Positions 1-64,000 of a stretch of DNA of 64,000 nt are shown piece by piece. The stretch is from Candidatus Melainabacteria bacterium 17Bon1m (GTDB lineage Bacteria > Cyanobacteriota > Vampirovibrionia > Obscuribacterales > Obscuribacteraceae). The position numbers were made by a program, and so were the translations under genes. Below the pieces are notes generated by a model. That model ran no database searches and was not told the DNA's origin. It saw nothing but the letters and a program-made list of their open reading frames with translations. Within the stretch, counting starts at the first letter, position 1. Each line of letters begins with the position of its first letter. The stretch covers positions 896,001 through 960,000 of the forward strand of contig JAVLKG010000002.1 of NCBI GenBank assembly GCA_032128875.1, in the 5' to 3' direction.

Positions 1-369
1 CGCGATGAATTCTTTCGACTCTGAGATAAAGCGCTGACGTTGCGGTTTTGCCAGCCAGAGAGCCAGAATGCGACGTCTGTCGGTGCCTTTCTTGAGGGTC
101 GGAGGACGATCGCCGAGAAGGCGTTCGCGAATCATGCGGTTGCCTTCGCGATAGTAGCAATCGCCGATTTGGCAGCCAGTAACAACAACACCGTCGGCAC
201 CAGCCTTGATGGCATTTTCAATCATCAGTGGTTGAATCATGCCTGAGCAAGGGAATTTGACTACTTTCATGCCGGGCACTTCAGTGCAGCTGCCTGAATC
301 GTCAACGATGCCGCTTAAGTCGCAGGCGCGTTCGCAGATAAGTGTGATTACTTTCTTAGCATCAGACAT
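1..369 (-). CDS. MvhD/FlpD-like (methyl-viologen-reducing hydrogenase delta subunit) [2Fe-2S] protein, 3' end runs off the window
   Basis: Not in ORF track. Manual translation from ATG at 369, 5 nt after the cyt b #2 stop: MSDAKKVITLICERAC...VVKFPCSGMIQPLMIENAIKAGADGVVVTGCQIGDCYYREGN...GTDRRRILALWLAKPQRQRFISESKEFIA. Matches the MvhD pattern C...PCSG...GADGVxVxGCxxGDCxYxxGN. Confidence 0.85.
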   Translation of the reverse strand, partial: MSDAKKVITLICERACDLSGIVDDSGSCTEVPGMKVVKFPCSGMIQPLMIENAIKAGADGVVVTGCQIGDCYYREGNRMIRERLLGDRPPTLKKGTDRRRILALWLAKPQRQRFISESKEFIA

Positions 370-374
370 TGGTG

Positions 375-1553
375 TTACCCTTTCGCCTCCAGAAGAGCCT
401 TAATCTTCGCGTTCACTTCCGCATCCGGAAGATCTGGCAAATCGATTGCATCAAACGCGCAAGCGCCGACGCATACGCCGCAGCCTGAGCAGCGGAAATC
501 TTTTACTGTCGCCAACAATTTGAATCTGGAACCAGCTGGTGCAGGCACCATTTCAATCGCTTGGTACGGGCAGTCTTTGTAGCAGAGTGAGCAGCCTGTG
601 CACTTGTTAAGCACAACTTCAGCTGTTTCGATCGCTGGTTGTTTCGGAATCATCAACCACGGTGCAGCCGTGATTGCGACGGTGCCGAGAATCATCACTG
701 CCCAGTAACCCATGACCGGCATTTGGCTGAGCATGGCGTATGGGAACAAGAAGAACCAGTCGATGTCGAACGATGTCGGCTGTTGGTTGAGGTCAGCCAT
801 GCTGCCACTGCTCAACGGCCAGATGAATACGCAGACGAGCACCAATGCGGTCAAAATGTAGTTCACTGCCGGTGGTGGCGTGAGTACTGGTCTGGTCATG
901 CGCAGGTAGTGAACCCACAGACCGAAGAGCAGGAAGAATGAAAGACCGATGTGGATGAAAAGGAAGTTGGAGAGAGTCAGGTTTGTAATCTGATCTCCGT
1001 TCAAGAACCAGGTCTTGAGTCCAGGTCCAATTACCGGCAGTGCTTCGAAAGCGCTGGCAGTCATTCTTGTGAGCAAGAGCGAGCGGTCATCCCAAACCAG
1101 GTAGAAACCGGTTTGACCAATGAAGAGTACGAAGATTGCCAGAACAATACCGGAAACCCATTGGAGCCAGCGGTATTGACGGTAGCGATCTGTGAACCAT
1201 ACGCGCAGAGCGTGCAGCAAGATGGTGATAACCATCGCGTCGCCTGCATAACGGTGGATACCGCGGATGACACCACCAAAAGGAAGAGACTTGGTGATGT
1301 AATCAACTGAGGTCCAAGCGTTGGTCAGAAGCTTCGAGTTGTAAGCGTTGTCGATGGTCGGGATGTAGTATGCGAAAAGCAGCAGCCCGGAGAGGTACAG
1401 CACCCACAGGTAGTACTGGGGAAGAGCTCCGTGATAGTAGAACGGATTGTATTTACTGGTCATGAACGCGTTGATTGCGTTTTCAATGGCCAGCGTCAAA
1501 CCGTTGAAGGCTTTTAGCGGGTGATTATCGACAATCTTTTGCACTGGGGTCAT
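375..1553 (-). CDS. Cytochrome b (#2) fused to a C-terminal 2x[4Fe-4S] ferredoxin domain
   Basis: RGIHRYAGDAMVITILLH (H100/H114) and FIHIGLSFFLLFGLWVH (H201/H215) give four heme ligands. IDWF at the PEWY position. C-terminal CTGCSLCYKDCP and CSGCGVCVGACA. Confidence 0.9.
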   Translation of the reverse strand: MTPVQKIVDNHPLKAFNGLTLAIENAINAFMTSKYNPFYYHGALPQYYLWVLYLSGLLLFAYYIPTIDNAYNSKLLTNAWTSVDYITKSLPFGGVIRGIHRYAGDAMVITILLHALRVWFTDRYRQYRWLQWVSGIVLAIFVLFIGQTGFYLVWDDRSLLLTRMTASAFEALPVIGPGLKTWFLNGDQITNLTLSNFLFIHIGLSFFLLFGLWVHYLRMTRPVLTPPPAVNYILTALVLVCVFIWPLSSGSMADLNQQPTSFDIDWFFLFPYAMLSQMPVMGYWAVMILGTVAITAAPWLMIPKQPAIETAEVVLNKCTGCSLCYKDCPYQAIEMVPAPAGSRFKLLATVKDFRCSGCGVCVGACAFDAIDLPDLPDAEVNAKIKALLEAKG

Positions 1554-1589
1554 CCTCTTCTATGCGTCTTCGCTAAAACTTCTTGCTGC

Positions 1590-1973
1590 CTATTTCTTTA
1601 CCGGTAAAACTGTCTTCTCTTCAGCATCTTCTCTGCCGATAATCATGATGGCGATACCGCCAATTGTCAGAGCTACCCCCATAAAGAGAATGTAGCCATA
1701 GTCTCCGAGGCTGGCAGTCGACTTCGGATTTACCGAGACGCCTTTGCCTTGCAAATACTTCGTCAAATCTTCACCCAAACTAGGTGTGAGTGAATTGAAG
1801 AAACCAGCGATTGCGCCGTGCAGACCAATTCGTGAGGTCAGGTCGGTCAGCCAGTCAGGTGTAGTTCCGGTAAAACCTAACTCAGACCATGCCATAAGAA
1901 CACTGACGGCGACAACGGCGCCGGCGAATGCCAGGAGTATGATGCCCTTCGGTGAAAGTATGTACTTAATCAC
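1590..1973 (-). CDS. Small membrane protein in the respiratory operon
   Basis: 127 aa with N- and C-terminal hydrophobic helices; co-oriented and tightly spaced within the operon. Confidence 0.7.
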   Translation of the reverse strand: MIKYILSPKGIILLAFAGAVVAVSVLMAWSELGFTGTTPDWLTDLTSRIGLHGAIAGFFNSLTPSLGEDLTKYLQGKGVSVNPKSTASLGDYGYILFMGVALTIGGIAIMIIGREDAEEKTVLPVKK

Positions 1974-1985
1974 TATGAATTCCTT

Positions 1986-2357
1986 TTACCTGGTTCCGTT
2001 TCGTTCTGCGAGTTTTGCTTCGATTTTGTCGAACAATTTGACCTTGCGTACCAACTTCCCTGTCGACTTTTCTTCGATGTAGATCCAGTAGCCTTGGACT
2101 GCTAGAAGCAGCATGGTTAGTGTGGTACCGAAGAAGAGATAGGCACAAGGAATGAGACCCGGCTCTTTTTGAACTTCACGCCAACCCTCGAAAAACCAGG
2201 AGAGCGTGATTACAGTCAGAGTGAAAGCGAACAGCCTTAAGGGCAGTTTGACTTTCGTGGGCTTGACCAGGGCTTTGGTTTCCACAGCCACGCTAGCATC
2301 ACCGGTGGTGACGTTAGTGTTGATTGCGCGTGGGTCCTTTTTCCCGGTCAAGATCAT
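1986..2357 (-). CDS. Small two-TM membrane protein in the respiratory operon
   Basis: Start moved to ATG 2357 (MILTGKKDP) to avoid overlap with cyt b #1. Two hydrophobic segments. Confidence 0.7.
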   Translation of the reverse strand: MILTGKKDPRAINTNVTTGDASVAVETKALVKPTKVKLPLRLFAFTLTVITLSWFFEGWREVQKEPGLIPCAYLFFGTTLTMLLLAVQGYWIYIEEKSTGKLVRKVKLFDKIEAKLAERNGTR

Positions 2358-2364
2358 TCCCCGA

Positions 2365-4155
2365 TTAAGTTGATGCAGATGCCGGTTGAGCAGGTGCTGG
2401 TTTAGGAGCAGCCTGAGCACCAGACTTGAAGTTCCATACCATGTAGGCGCCTACGACTGCAAAGACAGCTCCTGCAATCATCCATGTCCAATCCCAGAAA
2501 GGAATATCTAGGGGATAGAAAACGCCTTTGGTGGTCGTTTCGATGTTCGACGCGCGATTCATTCTGTCGCAGAAAACGACATAGTCGTAAGCCCAGCGGT
2601 TGGTGACCAGATAGTCAACCATGCCCAAGTATTTGGGGTGATCCGGTGTAAATGTCGGGATCCAATTAACGACCCAGTCTACTGGTGACGTCATCTTGCA
2701 ATGTTCAAGAATCTGGTTGAATGCTGCATGAACTTCCGGACCGCCTTTGGCCACATAGTTGTCCTTGAGCCAATCTTGCCAGTCATTCTTATATGTAGAT
2801 GCGAAATACGTGGAGGTTGGTTGAACCTTTCGCATAGCTGCTTCGAGCTTGTCCGCTTCCGGAAGGAATGGACGCATCACACCGTAGAACCACTGTTGGA
2901 ACATGGGTCCGCGGAACATTTCCACTTTCGCCATGTAGTAATAGACGAATCCCCAGAATGCTTGCGAAGCACCGATGACTGCTATTACAAGCGCACCCTT
3001 CCATTGTTTTGCACGTTGGACTGCGTCTTTGTTTTGCCACATGAGCCAGAGCTGCAGACCCATACCTACGTTGACTGTGAGGTATGTGAAGGCTCTCCAA
3101 TACGGAGGATCGGTGTGGATGTTGGCGATGTTAGCGATGATGAGCAGTGAGAATACGATCCAGCTCACGAGAGCCATGATCACTACCCAGAATATGAATG
3201 GTCTCTTGTTGATGTCTTTCTCTGCGCCGGTCAGCCAGACATCCATGAATGGCAAGCCGACAACGATTAGAGGCAACACAATAGTGATTTCTGTTGCTAC
3301 GACAGGCTCCAGGTATTTGTACATTTGGTACAAGCCAAGGAAGTACCAGTCAGACAAAATCGGAAGCGGTGTGACGTCCGGATCTGACCGTTTACCTTGC
3401 GCAGCAGGAAGAACTATAGCTACAACAACCAACATCAGGGTGATGATGGTGCGCTTTGCCCAGCTAAGTGGAACGCGCTTATAAGCGTTTTTGTAGAAGT
3501 AGAGTTCTACAAAGATCAAAGGAATGAGAGAGAAAGCGAGGTGGATAGAGAAGAATCGTGTGATTGTCTCCTGCGTGATAGCCGCTCCGCCGCCCAGGAG
3601 AACTTCGGCTGTATTCCATCCCATGTGAATCGACTTTACGAGCGGCTGATAGAAGTCGCCCATGACCGGGAATTGGTCCATGTAAGTCGGGAATGTCGCG
3701 AATACCTTTGTCGCCCAAAACGCGCGCTGGTTCCAGATCAATAGATATCCAGTCAGACCGGAATACATTGATAGCAGAAGCGCTACAAGAGCGATTGCAA
3801 TGTTGAACTCTTTACCCGGTTTGTAATCGGCACAGATGAACATGCGATACATGCGCATCGTCGCCGCAATGATCATGGCGTCGGCACCGTACTTGTGCAT
3901 GCCCCGCATGAGACCGCCGAAAGGAATACCGTTCTGAATGTGGAGAATAGAATCAAATGCCTGCGCTTTCGTAGGTACGTACCACATGATGAGTACGCAG
4001 CCTGTGAACATAACGAGGAACCAGACCATGTAGAAGATTGGCCCTAGAGAATACCAAGGGTTTGTCTTCGCTTCCTCGCGGTGATGCTCATCGAATATAT
4101 CGATGTTGTTGATCCGCGTCTTTACCCAGTCTATGGTTGCATTTACCGCTGACAT
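2365..4155 (-). CDS. Cytochrome b (#1) of a Rieske/cytb complex, lacking heme bH ligands, with a long C-terminal extension
   Basis: RGMHKYG (H87), GYLLIWNQRAFWATKV, RFFSIH (H205), SDWY at the PEWY position. The second His positions are R101 and Y219. Confidence 0.9.
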   Translation of the reverse strand: MSAVNATIDWVKTRINNIDIFDEHHREEAKTNPWYSLGPIFYMVWFLVMFTGCVLIMWYVPTKAQAFDSILHIQNGIPFGGLMRGMHKYGADAMIIAATMRMYRMFICADYKPGKEFNIAIALVALLLSMYSGLTGYLLIWNQRAFWATKVFATFPTYMDQFPVMGDFYQPLVKSIHMGWNTAEVLLGGGAAITQETITRFFSIHLAFSLIPLIFVELYFYKNAYKRVPLSWAKRTIITLMLVVVAIVLPAAQGKRSDPDVTPLPILSDWYFLGLYQMYKYLEPVVATEITIVLPLIVVGLPFMDVWLTGAEKDINKRPFIFWVVIMALVSWIVFSLLIIANIANIHTDPPYWRAFTYLTVNVGMGLQLWLMWQNKDAVQRAKQWKGALVIAVIGASQAFWGFVYYYMAKVEMFRGPMFQQWFYGVMRPFLPEADKLEAAMRKVQPTSTYFASTYKNDWQDWLKDNYVAKGGPEVHAAFNQILEHCKMTSPVDWVVNWIPTFTPDHPKYLGMVDYLVTNRWAYDYVVFCDRMNRASNIETTTKGVFYPLDIPFWDWTWMIAGAVFAVVGAYMVWNFKSGAQAAPKPAPAQPASAST

Positions 4156-4172
4156 GTTATCGATTGACTCCC

Positions 4173-4736
4173 TCAGGCGATTGAACCGGCTTCCAAACCA
4201 ACGATCTTATACGCATTGCCCTCTTTCTTGAGGTCAAACTTACGCGGCGGGCGCGGCGCAGGCCCAGAAACTACTTTGCCGTTTTGGGCAATGTCGTAAA
4301 CGCTCAAGTGGCAAGGGCATGCAAAAACGGGACCTTGTGGTTTGAAGTTGTAACCCTTGGCACATTCCGAAGGGTCTTTGACAAAGTTGAACACACAACC
4401 AAGGTGCGGGCAAATGCGGCTGTAGGCGACCACATCACCGGACGGCAATTTGACAATGAATCCGGGGATTTCGCGGACTTCTTTACCTTCAGGGTTGTAC
4501 TCGACATATTTCTGCTTGAACATGAAGTCAATGCATGTCCACTCTGACGGGAAGTCCGAATCGCTGAAGGAAACGTCTTCTTCAGGTCCGGGTTGATCGG
4601 AAGGTCCAAAAACGTCCAGAGGCTTCAGCGTTGGACGCATGTACCTCAGCAACGGCGATATGACCAGACCAAACGTGGCGGCGAGCGGAATAGCTGCCAG
4701 AGTCTTCAGAATAATTCTTCTATTTGTGCCTTCCAT
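4173..4736 (-). CDS. Rieske [2Fe-2S] subunit of cytochrome bc complex
   Basis: CPHLGC and CPCHLS boxes, GPAPRP, twin-arginine leader TNRRIILK. Start set at ATG 4736. Confidence 0.92.
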   Translation of the reverse strand: MEGTNRRIILKTLAAIPLAATFGLVISPLLRYMRPTLKPLDVFGPSDQPGPEEDVSFSDSDFPSEWTCIDFMFKQKYVEYNPEGKEVREIPGFIVKLPSGDVVAYSRICPHLGCVFNFVKDPSECAKGYNFKPQGPVFACPCHLSVYDIAQNGKVVSGPAPRPPRKFDLKKEGNAYKIVGLEAGSIA

Positions 4737-4749
4737 TTTTCGAACTCCG

Positions 4750-5688
4750 TTACTTTGTCTCGCCCTGAGGCTTAGCTTCTTCGGGTTTAGCATCAGCGGG
4801 TTTGTCTTCCGCCGGCTTAGCATCTTTGGTCTTGGCGCCTTCTTTGGTGTTATCGATTGGAGCGCCTACCGTTGGCGAGCCTATATTTGCCTCGGCGATT
4901 TGTTTGTTGGTTGAGTGGAATGCACGCACGTAGGCTACGAGCTTCCAAATATAAGCCTCATCGAATTTAACTTCTTTGGCTTTGTCCTCCTTGCCGAGGA
5001 AATTGGGCATCCCTTCCCACTTTATGCCATTTGCGATGTGATCCCATAGGATATCGTCGGTTCTGTCGTAAAAACGCTTATAGTTTTGGAAGTTGGCTGG
5101 GTTGGGCTCGAGTACGTTGTACTTGTTGAGCGGACCGTCGCCATAACCCTTAGGACCGTGACAGACTGCGCAATTCGCGCCGTATACAGGGGTGACTTTG
5201 GAGTATTCCTTCGCATCCAAAAGCGGTGCTGAGAGAGAGCGAACGTAATAAACAAGGTTCCAAGTCTTCTGGCTGGAGATGTCAGCCAAGGTCGTTGGGT
5301 GCTTGACGCCGTCTTTGCCGAATGCGAGGAACATATATTGATCGATCGGCTTTTGTTTGTGACCGTACTCAGGCGAGGTGAGGTCGATTGCCGATTTGCC
5401 GCTGACGCCTTTTCCGCCCGTGCCGTGGCACTCAGCGCAAGAAAGCTTTTCATAGACTACTTTGCCGTCCGGCTCGGATGGTTTGTCATCCGGGTAAATG
5501 GCCTCTCTTCCACCCTTGGTTACGTCTTTGGAAACCAGTTGTGAATCGTCACCTTTGACGGTGACTTGATTGCCGCATCCTGTAACTAGTGTCACCGCAG
5601 GTAACACCACTAGCAAAAGTGCCAGCAAGGATGTCGACAACCCGGCGAATGTTTCAAACGTAAAAACTGGTTTTTTGGAACGTGTCAT
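4750..5688 (-). CDS. Diheme cytochrome c, probable lipoprotein
   Basis: CAECH and CAVCH heme motifs, GMP axial Met in the second domain, lipobox-like VTG-C after a hydrophobic stretch. Confidence 0.85.
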   Translation of the reverse strand: MTRSKKPVFTFETFAGLSTSLLALLLVVLPAVTLVTGCGNQVTVKGDDSQLVSKDVTKGGREAIYPDDKPSEPDGKVVYEKLSCAECHGTGGKGVSGKSAIDLTSPEYGHKQKPIDQYMFLAFGKDGVKHPTTLADISSQKTWNLVYYVRSLSAPLLDAKEYSKVTPVYGANCAVCHGPKGYGDGPLNKYNVLEPNPANFQNYKRFYDRTDDILWDHIANGIKWEGMPNFLGKEDKAKEVKFDEAYIWKLVAYVRAFHSTNKQIAEANIGSPTVGAPIDNTKEGAKTKDAKPAEDKPADAKPEEAKPQGETK

Positions 5689-5695
5689 AACTCAC

Positions 5696-5941
5696 TCAGT
5701 AACCGAAGAAAGGAATCCAGGAGAACATTGCCCAAAGAACAATGAAGAAGAAGCACACAATGAGAAACAGGGGAGGCGGACCTTCACCAATACGGTATTC
5801 AGAAACTACTTCATAATGTTCATCTGCCGAGGGCGCGGCTGCGGCAGCTTTAGCAACTGCTGCGGGTTTGGCGGCAGGTTTTTCTTCAGCAGATTTCTCC
5901 GCCTTAACCTCGTCCCCGTTGTTTTTCACTTCTTCAGCCAT
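5696..5941 (-). CDS. Small single-TM protein resembling the CcoP N-terminal anchor
   Basis: EYRIGEGPPPLFLIVCFFFIVLWAMFSW resembles the CcoP ExDNPLPxW...IxWA helix; sits between ccoS and the cyt c gene. Confidence 0.55.
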   Translation of the reverse strand: MAEEVKNNGDEVKAEKSAEEKPAAKPAAVAKAAAAAPSADEHYEVVSEYRIGEGPPPLFLIVCFFFIVLWAMFSWIPFFGY

Positions 5942-5967
5942 TTCCTACCTCTTTGTGCGCAAATTTT

Positions 5968-6216
5968 TTACTTGTTGGCCGTCGATGCACTGAGCCTGAT
6001 CCTTTCAACTGCTGCCAGCGCTTTTTGGCCAGTAGTGTTGTCGTCGCCGTCGTCAAGCATGTCGAACTTTACGTCCTCCATGTTTTCAAACTCACCGTTT
6101 TTGAAGGCCCACAAAATTGCTGCAATAGCCATTACAAAAAACAGGATGCAAATGAAGAAGGCGACGTATATTCCCGAGCTCAGACCTTGCTGGTTGAGAA
6201 TGCAATTAGGACACAT
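5968..6216 (-). CDS. ccoS: cbb3-type oxidase assembly protein CcoS
   Basis: TM helix followed by LWAFKNGEFENMEDVKFDMLDD, matching the CcoS/FixS WAxxxGQFxD pattern. Confidence 0.8.
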   Translation of the reverse strand: MCPNCILNQQGLSSGIYVAFFICILFFVMAIAAILWAFKNGEFENMEDVKFDMLDDGDDNTTGQKALAAVERIRLSASTANK

Positions 6217-7295
6217 TAGTGGCCTCCTTCTTTTGTGGACGTGCCGCTGGTTGTGGTACCAGTACTGGTGCCTTCAGGAGATGAAGGTGTTGAAGGTTGC
6301 GGCATTTTGTGTTCGGATGGGCTCATGTTGTCACCTTCCGCCTGATGTCCGTGTCCGCCGTGGTGAGGTTCGTACTGCTGGTTAGACAACTTAGGCAGAT
6401 GGATATCTTCAACTTTGTTGATCTGACCGATACTGTTGATAGTTACCTCTTGGTCTTGAGGGATCGTCTTCAAGTATGCAACCAGGTACCAGCGTTGCTC
6501 TTCGGTAAGCGTTTCGGCCCAACGCGGCATCCGCGTTCCTACAATACCTTCTGAGATTCTGTAGAACCAGAATTCGTCGGAGTATTGCTTGTAGTATGGG
6601 CGGCTGAAATTTGGCGGTTTCTTTTCTAGAGAAAGTGAATTCGGACCTTCTCCGTAGCCGTTCAAACCGTGGCAAACAGCACAGTTCTGCGTATAAATAC
6701 CTCTGCCAGCATTAGCGTTGGCACTGGCATTGGTGTCAACTGTTTTACGGTTGTGCAATGCCACACCGGCTGGTGTAGTAGTTCTGTATTCGTCAGGAGC
6801 TTCGACGAATTCTTTCACCTGGCGACCGTTGCCCAAGCACTGTACATACGCGACCAGGTCGTTCATGTCCCGCTCGGACAGGTAGCTGAAGCTAGGCATG
6901 ATCGAGCCGGGTTTGACAGCGCGTGGTTGGATCAAGTGAGCTTTCTGCCACTCTGAAGCCATGCGTCCGCCTTCATTGGTCAAGTCCGGACCGGTACGGG
7001 CAGTGCCCAATTGGTGCGGTGTTTCCCAGATGAAGTCGCCCGCTTTGACGAGTGGACCATAACCTCTGTCTTGCAGACGGGTGAATTGAGTATGGCAATA
7101 GAAGCAGCCTTCCCTTACATATATTTTCCTTCCGCGAGCTGCATCTGCGACATTGGAAGCGACTTTGGTGTAGTCGTTGCTTCTGTGCTCTTTATCCGTT
7201 GGATTGAACAGCACCATCGGCAGAAGAACCGTGGAGAAAATGATGATGAAGAAAGTGGTGACGATACCGATTGCACCTAAACGATAGCTGTGCAT
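6216..7295 (-). CDS. ccoO: cbb3-type oxidase subunit II fused to a second cytochrome c domain
   Basis: GRKIYVREGCFYCHTQ, RTGPDL, PGSIMPSF (CcoO motifs); second heme CAVCH with RMP; His-rich tail. Confidence 0.9.
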   Translation of the reverse strand: MHSYRLGAIGIVTTFFIIIFSTVLLPMVLFNPTDKEHRSNDYTKVASNVADAARGRKIYVREGCFYCHTQFTRLQDRGYGPLVKAGDFIWETPHQLGTARTGPDLTNEGGRMASEWQKAHLIQPRAVKPGSIMPSFSYLSERDMNDLVAYVQCLGNGRQVKEFVEAPDEYRTTTPAGVALHNRKTVDTNASANANAGRGIYTQNCAVCHGLNGYGEGPNSLSLEKKPPNFSRPYYKQYSDEFWFYRISEGIVGTRMPRWAETLTEEQRWYLVAYLKTIPQDQEVTINSIGQINKVEDIHLPKLSNQQYEPHHGGHGHQAEGDNMSPSEHKMPQPSTPSSPEGTSTGTTTSGTSTKEGGH

Positions 7296-8701
7296 TACGC
7301 TTTCACCTCCGCTGCCTTAGCTGCAGGTGCAACTGATGCGGCAGGTTTTGTGTAAAGCGTCTTCCAGACGTTGTACGCAAACAGAAGTTGTCCCAAGACA
7401 ATCATGATTCCACTAATGCCTCTAAAGAACCAATAAGGTCTGATCTGCAATCCCCACTGATCGACAGGCATACCCATAGCCCAGCCAGCTGATTGAATCA
7501 AACCGGCAATGGTGAGCGATGTCATCATCAGGAGGAAGCCCAGGAATTTCAGCCAGTAGTGAGCGCGGATCAAACCTTGGCTGTAAAACTCTCTTCCGGT
7601 CAATTTCGGCAACGAATAATAAATTGCCGAAGTGAGGATAAAGGAGAAGGTTCCCAGAAGAGCAAGGTGGGCATGGCCTACAACCCATTGGGTGAAGTGT
7701 AAGTACCAGTTGACCCAGCGTGTCGCCTGGAACGGACCCTGTATGCAGGTGACCAGATAGAACATGCAGGATGTCACTGCAAAACGCAGTGGCAAATCGG
7801 TGACTGCCTGCCCCCAGCGACCCTTCATTGTCATGAAGAAGTTCGTCAATACGGTGAGTACAGGAACTAAAAGGAATATCGATGAAATGATTGCAATCGC
7901 TTTGAGCCATTCCGGTACAGGCGATTGGGTGATGTGGTGAGTACCGGTCGGAGCATAGAACAGAGCGATTCCCCAGAAACCCAACATTGACAAGCCATGG
8001 CTGTAGAGTGGCGCTTGGGTCAATCTGGGAAGCAGGTAATACATCATGCCTACGCCGACTGTGGTGAACCACATGCCCAGAATGTTGTGTCCGTAGAACC
8101 AACCGACGATCGCGTCGTTGAGCCCGGGCAAGGCAACGAAAGTTCTCTGTCCGATGATCCACACTAGCGGGAACCAGAACAGAGAACCGAGGAAATACCA
8201 GAGAGTCACATACAGTTTTTTGACTCTTCTGTTGAGGATGGTCATGTAGATGTTCAGCGCTACAGACACCAGAGCGACTGCTACGAGTACGTCGAGGATC
8301 GCTCCGAGTTCCGCATATTCCCGACCTTCGGTGTTGCCATTGAGCAGAGTGCAGAAGGCGGCGACAATCACCAGGTTCCAGGCCCACATGGTCATGTTCC
8401 CGAGCCTCTCTGACCAAAGCTTGGTCTTACAGAGATTTGGAACCATGTAGAAGATGGAGCCTACATATCCCATCGATAGCCAACCTACCGCTACAGCGTT
8501 GACGTGGAACATTCGCATATGCGGAAATGCCAACTGCGGCACGTTTTTAACCAGGTCGGGCATGGAAAACTCCAACCCGCCGATCATTCCTGCCCCCATG
8601 CCCCACAGTGACCACCACAGAGCGGATAGGAAGAAATTACGACTGGCGCTGCCCTCTTTATTGCTGAAAAGCTTGTCTGCAACAGAACTCAACTTGGACA
8701 C
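7295..8701 (-). CDS. ccoN: C-family (cbb3) heme-copper oxidase subunit I
   Basis: MRMFHVNAV, WFYGHNILG, FYAPTGTHH, WVVGHAH, GREYAE; about 12 TM helices. Confidence 0.93.
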   Translation of the reverse strand: MSKLSSVADKLFSNKEGSASRNFFLSALWWSLWGMGAGMIGGLEFSMPDLVKNVPQLAFPHMRMFHVNAVAVGWLSMGYVGSIFYMVPNLCKTKLWSERLGNMTMWAWNLVIVAAFCTLLNGNTEGREYAELGAILDVLVAVALVSVALNIYMTILNRRVKKLYVTLWYFLGSLFWFPLVWIIGQRTFVALPGLNDAIVGWFYGHNILGMWFTTVGVGMMYYLLPRLTQAPLYSHGLSMLGFWGIALFYAPTGTHHITQSPVPEWLKAIAIISSIFLLVPVLTVLTNFFMTMKGRWGQAVTDLPLRFAVTSCMFYLVTCIQGPFQATRWVNWYLHFTQWVVGHAHLALLGTFSFILTSAIYYSLPKLTGREFYSQGLIRAHYWLKFLGFLLMMTSLTIAGLIQSAGWAMGMPVDQWGLQIRPYWFFRGISGIMIVLGQLLFAYNVWKTLYTKPAASVAPAAKAAEVKA

Positions 8702-9026
8702 CCCATATAGGCGCTAGGCCGATAGCGAAAATCCCATCAGAGCGCCCCAAGGGCTGCCGATTTGGCAAAAGCAGGTTTTTTGGGAAACCACTCTTAAAAG
8801 AGATCTTCATGACGCAGCGCCAATTTTAGATTAATGACATCCGCCTGAAAGGTCCGTTGTTTGATGATTTTTCACACACTTTTTCTTTAACCTACGAAAT
8901 AACGTCGTTAAAAACGAACCGAAAAAGATCTTTCATTCGATACAAACCGTAATGTGTTTGCCAAGTTGCCGTGAAGCTTTCAGTCACTTACAACCGCGAT
9001 GCAACTTAGGACATCTTTGACACCTA

Positions 9027-9042
9027 CATTCGATATCGAATG
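9027..9042. promoter_or_regulatory. Perfect 16-bp palindrome CATTCGATATCGAATG upstream of the respiratory operon
   Basis: Read directly. A half copy CATTCGATA lies at 8934-8942. Regulatory role is inferred. Confidence 0.35.
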
Positions 9043-9171
9043 AGAAAGACCCCACTACCTTATGTAGAGGCTGATTTTCGACGTAATTTTTTCGCTCTTG
9101 TAAAGCTTCGAATTTTGTCGATGTCAGTGTCCAATTACCGCAGCAAGATGTCTTGCTGCGCCATCTTTTTA

Positions 9172-9924
9172 TTAGGCGCCGCCTGATTGTTTTTCCGTCT
9201 TGAAGTTTTCTTCCTTGATTCTTTCTTTTTCCAGCCGCTCGGCTTCGAGCTTTTCTTTGCGCGCTTGAGCCGCCTGCTCTTTTTTGCGTTTCTTTTCCTC
9301 TGCTTCGGCAATAGCTTCCGGGCGCAGATCAATAGAGTTGTACTGGTTCATCGCTTTTAGCGTGCCTTCGTTTATCCAGGTAAACAAGCACTTCTTCGCA
9401 AGGTCTTGAGTTTGAGCAAGCAAATCTTGCTGCGCCTCTGGAATCCGGGAAAGTACAAACGAAGCGCGTTTGTCGCCGCCAGGATCGGGACCTACACCGA
9501 ATTTCAAACGAACTATCGATGTGTCTCCTCCCAGGCATTGAATTATGGATTCGACTCCATGCTGCCCCCCGGCACCCCCTCCGTTCTGCACCCGGAGTTT
9601 GCCAAGCGGCAAGGCGACGTCGTCATGGACGACTATGAAAGAGGAAACCGGCAGTTTGAACCATTGCTTAACCGCTACCAGACATTCTCCAGACAGGTTC
9701 ATATATGTCATGGGTTTGACCAGCATTATCGTTTTGCCGCGGTAGGAAAACTTCGAAAAGTCGCATTTCAGGCGGCTGTTGCTGGCGGGCTCCGCACCAT
9801 TTGCAGTACCAATGGCATCTACAACCATGAATCCCATGTTATGACGGGTACGCGCGTATTCTGCACCTGGGTTGCCGAGCCCCACAATCACTCTGGTTTC
9901 GTTGTCGTTATTTTGGTCAGCCAT
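9172..9924 (-). CDS. pth: Peptidyl-tRNA hydrolase with charged C-terminal tail
   Basis: VGLGNPGAEYARTRHNMGF, KPMTYMNLSG, VVHDD, GGQHG. Start set at ATG 9924. Confidence 0.93.
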   Translation of the reverse strand: MADQNNDNETRVIVGLGNPGAEYARTRHNMGFMVVDAIGTANGAEPASNSRLKCDFSKFSYRGKTIMLVKPMTYMNLSGECLVAVKQWFKLPVSSFIVVHDDVALPLGKLRVQNGGGAGGQHGVESIIQCLGGDTSIVRLKFGVGPDPGGDKRASFVLSRIPEAQQDLLAQTQDLAKKCLFTWINEGTLKAMNQYNSIDLRPEAIAEAEEKKRKKEQAAQARKEKLEAERLEKERIKEENFKTEKQSGGA

Positions 9925-10190
9925 CTTTAATCTGTGTAATGCATTGCTTTTGAAATTCACTGTTGCCGCCTCTATTTGCACGGACGGACGGCCGGGCACC
10001 CGGGCTTATGAGAAACAATATTAATAGATAGAACGCACTTCAAGTTTGGGCAACGTTTAAACTATAAAATTGTTTGGCGCACACACGTTATTGCGCTATT
10101 TAGACAGCGTTCTTCAATGCGCGCGGTTCCAGCAATAACCTATTACGTGCTTGAAAACAATCACTCCCACTCAGACATAGAGTTAAAGGC

Positions 10191-11609
10191 ATGACTGAAA
10201 GCGAAGCCAATTTCCCCTATTTGCCGCATACCGACGCAGAGCGCAAAGAGATGCTCAAGACAATCGGTGTTGCGTCCTTCGAAGAGCTCGTCAAGCACAT
10301 TCCCGAAAAGCTGAGAGCGAAGGCACTCAACTTGCGAAGCGGAATGAGCGAGCAAGAATTGGCGAAAGAAGTTCAGGCGATATCCAATCGCAATATGCCT
10401 GCCTCACGCCAAGCCAGTTTCCTTGGTGGCGGCTCTTATCGCAGATATGTTCCGGCAATTGTCGGCAATATTCTCTCGCGTGGTGAGTTCTCTACCGCTT
10501 ACACGCCCTACCAACCTGAAGTCAGCCAGGGCACTCTACAAGCCATTTACGAGTTTCAAACTGCAATTTGTCTTTTGACCGGAATGGAAGTCGCCAATGC
10601 TTCCATGTACGACGGACCGACAGCACTAGCGGAAGCATGCTTGATGTCCAGCCGTTTGAGCACGAAAGAAAAAATCGTCGTTGCTTCTTGCGTCAATCCG
10701 GAATACAGAGAAGTCGTCCGCACCTACTGCGATTCCTGTGGGCTCGAGTATCAAGAAGCAGCGCTTTCGGGTGGCGAAGCTGATTTGTCGAAATTGCCTA
10801 TTGATGACAAGACCAGCTGCGTTGTCGTTCAATATCCAAATTACTTCGGTGTTCTTGAAGATCTCGAAGGACTTTCGCAAAAAGTGCATGCTGTTGGAGC
10901 GCACTTGATTGTTGTGTCCGAGCCCATCTCGCTTGGTTTGCTTACTGCGCCTGGTGAATTCGGCGCCGACATTGTTGTTGGTGACGCGCAGCCTTGCGGT
11001 AACTCGCTCTCGTTCGGCGGACCTTCGGCCGGATACATGGCTACCAAAAAGGAATTTATCCGCCAACTTCCGGGACGTCTTTGCGGCGTCACTGTCGACA
11101 ATCGCGGACAGAGAGCCTTTACTCTCACATTGCAGACACGCGAACAACACATTCGCCGCGCTAAAGCGACGTCGAATATTTGCACCAACCAAGCTTTGAA
11201 CGCTCTGGCTATGCTGGTTTATATCGTCAGTGTCGGACCGGTTGGATTGAAGGAGCTCGCTAATATCAGCTTGCAACGCGCACACAGTCTCAAAGAAAGA
11301 CTTACTGCAATCAGCGGAATCGAAGCACCTTTCTCGCAACCGTTCTTCAATGAATTCGTGATCAAGACCAGCCAGCCTGCAGCTCAGGTTCTTGATGAAT
11401 TGAAGGCAGAAGGAATTTTGGGCGGTATTGATCTTTCGTTCTTTTATCCGGAACTGAAGAATCACTTGCTCGTCTCAGTCACTGAAATGAACTCCCCCGA
11501 AGATCTCGATCGATATGTTTCGGCGATGGAGCGCATCGTAAAAGGTGGCTTGAAAACCCGCGATAAGGAAGCTGTGGGCAGCGCTGCGGCAAAAACCGGC
11601 GGCAGATAA
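10191..11609 (+). CDS. gcvPA: Glycine dehydrogenase (decarboxylating) subunit 1
   Basis: YTPYQPEVSQGTLQAIYEFQ, NASMYDG, LQTREQHIRRAKATSNICTNQAL; 472 aa, the split-P form. Confidence 0.95.
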   Translation: MTESEANFPYLPHTDAERKEMLKTIGVASFEELVKHIPEKLRAKALNLRSGMSEQELAKEVQAISNRNMPASRQASFLGGGSYRRYVPAIVGNILSRGEFSTAYTPYQPEVSQGTLQAIYEFQTAICLLTGMEVANASMYDGPTALAEACLMSSRLSTKEKIVVASCVNPEYREVVRTYCDSCGLEYQEAALSGGEADLSKLPIDDKTSCVVVQYPNYFGVLEDLEGLSQKVHAVGAHLIVVSEPISLGLLTAPGEFGADIVVGDAQPCGNSLSFGGPSAGYMATKKEFIRQLPGRLCGVTVDNRGQRAFTLTLQTREQHIRRAKATSNICTNQALNALAMLVYIVSVGPVGLKELANISLQRAHSLKERLTAISGIEAPFSQPFFNEFVIKTSQPAAQVLDELKAEGILGGIDLSFFYPELKNHLLVSVTEMNSPEDLDRYVSAMERIVKGGLKTRDKEAVGSAAAKTGGR

Positions 11610-11682
11610 AAGCCAGTCTTTACTGAAGCCTGTATAATCGACACTGTCTAATTATTTCGAGATCGAGGCAAAAACCGACTCC

Positions 11683-12582
11683 ATGGAGCCACCTGAAACA
11701 GTCACTTCGAAGCGCGCTGAAACGCTTTATGATTCGAGCGAAGCTCAGCAAGAAGGGCTCAATGCCGTGGAGCCGGCGGTGACCTCGTCCAACGGAAATT
11801 CTCCTTCAACACCTCCAACAAATTCATCACCTTCACCAACCTCGGGCTCGCAAGACGTGTCGAATTCAGCCAGCAATAGTGAATCGTCAGGATCGCCAGT
11901 CATCTCGGTTGTGAAAGAGATTGTCGAGCTTGTTGTCGTTACGCTTATTCTTCTTATCGTCATTAGATTTGCGCTTGCAGAGGCTCGTTATATTCCGTCG
12001 AGTTCGATGGAGCCGACATTGCAGATCAACGACCGACTGCTTGTAGAGAAGGTTTCGCATCACATTGGCAAACCCATCGAGCGCGGCGATATTCTCGTTT
12101 TCTATCCACCGCCGATTGAAATGGGTGGACAGGACTTGAAAAATGATCCTTTGACCGTTCTGGGGCGTTTGACCGGATTGCCCTTCTTGCCTTACGAACC
12201 AGCTTTCATCAAGCGTGTAGTCGGCCTTCCTGGCGATCACATTCGTATTCAGAAAGGCGAAGGCGTCTACATCAACGGGCAATTGCTCGATGAAAATAGC
12301 TATGCCAAAGAAGCTCCTAACTATGACAGGAACGTCCTGGGCGATATTGGTGGACCATCTTCTACAGGCAAAATGATTAGACCTTTCGGTGATGAAGCCA
12401 GAGCCAATGACCCGATCATTGTGCCGGCCGGTCATCTCTTTATGATGGGCGACAATCGCAACAATTCCGAAGACAGCCATGTATGGGGTTTCTTGCCTCA
12501 AGACAGAGTTATCGGCAGAGCCTGCTTGCTTTTCTGGCGTTGGATTTCCCCACCCAGATTTCCTCATATCCCAGAAGAATAA
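11683..12582 (+). CDS. lepB: Signal peptidase I
   Basis: IPSSSMEPTL (Ser), FIKRVVGLPGD (Lys), MGDNRNNSEDSH; Ser/Pro-rich N-terminus. Confidence 0.95.
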   Translation: MEPPETVTSKRAETLYDSSEAQQEGLNAVEPAVTSSNGNSPSTPPTNSSPSPTSGSQDVSNSASNSESSGSPVISVVKEIVELVVVTLILLIVIRFALAEARYIPSSSMEPTLQINDRLLVEKVSHHIGKPIERGDILVFYPPPIEMGGQDLKNDPLTVLGRLTGLPFLPYEPAFIKRVVGLPGDHIRIQKGEGVYINGQLLDENSYAKEAPNYDRNVLGDIGGPSSTGKMIRPFGDEARANDPIIVPAGHLFMMGDNRNNSEDSHVWGFLPQDRVIGRACLLFWRWISPPRFPHIPEE

Positions 12583-12815
12583 GCTAAGCCTCTACTGAGC
12601 CTTCAAAACGCGCTTTTTGTCACCTATTTTTGACGAAGGCTGATCGCTCTATAAATGCTCAATATTTAGCCAATATCTGTCTTTTAAATATGCAAGTGGG
12701 TATATTGGTCTAGGCTCTAGCCCCCAAGTCTTCCCAAAAGCGCCACGGCGAACAAATTCCGGGGTTCTGCGGAGTAATAAAAGTAACGGCAACTAAGGCT
12801 GAGGTAGCGTGACAA

Positions 12816-14336
12816 ATGGCGAAGGACCCAAAAGGGAAAGCATCAAAACCGGCAAAAACGCAGTCTGCCGATAAATCGAAGAAAAGCGCTAAAGCCCCTG
12901 TGGTGCACGAACATGTCGCCGGTGATTGTGTCTTGGCAACAGGCGTGCCCGGTCATGATGACGCAGAGTCGCGCACTGATGCCCTCAACAAATTTGAAGC
13001 CGAACTCAATAAGCGCGAAGTCGACTTGATCGAGCGTGAAATCAAGTCGCTCAGGCAGCAGGAAGAATTAGATCGTTTGCGTCCGCTCTCGGGTCTTTAT
13101 CGAGTCGTGAGAGCCATGGCGAGCGAACGCCGTCTCGACTCTCTGCTTGATGTAATTACCCGCGAAACGCAGGTGATGCTCAAATGCGATCGCTGTTCGG
13201 TTTTTGTTTTAGATGCTCAAGCTGCAGAACTGTGGACACAGGTCGCACAGGGTCTGGTTGGACATCGCATGATTCGTATTCCCGTAGGCGGCAACAGTAT
13301 TGTCGCTGAATGCGCTCGCACCGGTCGAATGATCAACATTCCCGACGCGTACCAAGATCCTCGCTTCGATCCTGCCGTCGATCGCAACACTGGATATCAG
13401 ACATCCAGCGTACTTTGTGTTCCAATGCTTGCTCGTGGCGGCGAAGTAATCGGCGTCTTCCAGGTGCTCAATAAATTCGATGGACCTTTCACTAATGAGG
13501 ATGAAGACTGGCTTGAGGGCTTAACCGCCGTAGCGGCCGGATTGATTGAACAAGCTCAGGCTTACGGTGAAATTGAAAGGTTCGTCGACAAGACACTTGA
13601 AACGCTTGCCCAGACAATCGACCAACGCGACCCGCTCACTGCAGGTCATTCGATTCGAGTTACCAATTACAGCTTGCTTGTCGGACAGGCAATGAATGTA
13701 CCCGATGACGATATCGATGTGCTTCGCTACTCTGCGATGATGCACGACTACGGCAAAATCGGCGTGCCTGAGAAGATCCTCTGGAAAGACGGCAGACTTA
13801 CTCCTGATGAGTACGCTACCGTACAGAAGCACGCCAGCATCACATATGACTTGCTTTCCAATTTGCCTTTTACTCGTCGCTTGCAAGATGTACCTTTTGT
13901 CGCCTCCTGTCACCACGAAAAGGTAGATGGTTCTGGCTATTACAGAGGTCTTAAAGGCGACGACATTCCTTTCCTTTCAAGAATTATTGCTGTTGCCGAT
14001 GTGTTCGACGCGTTGACTTCAAAGCGTCACTATCGCAATCGTATGCCGATCGAGAAAGTTTCTGAAATTATGTACAACGGCAGAGACAACCACTTCGACT
14101 CGACATGCGTCGATGCATTTTTCCAATTGCCTTCCGCTCGCGTAATTGCTGTTCTCGAATCGGAAAGAGAGCGGGCAGCAAACTTCGACGCTGAGCTGTT
14201 TAAAAATCTGAGCTGGCAGCGGCTCGTGGAGCTCGTTTCTGGTGGTCATCCAAAACGCGGCGAAGAAGGTATCGCAGAAGTATTCGATCGTATCTACAAT
14301 GCCGGACTACCAGCCGACTATCAATCGTTGGATTAG
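12816..14336 (+). CDS. GAF + HD-GYP cyclic-dinucleotide phosphodiesterase
   Basis: GAF (NIPDAYQDPRF...LNK...FT.ED), TAGHSIRV, MHDYGKIG, HHEKVDGSGYY, IIAVADVFDALT. Confidence 0.88.
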   Translation: MAKDPKGKASKPAKTQSADKSKKSAKAPVVHEHVAGDCVLATGVPGHDDAESRTDALNKFEAELNKREVDLIEREIKSLRQQEELDRLRPLSGLYRVVRAMASERRLDSLLDVITRETQVMLKCDRCSVFVLDAQAAELWTQVAQGLVGHRMIRIPVGGNSIVAECARTGRMINIPDAYQDPRFDPAVDRNTGYQTSSVLCVPMLARGGEVIGVFQVLNKFDGPFTNEDEDWLEGLTAVAAGLIEQAQAYGEIERFVDKTLETLAQTIDQRDPLTAGHSIRVTNYSLLVGQAMNVPDDDIDVLRYSAMMHDYGKIGVPEKILWKDGRLTPDEYATVQKHASITYDLLSNLPFTRRLQDVPFVASCHHEKVDGSGYYRGLKGDDIPFLSRIIAVADVFDALTSKRHYRNRMPIEKVSEIMYNGRDNHFDSTCVDAFFQLPSARVIAVLESERERAANFDAELFKNLSWQRLVELVSGGHPKRGEEGIAEVFDRIYNAGLPADYQSLD

Positions 14337-14379
14337 CCTGGATTGTAGAATCCCAGATTGTTTGTCCGTCGTTTCACTA

Positions 14380-17211
14380 TCAATAAACGACAACCTTGCC
14401 ACGTCCTAAGTCCGGCCAGGAAAGTTGCCGCACTGATAATTCTGCATCTTCCAATTTCATTGCTTTGCCTTGCGGCATGGGAATCAGTTCGATTGTCAGA
14501 TGATTGCCGCGCCCACTGACGACATCGAGTGGATAGTTCGACTTTATGTTGATGGATGACGGCTCCTTGCCGTTGAGCATAACCATTTGTGTGGCTGTTG
14601 GGAAACACACAGATTGTGGCTTTGGCTGACCCTTACTATCTAAATATAGGTCGTGTTCACCCGGATTCGTTTTGCCGTCGGTACCGTTTAGGCTGATGCG
14701 AACCACTGCCTGAGAGCGTTCTGCGTCCAGCCCGCTAAGCTTGCCTTTGAGTTCAATCACAGCGTGTGTTGTTTGAGGCTGAAGTTCTAATGGGACGTCT
14801 GCAAGACAAGCGCTATTGAATTTCAAAACTGCACTCGCATCGCTTTTCTCTTTTGCATGATTCTCTTTGCCCTGTTCGCTCATTGGTCTGAAATTAAGGG
14901 TATTCAGCGCTATTGAAGCCTCTTGCGATTTGAATTCAGTGGGATTTCCATTCGCTGAAAAACCCACTGCCAAAAGCATGCGTAGTCGACCATTTTGAAC
15001 ACCCGGTGCTGAGGATAAATCTGGATTAGGTGGAAAAGGATATTTTCTTTCATTTGATTCGATCAATGATTGAGATGGTGCTTGTGTTATAAACCCCACC
15101 CTGGGTCGCCATTCCATTGATGACGCATTAACGAAGATAAGACCATGACTGAGATACTCATACGAAGGTGCCCTTCCGCTCATAGTCTCTTTGTAGTCAC
15201 CATATATGGTTAATGGGTGCGCTGTTGAACCGGAGATTGTGATTTTGTTCTTGCCTGAGAGATTCACATAATCAATGGGAATCGGCACTGCTCGCCATTG
15301 TCTGACGTCATCTGCCGGTACTTTTATGTCAGCTGCGAATTCCTCCATAAAAGCTACAAGATCGAATTTCTTTTGATAAAAGTGATAAACGTTCTTAGGG
15401 ATCTCGTGAATTTTGTGCTCATTCAGAGTTATATGCGACTGCGCAATTTCCTTTTCACTATCAATCAGAAGTAGCGCCCAGATTGGTTTTTCAGATTGCT
15501 GCCAGGGCTTGTGTACGCCTGTGAGGTCGACTTCTCTTGTCGCCATCACTTCACTCGATAATTTTGCGGCTAATTCTGCGGCTTCTACTTCTTTGAGCAA
15601 AGATAAAGTTATAGTGATGCCGAATGCGATAAACATCATCATGCAGGAGATCTTCATTGCCCTACTGGAAATGCGATTTCGATAATCTGCTTTTGCCAGG
15701 CAGTAGAGAAGCCATGCCGTCAATGCAATGTATGTTGCGCCTAGAATAACTCCTGCAATAATTGGATTTCCTATCCATTGCAAAACCGTTTGCACTCGGG
15801 CAAAGTTTGCAATCAGAGTCAATAGTAATGCTGGCAGAAGGAAGTTTATCGCTGCGAATTTTGTCTGCCTCGAGTCGACAACTTTGAAAACAAACCACGC
15901 CAAAGCAACAAAATAAAGCGGCGCCGCCGTAAATCCGTATCTGGGAATTCCTTCGAAAGCCGCATAAATAAGATGTCCCAATAGAGCTAGCCAGATAAGG
16001 ACAATCAAGTGATCTCGTTTGTCTTCGACGAAATCTTCATCGTTCTTCTTGAACAGATGAATAACTGAATGGATTGTTACAGCTAAGGCAGACGCAAGCG
16101 CGGCGAGCGCAAGTGAAACCAGAAGCTGGTGCGCAATCCTGATGCTGGGCGCGTCACGCAAAACTGCAGCGCGACGGAAATCGTTCCATGGCTCTGCAAA
16201 TATGCGCGGCAGTTTTCGGATGTCCAGGTCGATATGCGCCAGCGGATCTTCTTTGAAATAAGCCAATTGAACTTCCGCAACGCTCTTCATCGCCCCGATT
16301 CCTGATTGGAGCGGAGCTGTCGGCAAACAGCCTAATCCATCGTTTATCAGATTATTCGTCACGATGGCGTTTAAAACAGGCATTCTTTGCGGCAGCCAAC
16401 AAATTGATCCTGTTGCCTGTTTTGTGAAAACCCAGAAAGGCGCTAATGCGATTGCAGTTGTGCATGAGAAGGCGAGAAGCCCTGCTGCTGCGCGTTTTGC
16501 CTTGTAGCGAGCGAGCGCAAATACAGTCGCAAGTAAGACGCAAAACATTAAAACTGGTTTTGTCAACAATAGAAAAGCAAAGAAAATTCCGGCGTAAGCA
16601 AAAGGAACCAGGTGCCATAAGCCCTTTTCATCAGCTTTTGCCGTTGCGGATAAACATAGCAGTGTAGTCAAAAGAAATACTGCTGCGATTGATTCTGTAC
16701 CCAACCTCTGGGCCGCAGTCAGTGCAGGAGGGTAAAGCGACCACGCAAGAGCCGCTAAGAAAGCCAAGGATCTGCAAGCGGTAGCGCGCCAGCTAAGAAT
16801 GAAAACCAAGCCGCATACAACTGCTTGCAGCAAGCTCATAAGCATTGCTACCGAATTCAAATCTGTAAGGCGAAACCCGTTTCCCAATTTGATTGCTTTT
16901 GCCGCAACAGTCGGAAGCACAGGACCATCAAGAATCAGCATATAAGCAAGTTCTTTCATTCTTGCTTTGGAACTGCTTGCTTGGCTTTCTGATGTTTTAT
17001 CTTCTTTGATCTTGAGTATTGTGCGCGCGCTGTTCAAATATACGCCAGAGTCGAAGAGCTGCATCAGCCTGTCGTCACCGCGTTTAAAAGCTCTGTCGGT
17101 GGTTGCGGTTGTGATGGCAAAGGAAAAAAGAACCACCAGAGAGCAAAGCGCGATCAGAATAACGCTGCCGATTTTCGATGTTTTTTCTCTGTGTGTATTA
17201 GCTTGTTGCAT
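14380..17211 (-). CDS. Large multi-TM protein, probable GT-C fold glycosyltransferase, with soluble C-terminal domain
   Basis: N-terminal FDSGVY loop, LYP...TESIAA, LLTKP and PRY motifs typical of ArnT/PMT-like proteins; more than 10 TM segments. Confidence 0.55.
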   Translation of the reverse strand: MQQANTHREKTSKIGSVILIALCSLVVLFSFAITTATTDRAFKRGDDRLMQLFDSGVYLNSARTILKIKEDKTSESQASSSKARMKELAYMLILDGPVLPTVAAKAIKLGNGFRLTDLNSVAMLMSLLQAVVCGLVFILSWRATACRSLAFLAALAWSLYPPALTAAQRLGTESIAAVFLLTTLLCLSATAKADEKGLWHLVPFAYAGIFFAFLLLTKPVLMFCVLLATVFALARYKAKRAAAGLLAFSCTTAIALAPFWVFTKQATGSICWLPQRMPVLNAIVTNNLINDGLGCLPTAPLQSGIGAMKSVAEVQLAYFKEDPLAHIDLDIRKLPRIFAEPWNDFRRAAVLRDAPSIRIAHQLLVSLALAALASALAVTIHSVIHLFKKNDEDFVEDKRDHLIVLIWLALLGHLIYAAFEGIPRYGFTAAPLYFVALAWFVFKVVDSRQTKFAAINFLLPALLLTLIANFARVQTVLQWIGNPIIAGVILGATYIALTAWLLYCLAKADYRNRISSRAMKISCMMMFIAFGITITLSLLKEVEAAELAAKLSSEVMATREVDLTGVHKPWQQSEKPIWALLLIDSEKEIAQSHITLNEHKIHEIPKNVYHFYQKKFDLVAFMEEFAADIKVPADDVRQWRAVPIPIDYVNLSGKNKITISGSTAHPLTIYGDYKETMSGRAPSYEYLSHGLIFVNASSMEWRPRVGFITQAPSQSLIESNERKYPFPPNPDLSSAPGVQNGRLRMLLAVGFSANGNPTEFKSQEASIALNTLNFRPMSEQGKENHAKEKSDASAVLKFNSACLADVPLELQPQTTHAVIELKGKLSGLDAERSQAVVRISLNGTDGKTNPGEHDLYLDSKGQPKPQSVCFPTATQMVMLNGKEPSSINIKSNYPLDVVSGRGNHLTIELIPMPQGKAMKLEDAELSVRQLSWPDLGRGKVVVY

Positions 17212-17324
17212 AAAGTCTGGGGCGATGCGAAGCGTCCTTAAGGCGCTTCACACGTAAGCTTGCCGAATCTGTGAGCAAAAAACATGATATGCGCTCAATC
17301 CATTGATAGTAATCAAGTCTTACA

Positions 17325-18323
17325 ATGGCAACCTATATTGACGGAGCTCGAATTTCCTTGTTCAAATTTCCAGAAAAGTGGTCGCTCAAGGCTTTTGCCG
17401 TTGTACAGGCACTTACCCTGACCTTTGCCTTAAATACGTGCGCACACGCTCAAACAGCGAAGACTTCGGAATCACGAGGAACTGTGGCTTCCGTCGTCAG
17501 CCAGAACAGAGTTCAAAAGGGTGCCGCGTCCGCAGAAAGGGCGCCAGCAGCGCCCGCTTCCAAGCCAGCTCAAGAACCGGCGGCTCCGCAAGAGAACGAC
17601 GTTTCCATCGAAGGACCCGACGAGCAACCGGCCGACGATGGTAGTCAAGACATGAATTCGCCTCTTCCGGAAGGCGAAGCACAGTTGCGGGTACGTATTT
17701 CTGTGCCTCACCAGGTTCGCCCGATGAGCATGATCACGTTGTATCCGTATCCACCTAGACCTCCCAAGCAAATCAGAAACATAGCCAAAATCGACGACTC
17801 TCCAAAGGCGATACGTACACAATTATTGAGTTTGGGTTACAGTCAAAGATCTTCTGATACGAGATTATTTCCGCCCGCGGGATGGCGCTGGAAGTACATC
17901 ATTAAAGCCGCCCTCGAAAAGAGCGGCACCCGCCAGCCGACCAACATCGTCACTATGTATCCGTGGACATTTAAGATGGTGCCGTATGTCAAAGCTGAAA
18001 TCAAGCGCGTCAACGACATAGAATCTGACCGAAAAGCAAGGTATGCGTCTGCAATGAAAGACTTCGAAGAAAATGGAGTCGACCTGGAGAACGAAGCTGC
18101 GCAAAAGGGCTTGGCGCCTATCGAAATCAACCTGAGACGCGGTTCCACCAAGCTTCTCTCTGGTGAAGCAACTGTTGCACCAGGCACCTGGTATGTGGTG
18201 GCAGCGCACAAAACATCAAACTTGAAATTCTACTGGCAGATGCCAATCAGTATTTCTGCCGGCGAGCGTCAAACAGTTCAACTCACGCAGACGAATGCTC
18301 TCGTTATTGAGGGCGGCTGGTAG
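17325..18323 (+). CDS. Hypothetical exported protein
   Basis: 332-aa ORF filling the gap; signal-peptide-like segment ending AHA; Pro/Ala/acidic linker. Confidence 0.65.
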   Translation: MATYIDGARISLFKFPEKWSLKAFAVVQALTLTFALNTCAHAQTAKTSESRGTVASVVSQNRVQKGAASAERAPAAPASKPAQEPAAPQENDVSIEGPDEQPADDGSQDMNSPLPEGEAQLRVRISVPHQVRPMSMITLYPYPPRPPKQIRNIAKIDDSPKAIRTQLLSLGYSQRSSDTRLFPPAGWRWKYIIKAALEKSGTRQPTNIVTMYPWTFKMVPYVKAEIKRVNDIESDRKARYASAMKDFEENGVDLENEAAQKGLAPIEINLRRGSTKLLSGEATVAPGTWYVVAAHKTSNLKFYWQMPISISAGERQTVQLTQTNALVIEGGW

Positions 18324-18326
18324 TCG

Positions 18327-20054
18327 CTATACCGTCTTTGCCAGCTCGTGAATAATCACTTGCACAGTTGGTTTTGCTTGCAATTTTGCTCTCAGTGATT
18401 TAGATACTGAGTCGCGGATTTGCGAGCGCAATTGCGCAACATCTATGGGAGGCGCATCTTTTCTTGCACGGGCAAGAAGTTCATGGATATTGCCTTTCAA
18501 CTCATCCTGCATTTCTTCCCACTCTCTGGAGAGAAGGAAGCCAGAAGCTCCGGATTCGATTGATGGACCGCTTAATAACTCACCGACAGTGTTGACCACG
18601 AGTGATACCGTAACTACCCCTTCCAGGCTCAGGGAGCGCCTTTCATTGACGGAGAAAGTGGTGACTCGCTCGCCTTGATCTCGATTGAATAAAACTGCTT
18701 GGGCTTCAATTGTTCCAATCATTGATGCTACGCCATTGTCTACTTCCAAAATCTCGCCGTTCTTGAGTGGGAAAACATTGGCTTGAGCAATCCCCCAGTC
18801 CATGGCTAATTGCGCATGGTGCATGATATGCCGCCCTTCGCCGATTGCCGGCACAAAATATTTGGGCTTGGTTATCGACAACATCAATTTCAATTCTTCG
18901 CGGCTGGCGTGCTTTGGCATATGAACGCCTTCATGCTTGCCGTAAACGACCTGAACACCGCGTGAGAGGAATTGGTCTAGAATTACCGACATCTGGCGAA
19001 CCCGCCCAGGAATAATATCTGCGCTGTAGATGACCGTATCGCCTTCTTTGACTGTCAGGTCTTCATTGCGACCAGAAGATAGCTCCCGCATCACTTCCAT
19101 TGCATCGCCTTCGCAGCCGGTTGCCACTACGAGAATTTCCTTGTCTTTTAGTTTTCCAAGGTCTTCGAGCGTTGCTTCGATCGAACGGTCGTAGTTAAGG
19201 TTGCCTGTGAGGGCACCGGACAAGGCAGTTCTAATCAGGGTTTCACCTATGATTATTACTTTTCGATCGTTGGCCTTGGCTAAATCGCAAAGGATTTGTA
19301 GCCTGTGAGTGCTGGTGCCAGGAATTACAACGATGACTCGCGAAGGCGCACTGGCAATGTGTTTGCTGAGCCCTGCCAGTACGGATCTTTCCGAAGGTGT
19401 GTAGCCGTGACTTTCAACGCCAGCCGAATCACTAATTAGAAGCAGAGTTCCCTGATCACCAATTTGCGCCAATCGTCCGACATCAAGAAGGCGCTTGTCG
19501 ACTGGAGTTTGGTCTAATTTAAAACTCGAAGTGTAAATGATGTCGCCTTCAGGGGTGCCAATTCTCAGGGCCGCAGCATCGGCAATGGCATCGTTTACTT
19601 TTATCCATTCGACTTCAAAAGGACCAATCTGATAGGGATAGCGCCACTCTATCGTGTCTACTTCCGGGAAGCGCTTGCCGGTTTTTTCTTTTTCTTCGCG
19701 CTCTAAAAGAGACTGAGTCAGCATTGCCGAGACAAATTGGGGTGCCATAATCCTCGGCACTTTCAGGTGGTTTAGCAGGTAAAATACTCCGCCCGAATGC
19801 TCTTCGTGTCCATTGGTCAAAAGCAGTGCAAGAATTTTGTCGCCGTTTGCTTCTAAGAAATTTGTATTGGGCAGTAACAAATCAACGCCCGGCAAACCTT
19901 CCGGCGGGTAAGCGACGCCCGCATCAACAATCAAAATTTCGCCGCCATAGGTGATTACCCATAACACCTGCCCCAGCTCGCTCTGCCCGCCAAGAGGAAT
20001 GACTGAAAGACTGTCGTATTTAAGATCTGCGCCGCCGGTTACTATGTGTGCCAC
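18327..20054 (-). CDS. rnj: Ribonuclease J family protein with degenerate metal-binding motifs
   Basis: IPLGG.SELG, IVDAG, PGVDLLLP, FKLDQTPVD, GYTPSE, ERRSLSLEG. Motif II reads NGHEEH. Confidence 0.88.
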   Translation of the reverse strand: MAHIVTGGADLKYDSLSVIPLGGQSELGQVLWVITYGGEILIVDAGVAYPPEGLPGVDLLLPNTNFLEANGDKILALLLTNGHEEHSGGVFYLLNHLKVPRIMAPQFVSAMLTQSLLEREEKEKTGKRFPEVDTIEWRYPYQIGPFEVEWIKVNDAIADAAALRIGTPEGDIIYTSSFKLDQTPVDKRLLDVGRLAQIGDQGTLLLISDSAGVESHGYTPSERSVLAGLSKHIASAPSRVIVVIPGTSTHRLQILCDLAKANDRKVIIIGETLIRTALSGALTGNLNYDRSIEATLEDLGKLKDKEILVVATGCEGDAMEVMRELSSGRNEDLTVKEGDTVIYSADIIPGRVRQMSVILDQFLSRGVQVVYGKHEGVHMPKHASREELKLMLSITKPKYFVPAIGEGRHIMHHAQLAMDWGIAQANVFPLKNGEILEVDNGVASMIGTIEAQAVLFNRDQGERVTTFSVNERRSLSLEGVVTVSLVVNTVGELLSGPSIESGASGFLLSREWEEMQDELKGNIHELLARARKDAPPIDVAQLRSQIRDSVSKSLRAKLQAKPTVQVIIHELAKTV

Positions 20055-20178
20055 TTTGCATCCATTGATTGGTAACGAATATATCTGTCGAACTGGACAG
20101 GCTCAGCCGTTAGAAGCGGCTGACCCATAAGGGAGCCTCGCAAGGAGGGGAACTATTTGGTTTTTTCCTGTCTATATG

Positions 20179-20207
20179 ATTGTACGCGCTTCCAGCGCTG
20201 TATGCAT
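20179..20207 (-). promoter_or_regulatory. Putative sigma70 promoter of rnj (ATGCAT-N17-TACAAT)
   Basis: Minus-strand hexamers with 17-nt spacing, about 125 nt upstream of the rnj start. Confidence 0.4.
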
Positions 20208-20409
20208 CTATAAATGAGCGCATATCGTCAAAACCGGACATTTGAGACCTGAATCAAAAAGCAGCGGACTTGAATTTGAATAATGCGATCACTTTATCGA
20301 ATGTTGGCTTTATTATCCTTTCGCTCACCAAGAGCGTAAAATCAGTCATTGAACCGAGATCGAAATCCGAGACGGAAAGTTTATCGCAGCACTAGTTGGT
20401 AATAGGCAG

Positions 20410-21999
20410 ATGGAAAATCCAATCACTTCTCTCAATTGTTTGCTCTATCCCATTGCAAATCACGCCGACAGGGCAGAGCTGCCGGCTATTGTCGAGACTG
20501 ATGTCGACACTCCTGGTGAAAGCGGGACAAATCATAAGACCTACAGTTATGCGCAGATGCAATCTCTTATAGATGCTGCTCAAGAAGAATTTTTGGCGCG
20601 CAATGTATGCAAAGGCGAGCGGGTCATGATGTCGGCTCCGAATTCGGCACGGCTATTTGCTGCTATTTTGGCTTTGTGGAGGATAGGGGCGGTTGCTGTT
20701 CTTGTTGATGCTCGTGTTACGGTTCAAGAAGTCCAAAACGTAGCCAAAAGGCTCAAAGTAAAACTCTTGTGCGGTTCTGTCAGACACAATCCCAATTTTC
20801 TGACTGCAAATTCGAGCATCGAAGAGGAGAAAATCGGTTTGCTGGATATTTCAGCCGTCCCGGAAGAACCGAAGGATGCCTCAGCGTTGCCCAAGTTTGA
20901 GAGAAGCGAAGCTGAATTGAAAGAGCCGGCGTTCATCATTTTGACTTCCGGGACGACTGGTACACCGAAAGGCGCAGTCCATGAGCTTCATTCACTGATG
21001 ATCAATCTGGAAGAGCTGGGCGCAATGGCTTCCATTAAGCGGGAAATGCGTGGCATTCTGCCGCTGCCATTAAGCCACATTTTCGGACTGGAAGTAATGT
21101 TGATTTGCTTCCTTTTCGGCGCAAAAGTTGTCTTTTGCGATCTGACGAAGAGCGGATTTTTTGCTTGCATCAATAAATATGATCCTCATATTCTGGTCGG
21201 CGTGCCGACAGTCTATGCGGCGATGCTCAACATTCCAAACGGCTTAATCAATATGAATTCCGCTCATATTTTGCTTTCTGGTGGTGCACCGCTGCCGGTA
21301 TCATTGGCGGAAGACTTCCAGGGCAGATTTGGCAAAAAGCTCAACAATGGATACGGCTCTACCGAATCAAAAATCATTGCTCTCAATTTGATTGGGCCTC
21401 ATGAGTCAGTCGGCAAGCCGATTCCCTCGGTGAAGGTTGAAATCATGGGCGATAACGATGAACCTGTTGCCGATGGACAAACAGGAGAAATTGCCATCTC
21501 CGGATCGAATTTGATGCTTAGTTATGTAGACAATCCGGAAGCGACGGAGAAAGCGGTTAGAAACGGGCGGTATTACACTGGCGACCTTGGACACATCAAA
21601 GATCAGCAAATCTTCATTTCCGGTCGCGCCAAAGAGATGATCGTTGTCGCCGGCAATAAAGTGTTTCCTGCAGAAGTGGAAGGTGTTTTGCTCAATCATC
21701 CAAACGCTGCTGAAGTTGCGGTTATTGGTGTTCCCCACAAAAGCCTGGGGCAGACAGTAAAAGCGGTCATAGTCATCAAAGACCAAAAACTGAGCGATCA
21801 GTTGAAAGCAGGCGGCGATGCAAAGAAAGCGGCGCGACAAGAGTTGATCGGACAGTTTAAAGACTTCTCCAAAGACAATTTAAAACGCGAATTGCGTCCT
21901 ATGGAATGGGATTTTAGAGCCGCTGGTGACTTTCTGCCCAAGACTCTTTCCGGCAAAGTGGACAAAAAACAATTAGACGCGGTGGGTGCGACGACCTAG
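20410..21999 (+). CDS. AMP-dependent acyl-CoA synthetase / long-chain fatty acid-CoA ligase family
   Basis: TSGTTGTPKG, GYGSTE, YTGDLG, GRAKEMI, LPKTLSGKVDK. Confidence 0.9.
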   Translation: MENPITSLNCLLYPIANHADRAELPAIVETDVDTPGESGTNHKTYSYAQMQSLIDAAQEEFLARNVCKGERVMMSAPNSARLFAAILALWRIGAVAVLVDARVTVQEVQNVAKRLKVKLLCGSVRHNPNFLTANSSIEEEKIGLLDISAVPEEPKDASALPKFERSEAELKEPAFIILTSGTTGTPKGAVHELHSLMINLEELGAMASIKREMRGILPLPLSHIFGLEVMLICFLFGAKVVFCDLTKSGFFACINKYDPHILVGVPTVYAAMLNIPNGLINMNSAHILLSGGAPLPVSLAEDFQGRFGKKLNNGYGSTESKIIALNLIGPHESVGKPIPSVKVEIMGDNDEPVADGQTGEIAISGSNLMLSYVDNPEATEKAVRNGRYYTGDLGHIKDQQIFISGRAKEMIVVAGNKVFPAEVEGVLLNHPNAAEVAVIGVPHKSLGQTVKAVIVIKDQKLSDQLKAGGDAKKAARQELIGQFKDFSKDNLKRELRPMEWDFRAAGDFLPKTLSGKVDKKQLDAVGATT

Positions 22000-23129
22000 G
22001 ACATCGTCTTTCTTTTGCGAGAGGGTTCTTTCAAGGCCATCTCGATTGCTTCTTCAAATTCTTTTGCGGTCTGGTAGCGGTCGTCAGGCTCTTTAGCGAG
22101 CGCTTTTTCAACAACGAGTTCAATCGGTGACCCGGCCGGTATGTCCTCTCTTTGCGAGGATAGAGGCGGCGGTGGTTCGAACAACTGTTTGGTGAGGATA
22201 GACTCGGCCGTCTCTCCTTCGAATGGAACTTTTCCCGTGAGTAGTTCGAAGAGCATTACGCCGACCGCATAGAGATCTGCGCGTGCATCGATTTTTCTGT
22301 CTTTCAGTTGCTCAGGCGCTATGTAAGCAGGTGTGCCGATCAACTTGCCTGTCTGAGTCAGGCGATGTGCGCCAGCGACCAAGTAGGCAATACCGAAATC
22401 CAAAATTTTGATGTGCTGCGAGGAGCCTTTCACCGCTTCGACCAGCACATTGTCCGGTTTTAAATCGCGGTGAATAATGCCAGCTGCATGAGCTTCTCCA
22501 AGTCCGCGACAAATTTGAATGACAATTGCAGCAGCCGTTTTGAGATGCACCGGACCATGGCGATCCAATGCGCGGCGCAAAGATTCGCCGGCAACATATT
22601 CCATGACCAGATAAGGCTCGTTGTTATTGAGCAACCCGCCATCATATACTCTGATGATATTTGGGTGATGCAGTTGGGCTGTGAGTTGGCACTCGCGCTT
22701 GAACCTTTCATTGGCACGCTCGTCGTGGGCTAACCATGACTGCATGACCTTGATCACAACCGGTCGTTCGATCAAATTGTCGAACGCCTGATAAACAACT
22801 GCCATACCCCCATGACCGATGACTGATTGAATTGTGTATTTGCCGCCTACAGTTTTTCCCAGGAGGCGGGACGCTTCTGCCATTTGAACGCGTGGTCTCA
22901 TTTTTGGCTCGGCGCTTTGCGGCAGTCGAGAGCCGTCGATCATGCAGAAATTCGCTTCTTCCGGGTATTGCCGACCACAATTGCCGCAGCGTTTAATCTC
23001 TGGAATTATGTCTACGCTGGTCGTCGCGCCGCGAGCCTCGCCTTCATAATTGAAGGCGCAACCGTCAAACGGGCAATGCGTGGCGCCTTGAGGCAAAAGG
23101 CGATTACATAAAACGCAGCGACGAGTCAC
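21996..23129 (-). CDS. Ser/Thr protein kinase with N-terminal double zinc ribbon
   Basis: Start set at GTG 23129 after a G-rich SD. CVLC/CPFD/CGNC/CMID knuckles; GHGGMAVVY, HRDLKPDN, DFG, GTPAYIAPE. Confidence 0.88.
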   Translation of the reverse strand: MTRRCVLCNRLLPQGATHCPFDGCAFNYEGEARGATTSVDIIPEIKRCGNCGRQYPEEANFCMIDGSRLPQSAEPKMRPRVQMAEASRLLGKTVGGKYTIQSVIGHGGMAVVYQAFDNLIERPVVIKVMQSWLAHDERANERFKRECQLTAQLHHPNIIRVYDGGLLNNNEPYLVMEYVAGESLRRALDRHGPVHLKTAAAIVIQICRGLGEAHAAGIIHRDLKPDNVLVEAVKGSSQHIKILDFGIAYLVAGAHRLTQTGKLIGTPAYIAPEQLKDRKIDARADLYAVGVMLFELLTGKVPFEGETAESILTKQLFEPPPPLSSQREDIPAGSPIELVVEKALAKEPDDRYQTAKEFEEAIEMALKEPSRKRKTMS

Positions 23130-23293
23130 TGTTGGCCCCCCGGGCCTGATTGGTATAAACCGAGCACATTGGGCCGGGGCGGAAACCGACGACCCTATAT
23201 ACCATATGTATCTTACCCAGAGAGGTCTGACGTCCTTCGACAGGGTGAGTAAGCTTTGGGATACTGGTATTAAAGCAAGAATGGGCTCTCGTA

Positions 23294-24481
23294 ATGCCAA
23301 AATTAAACCGCAAAATACTGGGAGGAAGACTGTGCAGGGCTGCACACCATCAGCTTTTCGCTTGCTTTTCTGCGTTTGTTTTGTTTGCACTGAGTTCTGC
23401 AAATGCTCAAAATTATTCGGGACCCGGACAGTCCGATCCAGGTGCTCAAAGCGAGCAAAGTACCGATGCCGCGGGAGGTTCACCTTCGTCTGATCCAAAT
23501 GGCCTGTCCGGTCAATCTGAGTCAGGTGTTTCTTCTGGTTCGCAGAGTGCAGATGGCGTGCCTTCAGATGCGATGCAGGATGAATCGACTTCTAAAGAAG
23601 CATCCTCAAACGCACCTCTGCCGGAGGCTCCGCCCCCGGAAGTGCCGGGGGCATCTAATGGCGGACCAACACCAATTCCAAATGCCGATTCAATTCCGAA
23701 TTCTACAAACACATTTGGAGCCGTCGAAATTCCAGGCTATACAGAAGCGATGAACGCGGCAAAAAATTCAGGACAAACGAAAGGCAATAAACAACTGATT
23801 GAGAGTTTGCGTGATGTTTTTCCGGTCAATGGAAATCCGCTCAAAGACTTGTTTACGCCGCAACCACAATTTGTGACGCCGCAAACTCTTTTGAATCCGC
23901 AACCTCAGGCGCCGAGAGCAGGCGAAGCAAATCCATTGAAAGGTCTTTTCACGCCGCAACCGCAGTATGTAACTCCACAGACGCTGTTGAACCCGGAGCC
24001 CACCCCTGCTGCCGGCGAGCTTAATCACTTCAAGGGCGTTTTTACGGCGCAGCCGCAGTATCCAACACCTCAGACATTGATGAATCCACATCCCCTACCG
24101 CGTTACTATGTGAAAGAACGCATGCCTGACCATTTTTTCGAAAAGAGCACCGGTGGTAAAAAAGCCCCCCTGGATCAGGCTGAAACGGCTTTAGGTCCGT
24201 CCAAACCCTCGCAGAGCATTGCGGCAAACAATAACCACCCGCTCAGGCAGGCGATGTTATTGATTAACAGTGCCCATGAAGAAGATGCTGTTGGATTGAT
24301 GGATAGATTTCTTGTGCAGTATCCAGGCAATATGCAAGCTCGCTATGTGAAAGCTGTTGCGCTTGTCAGATTGCGACGTTTGGGCGATGCGCGTCAGGAA
24401 TACAAAACAATAATGCAGTTTTCCAATGACGTAGCGCTTAAAAAACTTGCTCAGGAAGGCATAAGCAAGTTGGATGAGTGA
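23294..24481 (+). CDS. Exported protein with Pro/Gln repeats and C-terminal TPR-like helices
   Basis: Signal peptide ending ANA, low-complexity linker, three repeats, YPGNMQARYVKAVAL TPR-like segment. Confidence 0.7.
   Translation: MPKLNRKILGGRLCRAAHHQLFACFSAFVLFALSSANAQNYSGPGQSDPGAQSEQSTDAAGGSPSSDPNGLSGQSESGVSSGSQSADGVPSDAMQDESTSKEASSNAPLPEAPPPEVPGASNGGPTPIPNADSIPNSTNTFGAVEIPGYTEAMNAAKNSGQTKGNKQLIESLRDVFPVNGNPLKDLFTPQPQFVTPQTLLNPQPQAPRAGEANPLKGLFTPQPQYVTPQTLLNPEPTPAAGELNHFKGVFTAQPQYPTPQTLMNPHPLPRYYVKERMPDHFFEKSTGGKKAPLDQAETALGPSKPSQSIAANNNHPLRQAMLLINSAHEEDAVGLMDRFLVQYPGNMQARYVKAVALVRLRRLGDARQEYKTIMQFSNDVALKKLAQEGISKLDE
23834..24094 (+). repeat. Three in-frame tandem repeats (96/93-bp period), NPLKxLFTPQPQxVTPQTLLNP
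   Basis: Copies start at 23834, 23930 and 24023. Confidence 0.85.
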
Positions 24482-24622
24482 AATGCGCACTTTCTTGTTG
24501 CCAATTGGCGATGTTTTTTTTGTGCTGCGCGATGCCCAAAACTGGCGCAAATCTTAAGAACCTGGCTGTTGTCATTGGAAAAGGGTATGCTGGGATTAGC
24601 TGCCAGTTTCTAAGGTAACCCA

Positions 24623-25186
24623 GTGAATCAGATTAGTAACGGCACTTCTGACACCAATCCATTGTCCAAAGAGCGAATCCTCAACTTCAGCGTTGCGGCC
24701 GGTTCGCTTTGGATTACTCGGCACTTGCTTTTCGGCATGGTTTTCTATTTCATGATTTGCCAGATTCCGGGCATCATGGTCAAAGCTGATTTGTTCAGAT
24801 GTGTCGGTATTTCACTTTTGCTGTCGATGACATTTTTCCTCGTGACGACAGCTCTTGCACTCTTGGGCAGTCTTTCCTACGTGACCTACAAGTTGATGAA
24901 AAACTCGCAAGAGTTTTTGCAAAATGACAATTCACCCAATCTCGAATGGATAAAAGACAAACGTTTTATCGTGCCTTCCTACGTTCTTGGAGTCATTTTC
25001 AACGCGATTCTTTTGAAAGCGTTTTCGAGCTTCTACCCCAATTTGATTTTGGTAGAAGGTTGGATGCCTGCTGTAATGGCGGCGATCATTATTGTGATCG
25101 CCAATCGTTGCCTGCACGCGCTGCAGAAAAACGTCGTTAAGCTTTCGCTCAGCGAAGAAATCAAAACCGCTGCCGGACGAATTTAG
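24623..25186 (+). CDS. Four-TM membrane protein, YvlD/phage-holin-like
   Basis: Four hydrophobic helices; NAILLK...VEGWMPAVMAAIII resembles the YvlD family C-terminus. Confidence 0.5.
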   Translation: MNQISNGTSDTNPLSKERILNFSVAAGSLWITRHLLFGMVFYFMICQIPGIMVKADLFRCVGISLLLSMTFFLVTTALALLGSLSYVTYKLMKNSQEFLQNDNSPNLEWIKDKRFIVPSYVLGVIFNAILLKAFSSFYPNLILVEGWMPAVMAAIIIVIANRCLHALQKNVVKLSLSEEIKTAAGRI

Positions 25187-26799
25187 AGAACTGCTGTTTC
25201 TCTGTAGGCGCCATGCACTTCGCGCATAGCGTCGCAAACTTCACCCATGGTGGCGTATGTTTTCACTGCCTCCAAAATCAACGGGAAGCTGTTGCCGCCG
25301 TTGCGGAGCGCTTCTTTCAATTTCTCGAGCGATTCGGTTACTTTTGCCTGATCGCGTCTTGCTTTCAGTTTTTCCAGTCTCGCCACTTGTCTGTCTTGAT
25401 ACTGGCGGCCGATTTTAAGAATTTCGATTCCAGGTCCTTCAGCCTCTTCAGTGAAGCCGTTCAAGCCAACGAAGATGCGGTCTTTGGAGTCGAGTTTTTG
25501 TTGGAATTGATATGCAGAGTCGGCAATTTCTTTCATGAAGTAGCCTTTCTCGATACCGGATATGACACCACCGATTTCTTCGATTTGTTTGAAGTATTCT
25601 TCGGCTTGGCGCTCTAATTCATCAGTCAGCCATTCAACGTAATACGAGCCGGCAAGGGGATCGGCGACGTTGGTCACACCGGTTTCGAAGGCGATGATTT
25701 GCTGCGTACGCAATGCGATGTGCGCCGCTTTTTCGGTCGGCAGTCCAAGCACTTCATCCATTGAATTGGTGTGCAGTGATTGCGTTCCGCCCAGCACTCC
25801 AGCGAGCGCTTCGATTGCTGTGCGCACGATGTTGTTTTCTGGCTGGGGAGCGGTCAAGCTGCATCCTGCAGTTTGCGTGTGGAATCGCAGTTTGAGGGAT
25901 CGCTCATCCTTAGCGCCATATTTGTCGCGCATGCGGCGAGCCCAAATTCTTCTTGCTGCGCGGTATTTTGCAATCTCTTCAAAGAAGTCGATGTGAGCAT
26001 TGAAGAAGAATGAAAGACGCGGAACGAAGTCGTCGATGTTGAGACCTGCTTCTATACCGGCGTCTACATAAGCAAAACCATCCGCTAGAGTAAATGCAAG
26101 TTCTTGCGCTGCAGTCGCGCCTGCTTCACGAATGTGATATCCAGAGACTGAAATGTGGTTCCACTTCGGCACTTCGTTTGTGCAGAAAACCATCATGTCT
26201 TTGATCAATTGCACAGCCGGACGCGGTGGCAAAAGGTATGTCTTCTGAGCGATGTACTCTTTGAAGATGTCGTTTTGCAATGTGCCGTTCAGCTGTTTTA
26301 GATCGAAACCACGCTTTTGAGCATTAGCGAGGAACATCGCAAAGATAATTACGGCCGGACCATTGATGGTCATCGAGGTGGAAACTTTGTCCAACGGCAG
26401 ATCTTGATAGAGGATTTCCATATCTTCGAGGCTGTCGATTGCAACACCGCAAACTCCAACTTCGCCGTTAGATACTGGATTGTCCGAGTCATAGCCCATC
26501 AATGTCGGCAGGTCGAAAGCGGTCGAAAGCCCTGTCTGACCTTGAGAAAGCAAATATTTGAAACGGGCATTTGTCTCTTCAGGACCGCCAAAACCGGCAA
26601 ACTGACGCATTGTCCAGACTTTGCCGCGATACATGTTGTTGTGAATGCCGCGTGTGTACGGGAAAACACCCGGATCATTCAGCTTTTCGTCATACTTCCA
26701 ATCTTTAAGATCTTCTTTCGTGTAGACCGGCTTGAGCGGAATGCCCGAAATTGTTTCGAAGGTCTTCTCCACTTTCGGCTTTGTCAGTTCTTTGACCAT
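25183..26799 (-). CDS. B12-dependent acyl-CoA mutase large (substrate-binding) subunit with isobutyryl-CoA mutase-type residues
   Basis: PGVFPYTRG, WTMRQFAGF, AFDLPT, GYHIREAG, LGGTQSLHTNS; no DxHxxG B12-binding domain. Confidence 0.9.
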   Translation of the reverse strand: MVKELTKPKVEKTFETISGIPLKPVYTKEDLKDWKYDEKLNDPGVFPYTRGIHNNMYRGKVWTMRQFAGFGGPEETNARFKYLLSQGQTGLSTAFDLPTLMGYDSDNPVSNGEVGVCGVAIDSLEDMEILYQDLPLDKVSTSMTINGPAVIIFAMFLANAQKRGFDLKQLNGTLQNDIFKEYIAQKTYLLPPRPAVQLIKDMMVFCTNEVPKWNHISVSGYHIREAGATAAQELAFTLADGFAYVDAGIEAGLNIDDFVPRLSFFFNAHIDFFEEIAKYRAARRIWARRMRDKYGAKDERSLKLRFHTQTAGCSLTAPQPENNIVRTAIEALAGVLGGTQSLHTNSMDEVLGLPTEKAAHIALRTQQIIAFETGVTNVADPLAGSYYVEWLTDELERQAEEYFKQIEEIGGVISGIEKGYFMKEIADSAYQFQQKLDSKDRIFVGLNGFTEEAEGPGIEILKIGRQYQDRQVARLEKLKARRDQAKVTESLEKLKEALRNGGNSFPLILEAVKTYATMGEVCDAMREVHGAYRETAVL

Positions 26800-26929
26800 T
26801 TGTCCGCTCCTGGTAGTCTTTGAATTTCGCGAGTAATTCTAATACGCGCGAATGAGTTATGATCTCCACTTGTCAGTCTACAACACAGATCTGACAGTGT
26901 AATAATTTCATAATCGAGGTGCTTTTGTC

Positions 26930-28663
26930 ATGACATCGGCGGCGTCGGCTAAATCGGCACAGACAACAAAATCCGGACCCGAGCTCATAAAAGCCATTTT
27001 GCAGAGCAAAGAGGCTATCCAGGTTCAGGCTCCCAGAGGCTCTGCGCTGAATGCCAAAGGCTGGGTTCAAGAAGCGGCGCTACGCATGCTCTTGAACAAT
27101 CTCGATAAGGAAGTAGCTGAGCGACCTGAAGACCTCGTTGTTTACGGTGGCTCCGGCAAAGCAGCGCGCAACTGGAGCTGTTTCAAGGCGATCGTTAAAG
27201 AACTGGTCGATCTCGAGAATGATGAAACATTGCTGGTTCAATCCGGCAAACCGGTCGGCAAATTCCGCACCCATGAAGACGCTCCTAGAGTTTTGATTGC
27301 CAATTCCAACCTGGTCGGAAATTGGGCAAACTGGAACTATTTCCGTGATCTGGAGCAGAAGGGCTTGATCATGTTTGGTCAAATGACAGCCGGCTCCTGG
27401 ATTTACATCGGTACTCAGGGCATTTTGCAGGGGACTTATGAAACATTTGCAGCGCTTGCTCGCAAACATTTCGACGGCTCGCTGAAAGGAAAAGTTGTGC
27501 TCACAGCCGGTCTCGGCGGTATGGGTGGAGCTCAGCCGTTGGCTGTAACCATGAACGATGGAATCGCCATCTGCGTCGAAGTTGACGAAAGCCGCATCGA
27601 TAGACGATTAGAAACGAAATATCTAGATGTGAAAGCCTTTAACCTCGAACACGCTCTGAAGCTCGCTAAAGAGGCGAAGGAAAAAGGAAATCCCTTGTCC
27701 ATCGGACTCTTGGGCAATGCGGCAGAAGTTCTTCCGGAGCTCTTGAAACAAGGTTTTTTGCCGGATGCGCTCACTGATCAAACTTCCGCACACGATCCCC
27801 TGACTGGTTATGTACCTAAGGGCTACTCACTAGAAATGGCTGCCGAACTGCGTTCTAGCGATCCGAAGAAATATGTGGAGTTGTCGACGCAGTCGATTGT
27901 TGAGCATGTGGAAGCAATGCTCGAGTTTCAAAAACGTGGCGCAATCACATTTGACTACGGCAACAATATTCGCCAGGTCGCTTTTGATAAGGGCGTCGCA
28001 AACGCTTTCGATTTCCCGGGATTTGTTCCGGCGTACATCAGACCGCTGTTCTGCGAAGGCAAGGGACCTTTCAGATGGGCTGCTCTGTCAGGCGATCCGA
28101 AAGACATAGACAGAATTGATAAAGCAATTTTGGAGAATTTTGCAGACAATAAGGCGCTCTGCAAGTGGATCAAGATGGCCAACGAAAAGGTCGCCTTTCA
28201 GGGCCTGCCTGCTCGCATTTGCTGGCTCGGCTACGGAGATCGCGCCAAATTGGGGCTGATTATCAATAAGCTGGTTGCAGCGGGTGAAGTTTCTGCTCCG
28301 ATAGTAATCGGCCGTGACCACCTTGATGCCGGCTCAGTAGCCTCACCCAATCGCGAAACCGAATCGATGAAAGACGGCTCGGACGCAATTGCCGATTGGG
28401 TTTATCTGAACGCGATGATTAACGCAGTCGGCGGCGCTAGCTGGGTTTCGCTCCACCATGGTGGTGGTGTCGGCATCGGTTATTCCCTGCACGCCGGTCA
28501 GGTGATTGTTGCTGATGGCACTATTGATGCCGATCGCCGCTTGAAGAGAGTGCTCACTACCGACCCGGGAATGGGTGTGATTCGACATGTCGACGCTGGA
28601 TACGATGAAGCGATTGATTTCGCTAAGAAAGCGGGAGTTCATATCCCAATGAATAACGACTAG
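26930..28663 (+). CDS. hutU: Urocanate hydratase
   Basis: [48 protein letters not shown]. Confidence 0.97.
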
Positions 28664-29016
28664 TCGACCGTTTGACGTTTTGCAAACGAGTCCTTGACAA
28701 GTGGAACCGGCCAAGTGCCCCTTCTGTCTTTGATTTTGCGCGGGCAGAAATTGAAGCTTTTGCTCGGGTCTAATATTTGCCTTGCAAAAGTCAAACAGCT
28801 ATCGAAGAGATGAAAGGCAGATGAGCGATTGTGCCCTTTTAGAAAGGCTCTCGATATAACCTCAGGTTTGAGATATCAAGGGTTTTACCTCCTATTAAAT
28901 TACTTTTTGCCTGCCACTTCACTTCCTTTTGCCCAAGCGTTATATGATCGGTATCGTCAGGGAAAGTTTCTTCAAATCCACACTGGTTCTAGCTTTTAGC
29001 AATTTGGTATATCCAC

Positions 29017-30270
29017 ATGGGGCGTCTTGTTCAAAAGTTCGGTGGCACGTCGGTAGCAGACGTCAAAAAAATCCGCAAAGCTGCTGAAATTGCAGTAAAG
29101 AGCGCTTCAGAAGGCAATGAAGTCGCCGTTGTGGTTTCTGCGATGGGCCACACGACAGACCACCTGATCACGATGGCTGAAGAAATTTCCGATAGTCCTG
29201 ATGCCCGTGAGATGGACATGCTCATGTCCACCGGAGAGCAAGTCTCCATTGCACTGATGTCGATGGCAATTCAGTCTTTGGGCTGGCAGTCACGCTCCTT
29301 CACTGGGCACCAAGCAGGCATTATCACCGGCTCTAGCCATGGCACGGCTAAGATCAGAGAAGTTCGCCCTGATAAAGTAGAGTCTAGTTTGAAACGCGGC
29401 GAAATTGCAGTTGTGGCTGGGTTTCAAGGCATCACCGATAGCAATGACATAACCACTCTTGGTCGTGGCGGTTCCGATACGACAGCCGTAGCCCTTGCAG
29501 GCGCGCTGTCCGCCGAACGTTGTGACATCTACACTGATGTTGCCGGCGTTTATACCTGCGACCCGCGAATCGTTCCGGAAGCCCGCAAACTCTCGGCTAT
29601 AAGCTATGAAGAGATGCTCGAATTGGCTGCTACCGGTGCTCAAGTTATGCAGGCGCGTTCCATTGAAATGGCGATGGATAACCATGTCCCGATTCGAGTG
29701 CGTTCGACTTTCAAGCCCGAAGACTCCGGCACGCTCATTACAAATCGCCTGGCAGCGCCCGAGTATACGGTCTGCGGCTTATCGCTGGATTTGAATCAGG
29801 CTTCCGTAACACTTAAGTGTCCTGCTCAGGACAATGATGCTAAGCGGGTTGAGGGTGTCTCCTCACTTTTTACTCGCCTGCAAGAACTCAATATCGCTAC
29901 CGACATGGTCATGCTTCTTGCCCGTGAAGATGAGCCTTGCCAGGAATTTGCATTTACTGTGGAAAAGCGCTCAGTACCACGTGTTCTTTCTATAATCGAG
30001 TCTCTGGGCAAGACACTGGGCTCGCCGCATATCCATTGCGACACAGACATTGCTCGGATTTCTGTTGTGGGCCGGCGTTTGACCAGCCGTCCTGAGGTGG
30101 TCGCCACTGTCTTCGACCAGTTGAGCAGTGCGGCAATTCCTGTTCTGATGGTCACTTCCGCCGATCTGCGAGTGAGCATTGTCGTGCCGGCTTCCTATGC
30201 AAAAGAAGCTGTGAGGCTGGTTCACGAACGATTCAATCTGGCTGAAGTAGGCATGGACTTTGCCCCCTGA
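29017..30270 (+). CDS. lysC: Aspartate kinase
   Basis: VQKFGGTSV, VVSAMG, TTLGRGGSDTTAV, YTDV; C-terminal ACT domains. Confidence 0.95.
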   Translation: MGRLVQKFGGTSVADVKKIRKAAEIAVKSASEGNEVAVVVSAMGHTTDHLITMAEEISDSPDAREMDMLMSTGEQVSIALMSMAIQSLGWQSRSFTGHQAGIITGSSHGTAKIREVRPDKVESSLKRGEIAVVAGFQGITDSNDITTLGRGGSDTTAVALAGALSAERCDIYTDVAGVYTCDPRIVPEARKLSAISYEEMLELAATGAQVMQARSIEMAMDNHVPIRVRSTFKPEDSGTLITNRLAAPEYTVCGLSLDLNQASVTLKCPAQDNDAKRVEGVSSLFTRLQELNIATDMVMLLAREDEPCQEFAFTVEKRSVPRVLSIIESLGKTLGSPHIHCDTDIARISVVGRRLTSRPEVVATVFDQLSSAAIPVLMVTSADLRVSIVVPASYAKEAVRLVHERFNLAEVGMDFAP

Positions 30271-30367
30271 TTTTCAATACAAAACTTCGCTGAAAGAGAT
30301 TTGCTGAGGGCCGCCGTTTAGAATAAATAGTTTCTCAAACGACGTACTAACGCCAGAGGTGACGAAA

Positions 30368-30718
30368 ATGCCATCATTCGACAACTTTTTCAGCAAGGTC
30401 AAAGACGTAGCCAAAGATGCGGCTGACAAGACCGGTAAACAAGCAAAGATTGCCAAGCTCAAAATCAATATCAAAACCCTTGATATGGAAAAGAACAGAC
30501 ATTTCCAGACCATTGGTTTGCGCACATTTATTCTCTGGACAGAATCGAGATCGCTTGATGGTCTGGTCGATCGAGTCCATGATGAATTGACTCAGATTGA
30601 CAGAGCTGAAGCCAGAATCAAAGAATTGGAAGAAGAAATCGCAGAAATTCAAGCAGGCTCTTTGGACGTCAATGACGTAACCGAAGAGGAAGAAAAAGAA
30701 GAGAAAGAAGACAAATAG
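30368..30718 (+). CDS. Hypothetical coiled-coil protein
   Basis: SD GAGGTG before ATG 30368; amphipathic charged helices. Confidence 0.7.
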   Translation: MPSFDNFFSKVKDVAKDAADKTGKQAKIAKLKINIKTLDMEKNRHFQTIGLRTFILWTESRSLDGLVDRVHDELTQIDRAEARIKELEEEIAEIQAGSLDVNDVTEEEEKEEKEDK

Positions 30719-30767
30719 AGCTCGGTGGTTGCGCGCTTCAACTGCTGATCCTCGACAATGAGGCCAC

Positions 30768-31475
30768 ATGCAAGAACAAAAGCAAGTCCGCAAAAGTTGC
30801 TGTTCAATTCTGAGACCTAACAGGAAACTTGCTTTATTCCTCGCTTTTGCACCTCTTTTGTTGTCAGAGTCTTTCCATCCTGTATTAGCCGACGCAATTT
30901 CACCTCACATCACATCTGGTGGCAAGGTGTATTCGGAAGAAAGACCGAATAGAGAATTCTTCGGCAATGGGATGAGCGGCAGATTGAGCGAAGCATCGCA
31001 TCTTAGATTCACTGGCGAGCAGGCCTATGATGATGGCGATTTGCCGCTCGCATTGAAGAAATTGAGCAAGGCTGTGCAGCTCGATCCTGGTGATCCGACC
31101 GGGCATTTTATGTATGCTCGTGCAATGACGGCAAAGATAAATCGCGATTTGAAAAAGGGTGTACCGATCGATCAAGAGATGATGACCGATTGCATTGATG
31201 AGTGGAAGTTGATCGCACTTCACGATGCAGATAATTTTGAGCAGGCTGAAGCAAAATCGCAGTGGCGTCGTTTGGCGAGAATAGCCAAAGAGATGAACAT
31301 GCCGGAAGAGGAAAAACCTTCTAGATTCGCCAGATTGATGGGCCGAGGACGCAGTAAAGTAGCTTCGAAAGAGAAGCCGAAATTGGCGCAAAGAGATACT
31401 GACGATTTCAAAGAAAAAGAAAATCCCGGAAGACCGCTAAGCGAAATAGAGCGGCCTTTCAAAGAATATCAATAA
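30768..31475 (+). CDS. Exported TPR-like hypothetical protein
   Basis: Signal-like N-terminus; GDLPLALKKLSKAVQLDPGD TPR pattern. Confidence 0.65.
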   Translation: MQEQKQVRKSCCSILRPNRKLALFLAFAPLLLSESFHPVLADAISPHITSGGKVYSEERPNREFFGNGMSGRLSEASHLRFTGEQAYDDGDLPLALKKLSKAVQLDPGDPTGHFMYARAMTAKINRDLKKGVPIDQEMMTDCIDEWKLIALHDADNFEQAEAKSQWRRLARIAKEMNMPEEEKPSRFARLMGRGRSKVASKEKPKLAQRDTDDFKEKENPGRPLSEIERPFKEYQ

Positions 31476-31504
31476 GGCTGCCGCTTTAAGAGTAAGCGAC
31501 AGCC
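31476..31504 (-). terminator. Hairpin between convergent genes, likely ilvE terminator
   Basis: Minus strand GGCTGTCGCTT-actctta-AAGCGGCAGCC followed by TTATT. Confidence 0.55.
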
Positions 31505-31529
31505 CTATTAAGAGTTAGCTCTAGCGTGA

Positions 31530-32504
31530 TTACGACTTGGCGGCAGCCTTTTCTTTGGTGCCCGACTTATCACCAGTGCCATACACCGGTGTAAGCCAGT
31601 GCATGTATTTTTTCTGCTCGCCTCTGCACATTGATGTGTAGAATTCGCGAATTTTGCCGGTCATCTCTCCGCACTTACCACCCGAAATTTCGCGCTTGTC
31701 GATTTCGATGATTGGTGCAATCTGAGCTCCAGTTCCGCAGAAGAAGAGCTCGTCAGCTGTGTACAGTTCGCTTCTGTCTACTGTGCGAGAAATTGTTTCG
31801 TAGCCGAACTCTGCTTGTGCAAATTCCATAATGCTACTGCGCGTGATGCCTTCGAGAATGTTTTCCGAAATTGGCGTTGTTATCAACTTTCCATTCTTCA
31901 CCATAAAGATGTTCATGGCGCTGCCTTCGGAGACGTGTCCGTTTTCCGAAAGAACAATGCACTCGTCAAAACCTGCCAGAATCGCATCTGTTTTTGCCAG
32001 AGCGGTGTTAGCGTACGCTCCGACAATTTTTCCACGAGCCGGAATCGCGTTGTCTTCAACGCGTCTCCAGGCTGACACCTGCACTTTCAGCCCCGGTGCT
32101 CCATGGAAGTAATCGCCGAACGGCACTGTGAAAATACACATGTCGCTCGGGTTGTCTTCCAAACTTGGTCCTACTCTTTGACCGGTCTTATAAGCTGCCG
32201 GACGAACGTAAGTGTCAGTCTTGGGCTCATTCTTCTTAACTAGTTCGACTGAAATTTTGCAGAGTTCGTCAACTGAATACTTCATGTCGTCGAGGTGCAT
32301 GATCTTCATTGAGTCTTTCATGCGCAGGAAGTGTTCTTTCAGGCGGAACAAATACATCTCGCCGTGTGCTTCATTCCAGTATCCTCGGATGCCCTCGAAA
32401 ACTGCGGTTCCATACATGAATGAGTGATTCATGATGCTGATTTTGGCATTCTCAAGCGGAATAAAGTTTCCTTCGAAGAAAGCGTATTTGTGCGGATTGC
32501 TCAC
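31530..32504 (-). CDS. ilvE: Branched-chain amino acid aminotransferase
   Basis: YGTAVFEGIR, YVRP, RGKIVGAY (PLP Lys), SEGSAMNIF, ILEGITR, ADELFFCGTGAQI. Confidence 0.95.
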   Translation of the reverse strand: MSNPHKYAFFEGNFIPLENAKISIMNHSFMYGTAVFEGIRGYWNEAHGEMYLFRLKEHFLRMKDSMKIMHLDDMKYSVDELCKISVELVKKNEPKTDTYVRPAAYKTGQRVGPSLEDNPSDMCIFTVPFGDYFHGAPGLKVQVSAWRRVEDNAIPARGKIVGAYANTALAKTDAILAGFDECIVLSENGHVSEGSAMNIFMVKNGKLITTPISENILEGITRSSIMEFAQAEFGYETISRTVDRSELYTADELFFCGTGAQIAPIIEIDKREISGGKCGEMTGKIREFYTSMCRGEQKKYMHWLTPVYGTGDKSGTKEKAAAKS

Positions 32505-32525
32505 TTACCTACCCTCTTTGTGTTT

Positions 32526-32990
32526 CTATTGTTGACCTTTGCAGAACTGAATGCGATCAGAAACGAGCTTTCTATTGCTCGCATCCGGCTTCAATTCCAA
32601 ATACTTCTCAAAAGCTACTGCAGCTGATCTGAAGTCTTTATCGCTTTCTTGCATACAGCCTATTTCGTAATACGCGTCCGCAAAATTCGGATCGCATTGC
32701 ACGGCTGCACGGAATTCGCCCTTTGCTTCGTCGAATTTGCCAAGCCGTTTGTACGATTTGGCAAGCATATTCCTCAACTCCGCAGAGCTGGGATATTTGG
32801 TGACAAGCTTCAGAAAAGCGTCTTGGGCAACTTGATAGTTGCCTCTCTCGAATTCCGCAGTCGCTTTAGCCATAGGTTTGGCATACTTCTCTGCGTCTTC
32901 TGAAGCATAAGCAAAAGACAGAGGGCAGAAGACTAACGCCGCTTGAATCAATGCGCACAGGCCAGTCTTCTGCCAAATCTGTTTTTTCAT
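32526..32990 (-). CDS. Exported TPR protein
   Basis: Signal peptide ending AYA; about three TPR repeats. Confidence 0.8.
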   Translation of the reverse strand: MKKQIWQKTGLCALIQAALVFCPLSFAYASEDAEKYAKPMAKATAEFERGNYQVAQDAFLKLVTKYPSSAELRNMLAKSYKRLGKFDEAKGEFRAAVQCDPNFADAYYEIGCMQESDKDFRSAAVAFEKYLELKPDASNRKLVSDRIQFCKGQQ

Positions 32991-32992
32991 TG

Positions 32993-34096
32993 TTATTTAG
33001 TTGCTTCTTTCTTGAGTACGGTGCCGCTTGTGGTCATCGTAGTCTTCTGGAATGAGCTTCCAGAGCCGTCGCCGGAGCCCGGCAATGGAGTGATTACGAC
33101 AGCCGCTACATCGGTTGTCACCTTCTTCACTGAGTCGCCTACTTTGACACCGCCGCCCTTCGTGATGTCGCCGGTAGAGTTGTCTGCGTTCACTTCTTTG
33201 ATCTTGATGAGGGCGATTGTGCTGCTCATTTCTTTGAGCACCTTGCCGGTCACAGGATCTTTGATGGTCTTATACGGACGATCGACCGAGAGATGATCAC
33301 CGGCGGCGATGCCGTTTTGCTTGCCGACGTTGACGATGACTTCGCGGCCGGTTACATCGGCAACTCTGCCTTCAACGTTTTGCAATGCGAGAGATTGGTT
33401 GTCTGGAATCTTCGATGCCATCGCAATCAATTGTCCGCCCATTTGCTCAACAGCTTGGTTGGTGGCTTCACCTGCAAGCGAGGTCGAGAAGTCGGAGCTG
33501 TCTACGTCATAAGCACCGAACGAACTCGATGCCTTTTGTGATTCGCCGAGTCCATGGACAGCAGCGAGAATTTCGCCGGTGTTGGTGTCGGTGACTGTCG
33601 CGTCAATAGCTGTTCTTGCTTTTTGTTTGCGCGAACTTCCGTGGAAGCCGCCGAACAAACTGCCGACGCCGCCTACGTAAGGTATCGAAACTGGAATCGG
33701 CACCGATGGCGCAGAATAGGATGTACGTTTGTCTTCGAAACCGAAAGCAGTGATGGTGCCGTAGACAACGGCATCTACACCTAGCATTTTGCCGATTTTG
33801 TTAGCGGTGCTGGCGTCTGCTCTGTCGCTGGTCGAAAAGTTTTGCTCTTTCAGAATGGCGTCCAAGTGTTGGCGATCGATGAGCGAGTATGTGCCGTCAT
33901 TAACAAGCTTGGTGATCAACAGACTGGCAACGCCTTTGCCAAGGTCGTATCCGCCCAACGAACCGCTGACTGCGCCGTATTCAAACGGCAGTACTGCGAT
34001 TCTGCGCTTGGGACCAGCCATGGCTGCCTGCGGCAATAAGCTCACCGCCAGAAGCATGAGCATTGCGCCCAGTGCAATAGTCCGTCTTGCTTTCAT
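32993..34096 (-). CDS. CsgG/HfaB family protein with FlgT-like C-terminal domain
   Basis: KRRIAVLPF, LIDRQHLDAILKEQ, KIGKMLGVDAVVYGTIT, DTNTGEIL; C-terminal VIVNVGKQNGIAAGD...DPVTGKVL. Confidence 0.8.
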   Translation of the reverse strand: MKARRTIALGAMLMLLAVSLLPQAAMAGPKRRIAVLPFEYGAVSGSLGGYDLGKGVASLLITKLVNDGTYSLIDRQHLDAILKEQNFSTSDRADASTANKIGKMLGVDAVVYGTITAFGFEDKRTSYSAPSVPIPVSIPYVGGVGSLFGGFHGSSRKQKARTAIDATVTDTNTGEILAAVHGLGESQKASSSFGAYDVDSSDFSTSLAGEATNQAVEQMGGQLIAMASKIPDNQSLALQNVEGRVADVTGREVIVNVGKQNGIAAGDHLSVDRPYKTIKDPVTGKVLKEMSSTIALIKIKEVNADNSTGDITKGGGVKVGDSVKKVTTDVAAVVITPLPGSGDGSGSSFQKTTMTTSGTVLKKEATK

Positions 34097-34485
34097 TTAC
34101 AACTCTCCTTAATCCAAAATTCCATGAGACCGTCAGTTTCTAGACTCCGATATCCAAATGCTCGCTATTGTGCTTCTCCACTTCTTAGCATTTCGAGTTT
34201 AGTTTCCGCTTGAAAAGCCGCAGCATCTTGATCAAATAAGAAGTACGGCGCGGTTCTACAAATTAGGAGCTCCTTGACGGCCTTTTCGACAAATCATGGG
34301 TCCATTCGCACAGCGCTCCTGGGCAAAAAGTCTTATCAGGAGCGAGGTTAGTCTACTTGATAGCTGCGCTTAAAAAAAGGCGCTTCATATTAGAACGGCT
34401 CGCCGTCAGTATATTGATCTGTGGGTGGTTTGGATGCATGAACCTGCTGAACCACCGAAAACAGGGCGCAGTGACGCGTTTGGAT

Positions 34486-34507
34486 GTCGAAGTCAGGTGA
34501 CTTCGAC
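34486..34507. terminator. Perfect hairpin GTCGAAGTC-AGGT-GACTTCGAC downstream of the 34533 gene
   Basis: Inverted repeat 25 nt after the stop codon; no clear U tract. Confidence 0.45.
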
Positions 34508-34532
34508 TGTTAATTTATCTATCATCTGCTAT

Positions 34533-35306
34533 CTACTTGTGAGCCCTGTACTGCGACATGAGCGCGACAGCATTGCGGTAACGTTTTGATTTCTTGTTTA
34601 CCTGTCGCAAGGCTACGACTGCTTGAGTATAAGCACCTGCCCTGGCTTTGGACTTGGCGGTGCTGATCAACTGCATAGCTTCCTTTTCCATGGCGTATTC
34701 GTCCATAAGTGCTCGGACAGCTTTGAAACGCGGGGAGTCCGGACCGATCGCGCGCAAGACGGCAGTCGCTTCATCGTACTTGTCATCTTCCGCCTTCATC
34801 TCGGCTTCAATAATTCTCTTGCGAGTCTCGATTTCGATTTCGACCGCTTGTTGAATGGGCGGCAAAGAGCGATCTGTGACTGCCTGTATGACGTCTCTGG
34901 CGGCATTCTCAACGAGGCGCTTGTTCAATTGTTGTCCAGGAACCACATAGTCCTGATTGTATTTCTGCACCGAAGATGTCGTGATGACCTGCCCGTCACG
35001 TGTTTTGACGGTTACGGTTCCGTTATATCTGATTTGTCCGGTGACCTGGTCGTTTTTCTCGACGATAGTGCAGGTGATGAACCAGTCTGGGTTTACAGTG
35101 CTAATTACAATGTCCTGTGCGTTGGAGAGTCCCATGCTCAGGCGGTCGCACACCTCCTGCTCAATTCCGCTTTGACCACCTGGTGTCACCGACATTCGTA
35201 CCGGAGGCACTGCGGCAAACGCTGGAATCGACAGAGAGAGCGAGGTCGCGACAACCAAAGCCATAAAGAGGACCTTGTCTTTCACCCTGCTTACAAACAT
35301 CTTCAA
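34533..35306 (-). CDS. Hypothetical exported protein with helical C-terminus
   Basis: Signal peptide ending AFA; alpha/beta N-domain followed by TPR-like helices. Confidence 0.7.
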   Translation of the reverse strand: MKMFVSRVKDKVLFMALVVATSLSLSIPAFAAVPPVRMSVTPGGQSGIEQEVCDRLSMGLSNAQDIVISTVNPDWFITCTIVEKNDQVTGQIRYNGTVTVKTRDGQVITTSSVQKYNQDYVVPGQQLNKRLVENAARDVIQAVTDRSLPPIQQAVEIEIETRKRIIEAEMKAEDDKYDEATAVLRAIGPDSPRFKAVRALMDEYAMEKEAMQLISTAKSKARAGAYTQAVVALRQVNKKSKRYRNAVALMSQYRAHK

Positions 35307-35422
35307 TACCCCACCATCGAATGCGCGAAAGCTGTAAGAAACGAAAGGCTATTTTAAACCGTTTGTATGGTCGAAGCCATTTATTTGCTTACGTAGCCGA
35401 ACTTACTTGGTGGGCGCGTAAA

Positions 35423-35842
35423 TTAGGACTCAACTGGAAAAAATTCAATCCACATCACATCGGCATCTTCATTTCCTGTACTTGCCGCCAATCGTATTCC
35501 AGGAGACTCATATATTTCAGCATTGGTTGAATCATGCCGAACAAAATGAAGGTTGGGAAACATACTCTTGGCATATTTCAAAGAACCAGGAATTATGCCC
35601 TGCTCGGCTAAGACTCCTGAAATCCACAGTTTGGAAATCGTGCCTTGCTGTTGGAGCGATGTAACGCGAATAAGACCGTCTCGAAAGTCGAAAGAAAAAC
35701 CATTTGCCATTTCGGCAGTTTCACAAATGCCACCAAGTCTGTCGATTGCATCTTTGATGCTCGTGTGGCCCGGCACCACTCCCAGCCAACCTTGCTCAGG
35801 GCGCCATTCTTTGCTGATTAGAGAAGTATTGTCGGATATCAT
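35423..35842 (-). CDS. Hypothetical protein, translationally coupled to the upstream metallopeptidase-like gene
   Basis: ATGA overlap at 35839-35842; 139 aa. Confidence 0.65.
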   Translation of the reverse strand: MISDNTSLISKEWRPEQGWLGVVPGHTSIKDAIDRLGGICETAEMANGFSFDFRDGLIRVTSLQQQGTISKLWISGVLAEQGIIPGSLKYAKSMFPNLHFVRHDSTNAEIYESPGIRLAASTGNEDADVMWIEFFPVES

Positions 35843-37185
35843 TTTTTCTTCTCCACTTTTTTGATTTTTTCTTCGAATGTTTGAATCTCAGCGCGCGCCT
35901 CTGCTGTGTTTTTGACTAGAATGCCATTTGGCGAGCGAATATATTTAGGTTCGCCGGAAGGTTCTTTACCATATCTTGCATTCAATTCTTGCTGGTCATG
36001 CTCTTTGACTGCGTCGTAGAGACGAGGACTGTCTTCGAGCAACTCTTGCCTGCGCTTTTCGTTAATGCGATACTTCATTCCTCCTTCAGCAAACATTTCT
36101 AGCGGGTTTACGAAATAGCGCGTAGACGGTTTTACAGCTGCCAGATCGCGAACTTGATCAAGTGTAAATTGCTTTGCGTCTTTTACTCTCGAGACTCCTG
36201 AACCTCGCTCGTTTTCCAGTCCGCCATGCTTGCCGCAAGCGCACCAACTGAATGCATCCTTGCAATGATCCTGATCTCGCCTATAGAGCTCGTCTTTCTT
36301 GCCAGTGAAGAGCCATTTCGTTTCATGAGTATTTGGATCTTCATAAGGTAGCCAGCCGAGTTTTCGCGCCCACTTTTCTTTTTCTTTGGGAGTATTCCAA
36401 TTGAGATTTTGTTGGGCATTGTGCATGAGTTCGTGATGTGCCACGGCCTCAATACTGTAGAGCTGATGCTTGCCCATCCTATCGGCGTCCTTTTCAGTAA
36501 TTGGCTTTCCTTCATTTGCACCGGGTTCGAAATAGATGGCTTGTCTGTTGTTTTTATCTTGTTGTATATGATATGCAAGAGCGACATCATGTTTGTAATA
36601 GTGTTGCGTCAGAAAGTAGAACTTCACTCCCTGAGAGCCATCCATAGTCAATTGGCTGGGTTGTGCTCTATAGAGCGCTGCTTCAATGCCGCTCAGTTCT
36701 GCAAGATTAGGGCTGCGCGCTTTTATCATGTTGCCGCGCCCCCAACTGCAATCGTCTTTCTGAACCCACTGTTTGAGTATGTCTTCACCATCTTGGCTGA
36801 AAGAGACTTTGAAGATCTTTTCGAGATCTGCGATTTTTTCGCGCTTCAATTTTGCCAACTCGGCTTCGGCTTTCTCTATGCCTTTCGCATTAGCGTCTGT
36901 TGAGATCAACTCCTTGTCCTGACCGTTGATCTTCAGAATGTAAAAATACTTTCCGTCTTTTGTTTCGACGGATACTCCATGTTTTTGCTCGAATTTCTGC
37001 GCCTCTGTAAGCGGCTGCTTGTTCTCTGCAGTGCCGTCCTTGCGTTCCAAGGCCCGTGGGCGCCCGCATAACTCTCCTTCTTCGCGCAATTGCTCTGGAG
37101 TCGCGGAGAATTTAGCGTCGTTAGTGTTTTCAGCGGAATTATCTGAAAAAGAATGTTTGGATAGCTGAAGCATAGATGCGTCCAC
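35839..37185 (-). CDS. Hypothetical protein with zincin HExxH motif
   Basis: AHHELMHN, with a downstream NPLEMFAEG third-ligand-type motif. Confidence 0.65.
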   Translation of the reverse strand: MDASMLQLSKHSFSDNSAENTNDAKFSATPEQLREEGELCGRPRALERKDGTAENKQPLTEAQKFEQKHGVSVETKDGKYFYILKINGQDKELISTDANAKGIEKAEAELAKLKREKIADLEKIFKVSFSQDGEDILKQWVQKDDCSWGRGNMIKARSPNLAELSGIEAALYRAQPSQLTMDGSQGVKFYFLTQHYYKHDVALAYHIQQDKNNRQAIYFEPGANEGKPITEKDADRMGKHQLYSIEAVAHHELMHNAQQNLNWNTPKEKEKWARKLGWLPYEDPNTHETKWLFTGKKDELYRRDQDHCKDAFSWCACGKHGGLENERGSGVSRVKDAKQFTLDQVRDLAAVKPSTRYFVNPLEMFAEGGMKYRINEKRRQELLEDSPRLYDAVKEHDQQELNARYGKEPSGEPKYIRSPNGILVKNTAEARAEIQTFEEKIKKVEKKK

Positions 37186-37324
37186 CCTAAAGACGAAAAT
37201 CTACACTTCTATCCAGCCTGGTTATCATAGGCTCAGCCGTTGCACATGTGAATACGCGGAATTCCCATAAAGACTGAAAAGCTTTATCCTGCAGGTCAAG
37301 AGAGTTTTTTATTTCAACCTTAAA

Positions 37325-39208
37325 TCAGCGTTTCAGCCGTTTGAGGTCTTCTCTAAACTCTTGGACGCTGGAATATCTCTCTGCCAGTGGAGTAGCAGTT
37401 GCTCGAGCCACGATTTTGTCCAGCTCGGCAGAGACAAGTGCGCTATGGTTTGCAGGATGTGACGTACTGATGGGCTCCGGCTCTTTTCCTGTAAGGAGAT
37501 AAAACATTGTTCCGCCCAAAGAGTAGATATCGCTTTGTGGTGTCGGTTTGCCTCTGAATTGTTCAGCAGGAATATAGGCATGTTTTCCTACTACAGTTGC
37601 GGTGGCTGATGAATCTACTTGATACGCGACGTTGAAGTCCACAAGTTTGATATGTCCGTCGTCCTGCAGCATCAAGTTGTCTGGAGTAATGTCTCGATGC
37701 ACCAACGCTGGTGTCAGATTGTGCATGTACTCGAGAATATCGAGCGTTTGAATGGCCCAATCAATAACAGCTTCCTCGGTCTGTGGTCCAAGTCGGTCAG
37801 TTAGCGATTTTAGGGATTCTCCGGCGACAAAATCAAGAACCAAATAGCCTCTGTAGTCTTCGATAAAGGCATCTTTTAGTTTGACGATTTGCTCGTGATC
37901 GAGAGTGTTGAGTATTTCAGCTTCACCTTTCAACTTTTCAGCAGTGCGTTCTGCAGTCAGTTGTCCACGGTGAACAGGCAAAATATATTCTTTGAGCACA
38001 ACTTCCTGTCCACGCACAAGTTTCTTTTTCCCACCTGCCGCTGCCTGGTCAATTTTCAGAATGTGACGGGCTTCCTTGTTGCCCATGGAGACTTCGACTT
38101 TTCCATCAACACCAGAACTTCCATAAGCAGATTCAGGAATGTGATCTTTTTCCACAGTGGCAAGGTAAGCTGTTCCCTGACCGCCACCGCCAACGGTGCC
38201 AACGACCTTATACATGCCATCGCCAACCAGCATGTCTGGCTCCAGCAATCCACCTCTCGATCTATCTGTGGCCTTGGAGAAATACTTCAGCCAGAGCTCC
38301 GTATATGATTCGTCTGTCGCGAAAGCTGGGTCAACATTGAACTTCGCCTTCGGAGCGTGCTCCTTAATAAGGCTGAAGAAACTTCCAATATTGTTCTTCG
38401 CTGTGATGTCTGAAAGTTTGAGCCTGAAAACATTTCCTTCTTGCGTCGTCAGCAAGAAAACTGGCTGTTTGCCATGAAAAATGTCCCAGCGCCAAATCTG
38501 ATCGACGCTCTTAATCGCGGTCCATTTGAATGCAAGGTTGATTGGTCCAGAATATTCAAGCATTAAGTGACTGTCTGTCCAGTCTATTTCACGGGTCTTT
38601 GCCGAACGGGCAATATAAGTTGCCAGGGCCGTGGTTAGGGCACATCCGAAAGCGGCAAACGGAAGGAAGTTCAAGACGTCCTTCATGTCTTCCAAACCCT
38701 TGAACTCGTGACCTTCTGTCAGAGCTTTGAAAAACAGGTAGAGTGGATTGTTTGTCCAATCGAAATCAGGGAGCGAACCATTCGGCTGATGGTTCATTGC
38801 ATTGAACACCACCAGACCAATGATGATGACACCTGCTGCAAGAGCGAAACCCATCAGGTGCGAAGCAACGTCTAAAAACTGATTTACTCCCTGCCAGCTT
38901 TGATTGGAAGCTTCCATCGCGTCTTCATAGGGACTTTTGTAGTTCTTCAGCGCTTTGAAATAGGCATCATCGCCGTATTGCTTACGATACTTGTCGAGTT
39001 CTTCCTCGCGAAGCTTTTCTCGCCGGTCGTACCATTGTTCGTCGCTTTGTGCATCCTCAACTGGTGGCGCCTCAAAAACAAATGGTGGTGGAGACGTTTG
39101 CGATAATTGCGGTGTTGCTTGCGGAGACACTTTCAAGGTGGGTTGTGAAACCGCTTCCAGCGTGGGTTGGGCGAACGATTCTTTTTCGTGGTCTTTGAAC
39201 TGACTCAT
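37325..39208 (-). CDS. Membrane-anchored Ser/Thr kinase with C-terminal kinase domain
   Basis: Two TM helices; GGGGQGTAY, VVLKE, HRDITPDN, DFN, GKHAYIPAEQ. Confidence 0.88.
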   Translation of the reverse strand: MSQFKDHEKESFAQPTLEAVSQPTLKVSPQATPQLSQTSPPPFVFEAPPVEDAQSDEQWYDRREKLREEELDKYRKQYGDDAYFKALKNYKSPYEDAMEASNQSWQGVNQFLDVASHLMGFALAAGVIIIGLVVFNAMNHQPNGSLPDFDWTNNPLYLFFKALTEGHEFKGLEDMKDVLNFLPFAAFGCALTTALATYIARSAKTREIDWTDSHLMLEYSGPINLAFKWTAIKSVDQIWRWDIFHGKQPVFLLTTQEGNVFRLKLSDITAKNNIGSFFSLIKEHAPKAKFNVDPAFATDESYTELWLKYFSKATDRSRGGLLEPDMLVGDGMYKVVGTVGGGGQGTAYLATVEKDHIPESAYGSSGVDGKVEVSMGNKEARHILKIDQAAAGGKKKLVRGQEVVLKEYILPVHRGQLTAERTAEKLKGEAEILNTLDHEQIVKLKDAFIEDYRGYLVLDFVAGESLKSLTDRLGPQTEEAVIDWAIQTLDILEYMHNLTPALVHRDITPDNLMLQDDGHIKLVDFNVAYQVDSSATATVVGKHAYIPAEQFRGKPTPQSDIYSLGGTMFYLLTGKEPEPISTSHPANHSALVSAELDKIVARATATPLAERYSSVQEFREDLKRLKR

Positions 39209-40668
39209 ACGTTCTCACCCAGCCGTCCTGCAATTTTCTCCACGGAACTCAATGAGAGACTTTCTTGCTGGTAGCTCTTTGTGTAAGCGCGTGCCAGAGC
39301 GACGACATCTTCGGCAGTCTGCAAGCGGTTTTCCGCTTCCATTGCTGTGCACTTCTCGATCAGCTCGTTCAATGCAGGATATTTCTCTTTGAGGTCATCG
39401 GGCAAAGAAGATTGAGACAGCGGCTCCGGATCAGTACCTGTTGTTAGATAGTAGAGTGTGCAACCAAGCGCATAGATATCGCTCTGAGTGGTTGCCTTGC
39501 CTCTAAACTGTTCGGGCGGAATGTAGCACTGCTTGCCGACCAGCGTGCCTGTCGCCGTGCCGAGGAGTTCATTTGCAGCACCGAAATCAATCAATTTGAT
39601 CGACCCCAGGCGATCGAGCACGATATTGTCCGGAGTTATGTCCCGGTGGATGATAGGTGGATCTTTTGAGTGCAGGTAGCTGAGAATTAGCGCCATATCC
39701 AGCGCCCATCGCATAACCAGGCGTTCGCCCTGCTGTCCGTGTTCTTTGACAAACGCACGCAAGTCGACACCATTGACGTGTTCCAGCATCAGGTAGTGTC
39801 TGTCGTTTTCTACAAAATGATCAAGCACTCGAGCAATATATGGATGATTCAGACCCTGCAAGATTTTCGCTTCCCTCTGAAACATTTCGATGGCTTTTTC
39901 TTTCATCGCCAGATCGGAATTGAGAGGAACCACAGCTTCTTTCACGATAACCGAGTCTCCCAATTTGTCTTTGCAAAGATAGACAGCGGAGAGACCACCA
40001 AAGGAGACTTGTCCGATTACTGTGAGCGTGTCACTTTTCAGTTTTGCTCTTGCTTCTAGTGGAACGAAGGCTGTGCTGCCGAACCGACTGGCGAGGTCTT
40101 GTTCCCACATTGCTGTAAAACTTCCGTCAGCCGAAGGCGCCGCCTGTGAATCGGGCATGACGGTCTCGATTGCCTTTTTATCAAAGCTGCATCTGGCTTC
40201 CGGGGCGTTCGAGCGAACGGCCACAACGAAGTCCTTCAGGTCGTTGTTGTTCATGCCGTTGAGATTAAAATGCGCCTCTCCCACCTTGAACTTCAGAATG
40301 AGTTCGTCATCCTTAAAATCCACGGTCTGCAAGTCTGACCACTTCTGGGTCCGGGTGAATCCCAAATTCAAGAAATATCGCCAGGGCAGGCGTAGCTCCT
40401 TTTCGTTAACTACAAATTTGGCGTCAAGGCAGACAAAAAGTCCGAAAAGTCCTACGCAGATTAGGCTTATGTAGAAAAGAAGGAGGGCAAATAGATCTTC
40501 ATAGCCGCTAATGCCAGCGCGGACAAGCGCTGCCAGCAGCCAGCTGGAAACATAAATGGACCACAGTCCCCAAACCGGAGACAGCGCAAGCAACACAGCC
40601 AGCCCGTTGCGCGCCTGGTCTTCCTTATAGTGGATATTCAGCTGTGGCTGGAGTTGGTTTTCTGACAA
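39205..40668 (-). CDS. Membrane-anchored Ser/Thr kinase, paralog of the downstream gene
   Basis: Two TM helices; SFGGLSAVY, VIVKE, HRDITPDN, DFG, GKQCYIPPEQ. Start uncertain; TTG 40668 chosen. Confidence 0.85.
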   Translation of the reverse strand: MSENQLQPQLNIHYKEDQARNGLAVLLALSPVWGLWSIYVSSWLLAALVRAGISGYEDLFALLLFYISLICVGLFGLFVCLDAKFVVNEKELRLPWRYFLNLGFTRTQKWSDLQTVDFKDDELILKFKVGEAHFNLNGMNNNDLKDFVVAVRSNAPEARCSFDKKAIETVMPDSQAAPSADGSFTAMWEQDLASRFGSTAFVPLEARAKLKSDTLTVIGQVSFGGLSAVYLCKDKLGDSVIVKEAVVPLNSDLAMKEKAIEMFQREAKILQGLNHPYIARVLDHFVENDRHYLMLEHVNGVDLRAFVKEHGQQGERLVMRWALDMALILSYLHSKDPPIIHRDITPDNIVLDRLGSIKLIDFGAANELLGTATGTLVGKQCYIPPEQFRGKATTQSDIYALGCTLYYLTTGTDPEPLSQSSLPDDLKEKYPALNELIEKCTAMEAENRLQTAEDVVALARAYTKSYQQESLSLSSVEKIAGRLGENV

Positions 40669-40845
40669 GATTGTCTTTTGGTAAGCGCGTGCATGCGAAC
40701 ACTTATATTCCCGAAAGTATGGGCCGATCCTCGGAGTCTGGCAGGGCGCCGCATAAATGCCTGCTAATGTATCGTCTCTAAAATTTCGGCGCAGAAGGCG
40801 ACCATGGTTTAGCAGTAGAGGCGGTGAAAGGCTCCAGCGGGCATA

Positions 40846-41808
40846 ATGGAATTTGAAATGCACGTCTTAAGTGGAGTGCCTGATTTGAGACACCCGGTTT
40901 TTGCTATACCGATAGTTATTTTGCTGGCTTGTTTCGCTTCCAGTTCGATGGATGACGCTGCGTCGGCGCGGCAGATCAGCAGGCAAGTTGGAACTTACTC
41001 TGATCGAGTGGATTCTTCCGAGAGGCTGGGAGCCAATGGGAGTTCAGGTTATATTCTCACGGCACGGTCCTCTAACAGAGGACTGTACATCACCCTGGTG
41101 ATACGCGGGTCCGTCGCTGCGAAGCTGGGATTGGAGCCGGGCGATGTGCTTCTGCAGTTAAACAATAAGGTCGTTTCTTCAGCCACTGAAGCGGATCGAA
41201 TCTTAGCTGCCACACCATCAGGGCCGTTGCGTTCGGTGTTTGTGAAACAGGCATCCGGCGCCCTCAATTGCTACAACCAGACGATTTCGTATACGAATGA
41301 TTCGCCGACAGAAAGCAGTCCCACCGGCGCGACCACTATTAGACGCGATGTGACGCTCGAGCGTATACAGACCAATGTACCTATTCAAACACTTGAGTCA
41401 TATTTGTGCGAGATCGTAAATTCCGATCGCTCTGCTAACGGAGTCGGCCGAGTCTCTTTGAGCAGCGGTCTCTCGTCTGTTGCGCGTGCTCATGCGGAAG
41501 ACATGATCAAGCGCGGATTTTTTGCACACGTTAATCCCTCCGGAATGGATCCGCGAGCCAGAGCTGCGGCAGCTGGTTATAACGTTGATGTTGCCGAAAA
41601 CATTGCCACCAAAAATGGTCCGATGTCGCCACAGCAAAAAGTTGCCGGTTGCGAAGCAACGATGATGGCCGAGCCAAAAGATGATCCGCACAATCACAGG
41701 GGCAATATTCTCAATCCAAAATTTGTTTGCGTCGGAATTGGATGCGCTTACGGTCCTGGTGGTGCAGTCTACTTCGCGCAGGAATTCTCTGCGACACCTG
41801 TACCCTGA
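40846..41808 (+). CDS. PDZ + CAP (SCP) domain exported protein
   Basis: GSVAAKLGLEPGDVLLQLN (PDZ); ARAHAEDMIKRGFFAH, AENIA, HRGNILNP, VGIG, YFAQEF (CAP). Start uncertain. Confidence 0.85.
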   Translation: MEFEMHVLSGVPDLRHPVFAIPIVILLACFASSSMDDAASARQISRQVGTYSDRVDSSERLGANGSSGYILTARSSNRGLYITLVIRGSVAAKLGLEPGDVLLQLNNKVVSSATEADRILAATPSGPLRSVFVKQASGALNCYNQTISYTNDSPTESSPTGATTIRRDVTLERIQTNVPIQTLESYLCEIVNSDRSANGVGRVSLSSGLSSVARAHAEDMIKRGFFAHVNPSGMDPRARAAAAGYNVDVAENIATKNGPMSPQQKVAGCEATMMAEPKDDPHNHRGNILNPKFVCVGIGCAYGPGGAVYFAQEFSATPVP

Positions 41809-41825
41809 TTTTTGAAGGAAACTCT

Positions 41826-42386
41826 TTAAGGGTTGAACGGAATGACGTTGCTTGCTTGTTCTTTTCTCGGATTTATGACTTCCAAATTTTCGTACAAGCG
41901 CGAAACTTGTTCTAAATCGTCAGTCTGAATCTCGTCTATTTTTTCAGTATCGCCAGCACTCAAATTGCACAAGACCCACTGCGGTTTTCGATTGGAAACT
42001 TGCACTGAGAGCGACACTTCACCATCACCCATTGTCCAGCGCAACGTCGCAAATTTGGTTTTATTCTCTTTTGCTTTTTGTATAAGTGCTTGTAAATCTG
42101 CTTCGCTGGGAATTCCGCGATCCATCATTCCACTGCTGAGCAACTCAGGCAGACTAGATTTGAACGCTGACGAACCTTCCATCTGCGCGTCCATTCCCAA
42201 TTGAAGCAAGGACTTTTTCAATCTTCTTGCCAAGAGGCGAGGATCCATTTCCAAGATCTTAGCCAGCTCTTCAATGGTCGGAACGCGCCCAGTGTGGCGC
42301 TCAAATTCTGCGACGTGGCGCTTGATGTGTTCGTTTGGGTTGTCAGTAATCACGAAGATTTCACCTCTTACGACATATGATAACAA
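41826..42386 (-). CDS. Hypothetical protein with sigma-70 region-3-like N-terminal motif
   Basis: EFERHTGRVPTIEELAKILEMDP resembles LGRxPTxEELAxxLxM. Start uncertain. Confidence 0.55.
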   Translation of the reverse strand: MLSYVVRGEIFVITDNPNEHIKRHVAEFERHTGRVPTIEELAKILEMDPRLLARRLKKSLLQLGMDAQMEGSSAFKSSLPELLSSGMMDRGIPSEADLQALIQKAKENKTKFATLRWTMGDGEVSLSVQVSNRKPQWVLCNLSAGDTEKIDEIQTDDLEQVSRLYENLEVINPRKEQASNVIPFNP

Positions 42387-42431
42387 GCGCGTCAGTCATA
42401 ACTTTGCCACAAGTTGATGAGACGATAAATT

Positions 42432-43214
42432 GTGGAGTGTCAGCTGAATGTCATTTTGAGATGCGATTTTGGCAGTGCGTTGGATGTTGAGGAAAGGTCT
42501 TTGAGAAGGCTGAGCCAAAATACGAGAGATATAAACGACGCTGAGTTGGAAGTTTTTCTTCCTCTTCAGTATTTAGATCCGAGCTATTTCCAACTGCGCG
42601 ATTTTGCTGGCGTTTTTGCCCGTGGCGCCGCATTTGGTATCGCAATTAATTTCCCACTCATAGTTCTTGGATTAGTTACGCCTTCACTAATGCCGGTTTA
42701 TCTGCCGTGCATCACGGCGACTGCATGCATCCTCGGAATTGCGTTTAGCGCTGCGGCTAAGGGTTTTCAAAAGGCGTTTAGCAGAGGTGTTTCGATTCAT
42801 GGAATCGATGCCTACCTAACATATGAAGATGTGCATTTGCCTCTGGCCAAAGCATACGAACTTTGTCTTGCTGCAACCTCTCAAATTCACGAAGCTCGAA
42901 TTTTGAGGTGTATAGAAGGACGACTACTTTGTGTGCGGGTAAAAGCTCAACCGGAGCGAACAATTGTTATACGTCTAGATGGGATTGGAAGAGGAATAAC
43001 ACGCATCGCAATAGACTGCGTAAAGCATGTGAGTCTGCCTCAAGCGTTAACTATTCGCAGCTGCTGGGGACCAAAGTTTGAGCAGTTGGTATTGCGCGTC
43101 GATGATGGATTAAATGCCGAATTGATTGAAGAAGTAGCCGCGTTTATACGCGAAACCCCAGGCAGGGACTACAGGTACGAAGGGGTAAAAACGCTGCAGG
43201 GCAGTCGCCGTTAG
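42432..43214 (+). CDS. Hypothetical two-TM membrane protein
   Basis: Long ORF filling the gap with two hydrophobic helices. Start uncertain. Confidence 0.55.
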   Translation: MECQLNVILRCDFGSALDVEERSLRRLSQNTRDINDAELEVFLPLQYLDPSYFQLRDFAGVFARGAAFGIAINFPLIVLGLVTPSLMPVYLPCITATACILGIAFSAAAKGFQKAFSRGVSIHGIDAYLTYEDVHLPLAKAYELCLAATSQIHEARILRCIEGRLLCVRVKAQPERTIVIRLDGIGRGITRIAIDCVKHVSLPQALTIRSCWGPKFEQLVLRVDDGLNAELIEEVAAFIRETPGRDYRYEGVKTLQGSRR

Positions 43215-45925
43215 ACCGACTTCTGGCTGAGTTTGTCCTCTACCATATCAACCACTTTCTTCAGTGCTTGTGGAATCATTTCGGGTTGCTTGCCGCCGGC
43301 TTGCGCTAATTGTGGTTTGCCACCACCACCGCCGCCGCAAATTTGTGCTGCAGCTTTGACAAGCTCTCCTGCACTGACTCCATTTTTTGTAAGCGGATCA
43401 GAAACAGCGACAACAATAGCTACTTGCTGTGGCCCGGTTGAAGAAGCAAGCGCGACGACTGTTTGGTCTGAGCGAGACTTCAAATCTTCGGCAATGGATT
43501 TAAGCGCGTCAGCACCAAGGTTTTCGATGCTTTCTGCTATCAGAGTAACGGCGCCTACTTTTTTGCTTTTCGCTAACAATTCTGGAACGCGTGATAAAGC
43601 CATACGTTCTTCCATCTTTTGAAGCTGTTTTTCTCTCTCTCTAAGAGATTCCTGCAATTTCTCAATTTGATTTGCAAGTTCGTTCGGACGCACTTTCATA
43701 AGTTTGGAAGCGTCAGACAAATATGTCAGTTGATCGTTCAGATAGCTCCAAGCCTTTGGCCCGGAGTATGCGGACACGCGGCGTGTGCCTTGTGAAACGC
43801 TTTCTTCTGAGATGATTTTGATTGGTCCGATTTCGCCGGTTTGGTTGACGTGGGTGCCGCCGCAAAATTCGAGCGAGAAATCTCCCATGCTCAAAACGCG
43901 AACGGTGTCTCCATACTTCTCTCCGAACATGGCGATTGCGCCAGTCTTTTTGGCATCATCAATCGACATCTCTTGAGTAATGACTTGAGCATTTTGCTTA
44001 ACCCAGTCATTCATTTGTTGTTCAATTTTGCGAAGTTCTTCAGGCTTCGGTTGTTTTTCCAAAGTGAAGTCAAAGCGCATGTAGTTCGGTCCAACTTGCG
44101 AACCTGCCTGGGTTACATGCTTGCCAAAAAGGTCTCTCACTGCTGCGTGGAACAAGTGAGCGGTGCTGTGGTGCAATACAGTTTGGTTGCGCTTTTCGGC
44201 ATCAACATGCGCGTGCAGCGATTGTCCTGCTTCCAAAACTCCTGAAAGAGCTTTGACTTTGTGCAGGTGCAAGCCTTCGTGCTTCTTAGTGTCGAGAACT
44301 TCGAGCTTTGCACCGTCAGTTTCTAAATAACCAGTGTCGCCGACTTGACCACCAGACTCTGCGTAGAATGGAGTCTTGTCTAGTATTAGGTCGACTTCTT
44401 CACCTTCTTCCACGTGATCAACGAAGCGGCCATCTTTGACCAGGGCTACAACTTTCGCTTCGTCCTTGATTCCCTTGTAGCCACTAAATGTGGTGGTGCC
44501 ATGCTTTTTGATGACTTCGCTTAGTGCTTCGTCACCCGCAATGTTTATGTTGAAGTTGCCGACTGCAGAAACAGCGCGGTGTTCTTTCTTCGCGTTTTGG
44601 AAGCCTTCCAAGTCTACTGTCTTGCCATGTTCGAGCGCGATTTCTGTAGTCAATTCAACAGGGAAGCCGTAGGTGGCGTACAGGTCGAATACTTCTTTAC
44701 CGGGAAGCACTGTTTCTTTTTTCGCCAGAAGTTCATCCAGGAGGGCCGTGCCCCGTTCGATGCTCTTAGCGAAGTTTTCTTCTTCGGCGCGCAAATGCTT
44801 GATAATCGCTTGCTCGTTTTCTTTCAGCTCTGGATAGTGGTGACCGTAAGACTCAACTATTTTTGGAACGAGCTTATAGATGAAGGGCTCTTTCAGTCCC
44901 AAAAGTCTACCAAAGCGGGCGGCGCGGCGCGTAATGAAACGCAGTACGTATCCGCGTCCCACGTTACTTGTTCTTACCCCGTCAGCGACGAGGAATGTTA
45001 CGCAGCGTACGTGGTCGCAAATGATTTTGATATAGCTGTCGATCTTAAACTCGGGAGAGCCTGGCTTTTCTTGCTTAGGAGTTCCGCCTGTGTATTTGAC
45101 GTTCGCAATTTTGCAAACTTCATCCAAGATTGGCTTGAAAAGGTCGGTCTCGAAATTGTTGTTCTTTTTCTGAAGAACGAGTGCGACGCGTTCTAGACCA
45201 GAACCAGTATCAACGTTCTTCGCGGCTAATGGTGTGAAATTGCCGTGTTCGTCTTTGAAGAGTTCCATGAACACGAGGTTCCAGATCTCCAAATAGCGGT
45301 CGCAATCGCAAATTCCGATGCCGCATTTTGTAGCGTCGTCACTGCAGCCGTAATCAGGACCACGATCGTAATAGAGTTCTGAGCAGGGACCACAAGGTCC
45401 TGTTGGTCCGGGCGGTCCCCAGAAATTGTCTTTGCGCGACATTCTGAAGATGCGCTCAGGTGGTATGCCTACATCCTTGTTCCAGATGGCATAAGCTTCT
45501 TCGTCTGCCGGATTTTGCTCATCGCCTTTGAAGATGGTGACATAGATTTTGTCCGGCTCAAGTCCTAGTTCTTTTGTGACGAGTTCAAAACTCCACGGAA
45601 TGATTTCTTTCTTGAAATAATCTCCGAAGCTGAAATTGCCGAGCATCTCGAAGAATGTGTGGTGGCGCGCGGTTCTGCCGACATTTTCAATGTCGGAATC
45701 TTTTCCGCCTGCACGAGCGCATTTTTGAACTGTAACGGCGCGTGGAGGATTAGGGACAGGTGCCTGTCCCAGGAAGATCGGCACGAATTGCACCATTCCC
45801 GCAGAAGTAAGGAGCAAAGTAGGATTGTCCGGAATCAAGCTGGACGACGGCAAATGTTGATGCCCCCGCTTGTCCTTGAAATAGGAAATAAACTTGTCTC
45901 TTATCTCTGCGCCAGAAAATGTCAT
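43211..45925 (-). CDS. alaS: Alanine-tRNA ligase
   Basis: TSAGMVQF, HHTFFEMLGNFSFGDYFK, GPCGPCSE, HHSTAHL, EFCGGTH, GGGGG DHHA1 tail; GGAGG SD before ATG 45925. Confidence 0.98.
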   Translation of the reverse strand: MTFSGAEIRDKFISYFKDKRGHQHLPSSSLIPDNPTLLLTSAGMVQFVPIFLGQAPVPNPPRAVTVQKCARAGGKDSDIENVGRTARHHTFFEMLGNFSFGDYFKKEIIPWSFELVTKELGLEPDKIYVTIFKGDEQNPADEEAYAIWNKDVGIPPERIFRMSRKDNFWGPPGPTGPCGPCSELYYDRGPDYGCSDDATKCGIGICDCDRYLEIWNLVFMELFKDEHGNFTPLAAKNVDTGSGLERVALVLQKKNNNFETDLFKPILDEVCKIANVKYTGGTPKQEKPGSPEFKIDSYIKIICDHVRCVTFLVADGVRTSNVGRGYVLRFITRRAARFGRLLGLKEPFIYKLVPKIVESYGHHYPELKENEQAIIKHLRAEEENFAKSIERGTALLDELLAKKETVLPGKEVFDLYATYGFPVELTTEIALEHGKTVDLEGFQNAKKEHRAVSAVGNFNINIAGDEALSEVIKKHGTTTFSGYKGIKDEAKVVALVKDGRFVDHVEEGEEVDLILDKTPFYAESGGQVGDTGYLETDGAKLEVLDTKKHEGLHLHKVKALSGVLEAGQSLHAHVDAEKRNQTVLHHSTAHLFHAAVRDLFGKHVTQAGSQVGPNYMRFDFTLEKQPKPEELRKIEQQMNDWVKQNAQVITQEMSIDDAKKTGAIAMFGEKYGDTVRVLSMGDFSLEFCGGTHVNQTGEIGPIKIISEESVSQGTRRVSAYSGPKAWSYLNDQLTYLSDASKLMKVRPNELANQIEKLQESLREREKQLQKMEERMALSRVPELLAKSKKVGAVTLIAESIENLGADALKSIAEDLKSRSDQTVVALASSTGPQQVAIVVAVSDPLTKNGVSAGELVKAAAQICGGGGGGKPQLAQAGGKQPEMIPQALKKVVDMVEDKLSQKSV

Positions 45926-46327
45926 TAATGCCTCCCAGCACCAATCACTGCTTACATTTGGGATCATCAAGTATATCCTAGTTAGACAGGCTTTCGCCCA
46001 CTGCTGTCGAACGTTTGGAGCGTGTTCAAGCGCTTAAAATCGTCACTTCCGGCATGCTCAGCGGCAATCTAAATTTAGAATGGCGAAAGGTCGAATTCGC
46101 TCGACAACTACACATAGCTTCACGTGCCATCTCTTCGGAAGCCAGCCGCCGGCAGTCAAAAACAGCTTCATAGGGCACGCGATGACCGCTGCTGCCTGTG
46201 GTATTAGGTAGCCGAATCTGCTAGATTCTTCAGTTCCCGGCGCCGCATTTGGAACCCCTGAAGAACACAATCAGGGTTAAGCCATCTATGTGCGCAGAAC
46301 CTTGCCTGTCCCAGTTTTGGACCTGCC

Positions 46328-47224
46328 GTGAAACTCCGCAAAGTATTAATCGTTCCCAAGAAGTCGACCTATCAGATTCAGGCGATTGAACACAAGGAAA
46401 CTACTTTCCTGAAGATGCTCGAGGAAGGGCATTCGTCTGTGACCAAGGTTAAGCTTGCCCATGACGAGCATATGGAAACGCTTCAGTATTTGCTGAAAGC
46501 CCTGGATCAGCGTGGCGTAGAACACAAAGAAGTTGTGCGCGCCGACTTGGAAGGGCGAATTAAGGGCGTCGACCTGGTAATTTCAGTTGGCGGCGACGGC
46601 ACATTTTTAGATGCCTCCCATCACGTAGATACTTTACCGTTGCTCGGTATCAATTCCTCGAAGTCTTCGAGCTTTGGGCACTTTTGCCTGGGCAATTTGA
46701 AAAATATCGACAAAGTTTTGGACGATATAGAGAATGACAACATTAAAACCATCAAGCTTCTCAGGCTCGAGCTTTTACTGAATGGAAAACTTTTACCTGA
46801 TTTGGTCCTTAATGAAGTTTTGATTGCTCACTCTAATCCGGCCGGAACAAGCCGATTTATAGTACATCTTCGAGGAATTAGCGAAGAGCAAAAATCCTCT
46901 GGTATATGGGTCAGTACACCATCTGGATCTACTGGCTCAATGCGCTCCGCCGGTGGTACTGTATTGCCTATAAATGACGAGCGATATCAGTACATCGTAC
47001 GAGAGGCCTGCATGCGACCAAATGAAAAATGGCAGCTGGTAAGAGGTATTCTCGACCGCAAGGAAGAAATGCGTTTTGTCTCGCAAACACGCACAGGTAC
47101 ACTCTTTATCGATGGACAACATATCGAGCATCAATTCGGATTGGGAGACGAGCTGATCATTCGCGCCAGTGAGCATGATCTCAACGCGTATGCATCAGCG
47201 GACGTTAACGATATATTCGTATGA
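46328..47224 (+). CDS. nadK: NAD(+)/NADH kinase
   Basis: VGGDGTFL, VLNE, SSGIWVSTPSGSTG, IDG. Confidence 0.9.
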   Translation: MKLRKVLIVPKKSTYQIQAIEHKETTFLKMLEEGHSSVTKVKLAHDEHMETLQYLLKALDQRGVEHKEVVRADLEGRIKGVDLVISVGGDGTFLDASHHVDTLPLLGINSSKSSSFGHFCLGNLKNIDKVLDDIENDNIKTIKLLRLELLLNGKLLPDLVLNEVLIAHSNPAGTSRFIVHLRGISEEQKSSGIWVSTPSGSTGSMRSAGGTVLPINDERYQYIVREACMRPNEKWQLVRGILDRKEEMRFVSQTRTGTLFIDGQHIEHQFGLGDELIIRASEHDLNAYASADVNDIFV

Positions 47225-47246
47225 CTTCGAAGCAAAACTGGAATCA

Positions 47247-48647
47247 ATGACGAGTAATGACAGAGTCGCCGTCGCGGTTGGAAAGATGGCGGCGCGAACG
47301 ATTCGAATGTTGGGAGCAGGACTGGGTTCTAACCTGCCTGGTAGGGTGGCGAGAAAGCTCGCACCAGATGTTCTCTCGCATCTTGCCGGGCAATCTAAAA
47401 AAGGCGTTATTGCCGTCACTGGAACCAATGGTAAGAGCACCACATCCGGTTTGCTTTCTTCTGTTTTGAAAACTGCCGGTTTTACTTTGATACACAACCG
47501 CCAGGGCGCAAACCTGGTCACTGGCATTACCGCTACTTTGGTAGATGCAGCTTCGTGGGATGGTCACATAAACACAGATTACTGCCTTTTCGAGATTGAC
47601 GAAGCGGCACTGCCTCTGGTGGCTAAAGAAACGACACTGTCGGTGGTGGTGGTGACGAATTTATTTCGTGACCAGCTTGATCGATTCGGTGAATTGGATA
47701 CCACCGCAAAACTCATCGAAAAAGGTATCACCACCTGCAAGTCACCGGCTGTGTTAAATGCCGATGATCCCAATGTCTGCCAGCTCGTGCCCGACAACAC
47801 AAGATTGTTTTTTGGATTGGATGCTGGCTATTGCGAAGTTGACAGTCAAAGGATACAGGATGAAAGCAATCCGGATTGCTCGCAATCAATGGAGTTATCC
47901 TACTGCCTCAAGTGCGGTGCCGAGATAGTCTATGACTGCTTCTTCTATGGTCAGCTGGGTCACTGGCGTTGTTCGTCCTGTGACTATAAGCGCCCCGATC
48001 CGACTATTGTCGCCACTCATATTCAGTTGAATGCGACTGGATCGCGATTTAAATTGACTGACAAACGGCAGAATCTCTCCGTTGATGTGAAGCTGCCTAT
48101 TCCGGGTTTGTTCAATGTTTACAATGCTCTAGCGGCTGCTGCATGCGCGGTGAAATTAGGCGTGACGCTCGAGTCAGTGAAGCAGGGTCTGCAGAATTAT
48201 TCCACTCTATTTGGGCGTTCGGAGAAGATCTCGCTTCTCGGAAAGCCAGTTCTCATTCAGTTAATTAAGAACCCCGCCGGTGCAAGTCAGACAGTAAAAG
48301 CTGTCGTCGAGGACAGCACAGCGCGAGTGCTCATTGCCATCAATGACAATCTTGCCGATGGACGGGACATTTCCTGGCTCTGGGATGCTGATTTCGAGCC
48401 ACTTAGATCTGTGAAAGGAACAGTTATTGTCAGTGGGCTTCGTGCTGATGATATGGCTGTGCGTATGAAATATGCAGGCATCGAGCCGGAGCGAATTGTT
48501 TGTGTTCCGAAGCTGGAGAGAGCTCTCCGGCAAGCCCTAAACGACACTAGTCCAGATGAAACTTTGTGGATTTTGCCAACATATACTTGCCTGCTCGAGT
48601 TACAAAAAATAGTTAAAACCATGGGCCAGTCGCTCGCTGGGACTTAA
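47247..48647 (+). CDS. murT: MurT-type Mur ligase (lipid II isoglutaminyl synthase subunit family)
   Basis: VTGTNGKSTT, GANL, EIDEA, TNLFRDQLDRFGE, CxxC...CxxC, KNPAG, ADGRDISWLWD, LPTYT. Confidence 0.88.
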   Translation: MTSNDRVAVAVGKMAARTIRMLGAGLGSNLPGRVARKLAPDVLSHLAGQSKKGVIAVTGTNGKSTTSGLLSSVLKTAGFTLIHNRQGANLVTGITATLVDAASWDGHINTDYCLFEIDEAALPLVAKETTLSVVVVTNLFRDQLDRFGELDTTAKLIEKGITTCKSPAVLNADDPNVCQLVPDNTRLFFGLDAGYCEVDSQRIQDESNPDCSQSMELSYCLKCGAEIVYDCFFYGQLGHWRCSSCDYKRPDPTIVATHIQLNATGSRFKLTDKRQNLSVDVKLPIPGLFNVYNALAAAACAVKLGVTLESVKQGLQNYSTLFGRSEKISLLGKPVLIQLIKNPAGASQTVKAVVEDSTARVLIAINDNLADGRDISWLWDADFEPLRSVKGTVIVSGLRADDMAVRMKYAGIEPERIVCVPKLERALRQALNDTSPDETLWILPTYTCLLELQKIVKTMGQSLAGT

Positions 48648-48673
48648 TCGATTCAATTTTTAAATTGCCGGCG

Positions 48674-48698
48674 GGAACTGCTGAGCCTAAACTCCGTC
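48674..48698 (+). promoter_or_regulatory. Candidate ECF-sigma promoter GGAAC-N16-CGTC
   Basis: Read directly, 42 nt upstream of the small acidic ORF. Confidence 0.4.
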
Positions 48699-48740
48699 GC
48701 CACGAATGAACGTGACGAATGAGGAGCTAAAGAATCAGTT

Positions 48741-49019
48741 ATGGATAAGAAAAAAGCCGCCAAGGCTCAGAAGAAAACAGATAATCCTGTGTATACCGAG
48801 CAGGATGATTCTGCATTGCTGAATTCGACGGGCACCAACCCGTCTGATGCCGATCCGGCACTGGTTTCAAATCAGGCAGGGACAGAAGGCAAAGCGGACA
48901 GTCATTTGCCCAACGTGCACAAGGATGCAGCAGACAAAATTTCGAAAAAGGACAAGAGTCCTGATGGTGAAACCGAAGAAGTAGACGAAAGAGACGAAGA
49001 CAGACAAGACGACAAGTAA
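48741..49019 (+). CDS. Small hydrophilic acidic protein, probably disordered
   Basis: GAGGAG upstream; D/E/K-rich 92 aa with no hydrophobic core. Confidence 0.65.
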   Translation: MDKKKAAKAQKKTDNPVYTEQDDSALLNSTGTNPSDADPALVSNQAGTEGKADSHLPNVHKDAADKISKKDKSPDGETEEVDERDEDRQDDK

Positions 49020-49060
49020 GCTGTGTCGTTAGAAAACTAGAGACACCACCATTCCCCGGG

Positions 49061-49819
49061 CTAACGCGCGGGGAATGGTTTGTATAGGTCAGAAACATCT
49101 TCATCTTGCAGAGTGCCTGCTTCTTTAAGCAAGACTTCCATCTCCGATTTCACTCTCGTGAAATTCTTCGGTGCTTTGAAGATGTCGGAATCTACCATGG
49201 TCTTACTCACAAATGTTGTGTTCAAGAAGACCTTAGAGCCGTGTTGACTGTCGCCAACGACTCGCAATGGCAAACCCTTGCCGGTCGGAATGTAGCAGCA
49301 GATAGCCGCGGCGTTCATCAAACCCTGCGGTAAGCCGATGTTATCTACGCTGGAGAAATCGTAGAGAAGCCGTTGCTCTTTTGGATTTTTCGGGTTGTAT
49401 GCGTACCAGTGCCAGTTTCTTGCTTTCAAACCTGAAAATGTTTGGAATGCCGGTTTGGCTGGTTCCATTTTTTCAATGTAGCCTACAGGGCGTGTTTTCG
49501 GCGGACTTCGCCTTTGAAATTCTTGGAGCGATTCGTCGAATATGTATTTCGTTCTCTCATTCCAAAAAGTTATTCGCCACTTTGGCGGCGTCATCGTGAC
49601 TCTGATGGTCCCCATCTCCATTTTGAGACCGTCCGGAGAAACAATTGTTTTGACGATGCCGTAAGTCTGACTATTCTGACGAATGAGCCAACCTGGCTTT
49701 TTGGCAAAAACTGGCTGTGTGAGCGCAGATAGCGACATCAAAAAGGAAACTAGAACAGCCACCCGGCAAGATAGAATCACTGCGTCCATCTGCTGATAAT
49801 GTCCCTTGTGTTGCCTCAT
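49061..49819 (-). CDS. Hypothetical exported protein (DUF4412/LolA-like beta fold suspected)
   Basis: Signal peptide ending VFA; GLPLRV and IFKAPKNFTRV patterns. Start uncertain. Confidence 0.6.
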   Translation of the reverse strand: MRQHKGHYQQMDAVILSCRVAVLVSFLMSLSALTQPVFAKKPGWLIRQNSQTYGIVKTIVSPDGLKMEMGTIRVTMTPPKWRITFWNERTKYIFDESLQEFQRRSPPKTRPVGYIEKMEPAKPAFQTFSGLKARNWHWYAYNPKNPKEQRLLYDFSSVDNIGLPQGLMNAAAICCYIPTGKGLPLRVVGDSQHGSKVFLNTTFVSKTMVDSDIFKAPKNFTRVKSEMEVLLKEAGTLQDEDVSDLYKPFPAR

Positions 49820-49937
49820 TGTTGAGTCATACCCATATCATCAGGTTCTCCAATTCCATTCTCCTAATATTTATTTTGATCAAAAGTGCCTGATGAGGGT
49901 AGATAGGACTATACGAGTACTTGGCGATAGTAGTGCC

Positions 49938-52049
49938 ATGCTGGAAGAAAGTGCCGAGCAATTTAAGAAGCCAGAAGTCGTGGTTGATAAAACCAAGATT
50001 GATCTGTCGCATGCAACATTTGAAGAAATCTCGGCTTTAGAGCGCAGTAAAACTGGGCTTTCTGGCGAGGAAGAACTAAACGAACGCCCCATCATTTTCG
50101 ATAACTGCTGGTTGATTACCGAAAGGTTAGGAGAAGGTGGCATGAGCGTCGTGTATAAAGCGCGTCACTTAGACCTTAACCGATTTGTCGCGATAAAAGT
50201 CCTGCTGCCGCATTTGACTACGAATACGAAAAATTTGCAGCGCTTCAAGCAGGAAGCTGTCACTGCCAGTGCACTCAGCCATCCCAACTTGATTCGAGTT
50301 GAAAATTTCGGTGTTACGCCAGAAGGGCGTACTTTCATCATCATGGACTTCGTCGACGGTATGAGTCTGGCGGATGTAATTGCCAAAGAGGGAAAACTCG
50401 ATCCTGTTCGCGCTGTTTTCATTTTTGTTCAGGCTGCAAACGCGCTTCAGCATGCCCATGAGCGCAATGTGATTCACCGTGATTTGAAGCCCAGCAACAT
50501 CATGTTGATCAATAACGGTGAGGAAGGTGAAGCTGTAAAAATAGTTGACTTCGGAATTGCAAAGCTGGTCTTGGATGACGAAGACCAAATGCAACATCTG
50601 ACACAGACAGGCGAGGTCTTCGGAAGTCCGCTCTACATGAGCCCGGAGCAATGCCGAGGTGAAAAACTCGATATGCGCTCCGATATTTATTCAATGGGTG
50701 TTCTTATGTATGAAGCCTTGACCGGTCATCCTCCGGTGCGCGGTGCCAATGCATTTGAAACCATGCAGAAGCAATTGAATGAAAACCCGGAGCCTATTGT
50801 TGACCACAAAGCACCCGACAGTTTGTTAAAACGTCTGAACGCGGTCGTTATGCGAGCTTTGGAAAAAGATTCTGCAGCACGCTATCAGTCGATGGAAGAG
50901 TTGGAAAAGGATTTGAATAACGCCCTTGTCAGCGCTGAAAAAGAATGGAAGGATCGAGCCAAGGCTCTTAAAAAGCAATACAAAAAAGTCAGCGCAAAAG
51001 AAAAGAAAACACGTAAGGTCATAGCATTTAGCGTCTTAGGCGTCCTTGCGTCCGTCGCGGTTTTCATAGGCGTGCGGGAGTTTATGTATGACCCGGTGTC
51101 GGCAATGGTGCCCGAGCAAGATTCGCTTTTTGCCAAGCAGTTTAAACCCAAGGCAAAAGCGCAAGGCATCAATTACTCAAAACTTACTGAGCAGCTAGAC
51201 GTAGTTGTAATGCGCGATGAGAAGATCTGGAACGAGATCAAATCTCGTTGGAGTCGAGGCGATAAGCGTGCGGAAGACTACGATATCGTCACCAACGATT
51301 TGATTCCCGGAAGATTGGCTGCTATGCGAACCTTTCAGGAGGATAGAAACTATATCGCTGCCGCGCGGCTTGGCCGTTGGGTTTTGGAGATGTATGAAAT
51401 GGTTTCTGATGTCAACTCGTCGGAATATGTAAGCATCTTCAAACTTCAAGGCGAAAATTATTTGGCTATGGGTGAATTGGCCGAGTCTTACAGGAATTAT
51501 GAGAAGGCTTATGCGACTGCTGACAGAACCTTGAGCTCTTATGGAAAGCTTGAGGCGTTAAGTGATTTGCTTTACATGATGATGGAAATCAACGTTCACG
51601 AGCGGCATTACAGAGCGGCAATTCTGCAGGCGCAGAAATTGAATCTTTTCTACAAGGAAATGGCAAAGTACGAAGATCCGGTCGCGATAAGAGAAGTTCT
51701 GGCCCTGGATTCTAAGGTTGCCGAAATGGAAAGGCTGAGCGGAAGCCCGAGTGTAATCGACGACTACAAAATTGTGATTGGCAATTGGAAATCGTTTATC
51801 GCGGCGAGTCGCGGTGACAATCAACTGCTTTTCGAGGATTTCCTCGCTAAGTCGCGTTACGGCCTCGGACTTGCACAAGCTCATGCCAAACAATACGACG
51901 ATGCGACCAAAAATCTTGCCGCTGCCTATGAGTTTTTCGCCAAACAAGGCAAAGACCCGGCATTAACAGAGCGTGCCAAAATAAACTATTTGGCTCTTTT
52001 GAGGAAAACCAACCCCGTAGCCTATGCATTGCGAAGTTTTGGCGGTTAA
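49938..52049 (+). CDS. Receptor-like Ser/Thr kinase: kinase, TM, TPR-like domain
   Basis: GEGGMSVVY, VAIK, HRDLKPSN, DFG, GSPLYMSPEQ, TM helix. Start set at ATG 49938. Confidence 0.9.
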   Translation: MLEESAEQFKKPEVVVDKTKIDLSHATFEEISALERSKTGLSGEEELNERPIIFDNCWLITERLGEGGMSVVYKARHLDLNRFVAIKVLLPHLTTNTKNLQRFKQEAVTASALSHPNLIRVENFGVTPEGRTFIIMDFVDGMSLADVIAKEGKLDPVRAVFIFVQAANALQHAHERNVIHRDLKPSNIMLINNGEEGEAVKIVDFGIAKLVLDDEDQMQHLTQTGEVFGSPLYMSPEQCRGEKLDMRSDIYSMGVLMYEALTGHPPVRGANAFETMQKQLNENPEPIVDHKAPDSLLKRLNAVVMRALEKDSAARYQSMEELEKDLNNALVSAEKEWKDRAKALKKQYKKVSAKEKKTRKVIAFSVLGVLASVAVFIGVREFMYDPVSAMVPEQDSLFAKQFKPKAKAQGINYSKLTEQLDVVVMRDEKIWNEIKSRWSRGDKRAEDYDIVTNDLIPGRLAAMRTFQEDRNYIAAARLGRWVLEMYEMVSDVNSSEYVSIFKLQGENYLAMGELAESYRNYEKAYATADRTLSSYGKLEALSDLLYMMMEINVHERHYRAAILQAQKLNLFYKEMAKYEDPVAIREVLALDSKVAEMERLSGSPSVIDDYKIVIGNWKSFIAASRGDNQLLFEDFLAKSRYGLGLAQAHAKQYDDATKNLAAAYEFFAKQGKDPALTERAKINYLALLRKTNPVAYALRSFGG

Positions 52050-52208
52050 TCCCTTGCTAATTGCATACAACAAGATTGATTAACTGATCAAGTGGAATAC
52101 TATGTATTAATGGAGCTCTGGCGGCTAAAACTGCTGCAGCGACTGATAATGGCGTTCTGAAGGCATTTTCGGCTGGCTCAGAGCGAACCCCGTCCCTTCC
52201 CCGTTACT

Positions 52209-54473
52209 GTGAGCGACAATTCAGACCCTATCTTTGAAGAAGAGGAGCTGACGCTTCATGATGAAGCGGCGGTCGCGAGCGAGCGCGCCAAGAAAGAAGA
52301 ATCAAAGAAAGAAGCCGCCAAAGAAGCCGCGGTCAAAGAAGCGGTGAAGGAAGCGCCCAAAAAGGACAATGGCGCTGATACCGAGCGATTTGGAAAACCC
52401 AAAGACAAGCCGGAAAGCAGTAACAAGAACATTCTTCAGTCCACTTCTGACCTTTCCTCGTCAGCTTCTTCGCGCTCTGACAGCAAGAAGCAGAGCAGCA
52501 CTACTCCTGCCTCAGGCGACTCTGGCAAAGACGAAACCTCGCTTTTCGGCAATGTCGATCCTATGGTCGGCAAGCGCATCGCCGATCGCTGGGAAATTAT
52601 GGAATTGCTCGGCGAGGGCAGTATGAGCATGGTTTATAAGGCTACTGAGGTTGAGACCGGTAAAGTTGTCGTGCTCAAATGCCTGCACTCTCACCTATTG
52701 GCAAAACTGCCCAACGTCAAGCGTTTTGAGCAGAAAGCCAAGGCCAATGCCAATCTCCGGCATCCACATATTTCGAATTTCCACGATTTTCACTTGGGTT
52801 CGGACGGGCAAGTCTATTTGATTTGCGATTTCATCAACGGTCAGAGCCTTGAAGAATTGTTGTCCAAAAGCGGTCACCTTGCCGTAGACCGTGCGATCGC
52901 GCTTTTCCTGCAGGCGATTGAAGCGCTGGAGTACGCGCACCAGGAGAAGGTTCTCCACCGCGATTTGAAGCCCAGCAATATCGTCGTTCAGAAAGAAGCG
53001 GGCGGAAAAGAACTTGCGCGCGTGGTCGACTTTGGCATTGCAAAGTTGCTTACGGACGAAACGGATGACGTCAAATCTAATCAATACATTACACACACAA
53101 GAGAGGTCTTTGGAAGTCCGCTCTACATGAGCCCTGAGCAATGTATGGGTAGAAAGTTGGATCCCCGATCCGACATCTATTCGCTGGGCTGCGTCATGTA
53201 CGAAACAATCAGCGGAAAGCCGCCATTTGTAGGCAAGAACGTTCTTGAAACGGCCTACAAACATATGAACGAAGCGCCGCGCCCTCTTGTTAGCGATTCG
53301 GCTGAAGACCGAACTTTGTCTCGCTTTGAGCTGGTTGTGCTGAAGATGTTGGCGAAAGATGCCGACAACAGATATCAGAACGTATCAGATATAAAGCATG
53401 ATCTCGAGCTTATCCATACTGCTTCCGATGACGAGTGGCAAGAGCAAGCCGTAGCACTGAAAAAGGTCACCAAGGCAAAACGACTTGAAACAAAACGGCT
53501 GCCCGTTTCTTTCGAGATGATGGTCATTTTGACTACGTCTGTTTTGCTCATTGTTGTCGTTGCTGTTTGGTCACTGTCATTCTTGAGCCCGGAAAATCAA
53601 GATTATCCTTCGTTCAACGACGATCAGCTCTGGGTTATTAATGACAAAAAACACAATCCTTCGGCGGTTCAAGACTTCGGCAATCGCGAAGAAGCTGCTC
53701 GCATGAATCTTGCTACCGTTGAGCGAGAACGCGGTCCGGATTGCCGCGAATATGCTGATGCACTCTTCAACTTGGTAGAACTATACGACAAGGCGGAACA
53801 CTGGGCTGATGCAGCGCTCAATACTACGCGCTTGATTGAAACCACCAAGAAGGTCGGCGGTCCAATGTCGCAAGGCACTTGCTACAAGCGGCTGGCGTAC
53901 TATTATTTTATGCAAGATGAGTTTGACGAGGCGATCGCAAATGCCAATACTTCGCTCGACTTGTTGGAGAAAGAATTCGGACCTGTATCTCCTTCAATGA
54001 TGCTTTCCATGCAAGTTTTGGGCGACATCTACACAAGGAAGAAAGATCTCGACAATGCGCAGCGCATCTATGAGCGCATGCTGGCGATTACTGACAGCAT
54101 GAAGGATAGAAGTCCGCTCGATTTTGCAAAATCATCGGCGAAATTGGCTGATGTATACCGGCGTCAGGGCAAGCTAGAGCTTGCGGAAAACCACTATCGG
54201 CAAGGCTTGGAGTGGGTGCAAAACACTATCGGAAAAGAAAACGCCTTTGTTCCGAAAACTATGTATGGACTCGGATTGACTCTGATGGCAGAGAAGAAGT
54301 ACAAGGAAGCCGAGCAAATGTTCAAAGACGCCCTTCCACTTGCAAAAGCATCTTTGGGTGAGCGAACTGCGCTTGTAGGCGCCATTCGCAAGCACTATTC
54401 AGATGTTCTGTGGAAGACCAACTGGGTAGCGGCGGCGATGATGAAGATCGGTTCTTCAGACACAATGAAGTGA
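52209..54473 (+). CDS. Receptor-like Ser/Thr kinase: kinase, TM, TPR repeats
   Basis: GEGSMSMVY, VVLK, HRDLKPSN, DFG, GSPLYMSPEQ, TM helix, kinesin-light-chain-like TPRs. Confidence 0.9.
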   Translation: MSDNSDPIFEEEELTLHDEAAVASERAKKEESKKEAAKEAAVKEAVKEAPKKDNGADTERFGKPKDKPESSNKNILQSTSDLSSSASSRSDSKKQSSTTPASGDSGKDETSLFGNVDPMVGKRIADRWEIMELLGEGSMSMVYKATEVETGKVVVLKCLHSHLLAKLPNVKRFEQKAKANANLRHPHISNFHDFHLGSDGQVYLICDFINGQSLEELLSKSGHLAVDRAIALFLQAIEALEYAHQEKVLHRDLKPSNIVVQKEAGGKELARVVDFGIAKLLTDETDDVKSNQYITHTREVFGSPLYMSPEQCMGRKLDPRSDIYSLGCVMYETISGKPPFVGKNVLETAYKHMNEAPRPLVSDSAEDRTLSRFELVVLKMLAKDADNRYQNVSDIKHDLELIHTASDDEWQEQAVALKKVTKAKRLETKRLPVSFEMMVILTTSVLLIVVVAVWSLSFLSPENQDYPSFNDDQLWVINDKKHNPSAVQDFGNREEAARMNLATVERERGPDCREYADALFNLVELYDKAEHWADAALNTTRLIETTKKVGGPMSQGTCYKRLAYYYFMQDEFDEAIANANTSLDLLEKEFGPVSPSMMLSMQVLGDIYTRKKDLDNAQRIYERMLAITDSMKDRSPLDFAKSSAKLADVYRRQGKLELAENHYRQGLEWVQNTIGKENAFVPKTMYGLGLTLMAEKKYKEAEQMFKDALPLAKASLGERTALVGAIRKHYSDVLWKTNWVAAAMMKIGSSDTMK

Positions 54474-54510
54474 GCGTCTGAAGAGTCTTTCTTTGTAGAC
54501 CAGCTAAGTC

Positions 54511-55554
54511 TTACTGAGTTTTGCTCAGTTTGTTGATGCCTTCTTGAGCGATCTTGGAGTTCGGATTGATCTCCAGAGCTTTCTTGTACTCAGTCATCGC
54601 ATCGGCTTTCTTTCCTTGTTTTTCAAGGAATTGAGCGTACTCGACGCGTGCGGTTACATCTTTTGGCGACCATTTGAGTGCTTCGAGAAACTCTTTGGTA
54701 GCTTCAGCATTGTTGCCGGTGTCAGCCAGTGACTGGGCTAGTCTTCTGTGCGCCGGAGCAAAGTTGGGTTGATACTTCAAGGCTTTTCTCTGTTCTGCTT
54801 GTGCACCCTTTTGATCACCTTGCTTGGCGAGCATCCAACCTAATCCGCTATGAGCATTCGGATGGTTTGGAGCAATTCTAATGGCGTCGCGGAATGAATC
54901 AATTGCGCGTTCAGGATTGCCGGATTCGCCGTAGATATTGCCCAAATTGACGTGAGCTTCTACACACTGTCCATCCAGTCTGAGGGCTTCTTCTTCTGCC
55001 TTGATTCCATCCTGGAATTTGTTTTGCTGCGCCATCAATACGCCCATATTGATGTGCGGTCTCGGGTCTTTCGAATCGATTTCGGCCGCTTTTTTGTAAG
55101 TTGCGATTGCATCGTCGAGCTTGCCGTTTTGCGCGTAAGCAAAACCAAGGTCAAGGGTAGCTCTCAAGCTTGTCGGCTTGAGTGCTACAGCAGTTTTGAA
55201 TTCTTCAAGAGCCTGATCCATTTTTCCTTGGTTGGCGTATAGCTGACCGAGAATAATGTGCGAGAGAAAGTATTTTGGATCGAGTTTGATCGACTGTTTT
55301 GTTTCCAAAATCGCCGTATCTTCTTCGCCCATAGCACCGAGAACCGCTCCCAGTCTTTGGTGCGCTCTGGCGTTGTCCGGTTCTTTGCGAACAATATCCC
55401 TGAATGCTGCTTCCGCTTCTTTCAGCTTCAGCTTCTTGTAGAGAAGGTCGGCTTTGTTGAAATCAGCGCTTTGTCCATCTTCTGCCAGTGCTGGAATGGC
55501 GATGGAAGCGGCGGCGATGACGGAAATTAGAGTCATCAATTTGCGGGGCGTCAT
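54511..55554 (-). CDS. Exported TPR repeat protein
   Basis: Signal peptide ending ALA; about nine 34-aa TPRs. Confidence 0.88.
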   Translation of the reverse strand: MTPRKLMTLISVIAAASIAIPALAEDGQSADFNKADLLYKKLKLKEAEAAFRDIVRKEPDNARAHQRLGAVLGAMGEEDTAILETKQSIKLDPKYFLSHIILGQLYANQGKMDQALEEFKTAVALKPTSLRATLDLGFAYAQNGKLDDAIATYKKAAEIDSKDPRPHINMGVLMAQQNKFQDGIKAEEEALRLDGQCVEAHVNLGNIYGESGNPERAIDSFRDAIRIAPNHPNAHSGLGWMLAKQGDQKGAQAEQRKALKYQPNFAPAHRRLAQSLADTGNNAEATKEFLEALKWSPKDVTARVEYAQFLEKQGKKADAMTEYKKALEINPNSKIAQEGINKLSKTQ

Positions 55555-55600
55555 TTAGGTTTCTACCTCTCGGTTCGATAGGGAATGATATTCGGAATTC

Positions 55601-56281
55601 CTAATAGTTCGCAGGAACGGCTGCAGAGCCTTTCACTATTGCTACGCCGGCTGAAGTTCCCAGCCTTGTGGCGCCGGCATCAACTAATGCTTTTGCTTTT
55701 TCAAAATCGCGAATTCCAGCGGAAGCTTTGATACCCAGCGTGGATCCTTCAATCGATTCCTTGATTAGTTTGATATCTTCTACGGTGGCACCTTTTCCGT
55801 CTTTGACGAAACCGGTCGATGTCTTGACCATGCCTGCGCCGGCTCTCACACATGCTTTCGACGCTGCAATTTTTTCTTCGTCAGTAAGCAAATCGCATTC
55901 GATGATTACCTTGACCATATGTCCTTTCGACACTTTGACGATTGATGCAATCTCAGAAGTCACATAGTCGATGTGTCCATTCTTGAGTGCCGAAATGTTG
56001 ATGACCATGTCGATTTCTTCAGCGCCTTCAGCAATCGCTCGTTGTGTTTCGGCGATTTTTACGTCGGTGAGATTTGCTCCCAGTGGAAAACCAATTACCG
56101 TTGCGACCGCGACATTGCTGGATGCCAATTCTTTTACTGCCTGTTTTACGAAGTAAGGATTGACGCAGACGGCAAAGAATTTGTTCTCCTTCGCCTCTTC
56201 GCACAGCTTGGTTATTTCACTTTCAGTGGCAGCCGGGTTGAGTAGGGTGTGGTCGATGTATTGTGCAAATTCGGCGTTCAC
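55601..56281 (-). CDS. deoC: Deoxyribose-phosphate aldolase
   Basis: IDHTLL, VCVNP, GFPLGA, EIDMV, VKTSTGF, IKASAGIR, RLGTS. Confidence 0.96.
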   Translation of the reverse strand: MNAEFAQYIDHTLLNPAATESEITKLCEEAKENKFFAVCVNPYFVKQAVKELASSNVAVATVIGFPLGANLTDVKIAETQRAIAEGAEEIDMVINISALKNGHIDYVTSEIASIVKVSKGHMVKVIIECDLLTDEEKIAASKACVRAGAGMVKTSTGFVKDGKGATVEDIKLIKESIEGSTLGIKASAGIRDFEKAKALVDAGATRLGTSAGVAIVKGSAAVPANY

Positions 56282-56435
56282 AGCTCGTATCTCCGCGAAG
56301 GGCGCTCATCTAAACTTTGAGACAAGCTGGAATTATATCCGAATGCAGTCAAACAGCCATTATTGCTATGCAATCTCCGGTTATGAATGAATACATGCTG
56401 TACTGGCGAGTGTCTTGGAGAGATGCGGCAATAAT

Positions 56436-56465
56436 TTGACAAGCCGTATATATGTATGGTATATT
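56436..56465 (+). promoter_or_regulatory. Strong sigma70-type promoter TTGACA-N18-TATATT with extended -10 TG
   Basis: Consensus -35 at 56436-56441, TG at 56457-56458, -10 at 56460-56465. Points opposite to both flanking minus-strand genes. Confidence 0.6.
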
Positions 56466-56475
56466 GCTCAAATAC

Positions 56476-56547
56476 ATGGCACACAAGAACGCCAACATCA
56501 TCGAAATTGCATACATGTACTTTGGTTCCCAGTGGGTGCCTTTGTAA
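56476..56547 (+). other. Candidate 23-aa small ORF (MAHKNANIIEIAYMYFGSQWVPL) or ~100-nt sRNA
   Basis: ATG 10 nt after the -10 box; the TAA stop overlaps the start of a GC hairpin. Confidence 0.45.
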
Positions 56548-56569
56548 GGGCGGGCAAGAGCCCGCCCTT
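56546..56569. terminator. GC-rich hairpin AAGGGCGGGC-AAGA-GCCCGCCCTT, possibly bidirectional
   Basis: Perfect 10-bp stem, 34 nt past the carB stop and directly after the small ORF. Confidence 0.7.
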
Positions 56570-56603
56570 GCTCAGAGCGCCCCGGACGTGCTGGCCGTAT
56601 TAG

Positions 56604-59600
56604 TTAGATGGTTGCGCGTCCTGTTGATGCTTCGCGCGTGTTTATGTTCTGGTGATAATCCTGCAATGCCCGTACGGCAATTGAGCCTGATTGCATTGCG
56701 GCAATCGCTGAAGCTGTCGCCCGAGCTCCGGCAAGCGTAGTTACTACAGGAACGTTGTAGTTCACTGAAGCCCTGCGGATCATCTGGTCGTCATCGCGAG
56801 CCGTACGTCCTGATGGAATATTGATTACCAGCTGGATTTCACCGTTCTTAATGCGATCGACCAGGTTTGGACGTCCTTCCGAAACCTTGTTGACCACAAT
56901 TGCAGGAACGCCAGCCGACTTGATTGCCGCTGCTGTTCCGCGCGTTGCCACAAGTTCGAAACCGAGTTGATATAGGCTTTGCGCAACCAGCACCACTTCT
57001 TGTTTGTGTACGTCTGAAACGCTCACAAAAATGCGACCCTTGGTCGGCAGTTTGTGACCGGCAGCAATCTGAGCTTTTGCAAATGCCTGACCAAACTGCG
57101 TCGAGATGCCCATCACCTCGCCAGTAGAGCGCATTTCGGGTCCGAGTGAAATCTCGGCGCCAGGAAAACGCTTAAAAGGAATAACAACCGACTTAACCGA
57201 AACATGTGGCGGCAGCAGTCTGGGTGAGATCCCCAATTCGGACAAACTCTTGCCGACCATAACAGCTGCAGCTAATTTAGCCCATGGTACGCCCGTAGCT
57301 TTAGAGACAAAAGGCACAGTGCGACTGGCTCTCGGGTTGACTTCCAGAATGAAGAGTTCTTCTTCCCTCACAGCAAACTGAATGTTCATCAAACCGATTA
57401 CTTTCAGTTCGCGCGCCAAGTCGTTGGTTATCTTCCTGATTTCCTCGACAATCTTGAGAGGAATGGATTGCGTCGGCAACACGCAAGTGCTGTCACCCGA
57501 GTGAATGCCGGCTTCTTCGACGTGTTCCATAATGCCAGCGACGATCGTTGCACGACCATCGGAAATTGCATCGACGTCGATTTCAATTGCATTTTCCAAG
57601 AATTCATCGATAAGAACTGGCGTGTCAGGCGACACTAAGAAGCCGGATGCAAGCCATCTGGAAAATTCTTCTTCGCTGTAGATAATTTGCATTGCTCTGC
57701 CGCCCAGCACATAGCTTGGTCTGACCAGGACTGGGAAACCCACTCCTCGAGCCGCTGCCAGTGCTTCGTCCGGAGTTTTGGCAATCGCGCCTTTTGGCTG
57801 TTTGAGTTTCAGTCGTTTGATCAACTGACCAAAACGCTCGCGATCTTCTGCGATGTCGATCGATTCCGGTGACGTGCCGAGAATCTTGAATCCACGCGCT
57901 TCCAGACCTTTGGCAATCTTAAGGGGCGTTTGTCCGCCCAGCTGAACAATAATACCGTGCGGTTTTTCAACATCGGCGATATTAGTCACATCCTCGAGAG
58001 TCAGCGGTTCGAAATAGAGTCTGTCTGATACGTCGTAATCAGTAGACACTGTCTCGGGATTGGAGTTGACCATTACTGATTCAAAACCAAGGTCTCTCAT
58101 CGCCATAGTGGCATGGACGCAGCAGTAGTCGAACTCGATTCCTTGTCCGATTCTGTTGGGTCCACCGCCTAGGATCATAATGCGAGGTTTTTCTGCCGGC
58201 GGTACTTCCGATTCTTTTTCGTACGTTGAATAAAGATACGGAGTTGTAGCTTGAAATTCTGCCGCGCATGTATCGATCGTTTTATATGCAGGCACCACAT
58301 TCAGTTTTTTGCGTAACTGATAGATTTCTTCTTCCGTAGACGAGGTCAGGTGCGCGATATGCACGTCGCTAAAACCCATACGTTTGAGACGATACAGTTC
58401 ATCCTTATCCAAATTAGCTGGCGTGAGTTTTCTCTCCTTCACTTCTTTTGCTGTGTAGTGCAGGTCGACCAGATTGTCGATAAACCATGGATCAATAGAA
58501 GTTAGGTCTGTCACTTCTTCAGGCGAAATACCGGCTTCTAATGCACCAATTAAATCGGTGATTCTGTGATGGGAAGGAACCGACAAACGACGGCGCCATT
58601 CCCAAAAATCCGCTTTCAATCGAGAAGCTACAGGGGAGAAGCCCGGCAGACCCAACTCGAGACCACGCAAGGCCTTTTGAATTGCTTCTTGGAACGTGCG
58701 ACCGACAGCCATGACTTCGCCGACAGACTTCATCTGCGTTGTAAGCGTGGTGTCCGACCCGCGAAACTTTTCGAAATTGAATCGTGGCACTTTGGCGACT
58801 ACATAATCAAGAACCGGTTCGAATGACGCCGGTGTCGTGCCAGTGATGTCGTTAGCAATTTCATCCAGTGTTAGCCCGATAGCCAGTTTGGCAGCGATTT
58901 TCGCTATTGGGTAACCAGTTGCTTTACTCGCCAATGCAGATGACCGCGAAACCCGTGGGTTCATCTCAATAACAACGATGCGTCCCGATTTCGTGTCCAC
59001 ACCGAATTGAATATTTGAACCACCAGTATCCACGCCGATTGCACGAATAACTTTTATCGCAGCGTCTCTAAGCGCCTGATACTCTTTGTCGCTCAATGTT
59101 TGCACAGGCGCCACAGTAATTGAATCACCTGTGTGCACGCCCATCGCATCGAAATTCTCGATGCCGCAAATAATCACCACATTATCCAGGCGGTCGCGCA
59201 TGACCTCCAACTCGATTTCTTTCCAGCCGAGCACGCTTTCTTCCAGCAGAATCTCGCTCACCGGGCTGGCATTCAAACCATTCAATGCGATATCGTGCAA
59301 TTCTTCGTGATTGTAGGCTATGCCACCACCGGCGCCACCTAAAGTGAAAGCCGGGCGAATGATGATTGGAAAACCGATTTCTTGTGCAATTTTGTCTACT
59401 TCTGACAGATTCCTTGCGATGCCGGAATTGGGCACAAATAATCCGATTTCTTGCATTTTGTTCTTGAAAAGGTCACGGTCTTCAGCAAGTTTGATCGCGT
59501 TTAGTTTGGCGCCAATCAGTTCGACCTTGTGCTCATCAAGAAAACCCGATTCAGCTAGTTCCACTGCGACATTGAGCGCCGTCTGCCCACCCATTGTCGG

Positions 59601-59864
59601 CAACAGCGCATGTGGCTTTTCGATAGCAATGACTGCCATCGCCACTTCTTTAGTAACGGGCTCAATATAGGTCCGGTCGGCGACCTCGGGATCCGTCATG
59701 ATCGTCGCTGGATTGGAGTTGATGAGGATAACCTCGTAACCCTCTTCCTTTAACGCCTTGCAGGATTGCGTGCCCGAATAATCGAATTCACACGCCTGCC
59801 CGATAGTAATTGGACCCGCACCTAAAACAAGAATCTTCTTTATATCTGTTCGTTTTCCCTGCAT
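56604..59864 (-). CDS. carB: Carbamoyl-phosphate synthase large subunit
   Basis: [48 protein letters not shown] domain. Start set at ATG 59864. Confidence 0.98.
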
Positions 59865-60120
59865 CTTAAATTTTTGGCTCCCAGTCAGCCATTGGATCTT
59901 ACATCCCTGGGGCACTTGACTGAACTGGTGAGGGGCTCAAGCAAACAAATCGAGATGAGACATAGACACCAACTCGATAAAAACTATTCTTGACATCGTT
60001 TTAAATGAACTCTGGTGGTGGCAAGAATAGAAGTAAGAGCAGTCGATGGCTGACTGCGTTTTAAGCAAAGGCTGATTTTAGATTGGCTGTCTCCGTTCGG
60101 GACGGCTCTGGGGGGATCTT

Positions 60121-61170
60121 ATGTCAATGTGCATGCAGAGAAAGTCTCTGCTAAACCTTGGCGCGAAGTTTTTGCGCGTTTTTATCTTGAGTGCTCTGGT
60201 CGTATCCCTTATGCCTAGCCAGTCTTTGGCTGGGGTAATGAGAGACGACGAAGCCAAACTGGCAAAGCAAGTGGGCTTGCCCGTTTATGAGTGGAAAAGC
60301 GATTCTGTAGAAACCCGAGGAGTGGCGATTCTGGTCCATGGACTGACCATGCACGGGGCGATCTATGACAAACTGGCGCGGCATCTAGCCGAGAAGGGTC
60401 TGATCGTCTTGGCGCCTGACCTTCACGGGTACGGTCGCTGGGCTGACGCGCCCAGCGAACAACGCCATTGCAAGGAATGCGGTGCTCAAGTTTGCTACCA
60501 AAAGAGCCGCAGGGAGCTTCTGGGTCTTGTCGACTCGGTCAAAGAGACATATCCTTCCCTTCCTCTTTATATGATCGGCGAAAGCCTTGGTGGCGATATG
60601 GTCTTGTACTGTGCCGGACAGCGCCCAAAAGCGATTGAAGGCATTGTGCTGTCCAGTCCTGCCATCAAGCGCCGTACAAATCTGGTTCCGCGGGTCTTCT
60701 GGGACGCTGGTCTTGTCAGCCATAACCTGTTCCGCCAGGTCAACCTGATTCCCTACATGAAAAAGTTCGCTTCAGAAGATCCACGCATCGTTGATGAAGC
60801 CGTTCACGATCCTCTCGTGAGGAAGAAGCTGACTGCATGGGAGCTTTTCAAAACTATGCGCACGATCAAGGCTTCGCTGCGCTACGCAGACCAAGTGCCC
60901 GCCGATATGCCGGTCTTGGTGCTTCAAGGCGATAAAGACCGCATGCTCAAGAGCAATGCAGTTTGCGACCTTCTCAAGCATTTAAGCTCGAGGGACCGCA
61001 CAGTTAAATGGTTCAAGGATAAAGGGCATCTTCTGCTCGAAACTGCCTACCTCGAGGAAGACACACTGGTAGCCGTTGATGGTTGGTTAAAAACGCACCT
61101 CAACAACGGCAACGTGGCCGATGCCTCTGTTACTGGCGTGGTTAAAGAGTCGGTGGTGTCCAGCAACTAG
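60121..61170 (+). CDS. Alpha/beta hydrolase (lysophospholipase/monoacylglycerol lipase family), exported
   Basis: LVHG, DLHGYG, GESLGG nucleophile elbow, LQGDKD, KGHLL. Confidence 0.88.
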   Translation: MSMCMQRKSLLNLGAKFLRVFILSALVVSLMPSQSLAGVMRDDEAKLAKQVGLPVYEWKSDSVETRGVAILVHGLTMHGAIYDKLARHLAEKGLIVLAPDLHGYGRWADAPSEQRHCKECGAQVCYQKSRRELLGLVDSVKETYPSLPLYMIGESLGGDMVLYCAGQRPKAIEGIVLSSPAIKRRTNLVPRVFWDAGLVSHNLFRQVNLIPYMKKFASEDPRIVDEAVHDPLVRKKLTAWELFKTMRTIKASLRYADQVPADMPVLVLQGDKDRMLKSNAVCDLLKHLSSRDRTVKWFKDKGHLLLETAYLEEDTLVAVDGWLKTHLNNGNVADASVTGVVKESVVSSN

Positions 61171-61199
61171 ATTCATTGATTTGCAGTTTCAGGCACCTT

Positions 61200-62342
61200 T
61201 TAGCGATAGGGTGCGAGCTTCTCCTTGAGGCGGAACTGCAAATTAGTGTTGTTGGGGGCTGTGTTTGAGTTGTATTCCCATTGATTGCTGAGTCCGGAAT
61301 TGGACCAGGTATTCGGTTTCAGAAATGGGAATTTGATTGTCGGATCGAGAAATGTCGCGGAGCGCGGCACAGGCACGTTTGGCTTCTCGAGTACACGTGC
61401 ATCGGCAAGTACTTTGCGAACATCTTCAATCGGGGTCGAACCTGCCTTGCTGCCTCGGATGTCAGTCATCGCAATGACGCCTATCGCTTCAAAATTCTGA
61501 TTGAGCAGTGGCCCGCCTGAATTTCCCGGCTCTACTTTCAAGTCAGTTGCAATCACGCTGCGATTTGGGTCTTCGCCAGGTAAGAGCCCGCCCTGTATTC
61601 GCTCTTTGCCGTCTGGCGTGTAGAGCATCGATGCCAGAGTGACTTTGCCTTTGAATCCACCAGGCAAGAAACCCGACCCATCGGCAGCTAAGAACATTTT
61701 GTTTTGAGAGAATTGAGCAGGCGACTCATATGCGGAAGGCTGTTGCCAGCGTCCGCCGACTGAAAGAAATAATTCTTTGACCCCGCGTGGATAACCGAGT
61801 GCCGAAACCCTTTCGCCGGGTTGCAAATCACTATTCTCTGCCATCTTGAGAGGCTTGAATGTCTCGCCCGGTTGGCGCTGGAGGCGCAAAACCGCAAGCT
61901 CTGTCTTGGGATCGAGGTGCTCGACTTCTGCCTTGTATTTCTTGCCGTCCGGCAAAGTCACAGTAAGGCTTTCCGGCTTTGCATCTTTGACTACGTGATA
62001 GCCTGTGACCACCCGTCCGTCTGCAGTTGCGACGAATCCGCTTCCCACCGAGGGAGCCTTTTTGTCTGAACCCGCCGGCTGGGGCTGGTTTGACGTGGAC
62101 TCGACATAAACGACGCTTTCTCTGGCTTGTTTGTACATCGCCACAGTGCCGCTATTGATGCGGTAGGCTGTGACGTCATTGGGGTCCCAACGGTCTCCCG
62201 GCAATTGAGTGGGGATGCGCTCGAAACCTTCACGCAGGGGGCGCGGCTGCGCGTCCGATTGCAGCTTGTCATTGAGAGAAGCTTGGTCGGTTTTATTTTT
62301 CTGCCATTCGGACAGAAATCCCGGGATTTCGAATTGACCCAT
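61200..62342 (-). CDS. Trypsin-like (S1C/HtrA-like) serine protease without PDZ domain or signal peptide
   Basis: GSGF, VTGYHVV, TELAVL, ALGYP, PGNSGGPLLN. Confidence 0.82.
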   Translation of the reverse strand: MGQFEIPGFLSEWQKNKTDQASLNDKLQSDAQPRPLREGFERIPTQLPGDRWDPNDVTAYRINSGTVAMYKQARESVVYVESTSNQPQPAGSDKKAPSVGSGFVATADGRVVTGYHVVKDAKPESLTVTLPDGKKYKAEVEHLDPKTELAVLRLQRQPGETFKPLKMAENSDLQPGERVSALGYPRGVKELFLSVGGRWQQPSAYESPAQFSQNKMFLAADGSGFLPGGFKGKVTLASMLYTPDGKERIQGGLLPGEDPNRSVIATDLKVEPGNSGGPLLNQNFEAIGVIAMTDIRGSKAGSTPIEDVRKVLADARVLEKPNVPVPRSATFLDPTIKFPFLKPNTWSNSGLSNQWEYNSNTAPNNTNLQFRLKEKLAPYR

Positions 62343-62610
62343 GTTTTGAACTAATACTGGTCGGGTTCGGTGGAAGACCTATTACTTTAAAGATCTAAGC
62401 CAGGGCAGTCACTGGGAAATTTACGTAGTGAACTTTCAGTGCAGCACCGGTTGAAACTTTCGCGAGGCAGCCGGGTTCGTTACAAAACGGACCTCATTAT
62501 CCGTCGGTAAAACTTAGTAAAACGCCTCGAATTAATTCGCTGTTTTCCTTCCATCGATAAAATCTGCATATTCAAAAGAGGCATATACCTACATCGGGTG
62601 GATTGAATAG

Positions 62611-64000
62611 ATGACCGCATCTACAAAAATAGCTGACCAGACAAAGAACAATCAGATTTTCGATCGCAAACCGTTGTCCGACGGCGAACTGCAAGATATA
62701 GATGCTTACTTCCGTGCCGCCAATTACTTGTCGGTCGGACAAATCTATTTGCTTGCCAATCCCCTGCTCAAAGAGCCTTTGAAAATTCAGCATGTGAAGC
62801 CGCGTTTGCTAGGACACTGGGGCACGACACCCGGTCTGAATTTGATCTACGCGCATTTGAACCGTCTGATTAGACAGCGCGATTTGAATGTCATTTACAT
62901 CACTGGTCCCGGGCACGGAGGACCAGGCTTGGTTGCCAACACTTACCTGGAAGGTACCTACAGCGAGTTCTACCCGCGCATTGGGCAGGACGAAGAAGGC
63001 TTGCAATTACTTTTCAAACAATTCTCGTTTCCGGGTGGCATTCCCAGCCACGTTGCGCCTGAGACACCAGGCTCGATTCACGAAGGCGGTGAACTTGGCT
63101 ATGCGCTGACTCACGCTGCCGGTGCGATTTTTGATAATCCATCTTTGACTGCTTGCTGTGTTGTCGGTGATGGTGAAGCAGAGACAGGTCCTATGGCCGG
63201 AAGCTGGCATTGGAATAAATTCGTTAATCCAAAACGCGATGGCGCTGTACTGCCGATTTTACACCTCAATGGTTACAAAATCGCCAATCCCACCATTTAC
63301 GGAAGAATGGCTGATGATGAGCTACAAAGCTTGTTCGAAGGGCGCGGGTATGAGCCTATTTTTGTTGAGGGCGATGAACCACTGGTGGTGCACCAGTTAA
63401 TGGCTGCGGCTCTCGAATATTGCTTCGACCGCATCGCCGCAATTCAAAAAGATGCTCGTGAAAATGGTGTCGACGCTCGTCCCCAGTGGCCTATGATCGT
63501 GATGAGAACGCCAAAGGGCTGGACTGGACCGAAGATTGTCGATGGCAAAAAAGTTGAAGGAACTTACAGGTCGCACCAGGTTCCTCTTTCTGAATTGAAG
63601 ACCAAGCCTGAGCATCTGAAGCAATTGGAAGAGTGGTTGAAGAGTTATAAACCTCAAGAACTTTTCGAAAAGGATGGCAGTTTGAAAAAACATCTCAAAG
63701 AGCTTGCGCCGAAAGGCGAAAAGCGCATGGGAGCGAACCCTCATGCCAATGGCGGTGTGTTATTGCGGGACTTGAAACTGCCGGAATTTGAGAAGTATGC
63801 AGTTGAAGTAAAGAAGCCAGGTACCGTTGAAGCGGAATCGATTTCTGCAATGGGCAAATATTTGCGCGACGTCATGAAGATGAATGACAGTCATAAAAAT
63901 TTCCGGATTTTTGGTCCGGATGAAACGGCTTCTAACCGCTTGTCTGCTGTCTTCGAAGAAACCAACAGAGTGTCGATGGAGCCGATTACAAAAGACGACG
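62611..64000 (+). CDS. xfp: Phosphoketolase (XFP family), 3' end runs off the window
   Basis: Not in ORF track. Manual translation: [16 protein letters not shown]...[13 protein letters not shown]...GPGHG...[10 protein letters not shown]...[11 protein letters not shown]...GDGEAETGP...[14 protein letters not shown]. Confidence 0.96.

Follow-up and report, generated by a model that had tools for sequence, protein, structure and literature searches.

A split MvhD-like protein and a candidate cytoplasmic iron-sulfur arm in a Rieske/two-cytochrome b cassette of Melainabacteria

The stretch of DNA analysed here, 64,000 nucleotides from Candidatus Melainabacteria bacterium 17Bon1m (the window), carries at its left end a gene for an MvhD-like protein that follows a cytochrome b with a C-terminal ferredoxin domain (cytochrome b2-ferredoxin). 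The two genes belong to a cassette with the order Rieske protein, cytochrome b1, two small membrane proteins, cytochrome b2-ferredoxin and MvhD. We propose that the MvhD-like protein is the last subunit of a cytoplasmic three-cluster arm on a two-cytochrome b Rieske complex, an explanation to which, taken whole, we assign a probability of about 50%. The family of fused cytochrome b-FeS-MvhD proteins was already known. The features of the operon are collected in Table 1.

Table 1. Features at the left end of the window, with positions in the window and the basis of each call.
Feature	Position	Strand	Basis
MvhD/FlpD-like (predicted [2Fe-2S]) protein gene, codons 1-123 of 134	1..369	-	ORF, Pfam FlpD, PDB sequence and fold matches, 4 invariant Cys
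Spacer of 5 nt, cytochrome b2-ferredoxin stop to MvhD start	370..374	-	ORF reading
Ferredoxin domain of cytochrome b2, residues about 310-392	378..626	-	Position after sixth helix, HdrA matches
Cytochrome b2: di-haem cytochrome b, six predicted membrane helices and C-terminal 2x[4Fe-4S] ferredoxin domain, 392 aa	375..1553	-	Pfam, AlphaFold2
Small membrane protein, 127 aa	1590..1973	-	Conserved in cassette
Small membrane protein, at most 144 aa	1986..2420	-	ORF, Pfam scan, relatives
Cytochrome b1, 596 aa, long C-terminal extension	2365..4155	-	Pfam Cytochrome_B 6.2e-22
Rieske [2Fe-2S] protein	4173..4823	-	Pfam Rieske 7.3e-10; boxes CPHLGC, CPCH
Di-haem cytochrome c	4750..5688	-	Pfam Cytochrome_CBB3 (two stretches), Cytochrom_C (two stretches)
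Small conserved membrane protein, 81 aa	5696..5941	-	ORF, relatives
FixS/CcoS-like protein	5968..6216	-	Pfam FixS 1.1e-6
CcoO fused to c-type cytochrome domains (CcoO/P-like)	6216..7295	-	Pfam FixO 9.4e-31, Cytochrom_C 2.5e-20
Haem-copper oxidase subunit I, cbb3 (C-family) type	7295..8701	-	Pfam COX1 4.1e-80

The open reading frame that an earlier, sequence-only reading of this DNA had placed 5 nt after the stop codon of the second cytochrome b is real. Its ATG lies at 369-367 and the TAA of the cytochrome b2-ferredoxin gene at 377-375; it is a minus-strand frame cut by the left edge of the window, so that its final 11 codons and stop lie outside, ending 35 nt beyond that edge (895965-896000). 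The full gene occupies 895965-896369 of source contig C2, minus strand (L002 15965..16369(-)). Membership of the MvhD/FlpD family, first proposed from cysteine motifs, was borne out by HMM search: the protein matches Pfam FlpD (PF02662) with an E-value of 1.6e-18 and 67.3 bits over profile positions 5-116 of 123, the curated cut-off being 22.3 bits. It scored 70.9 bits in a scan of the whole genome, in which it is the sole FlpD gene. Comparisons with the PDB agree. By sequence, the protein matches 5odc_D (E 7.9e-16) and five further MvhD/VhuD chains; by fold, the only matches of its AlphaFold2 model (pLDDT 80.3) at E<=1e-3 are the MvhD chains 5odc_D, 8rvu_F, 5odh_D and 7bkb_F, with TM scores of 0.59-0.67. 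The family assignment is well past chance.

The motifs ICER, PCSG and GCQIGDC hold exactly the four cysteines, C12, C41, C66 and C71, that are invariant in 14/14 aligned orthologues and that align with cysteines of solved MvhD. C16 and C28 are not conserved, and most orthologues have lost the second cysteine in the N-terminal motif. The same CCCC pattern was found in 69 of 71 metagenome copies, the first position lying outside the alignment in the other two. The protein is a putative [2Fe-2S] carrier. Counting the source genome, the gene is present in 27 of the 41 genomes searched.

The upstream partner, cytochrome b2, matches both Cytochrome_B (6e-23) and Fer4_7 (4.6e-9) in Pfam. Its AlphaFold2 model has six long helices and matches cytochrome b chains of bc1 complexes (TM about 0.55), and its four haem ligands (H100, H114, H201 and H215) and eight cysteines are invariant in all 14 orthologues. 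Confidence of the model is low over the ferredoxin domain (pLDDT below 50, residues 306-379). The C-terminal ferredoxin domains of HdrA rank among the top single-stretch PDB matches to this domain (9sfi_A, 7.4e-11). Since the b2 domain comes after the sixth helix it should lie on the same side of the membrane as the N-terminus and, by analogy with bc1 topology, is predicted to be cytoplasmic. In the NCBIfam HdrA2 model, the ferredoxin domain aligns at positions 571-644 and MvhD at 650-774, collinear with the HdrA2 C-terminus. This consecutive alignment gives direct support to the idea, already present in the sequence-only reading, of an HdrA-type ferredoxin-MvhD module. The quinol-oxidation motif of b2 is relaxed, reading IDWF in the window and xDWF in 10 of 14 orthologues, with the tryptophan replaced in three of the 14. 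Cytochrome b2 could have a quinone-reduction site of its own, which would make the Fe-S arm a side branch.

Conservation of gene order was surveyed in relatives and in metagenomes. The full operon order is kept in 15/15 relatives' loci, drawn from four families of the class. In 71 of 80 metagenome loci an MvhD gene comes next after that for cytochrome b2-ferredoxin, and 8 of the 9 misses fall at a contig end; the approximate spacers of the 71 loci range from -38 to 99 nt around a median of 21 nt. Among the 44 metagenome loci with at least 3 kb of upstream sequence, Rieske and b1 genes are found upstream in 41, but a ccoN-like gene in only 16. The conserved unit is the Rieske/two-cytochrome b cassette, and the oxidase is not part of it. 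Of the associations proposed for survey, that of cytochrome b, 4Fe-4S domain and MvhD is conserved, in gene order as in the fusions described below; a ccoN-like gene accompanies it in a minority of these loci. A missing family match or an unconserved linkage would have counted against the sequence-only reading, and neither was seen.

These counts bear on the possibility that the protein is an ordinary MvhD subunit of a hydrogenase/heterodisulfide reductase system and only by chance a neighbour of a respiratory operon. Its family name would suit such a role, as would the annotation 'hydrogenase iron-sulfur subunit' that NCBI and JGI give to its homologues, and the genome does hold one [NiFe] hydrogenase cluster. 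That cluster, however, is a four-subunit NAD(P)-type hydrogenase on another contig (C1), the only [NiFe] hydrogenase of the genome, and has no adjoining MvhD gene. The genome, 93% complete, yielded no [FeFe] hydrogenase, and neither an MvhAG-type hydrogenase nor HdrABC was found alongside the gene or in the genome; the search for Hdr returned a CCG-domain protein that is GlcF-like and adjoins a FAD_binding_4-domain gene. With the linkage to b2-ferredoxin in 15/15 and 71/80 loci and covalent fusion in most of the best-matching relatives also speaking against it, we regard a chance neighbour as extremely improbable. MvhD is known to pass electrons between modules as an adaptor (PMC6019823). The likeness of the present pair to MvhD/VhuD and the HdrA2 C-terminus extends to sequence family, predicted fold, aligned cysteines and order after a 2x[4Fe-4S] domain. 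In contrast to the Mvh/Fdh-Hdr adaptors, whose upstream module is the HdrA flavoprotein, the upstream module here is a membrane cytochrome b, and in contrast to MvhD of Mvh/Hdr the present protein has four conserved cysteines only, belongs to an oxygen-respiring operon and comes from a genome in which no Hdr or Mvh-type hydrogenase was found.

The sequence-only reading proposed a look to the left of the window for a redox partner, such as a hydrogenase or FAD/NAD oxidoreductase. The genes there (TPR protein, response regulator, histidine kinase and glycogen debranching-type enzyme) include none. We likewise found no conserved partner downstream in the loci of 14 relatives or in the window's own locus, and no consistent redox gene downstream at distant loci, where a cupredoxin, COX1 with FixO, and a polyprenyl synthetase vary.

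Gene order and Pfam matches place MvhD and the ferredoxin-fused cytochrome b in a predicted operon with a putative cbb3-type oxidase. The best single-function NCBIfam model for subunit I is ccoN (TIGR00780), at 284 bits under a cut-off of 583 bits, and ccoO reaches 97 bits under a cut-off of 201 bits. The 127-aa membrane protein has no Pfam match and gave tblastn matches in 11 of the 15 relatives' loci (none in L026-L029) and in 23 of 80 metagenome loci. As the 144-aa frame overlaps the end of cytochrome b1, its real start is probably further on. The Rieske protein likely starts at Met30 (4736), ahead of a twin-arginine motif; relatives' matches begin at residues 5-35, mostly 26-35. A scan for promoters and terminators around the MvhD gene gave counts near the shuffled expectation.

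The hallmarks of bc1/b6f complexes are divided unevenly between the two cytochromes b. Rieske boxes are present, and a PEWY-type motif occurs in b1 as SDWY, conserved in all 62 orthologous b1 rows. The four histidines of bc1/b6f cytochrome b are found in b2 (HHHH) but not in the putatively quinol-oxidising b1, in which the ligand pattern is H-R-H-Y: both p-side histidines are kept, and the n-side positions are arginine and tyrosine. The n-side histidine of helix B is absent in 62/62 rows and both n-side histidines in 61/62. With b1 lacking n-side haem ligands, the b haems are likely to communicate with the cytoplasm by way of the three-cluster arm on b2. The missing ligands had gone unremarked in the sequence-only reading; they give the Fe-S arm a mechanistic reason.

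In the mechanism that we propose, b1 would provide the quinol-oxidation site and a p-side haem only, and b2 both haems and the arm, in which two [4Fe-4S] clusters of the b2 C-terminal domain would be followed by a single [2Fe-2S] cluster of the MvhD-like protein. Quinol would be oxidised at b1, its first electron passing through Rieske and the di-haem cytochrome c to the cbb3-type oxidase. The second electron, finding no inner haem in b1, would cross to the b2 haems; from there it could pass the ferredoxin domain and then the cluster of MvhD, and be handed to a soluble carrier of the cytoplasm. This acceptor might be a ferredoxin, a flavodoxin or a flavoprotein that is linked to NAD(P) and encoded elsewhere. 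We infer the acceptor, a b1/b2 heterodimer and a physical contact between MvhD and the ferredoxin domain. Outward flow, from membrane to cytoplasm, is tentatively favoured over the reverse. Going by established redox potentials, low-potential clusters at the negative face of the membrane can take an electron from b haems only at a high energetic cost.

Such flow would set the complex apart from complex III, which is well understood and held to be a symmetric dimer with its low-potential electrons returning to the quinone pool. If the arm takes the second electron of quinol, the complex gives the quinone pool a direct connection to redox carriers of the cytoplasm, and such a link in the closest non-photosynthetic relatives of cyanobacteria would bear on the evolution of b6f-type complexes and of aerobic respiration. 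It would also give MvhD a working context outside anaerobic flavin-based bifurcation. A membrane b-type cytochrome is wired to cytoplasmic modules in QmoABC, where QmoB has an MvhD-like domain; QmoC, however, is a cytochrome b of the NarI/HdrE type and not of the bc type. In anammox bacteria, Rieske/cytochrome b complexes have NAD(P)-oxidoreductase subunits, with flavoproteins in place of MvhD, and are suggested to bifurcate electrons from quinol towards NAD(P)+; to our knowledge this link between quinone pool and cytoplasmic carriers has been proposed and never shown. We know of no QmoABC or anammox complex that pairs a mono-haem with a di-haem cytochrome b. The boldest version of our proposal, an obligate mono-haem/di-haem b heterodimer that performs quinol-based bifurcation and reduces ferredoxin or NAD(P)+ via the arm, is in our view rather unlikely; if true, oxygen respiration in the sisters of cyanobacteria would directly yield low-potential reductant. 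A 'complex III-IV operon' of Melainabacteria/Vampirovibrionia was described by Soo et al. 2017, as cited in bioRxiv 10.1101/531145, where the citing sentence is silent on the ferredoxin fusion, the MvhD gene and the missing haem ligands. Our literature search returned no description of a split MvhD gene or a mono-haem cytochrome b.

The graft proposed in the sequence-only reading is not supported as a lineage-specific event on an aerobic operon; the present genes are the split form of a very large, catalogued cytochrome b-FeS-MvhD family. Among the 150 best cytochrome b2-ferredoxin representatives below the protein's own cluster, 28-46% identical over cytochrome b and ferredoxin domain, 120 carry an MvhD-like domain directly C-terminal of the ferredoxin domain, as called by our own HMM at sequence E<=1e-3; Pfam FlpD confirmed the domain in 7 of 10 sampled representatives. 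The fused forms of 650-770 aa have an extra membrane helix and a C-terminal domain of about 150 aa, both absent here. Seven long representatives in which no MvhD domain was detected were also free of flavin and NAD domains, bar one partial Pyr_redox_dim match. The fusions surfaced from the cytochrome b side; a search from the MvhD protein found no cytochrome b fusion among the longer homologues, only forms of 236-352 aa with low-complexity tails.

The fusion of cytochrome b, 4Fe-4S domain and MvhD has been on record since 2014 as the 'PDWF-FeS clade', with a gene cluster that has no Rieske protein, and a fusion of ferredoxin and flavin oxidoreductase was noted in the same study (Kao & Hunte, PMC4122944). 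The split and fused proteins share homologous cytochrome b and ferredoxin domains, domain order, an xDWF-type motif and all haem and cluster ligands. Unlike the clade, the window has its three modules on two genes 5 nt apart, a cassette that includes Rieske and a second, mono-haem cytochrome b, and a linked oxidase of cbb3 type where the clade's is eNOR. In a tree, the split forms lie across a branch with 97% SH-aLRT support from a group of 80 rows, among them all 73 fused ones; given the long outgroup branch, the tree does not order split and fused forms in time.

The fused relatives lack Rieske and lie in operons of an NO-reductase-type haem-copper enzyme with a UbiA-type haem O synthase-like gene and SCO1/SenC. 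The present finding ties the split form to this large family that accompanies NO-reductase-type enzymes. This setting matches the eNOR operon with such a fusion that is described for Ferrigenium straubiae in a preprint (10.64898/2026.01.22.701106). As they have no Rieske, the core job of the family should be independent of quinol bifurcation, a point in favour of an electron inlet. Reduced ferredoxin, or NAD(P)H via a flavoprotein, would then feed MvhD, the ferredoxin domain and the b2 haems in turn, and electrons would go on to quinone or across the membrane towards Rieske, cytochrome c and the oxidase, the arm acting as a dehydrogenase-like entry point. Passage from low-potential clusters to the haems is downhill and aided by the membrane potential. 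Modules of NAD(P)H type also occur in some relatives: in locus L057 two fused copies flank a NuoF-like gene, and to it can be added the flavin oxidoreductase fusion mentioned above and a cytochrome b-[Fe-S]-FAD-NADH protein. The authors of the preprint, however, read the last of these in the opposite direction, as a quinol:NAD+ oxidoreductase (10.64898/2026.01.22.701106). An inlet also leaves the inner-haem loss in 61/62 b1 rows unexplained, with no outlet for the second electron but b2, and no linked donor gene is found here. We consider it a possible but doubtful alternative to the outward arm.

The neighbourhood of the fused relatives can also be read as pointing to no conduit at all. Maturation genes stand beside them (SCO1/SenC and the UbiA-type haem O synthase), representative P0175 is itself a SCO1-cytochrome b-ferredoxin fusion, and no conserved partner gene was found, all of which would suit an arm that serves as a redox or oxygen sensor, as an electron buffer against semiquinone side reactions or as an assembly helper for haem-copper enzymes. 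That twelve cluster cysteines and four haem histidines are strictly kept across distant lineages, however, fits a working chain, and the split cassette often stands without a nearby oxidase (ccoN-like gene in 16/44 loci). A role of this kind appears improbable, more so than an inlet, and an outward three-cluster arm remains our preferred reading.

A link between the fused family and the 'norSY-senC-orf1' sNOR cluster of ammonia oxidisers was dropped: the section of PMC4940428 that lists the cluster is silent on orf1, and a search with the orf1 locus tags returned nothing. The eNOR operon of the Ferrigenium preprint was preferred, with the class of the neighbouring enzyme taken from the literature. 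In four runs labelled RNA-Seq the stretch is contained in single contigs of 19-65 kb whose depth is flat; these runs look DNA-like and are perhaps the source of the assembly. Homologues of the MvhD-like protein carry Obscuribacterales and Melainabacteria names. The span of positions 1-640 that the sequence-only reading had marked reaches beyond the MvhD-like gene and takes in the upstream gene's ferredoxin domain (about 378-626).

The presence of an MvhD-like gene at the left end of the window, proposed in the sequence-only reading from a cysteine pattern, is confirmed by sequence family, by sequence matches to solved chains and by predicted fold. The gene begins 5 nt after the TAA of the cytochrome b2-ferredoxin gene, and its product matches Pfam FlpD (E 1.6e-18; bit score 67.3, cut-off 22.3) as well as solved MvhD/VhuD chains (5odc_D at E 7.9e-16 and five others). 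At E<=1e-3 its AlphaFold2 model (pLDDT 80) retrieves four PDB chains and no others, each of them an MvhD (TM 0.59-0.67). The cysteines on which the proposal rested, C12, C41, C66 and C71, are exactly those that stay constant across 14 orthologues; C16 and C28 vary. When the NCBIfam HdrA2 model is used, positions 571-644 match the ferredoxin domain of cytochrome b2 and positions 650-774 match the MvhD-like protein, and the two genes together thus retain the ferredoxin-MvhD succession found at the C-terminus of HdrA2.

Homologues bear the names Obscuribacterales and Melainabacteria and the annotation 'hydrogenase iron-sulfur subunit'. We rejected the possibility that this is the MvhD of a hydrogenase or Hdr system, as the genome has a single FlpD gene and no Mvh/Hdr-type home for it. 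The genome's sole CCG-domain protein is GlcF-like, no [FeFe] hydrogenase turned up in the sequence (93% complete), and the only [NiFe] hydrogenase, a cluster of four subunits of which one is NAD-binding, is encoded on a different contig. This cluster, which resembles the cytosolic NAD(P)-linked type, encodes a Fer4_22 protein, an NAD-binding/DHODB Fe-S protein, a small subunit and a 441-aa large subunit.

Coordinates of the features discussed (window positions unless a locus is named; the window is G000:C2:896001-960000, G000 being its own genome)
Feature	Position	Strand	Description
MvhD-like ORF	369..1	minus	123 codons, open at left end; ORF reading
Complete MvhD-like gene	L002 (locus with the neighbouring DNA) 15965..16369	minus	134 codons
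Cytochrome b2-ferredoxin	375..1553	minus	392 aa; Pfam Cytochrome_B E 6e-23; C-terminal 2x[4Fe-4S], Fer4_7 E 4.6e-9
Tyr-Tyr-His motif of cytochrome b2	1431-1439	minus	residues 39-41
Two small membrane proteins	1590-2420	minus	no family match
Cytochrome b1	2365-4155	minus	596 aa
C-terminal extension of cytochrome b1	2365-3060	minus	~230 aa, residues about 366-596; no family match
Probable Rieske start	4736		Met30
Overlap of longest Rieske ORF with end of cytochrome c gene	4750-4823		74 nt
Hydrogenase cluster	G000:C1:438900-445100 (locus L043 2929-9065)		maturation protease, HypA, HypB-like, then four structural genes
Two small ORFs, distant lineage	L187 9366-10009		place equivalent to the small membrane proteins
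NuoF-like flavoprotein gene, Nitrospiria MAG	L057 5053-6363	plus	Complex1_51K, NADH_4Fe-4S

The operon terminates with the MvhD-like gene. Upstream of cytochrome b2-ferredoxin, on the same strand, lie two small membrane proteins, cytochrome b1, a Rieske protein and a di-haem cytochrome c, followed farther upstream by an 81-aa protein, a FixS-like protein, CcoO fused to c-type cytochrome domains and a COX1-family subunit for which ccoN is the best single-function NCBIfam model, with a score below that model's cut-off. The 5-nt spacer and the comparative data suggest that the MvhD-like gene is co-transcribed with these genes. The sequence-only reading had proposed looking to the left of the window for a partner such as a hydrogenase or FAD/NAD oxidoreductase; the genes there encode a TPR protein, a two-component system and a glycogen debranching-type enzyme. 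No partner gene is encoded beside the MvhD-like gene, and downstream conservation across families is absent. The region (positions 1-5000 of locus L001) occurs in only four runs filed as RNA-Seq, in each case on near-identical 19-65 kb contigs with even coverage, as expected of genomic DNA; the assembly may have been built from them. The longest Rieske ORF runs into the cytochrome c gene, and the real start is probably Met30, immediately ahead of the twin-arginine signal motif. The small membrane proteins hold a constant position between both cytochrome b genes, with a counterpart in a distant lineage, and are probably extra subunits of the complex.

The linkage is conserved in relatives. Gene order is the same at all 15 relatives' loci: ccoN, ccoO/P, small proteins, cytochrome c, Rieske, cytochrome b1, cytochrome b2-ferredoxin and MvhD; one, L035, is full of frameshifts and was excluded from the alignments. 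The MvhD-like protein is present in 27 of the 41 genomes searched, our own counted: 19/24 in the same family, 3/3 in each of two further families, 1/2 in another and 0/8 in four others. A wider phylum sample gave 4 in 300 other genomes, two within the same class and two elsewhere in the phylum with weak matches (E about 1e-6).

Searched against 1.84 billion representative proteins, cytochrome b2-ferredoxin has 4194 matches with E<=1e-3, of which 301 reach E<=1e-30. Among the best 150, 120 carry an MvhD-like domain directly after the ferredoxin domain, as detected by an HMM from our own MvhD alignment, and Pfam FlpD was verified in 7/10 sampled representatives. The sequence-only reading inferred a module grafted onto cytochrome b; rather than a local graft, the arrangement is the split form of this larger, mostly fused family. 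That most relatives carry both parts in a single chain argues strongly for joint function of the two products, and we put at about 85% the probability that the MvhD-like protein binds the ferredoxin domain as a subunit. Fused proteins fall into two size classes, about 500 aa and 650-770 aa, the larger having one additional membrane helix and a C-terminal domain of roughly 150 aa without family match; one representative is an SCO1-cytochrome b-ferredoxin fusion. The extra domain (L045-L123; e.g. residues 510-695 of the representative protein P0147) is predicted on the outer side and shows conserved Cys, Asp-Gly and Pro-Gly-x-His positions, with no Pfam match.

The fused genes occupy a different setting. 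At 79 loci from named genomes, neither a Rieske gene nor a ccoN like those of the window lies near the fused gene; these genomes include Deltaproteobacteria, Nitrospirota, Nitrospinota and many Alpha- and Gammaproteobacteria. For the 71 loci with a usable fused ORF, conserved neighbours are a COX1-family gene of about 568 aa (46 loci), ORFs of ~290 aa (56 loci; among them SCO1/SenC and a UbiA-type protein resembling haem O synthase), a 181-aa protein (33 loci) and hemerythrin (27 loci). In gene order they match the operon for eNOR, an NO-reductase-type haem-copper enzyme, which a 2026 preprint (10.64898/2026.01.22.701106) describes in Ferrigenium straubiae and in which it notes two cytochrome b-[Fe-S] genes. 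The fused architecture is the 'PDWF-FeS clade' of cytochrome b, named in 2014 by Kao & Hunte (PMC4122944), who state that its cluster lacks a Rieske protein.

The split form keeps separate company. In a tree of 108 rows (quick IQ-TREE search, LG+G4, rooted on the long branch of cytochrome b1), a branch with 97% SH-aLRT divides 14 Vampirovibrionia proteins and 13 unfused representatives from 80 rows comprising all 73 fused proteins and 7 without a detected MvhD domain. Because the root is unsure, we state no order of age for the two forms. A metagenome scan seeded with unfused representatives yielded 80 loci, of which 71 have MvhD after cytochrome b2-ferredoxin (median spacer about 21 nt). The other nine lack it, eight because the contig ends there, and one (L163) is interrupted. 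Where at least 3 kb upstream was available, a Rieske protein and a b1-type cytochrome b precede it in 41/44 loci and a ccoN-like gene occurs in only 16, indicating that the conserved unit is a cassette of Rieske, two cytochromes b and MvhD. The cbb3-type oxidase is a frequent, non-obligatory companion. At L187, from a distant lineage, genes for cytochrome c maturation come first; cytochrome c, a Rieske-like gene and cytochrome b follow, then two small ORFs, cytochrome b-ferredoxin, FlpD (E 2.8e-28) and cupredoxin. The two-cytochrome-b 'complex III-IV operon' of Melainabacteria (Soo et al. 2017, as cited in bioRxiv 10.1101/531145) is already known, as is the fused architecture; among the texts covered, our literature search returned no paper on the separate MvhD gene, its Rieske cassette or a mono-haem cytochrome b. 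The split MvhD gene is one conserved part of a larger cassette whose interest for bioenergetics is real.

The two cytochromes b differ in their haem ligands. We take the second histidine of each helix to be the inner-haem (n-side) ligand, as in the established bc1 structure. In an alignment of 62 cytochrome b1-type proteins, distant lineages included, the outer-haem histidines are retained, the inner-haem histidine of helix B is Arg or Lys in 62/62 rows, and that of helix D is Tyr, Phe, Leu or Met in 61/62; the window's protein has Arg and Tyr. All four haem histidines are present in cytochrome b2. The quinol-oxidation motif is SDWY in every row of the cytochrome b1 alignment and is relaxed in cytochrome b2, with Trp replaced in 3/14. 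The AlphaFold2 model of cytochrome b2 (mean pLDDT 66, ferredoxin domain below 50) has six long helices, which would place the ferredoxin domain in the cytoplasm on the same side as the N-terminus, and its membrane part matches bc1 cytochrome b chains with TM about 0.55.

Immediately N-terminal of the first membrane helix of cytochrome b2, a Tyr-Tyr-His motif is invariant in 14 split-form orthologues, and a consensus drawn from 7 unfused representatives shows it too; the His position is Leu in the fused family. It lies on the cytoplasmic side, near the expected meeting point of the inner haem and the ferredoxin domain. Only the two closest families have matches to the C-terminal extension of cytochrome b1, running as far as residues 579-596; in more distant class members and metagenome lineages the match stops near residue 365-390.

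As the most likely mechanism, we infer an electron path from quinol to a cytoplasmic carrier, with both cytochromes b in one complex. Cytochrome b1 and the Rieske protein would oxidise quinol. The first electron would pass to cytochrome c and the oxidase; the second would enter the lone haem of b1, move on to the b2 haems and could exit over two [4Fe-4S] clusters and then the MvhD-like subunit's [2Fe-2S] cluster, ending on a soluble carrier. We hold the outward direction, from membrane to cytoplasm through this Fe-S arm, tentatively, at a little under an even chance. Counting against it are the energy cost of reducing low-potential clusters at the membrane's negative side, the Rieske-free function of the fused relatives and the lack of a linked acceptor gene. 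Inward flow, with a cytoplasmic donor feeding electrons through the arm, appears rather unlikely, and a role of the arm in sensing, buffering or assembly takes up the remaining, smaller share of probability. By analogy with relatives that carry NAD(P)H-type modules, NAD(P) is a possible partner of the arm. Among such relatives, the 2026 preprint describes a cytochrome b-[Fe-S]-FAD-NADH protein, Kao & Hunte 2014 note a fusion with ferredoxin and flavin oxidoreductase, and in the Nitrospiria MAG the NuoF-like gene lies between two tandem fused cytochrome b-FeS-MvhD copies.

Follow-up and report, generated by a model that had tools for sequence, protein, structure and literature searches.

Two cytochromes b encoded in one melainabacterial respiratory operon carry complementary sets of haem ligands: a Rieske-type protein (#1) that has lost the histidines for haem bH, and a second one (#2) that keeps all four ligands and continues into a 2x[4Fe-4S] domain. 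The best reading of this pattern, to which we assign a probability of roughly 0.6, is that both proteins pair as a #1:#2 heterodimer.

The window, i.e. the whole stretch of DNA that we analysed, comprises 64,000 nt from Candidatus Melainabacteria bacterium 17Bon1m, a non-photosynthetic cyanobacterial relative. Within positions 1-8701 and on the minus strand, a single operon runs from a cbb3 oxidase through cytochromes c, the Rieske protein, cytochrome b #1, two small membrane proteins and cytochrome b #2-2x[4Fe-4S] to FlpD/MvhD (Table 1). Both cytochrome b reading frames had been described in an earlier note and are present as given there, including its residue numbering (H87, R101, H205, E217 and Y219 in #1; H100/H114 and H201/H215 in #2), and the motifs it quoted (GYLLIWNQRAFWATKV, SDWY, WDDRSLLL, IDWF, YSLG, YYHG) all occur in the translations. 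With CcoN of the COX1 family next to a FixO-type CcoO, the oxidase is of cbb3-type according to Pfam. The di-haem cytochrome c is probably a lipoprotein, and the Rieske protein likely starts near 4736, ahead of an RR motif, rather than at the start of its longest reading frame. For pX, a gene that the earlier note missed, we chose the first ATG past the #1 stop as start (2357); phmmer detects a counterpart in the same place in 18 of the 20 related loci (E <= 0.011) and none in L076 or L078. p127 is confined by BLAST, among the 20 loci, to the window's own order.

Table 1. Genes of the operon, listed from the oxidase end
Feature	Position	Strand	Basis
CcoN, cbb3-type (C-family) haem-copper oxidase catalytic subunit, 468 aa	7295..8701	-	Pfam COX1 4.1e-80; ortholog in 20/20 related loci
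CcoO + CcoP-like cytochrome c domain fusion, 359 aa	6216..7295	-	Pfam FixO 9.4e-31, Cytochrome_CBB3, Cytochrom_C
Small FixS/CcoS-like membrane protein, 82 aa	5968..6216	-	Pfam FixS 1.1e-6; one hydrophobic helix; BLAST match in 19/20 loci, none in L077
p81, small single-TM protein	5696..5941	-	No Pfam match; one helix; BLAST match in 19/20 loci, none in L081
Di-haem cytochrome c (CAECH, CAVCH), 312 aa	4750..5688	-	Two Pfam Cytochrome_CBB3/Cytochrom_C stretches; motifs read in translation
Rieske [2Fe-2S] protein, longest ORF	4173..4823	-	Pfam Rieske 7.3e-10; boxes CPHLGC, CPCHLSVY
Cytochrome b #1, 596 aa, Rieske-type, bL His pair only	2365..4155	-	ORF list; Pfam Cytochrome_B 6.2e-22
pX, small 2-TM protein immediately after #1	1986..2357	-	Two hydrophobic helices; no Pfam match
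p127, 2-TM protein	1590..1973	-	No Pfam match; two helices; BLAST match only in L081, L083, L084 of 20 loci
Cytochrome b #2, 392 aa, six TM helices + C-terminal 2x[4Fe-4S]	375..1553	-	Pfam Cytochrome_B 6e-23; 4Fe-4S dicluster models, residues 310-369
FlpD/MvhD-like protein, truncated by window edge	1..369	-	Pfam FlpD 1.6e-18; complete gene (134 aa) at L004 11965-12369 (-)

Haem ligands and Qo site of cytochrome b #1

In a phmmer alignment with cytochrome b6 of PDB 6rqf_I (E 4.1e-22), the first His is matched by H87 of #1 in helix B and by H205 in helix D, R101 and Y219 take the places of the second ones and S36 stands opposite the Cys in 'FYCLGG', which leaves #1 without the Cys for haem cn. 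Across the orthologs (n=21, one from the window and 20 from related loci that span 8 families of the class), the helix B +14 position alternates between Arg (15/21) and Lys (6/21) and is hence unlikely to be a haem ligand, and helix D carries Tyr at +14 and Glu at +12 throughout (21/21). The two His pairs (bL plus bH) that define bc1/b6f-type cytochromes b are missing from #1 in all 21 orthologs. The earlier note had proposed to check whether the loss is conserved and named orthologs with bH histidines as a first point against its reading; since the loss is kept class-wide, in every #1 sequence, this objection falls. Helix D spacing is +14 in both #1 and #2, and +15 in the genome's third, canonical cytochrome b. 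Judged from these sequences, #1 would hold a single haem, bL, and having bL without bH means that neither #1 nor a #1 homodimer offers an onward path for the electron.

What #1 does keep is a conserved Qo site with cd helices and a PEWY-type ef loop, whose motif reads SDWY (Ser for Pro, Asp for Glu). Y131-K150 (bar T135) and P259-Q277 (bar D260 and G274), SDWY included, are invariant in 19/19 sequences, and conservation of #1 peaks in these Qo loops (ef 0.88, cd 0.72). Residues 386-596 form an extension without Pfam match. Directly upstream of #1 lies the Rieske gene, whose boxes (CxHxGC plus CxCH) read CPHLGC and CPCHLS both here and in 20/20 related loci. CPCHL is followed by Ser in 21/21 sequences and the next aromatic is Tyr in 12 and Phe in 9, Ser-Tyr ('SY') being a high-potential Rieske signature according to the available text of bioRxiv 10.1101/2024.07.27.605408. 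Moreover, the genome contains the futalosine menaquinone pathway (2 MqnA/D-family matches), and the quinol oxidised is probably menaquinol.

Cytochrome b #2 and its wider family

All four haem ligands that the earlier note assigned to #2 are kept in 19/19 orthologs. The 2x[4Fe-4S] domain at its C-terminus, also foreseen there, is matched by Pfam dicluster models with C318/321/324/328 and C355/358/361/365 as Fe-S cysteines and, given six TM helices (helix B assigned by homology), should be cytoplasmic. As in #1 (S36), the b6-type Cys for haem ci is absent, in line with what had been noted: its position, beside the n-side quinone pocket where the b6 Cys holds haem cn, is taken by H41, which is invariant (19/19) whereas the wider family mostly has Leu. 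The claim of a degenerate Qo region stands in part. While the cd and ef loops of #2 (0.54, 0.46) are less conserved than those of the wider family (0.58, 0.56), they keep W154-D155 and D265-W266 as invariant core residues, so that the site appears relaxed rather than erased. Outside these loops and helices E and F, #2 exceeds the wider family in conservation everywhere, its n-side and Fe-S regions reaching 0.75-0.82. Conservation - highest for #1 in ef and cd, for #2 below family level in the very same loops - thus mirrors the division of labour that the earlier note had put forward.

The family in question (301 cluster representatives at E <= 1e-30) consists of cyt b-2x[4Fe-4S]-FlpD(-domain X) proteins from Nitrospirota, Nitrospinota, 'Deltaproteobacteria' MAGs, Steroidobacteraceae and others. 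#2 is identical to its full-length members in all 16 columns, i.e. four His, W-D (cd), D-W (ef) and the eight Cys of two CxxCxxCxxxC motifs. In a quick tree with long branches flagged, #1 groups with Rieske-type b/b6 and #2 with this family, the split having 100% SH-aLRT. By this tree #1 and #2 belong to anciently separated cytochrome b families, not recent paralogs, a result which is new here and implies that a shared inherited interface cannot be assumed. They do not represent a diverged duplicate pair. As to what the family does, the one trace we have is an appendix table that lists its domains and gives no function (PMC8756737), and the literature we searched held no functional description.

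In 12 of 15 sampled relatives FlpD is fused to the #2-type protein, whereas here it is a separate gene and Rieske plus #1 are added. This FlpD/MvhD gene, presumably coding for a [2Fe-2S] protein as its family membership suggests, scores 67.3 bits against PF02662 (cut-off 22.3), and its C12, C41, C66 and C71, matched by eye, agree with the motifs around four Cys that the fused relatives keep invariant. It is the only copy found in the genome and comes next after #2 in 18/18 operon loci and in both loci where the operon is split. On these sequence grounds, FlpD belongs with #2. The gene had been missed in the earlier note and provides the next link of the chain after #2.

Proposed pairing of the two cytochromes b and alternatives

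The pairing of #1 with #2, proposed from the window by the earlier note, finds support in their distribution: among 401 genomes of the class both occur in 8 of 12 families, which are the same ones for #1 and #2, and they share an operon in 18/20 loci and a genome in 20/20. We also searched for a #1-#2 fusion protein and found none. A model of #1(1-380), #2 and 3 haems, run with 3 controls, predicts the heterodimer with an ipSAE of 0.75 compared to 0.01 for the best control, the ipSAE mark being reached by 116/157 solved complexes and 2/215 mismatched pairs. Model runs share at least 92% of contacts at a partner pLDDT of at least 75, and helix A of each protein lies against helix D of the other, which is the canonical dimer face. 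As a predicted structure this agrees with the heterodimer of the earlier note, albeit the score may merely echo solved cytochrome b homodimers, and conservation at the predicted interface does not exceed that of the remaining helix A and D residues (#2: 0.71 vs 0.73; #1: 0.71 vs 0.72).

Based on the above, we infer a scenario in which #1 would bind the Rieske protein and hold both the only well-kept Qo site and a single haem bL, while #2, joined to it through the helix A/D face, would supply a bL-bH pair plus a wire of two cytoplasmic [4Fe-4S] clusters into FlpD/MvhD. Quinol, probably menaquinol, would be oxidised at the Qo site of #1, with one electron passing to the Rieske protein, on to the di-haem cytochrome c and, by way of the cbb3 oxidase, to O2, and the second from bL(#1) to bL(#2), bH(#2), 2x[4Fe-4S], FlpD and finally a cytoplasmic acceptor at ferredoxin level. 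That the operon specifies a respiratory assembly of the complex III-IV type, in which the cytochrome b core is asymmetric in this way and the path leads outward-to-inward (bL(#1) to #2 to Fe-S), is a proposal whose chances we put slightly below even. Transfer from p-side to n-side has to work against the membrane potential, so that an exit at ferredoxin level is a demanding one, and since #2 keeps its invariant p-side W-D/D-W residues, it may retain a site of its own. A gene for the cytoplasmic acceptor is not found within the operon, and a search of the genome for a NuoF-like one gave no match. Unlikely in its entirety is the strongest version: a natural, obligate heterodimeric Rieske/cytochrome b complex with bL-bL transfer as sole route, O2-pulled quinol bifurcation making ferredoxin-level reductant and #2 recruited from the widespread cyt b-FeS-MvhD family, whose modules would serve haem-copper oxidases in many other phyla as well.

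An alternative model, to which we would give about one chance in four, sees two separate modules: a self-standing #2-FlpD unit, probably homodimeric and oxidase-associated, that connects the haem-copper oxidase with either the cytoplasm or the quinone pool and takes no bL electron from #1, and Rieske/#1 operating apart from it. Consistent with this, #2 keeps all invariant residues of its large family, and 75 loci from other phyla with family members have no #1-like gene (0/75) and hardly a Rieske gene nearby (2/75), so that a Rieske cytochrome b is evidently dispensable to these modules. In addition, a COX1-type oxidase gene adjoins the family gene in 6 of 7 scanned loci, these being hand-picked rather than random, and two melainabacterial genomes carry #2-FlpD on a contig different from that of the oxidase operon. 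Its origin in a Rieske-independent family keeps the self-standing module viable. However, separate modules would leave the conserved single-haem #1 without an exit for the second quinol electron, and they sit poorly with the relaxed p-side loops of #2 and with the matching distribution of #1 and #2 over the families of the class. Nor is domain X, the ~200 aa that every other family member carries fused or as next gene, found in the melainabacterial version (best E-value across 23 melainabacterial loci only 0.033).

A #1:#2 heterodimer might also retain a Q-cycle, bH(#2) reducing quinone on the n-side and the Fe-S/FlpD arm serving as input from reduced ferredoxin, an option we regard as improbable. 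For b6f, too, ferredoxin has been proposed to feed electrons in on the n-side, which would be a parallel to such an input. The Qi site of bc1 has a His +5 past the bH ligand and Asp/Lys at the start of helix E, and reading the #2 sequence by eye we see none of these. In favour of quinone reduction are the invariant H41 beside the n-side pocket and the n-side being the best-conserved membrane part of #2. Moreover, the genome (93% complete) has no NuoF-like gene (Complex1_51K match), and melainabacterial complex I, according to the available text of PMC6349859, lacks NuoEFG and is possibly ferredoxin-fed, so the chain must oxidise ferredoxin.

Finally, an ordinary two-haem #1 with non-His bH ligands in a normal homodimeric complex III is very improbable, for although Tyr (Y219) and Lys could in principle ligate haem and Y219 and E217 are invariant, Arg, which prevails at the helix B position, is no haem ligand, and among the invariant n-side columns of #1 there is no other His, Met or Cys.

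Comparison with known systems

In aerobic Melainabacteria and Obscuribacter, a C-family oxidase and petB-/petC-like complex III genes were placed in one locus (PMC6349859; bioRxiv 10.1101/531145; both citing Soo et al.), and this 'complex III-IV' operon shares with our window the joint location of oxidase and complex III genes. The available portions of both accounts do not mention haem-ligand loss, an Fe-S fusion, FlpD or a heterodimer. With b6f/bc1, #1 has in common the cytochrome b fold, the Rieske boxes of its operon and a PEWY-like ef loop (SDWY), yet it differs from them by one His pair only and by lack of the haem cn Cys.

For the Rieske/cytochrome b complexes of anammox bacteria (Kuenenia), the low-potential electron was proposed to reach a cytoplasmic acceptor instead of Qn, and a low-potential quinone combined with a high-potential Rieske protein was argued to lower haem bP enough for this (PMC12954380, in the text available). 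By analogy, menaquinone and the Rieske Ser might provide comparable energetics here. Unlike the anammox complexes, which have NAD(P) oxidoreductase subunits, the window operon has no NAD(P)-binding subunit by Pfam; conversely, a mono-haem cytochrome b or one from a second family is not mentioned in the available part of the anammox account. If the Fe-S/MvhD arm is indeed the exit, the #1:#2 heterodimer would join these proposed complexes as the first quinol bifurcation to a cytoplasmic acceptor tied to O2 respiration. This would bear on how the sister lineage of oxygenic cyanobacteria put its aerobic respiration together and give a first functional handle on the large cyt b-FeS-MvhD family.

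Close to the heterodimer are the engineered cross-inactivated bc1 dimers of Rhodobacter (B-B and BS-B fusions), in which, as described in the available text of PMC4330944, one half carries a Qo knock-out (G158W) and the other a bH-ligand knock-out (H212N), turnover proceeding via millisecond bL-bL transfer. #1 resembles the bH-less half, its Y219 even sitting at the position of the helix D ligand mutated in H212N, and #2 the Qo-impaired one. While those dimers were made in the laboratory by mutating a single protein, whose Qi site is normal, the window has two natural proteins of different families and an n-side ending in Fe-S clusters. So far, the debate on whether electrons cross between the bL haems in normal complex III catalysis has relied mainly on engineered mutants, and a lineage that fixed a Qo-competent subunit lacking bH together with one that has bH but a relaxed Qo site would offer a test case from nature. 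By analogy, then, #1 and #2 together resemble a naturally occurring version of these engineered dimers.

Gene string and distribution of the two cytochromes b

The minus strand of the window, from position 1 to 8701, reads as a single co-directional string of genes (by ORFs, with names from Pfam), which includes two cytochromes b, here called #1 and #2. The window's edge truncates the FlpD gene, whose complete ORF in the genome contig (L004) encodes 134 aa. The small 2-TM ORF pX has counterparts at the same place in 18/20 related loci and probably represents an extra subunit of the complex. It starts a few bases past the #1 stop, and a pattern 'LSxFFE ... Y(D/I)SY..E(K/E)' recurs among its counterparts.

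Features of the minus-strand string, listed in the direction of transcription
Feature	Positions	Strand	Pfam support
CcoN	8701-7295	-	COX1, 4.1e-80
CcoO fused to cytochrome c domain	7295-6216	-	yes
FixS-like small protein	6216-5968	-	yes
81-aa membrane protein	5941-5696	-
Di-haem cytochrome c	5688-4750	-	yes
Rieske protein	4823-4173	-	yes
Cytochrome b #1, 596 aa	4155-2365	-	yes
C-terminal extension of #1 (residues 386-596)	2365-3000	-
pX, small membrane ORF between #1 and #2	1986-2357	-
p127, small membrane ORF between #1 and #2	1590-1973	-
Cytochrome b #2, 392 aa, C-terminal 4Fe-4S dicluster domain	1553-375	-	yes
FlpD/MvhD-like protein	369-1	-	1.6e-18

That aerobic Melainabacteria have a complex III-IV locus is already known (PMC6349859). 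In the main texts of the literature searched, we found no description of the haem loss, the Fe-S/FlpD arm, a heterodimer or the wider cytochrome b-FeS-FlpD family considered below; the sole trace of this family was one line of domains in a table appended to PMC8756737. Close homologs bear names that assign the organism to the Melainabacteria/Obscuribacterales. Its genome (7.55 Mb, 93% complete) encodes a third, canonical cytochrome b and Rieske pair on another contig (contig C1, locus L005, 5931-7529 (+)), with b6-like +15 spacing in helix D of the cytochrome b. Here, the Rieske protein has 167 aa and the cytochrome b 360 aa with four His and a PEWY motif; large membrane proteins flank the pair, one of them (464 aa) with a C-terminal CxxCH.

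Across 401 genomes of the class, orthologs of #1 occur in 153 (E <= 1e-60) and those of #2 in 165, and the families that have the one coincide with those that have the other (#1 vs #2, e.g.: 92 vs 91 of 103 genomes in family f1, 10 vs 11 of 12 in f3, 17 vs 23 of 25 in f45). Neither was found by this search in f2 (0/189), f41, f44 or f48, and the fewer #1 matches in f42 and f45 are probably an effect of the strict threshold on a long query. The complete order CcoN ... Rieske-#1-(small ORF)-#2-FlpD is retained in 18 of 20 fetched loci.

Haem ligands and quinol-site loops

Among solved structures, the best phmmer match of #1 is cytochrome b6 (6rqf_I, E 4.1e-22), in whose alignment H87 (helix B) and H205 (helix D) each fall on the first His of their helix, R101 and Y219 on the positions of the second, and S36 on the Cys of the FYCLGG motif. 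An earlier note, made from the sequence alone, had observed that #1 keeps only the bL pair while #2 keeps all four His, and had asked whether the loss in #1 is conserved among orthologs. Both the observation and the conservation are borne out by our comparison set of 20 fetched loci from eight families of the class, which together with the window yields 21 #1 sequences: all 21 share the ligand pattern H / R (15) or K (6) / H / Y, a Glu two residues ahead of the Tyr is equally invariant (21/21), and four His with +14/+14 spacing are present in 19/19 sequences of #2. The helix B +14 position of #1 switches between Arg and Lys and for that reason probably does not ligate haem. The most plausible reading of #1 is that of a protein with one haem, in whose bH pocket a charged pair would sit.

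No regions of #1 are better conserved than the Qo-site loops cd (Y131-K150) and ef (P259-Q277), which are nearly invariant throughout; the commonest residue has a mean frequency of 0.88 in ef and 0.72 in cd. Beyond them, residues 386-596 form a long C-terminal extension, a hydrophilic stretch of ~150 aa followed by a final hydrophobic helix, and these 211 residues have no Pfam match. The extension is confined to the window's own order, where #1 has 590-643 aa vs 441-522 aa in other families.

The most conserved parts of #2 are its n-side elements and Fe-S domain (0.75-0.82). Compared with the wider family of its fused relatives, #2 shows higher conservation in all regions but helices E and F and the loops cd (0.54 vs 0.58) and ef (0.46 vs 0.56), and the loops drop despite the greater overall likeness of its 19 sequences (pairwise identity 51% vs 41%). 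W154-D155 and D265-W266 are still invariant, and the p-side site of #2 is therefore relaxed rather than erased. Where b6 has its haem cn-binding Cys, #2 has an invariant His (H41, 19/19) and the fused family mostly Leu. Helix A of #2 ends in 'YxPT', a motif shared with Rieske-type cytochromes b and absent from the fused family.

Relatives and origin of cytochrome b #2

With #2 as query, HMMER run in full against 1.84 billion representatives returned 4194 matches (301 at E <= 1e-30), many of them 480-790 aa long. In 12 of 15 sampled matches cytochrome b, 4Fe-4S dicluster and FlpD reside on a single chain, one fusion protein carrying an N-terminal SCO1 domain in addition; thus, FlpD is a physical partner of #2-type proteins. 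Scanning species genomes from a 7-row alignment gave 75 #2-type loci in Nitrospirota, Nitrospinota, 'Deltaproteobacteria' MAGs, Steroidobacteraceae, Burkholderiaceae, Calditrichota, Planctomycetota, Rhodothermales and Hydrothermarchaeota. Not one of the 75 has a #1-like gene, and only two have a Rieske gene, a few kb off and with a four-His cytochrome b. A COX1-type haem-copper oxidase adjoins in six of the seven hand-picked loci whose neighbours were scanned, often accompanied by SCO1 and a COX2-like subunit; one locus (L092) continues with a CcoN-CcoO-CcoP fusion, and in another (L093) a NuoF-like flavoprotein sits between two #2-type paralogs. Such paralogs form a tandem pair in 14/75 loci. 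The four His, W-D, D-W and eight Cys are kept by all full-length members, bar two paralogs without the Cys. Every member outside Melainabacteria has, fused or as the next gene, an unassigned domain X of ~200 aa, for which no counterpart was found in the melainabacterial loci.

A tree of helices A-D (111 rows; a quick LG+G4 maximum-likelihood search with long branches flagged) has two sides separated at 100% SH-aLRT, one with #1, b6 and other Rieske-type cytochromes b, the other with #2 and the fused family. At this level of analysis, the split rules out that #1 and #2 are recent duplicates of one cytochrome b. With #2 placed in the fused family and #1 in a different clade, a picture of two diverged copies is therefore wrong as to origin. 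The operon combines a Rieske-type cytochrome b with a recruited, oxidase-associated module. The large cytochrome b-2x[4Fe-4S]-FlpD-domain X family (L091-L165) merits a study of its own.

In many of the loci from 'Deltaproteobacteria' MAGs (L105-L126; e.g. L107, 11271-13469), a methyl-accepting chemotaxis protein is encoded just downstream of the fused cytochrome b gene and domain X. The protein, which combines a Tll0287-like sensor domain with one CxxCH motif, may act in connection with the #2-type module as a sensor for redox or O2 taxis.

Proposed pairing of #1 with #2 and possible direction of electron flow

The strongest argument for #1:#2 pairing is functional: neither #1 by itself nor a #1 homodimer offers a carrier to which haem bL of #1 could pass its electron. 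When #1(1-380) and #2 were modelled as a complex with three haems, the ipSAE was 0.75 (0.01 for the best of three controls), a mark that 116 of 157 solved complexes attain, as do 2 of 215 mismatched pairs; the runs had at least 92% of contacts in common, with partner pLDDT of at least 75. The modelled interface sets helices A (49-69) and D (195-224) of #1 against helices D (185-225) and A (50-70) of #2, the face through which cytochromes b canonically dimerise. Since cytochrome b homodimers are among solved structures, such a pass speaks for likeness and geometric feasibility, not binding, and the predicted model cannot rank hetero- against homodimers. Conservation is uninformative on the dimer, being equal between the predicted interface and other residues of helices A and D (conserved-but-different positions 1 vs 1). 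No #1-#2 fusion occurs among the 120 best near-length #1 matches (577-654 aa and one 385-aa fragment), nor was one found among longer proteins, which is weak evidence. All told, we put a #1:#2 heterodimer, whichever way electrons run, at a probability of about 0.6.

Alternatively, #2-FlpD and Rieske/#1 may be separate modules that work apart. In the remaining two of the 20 loci #2 and FlpD are neighbours on a different contig of that genome, and the ORFs around these separate loci, searched for partner genes, are housekeeping or have no Pfam match. Co-occurrence and complementary conservation favour the asymmetric complex, and we regard separate modules as unlikely.

As for direction, #2 has six TM helices (five by hydropathy, helix B by homology), which therefore places the Fe-S domain and FlpD in the cytoplasm. 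Genes for the futalosine route to menaquinone are present in the genome, and bioRxiv 10.1101/2024.07.27.605408 reports this route for the lineage. Of the 'SY' signature that marks a high potential, the operon's Rieske protein retains the Ser in 21/21 sequences (the Tyr in 12, replaced by Phe in 9), and the genome's canonical Rieske has Gly at the Ser position. For anammox complexes, PMC12954380 argues that menaquinol together with a Rieske protein of high potential drives haem bP very low, which would permit reduction of a low-potential acceptor in the cytoplasm. Together, the Ser, menaquinone and this argument favour the exit direction, and exit-type bifurcation by the #1:#2 complex is a tentative proposal that we rate not far short of even. 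The operon holds no gene for a cytoplasmic acceptor, and in the 93% complete genome FlpD is single-copy, with neither a second FlpD nor a NuoF-like gene found. Electrons may also run the opposite way, from ferredoxin into bH and a quinone pocket for which the invariant H41 of #2 would be the marker.

The earlier interpretation, an asymmetric #1:#2 complex with cytoplasmic exit, is supported in part, by the complementary conservation and the co-occurrence of the two cytochromes b. A direct laboratory analogue of the proposed #1:#2 pair is provided by engineered bc1 dimers, in which, according to PMC4330944, Qo is inactivated in one half (G158W) and a bH ligand is removed from the other (H212N), and which still turn over via bL-bL transfer on the millisecond scale.
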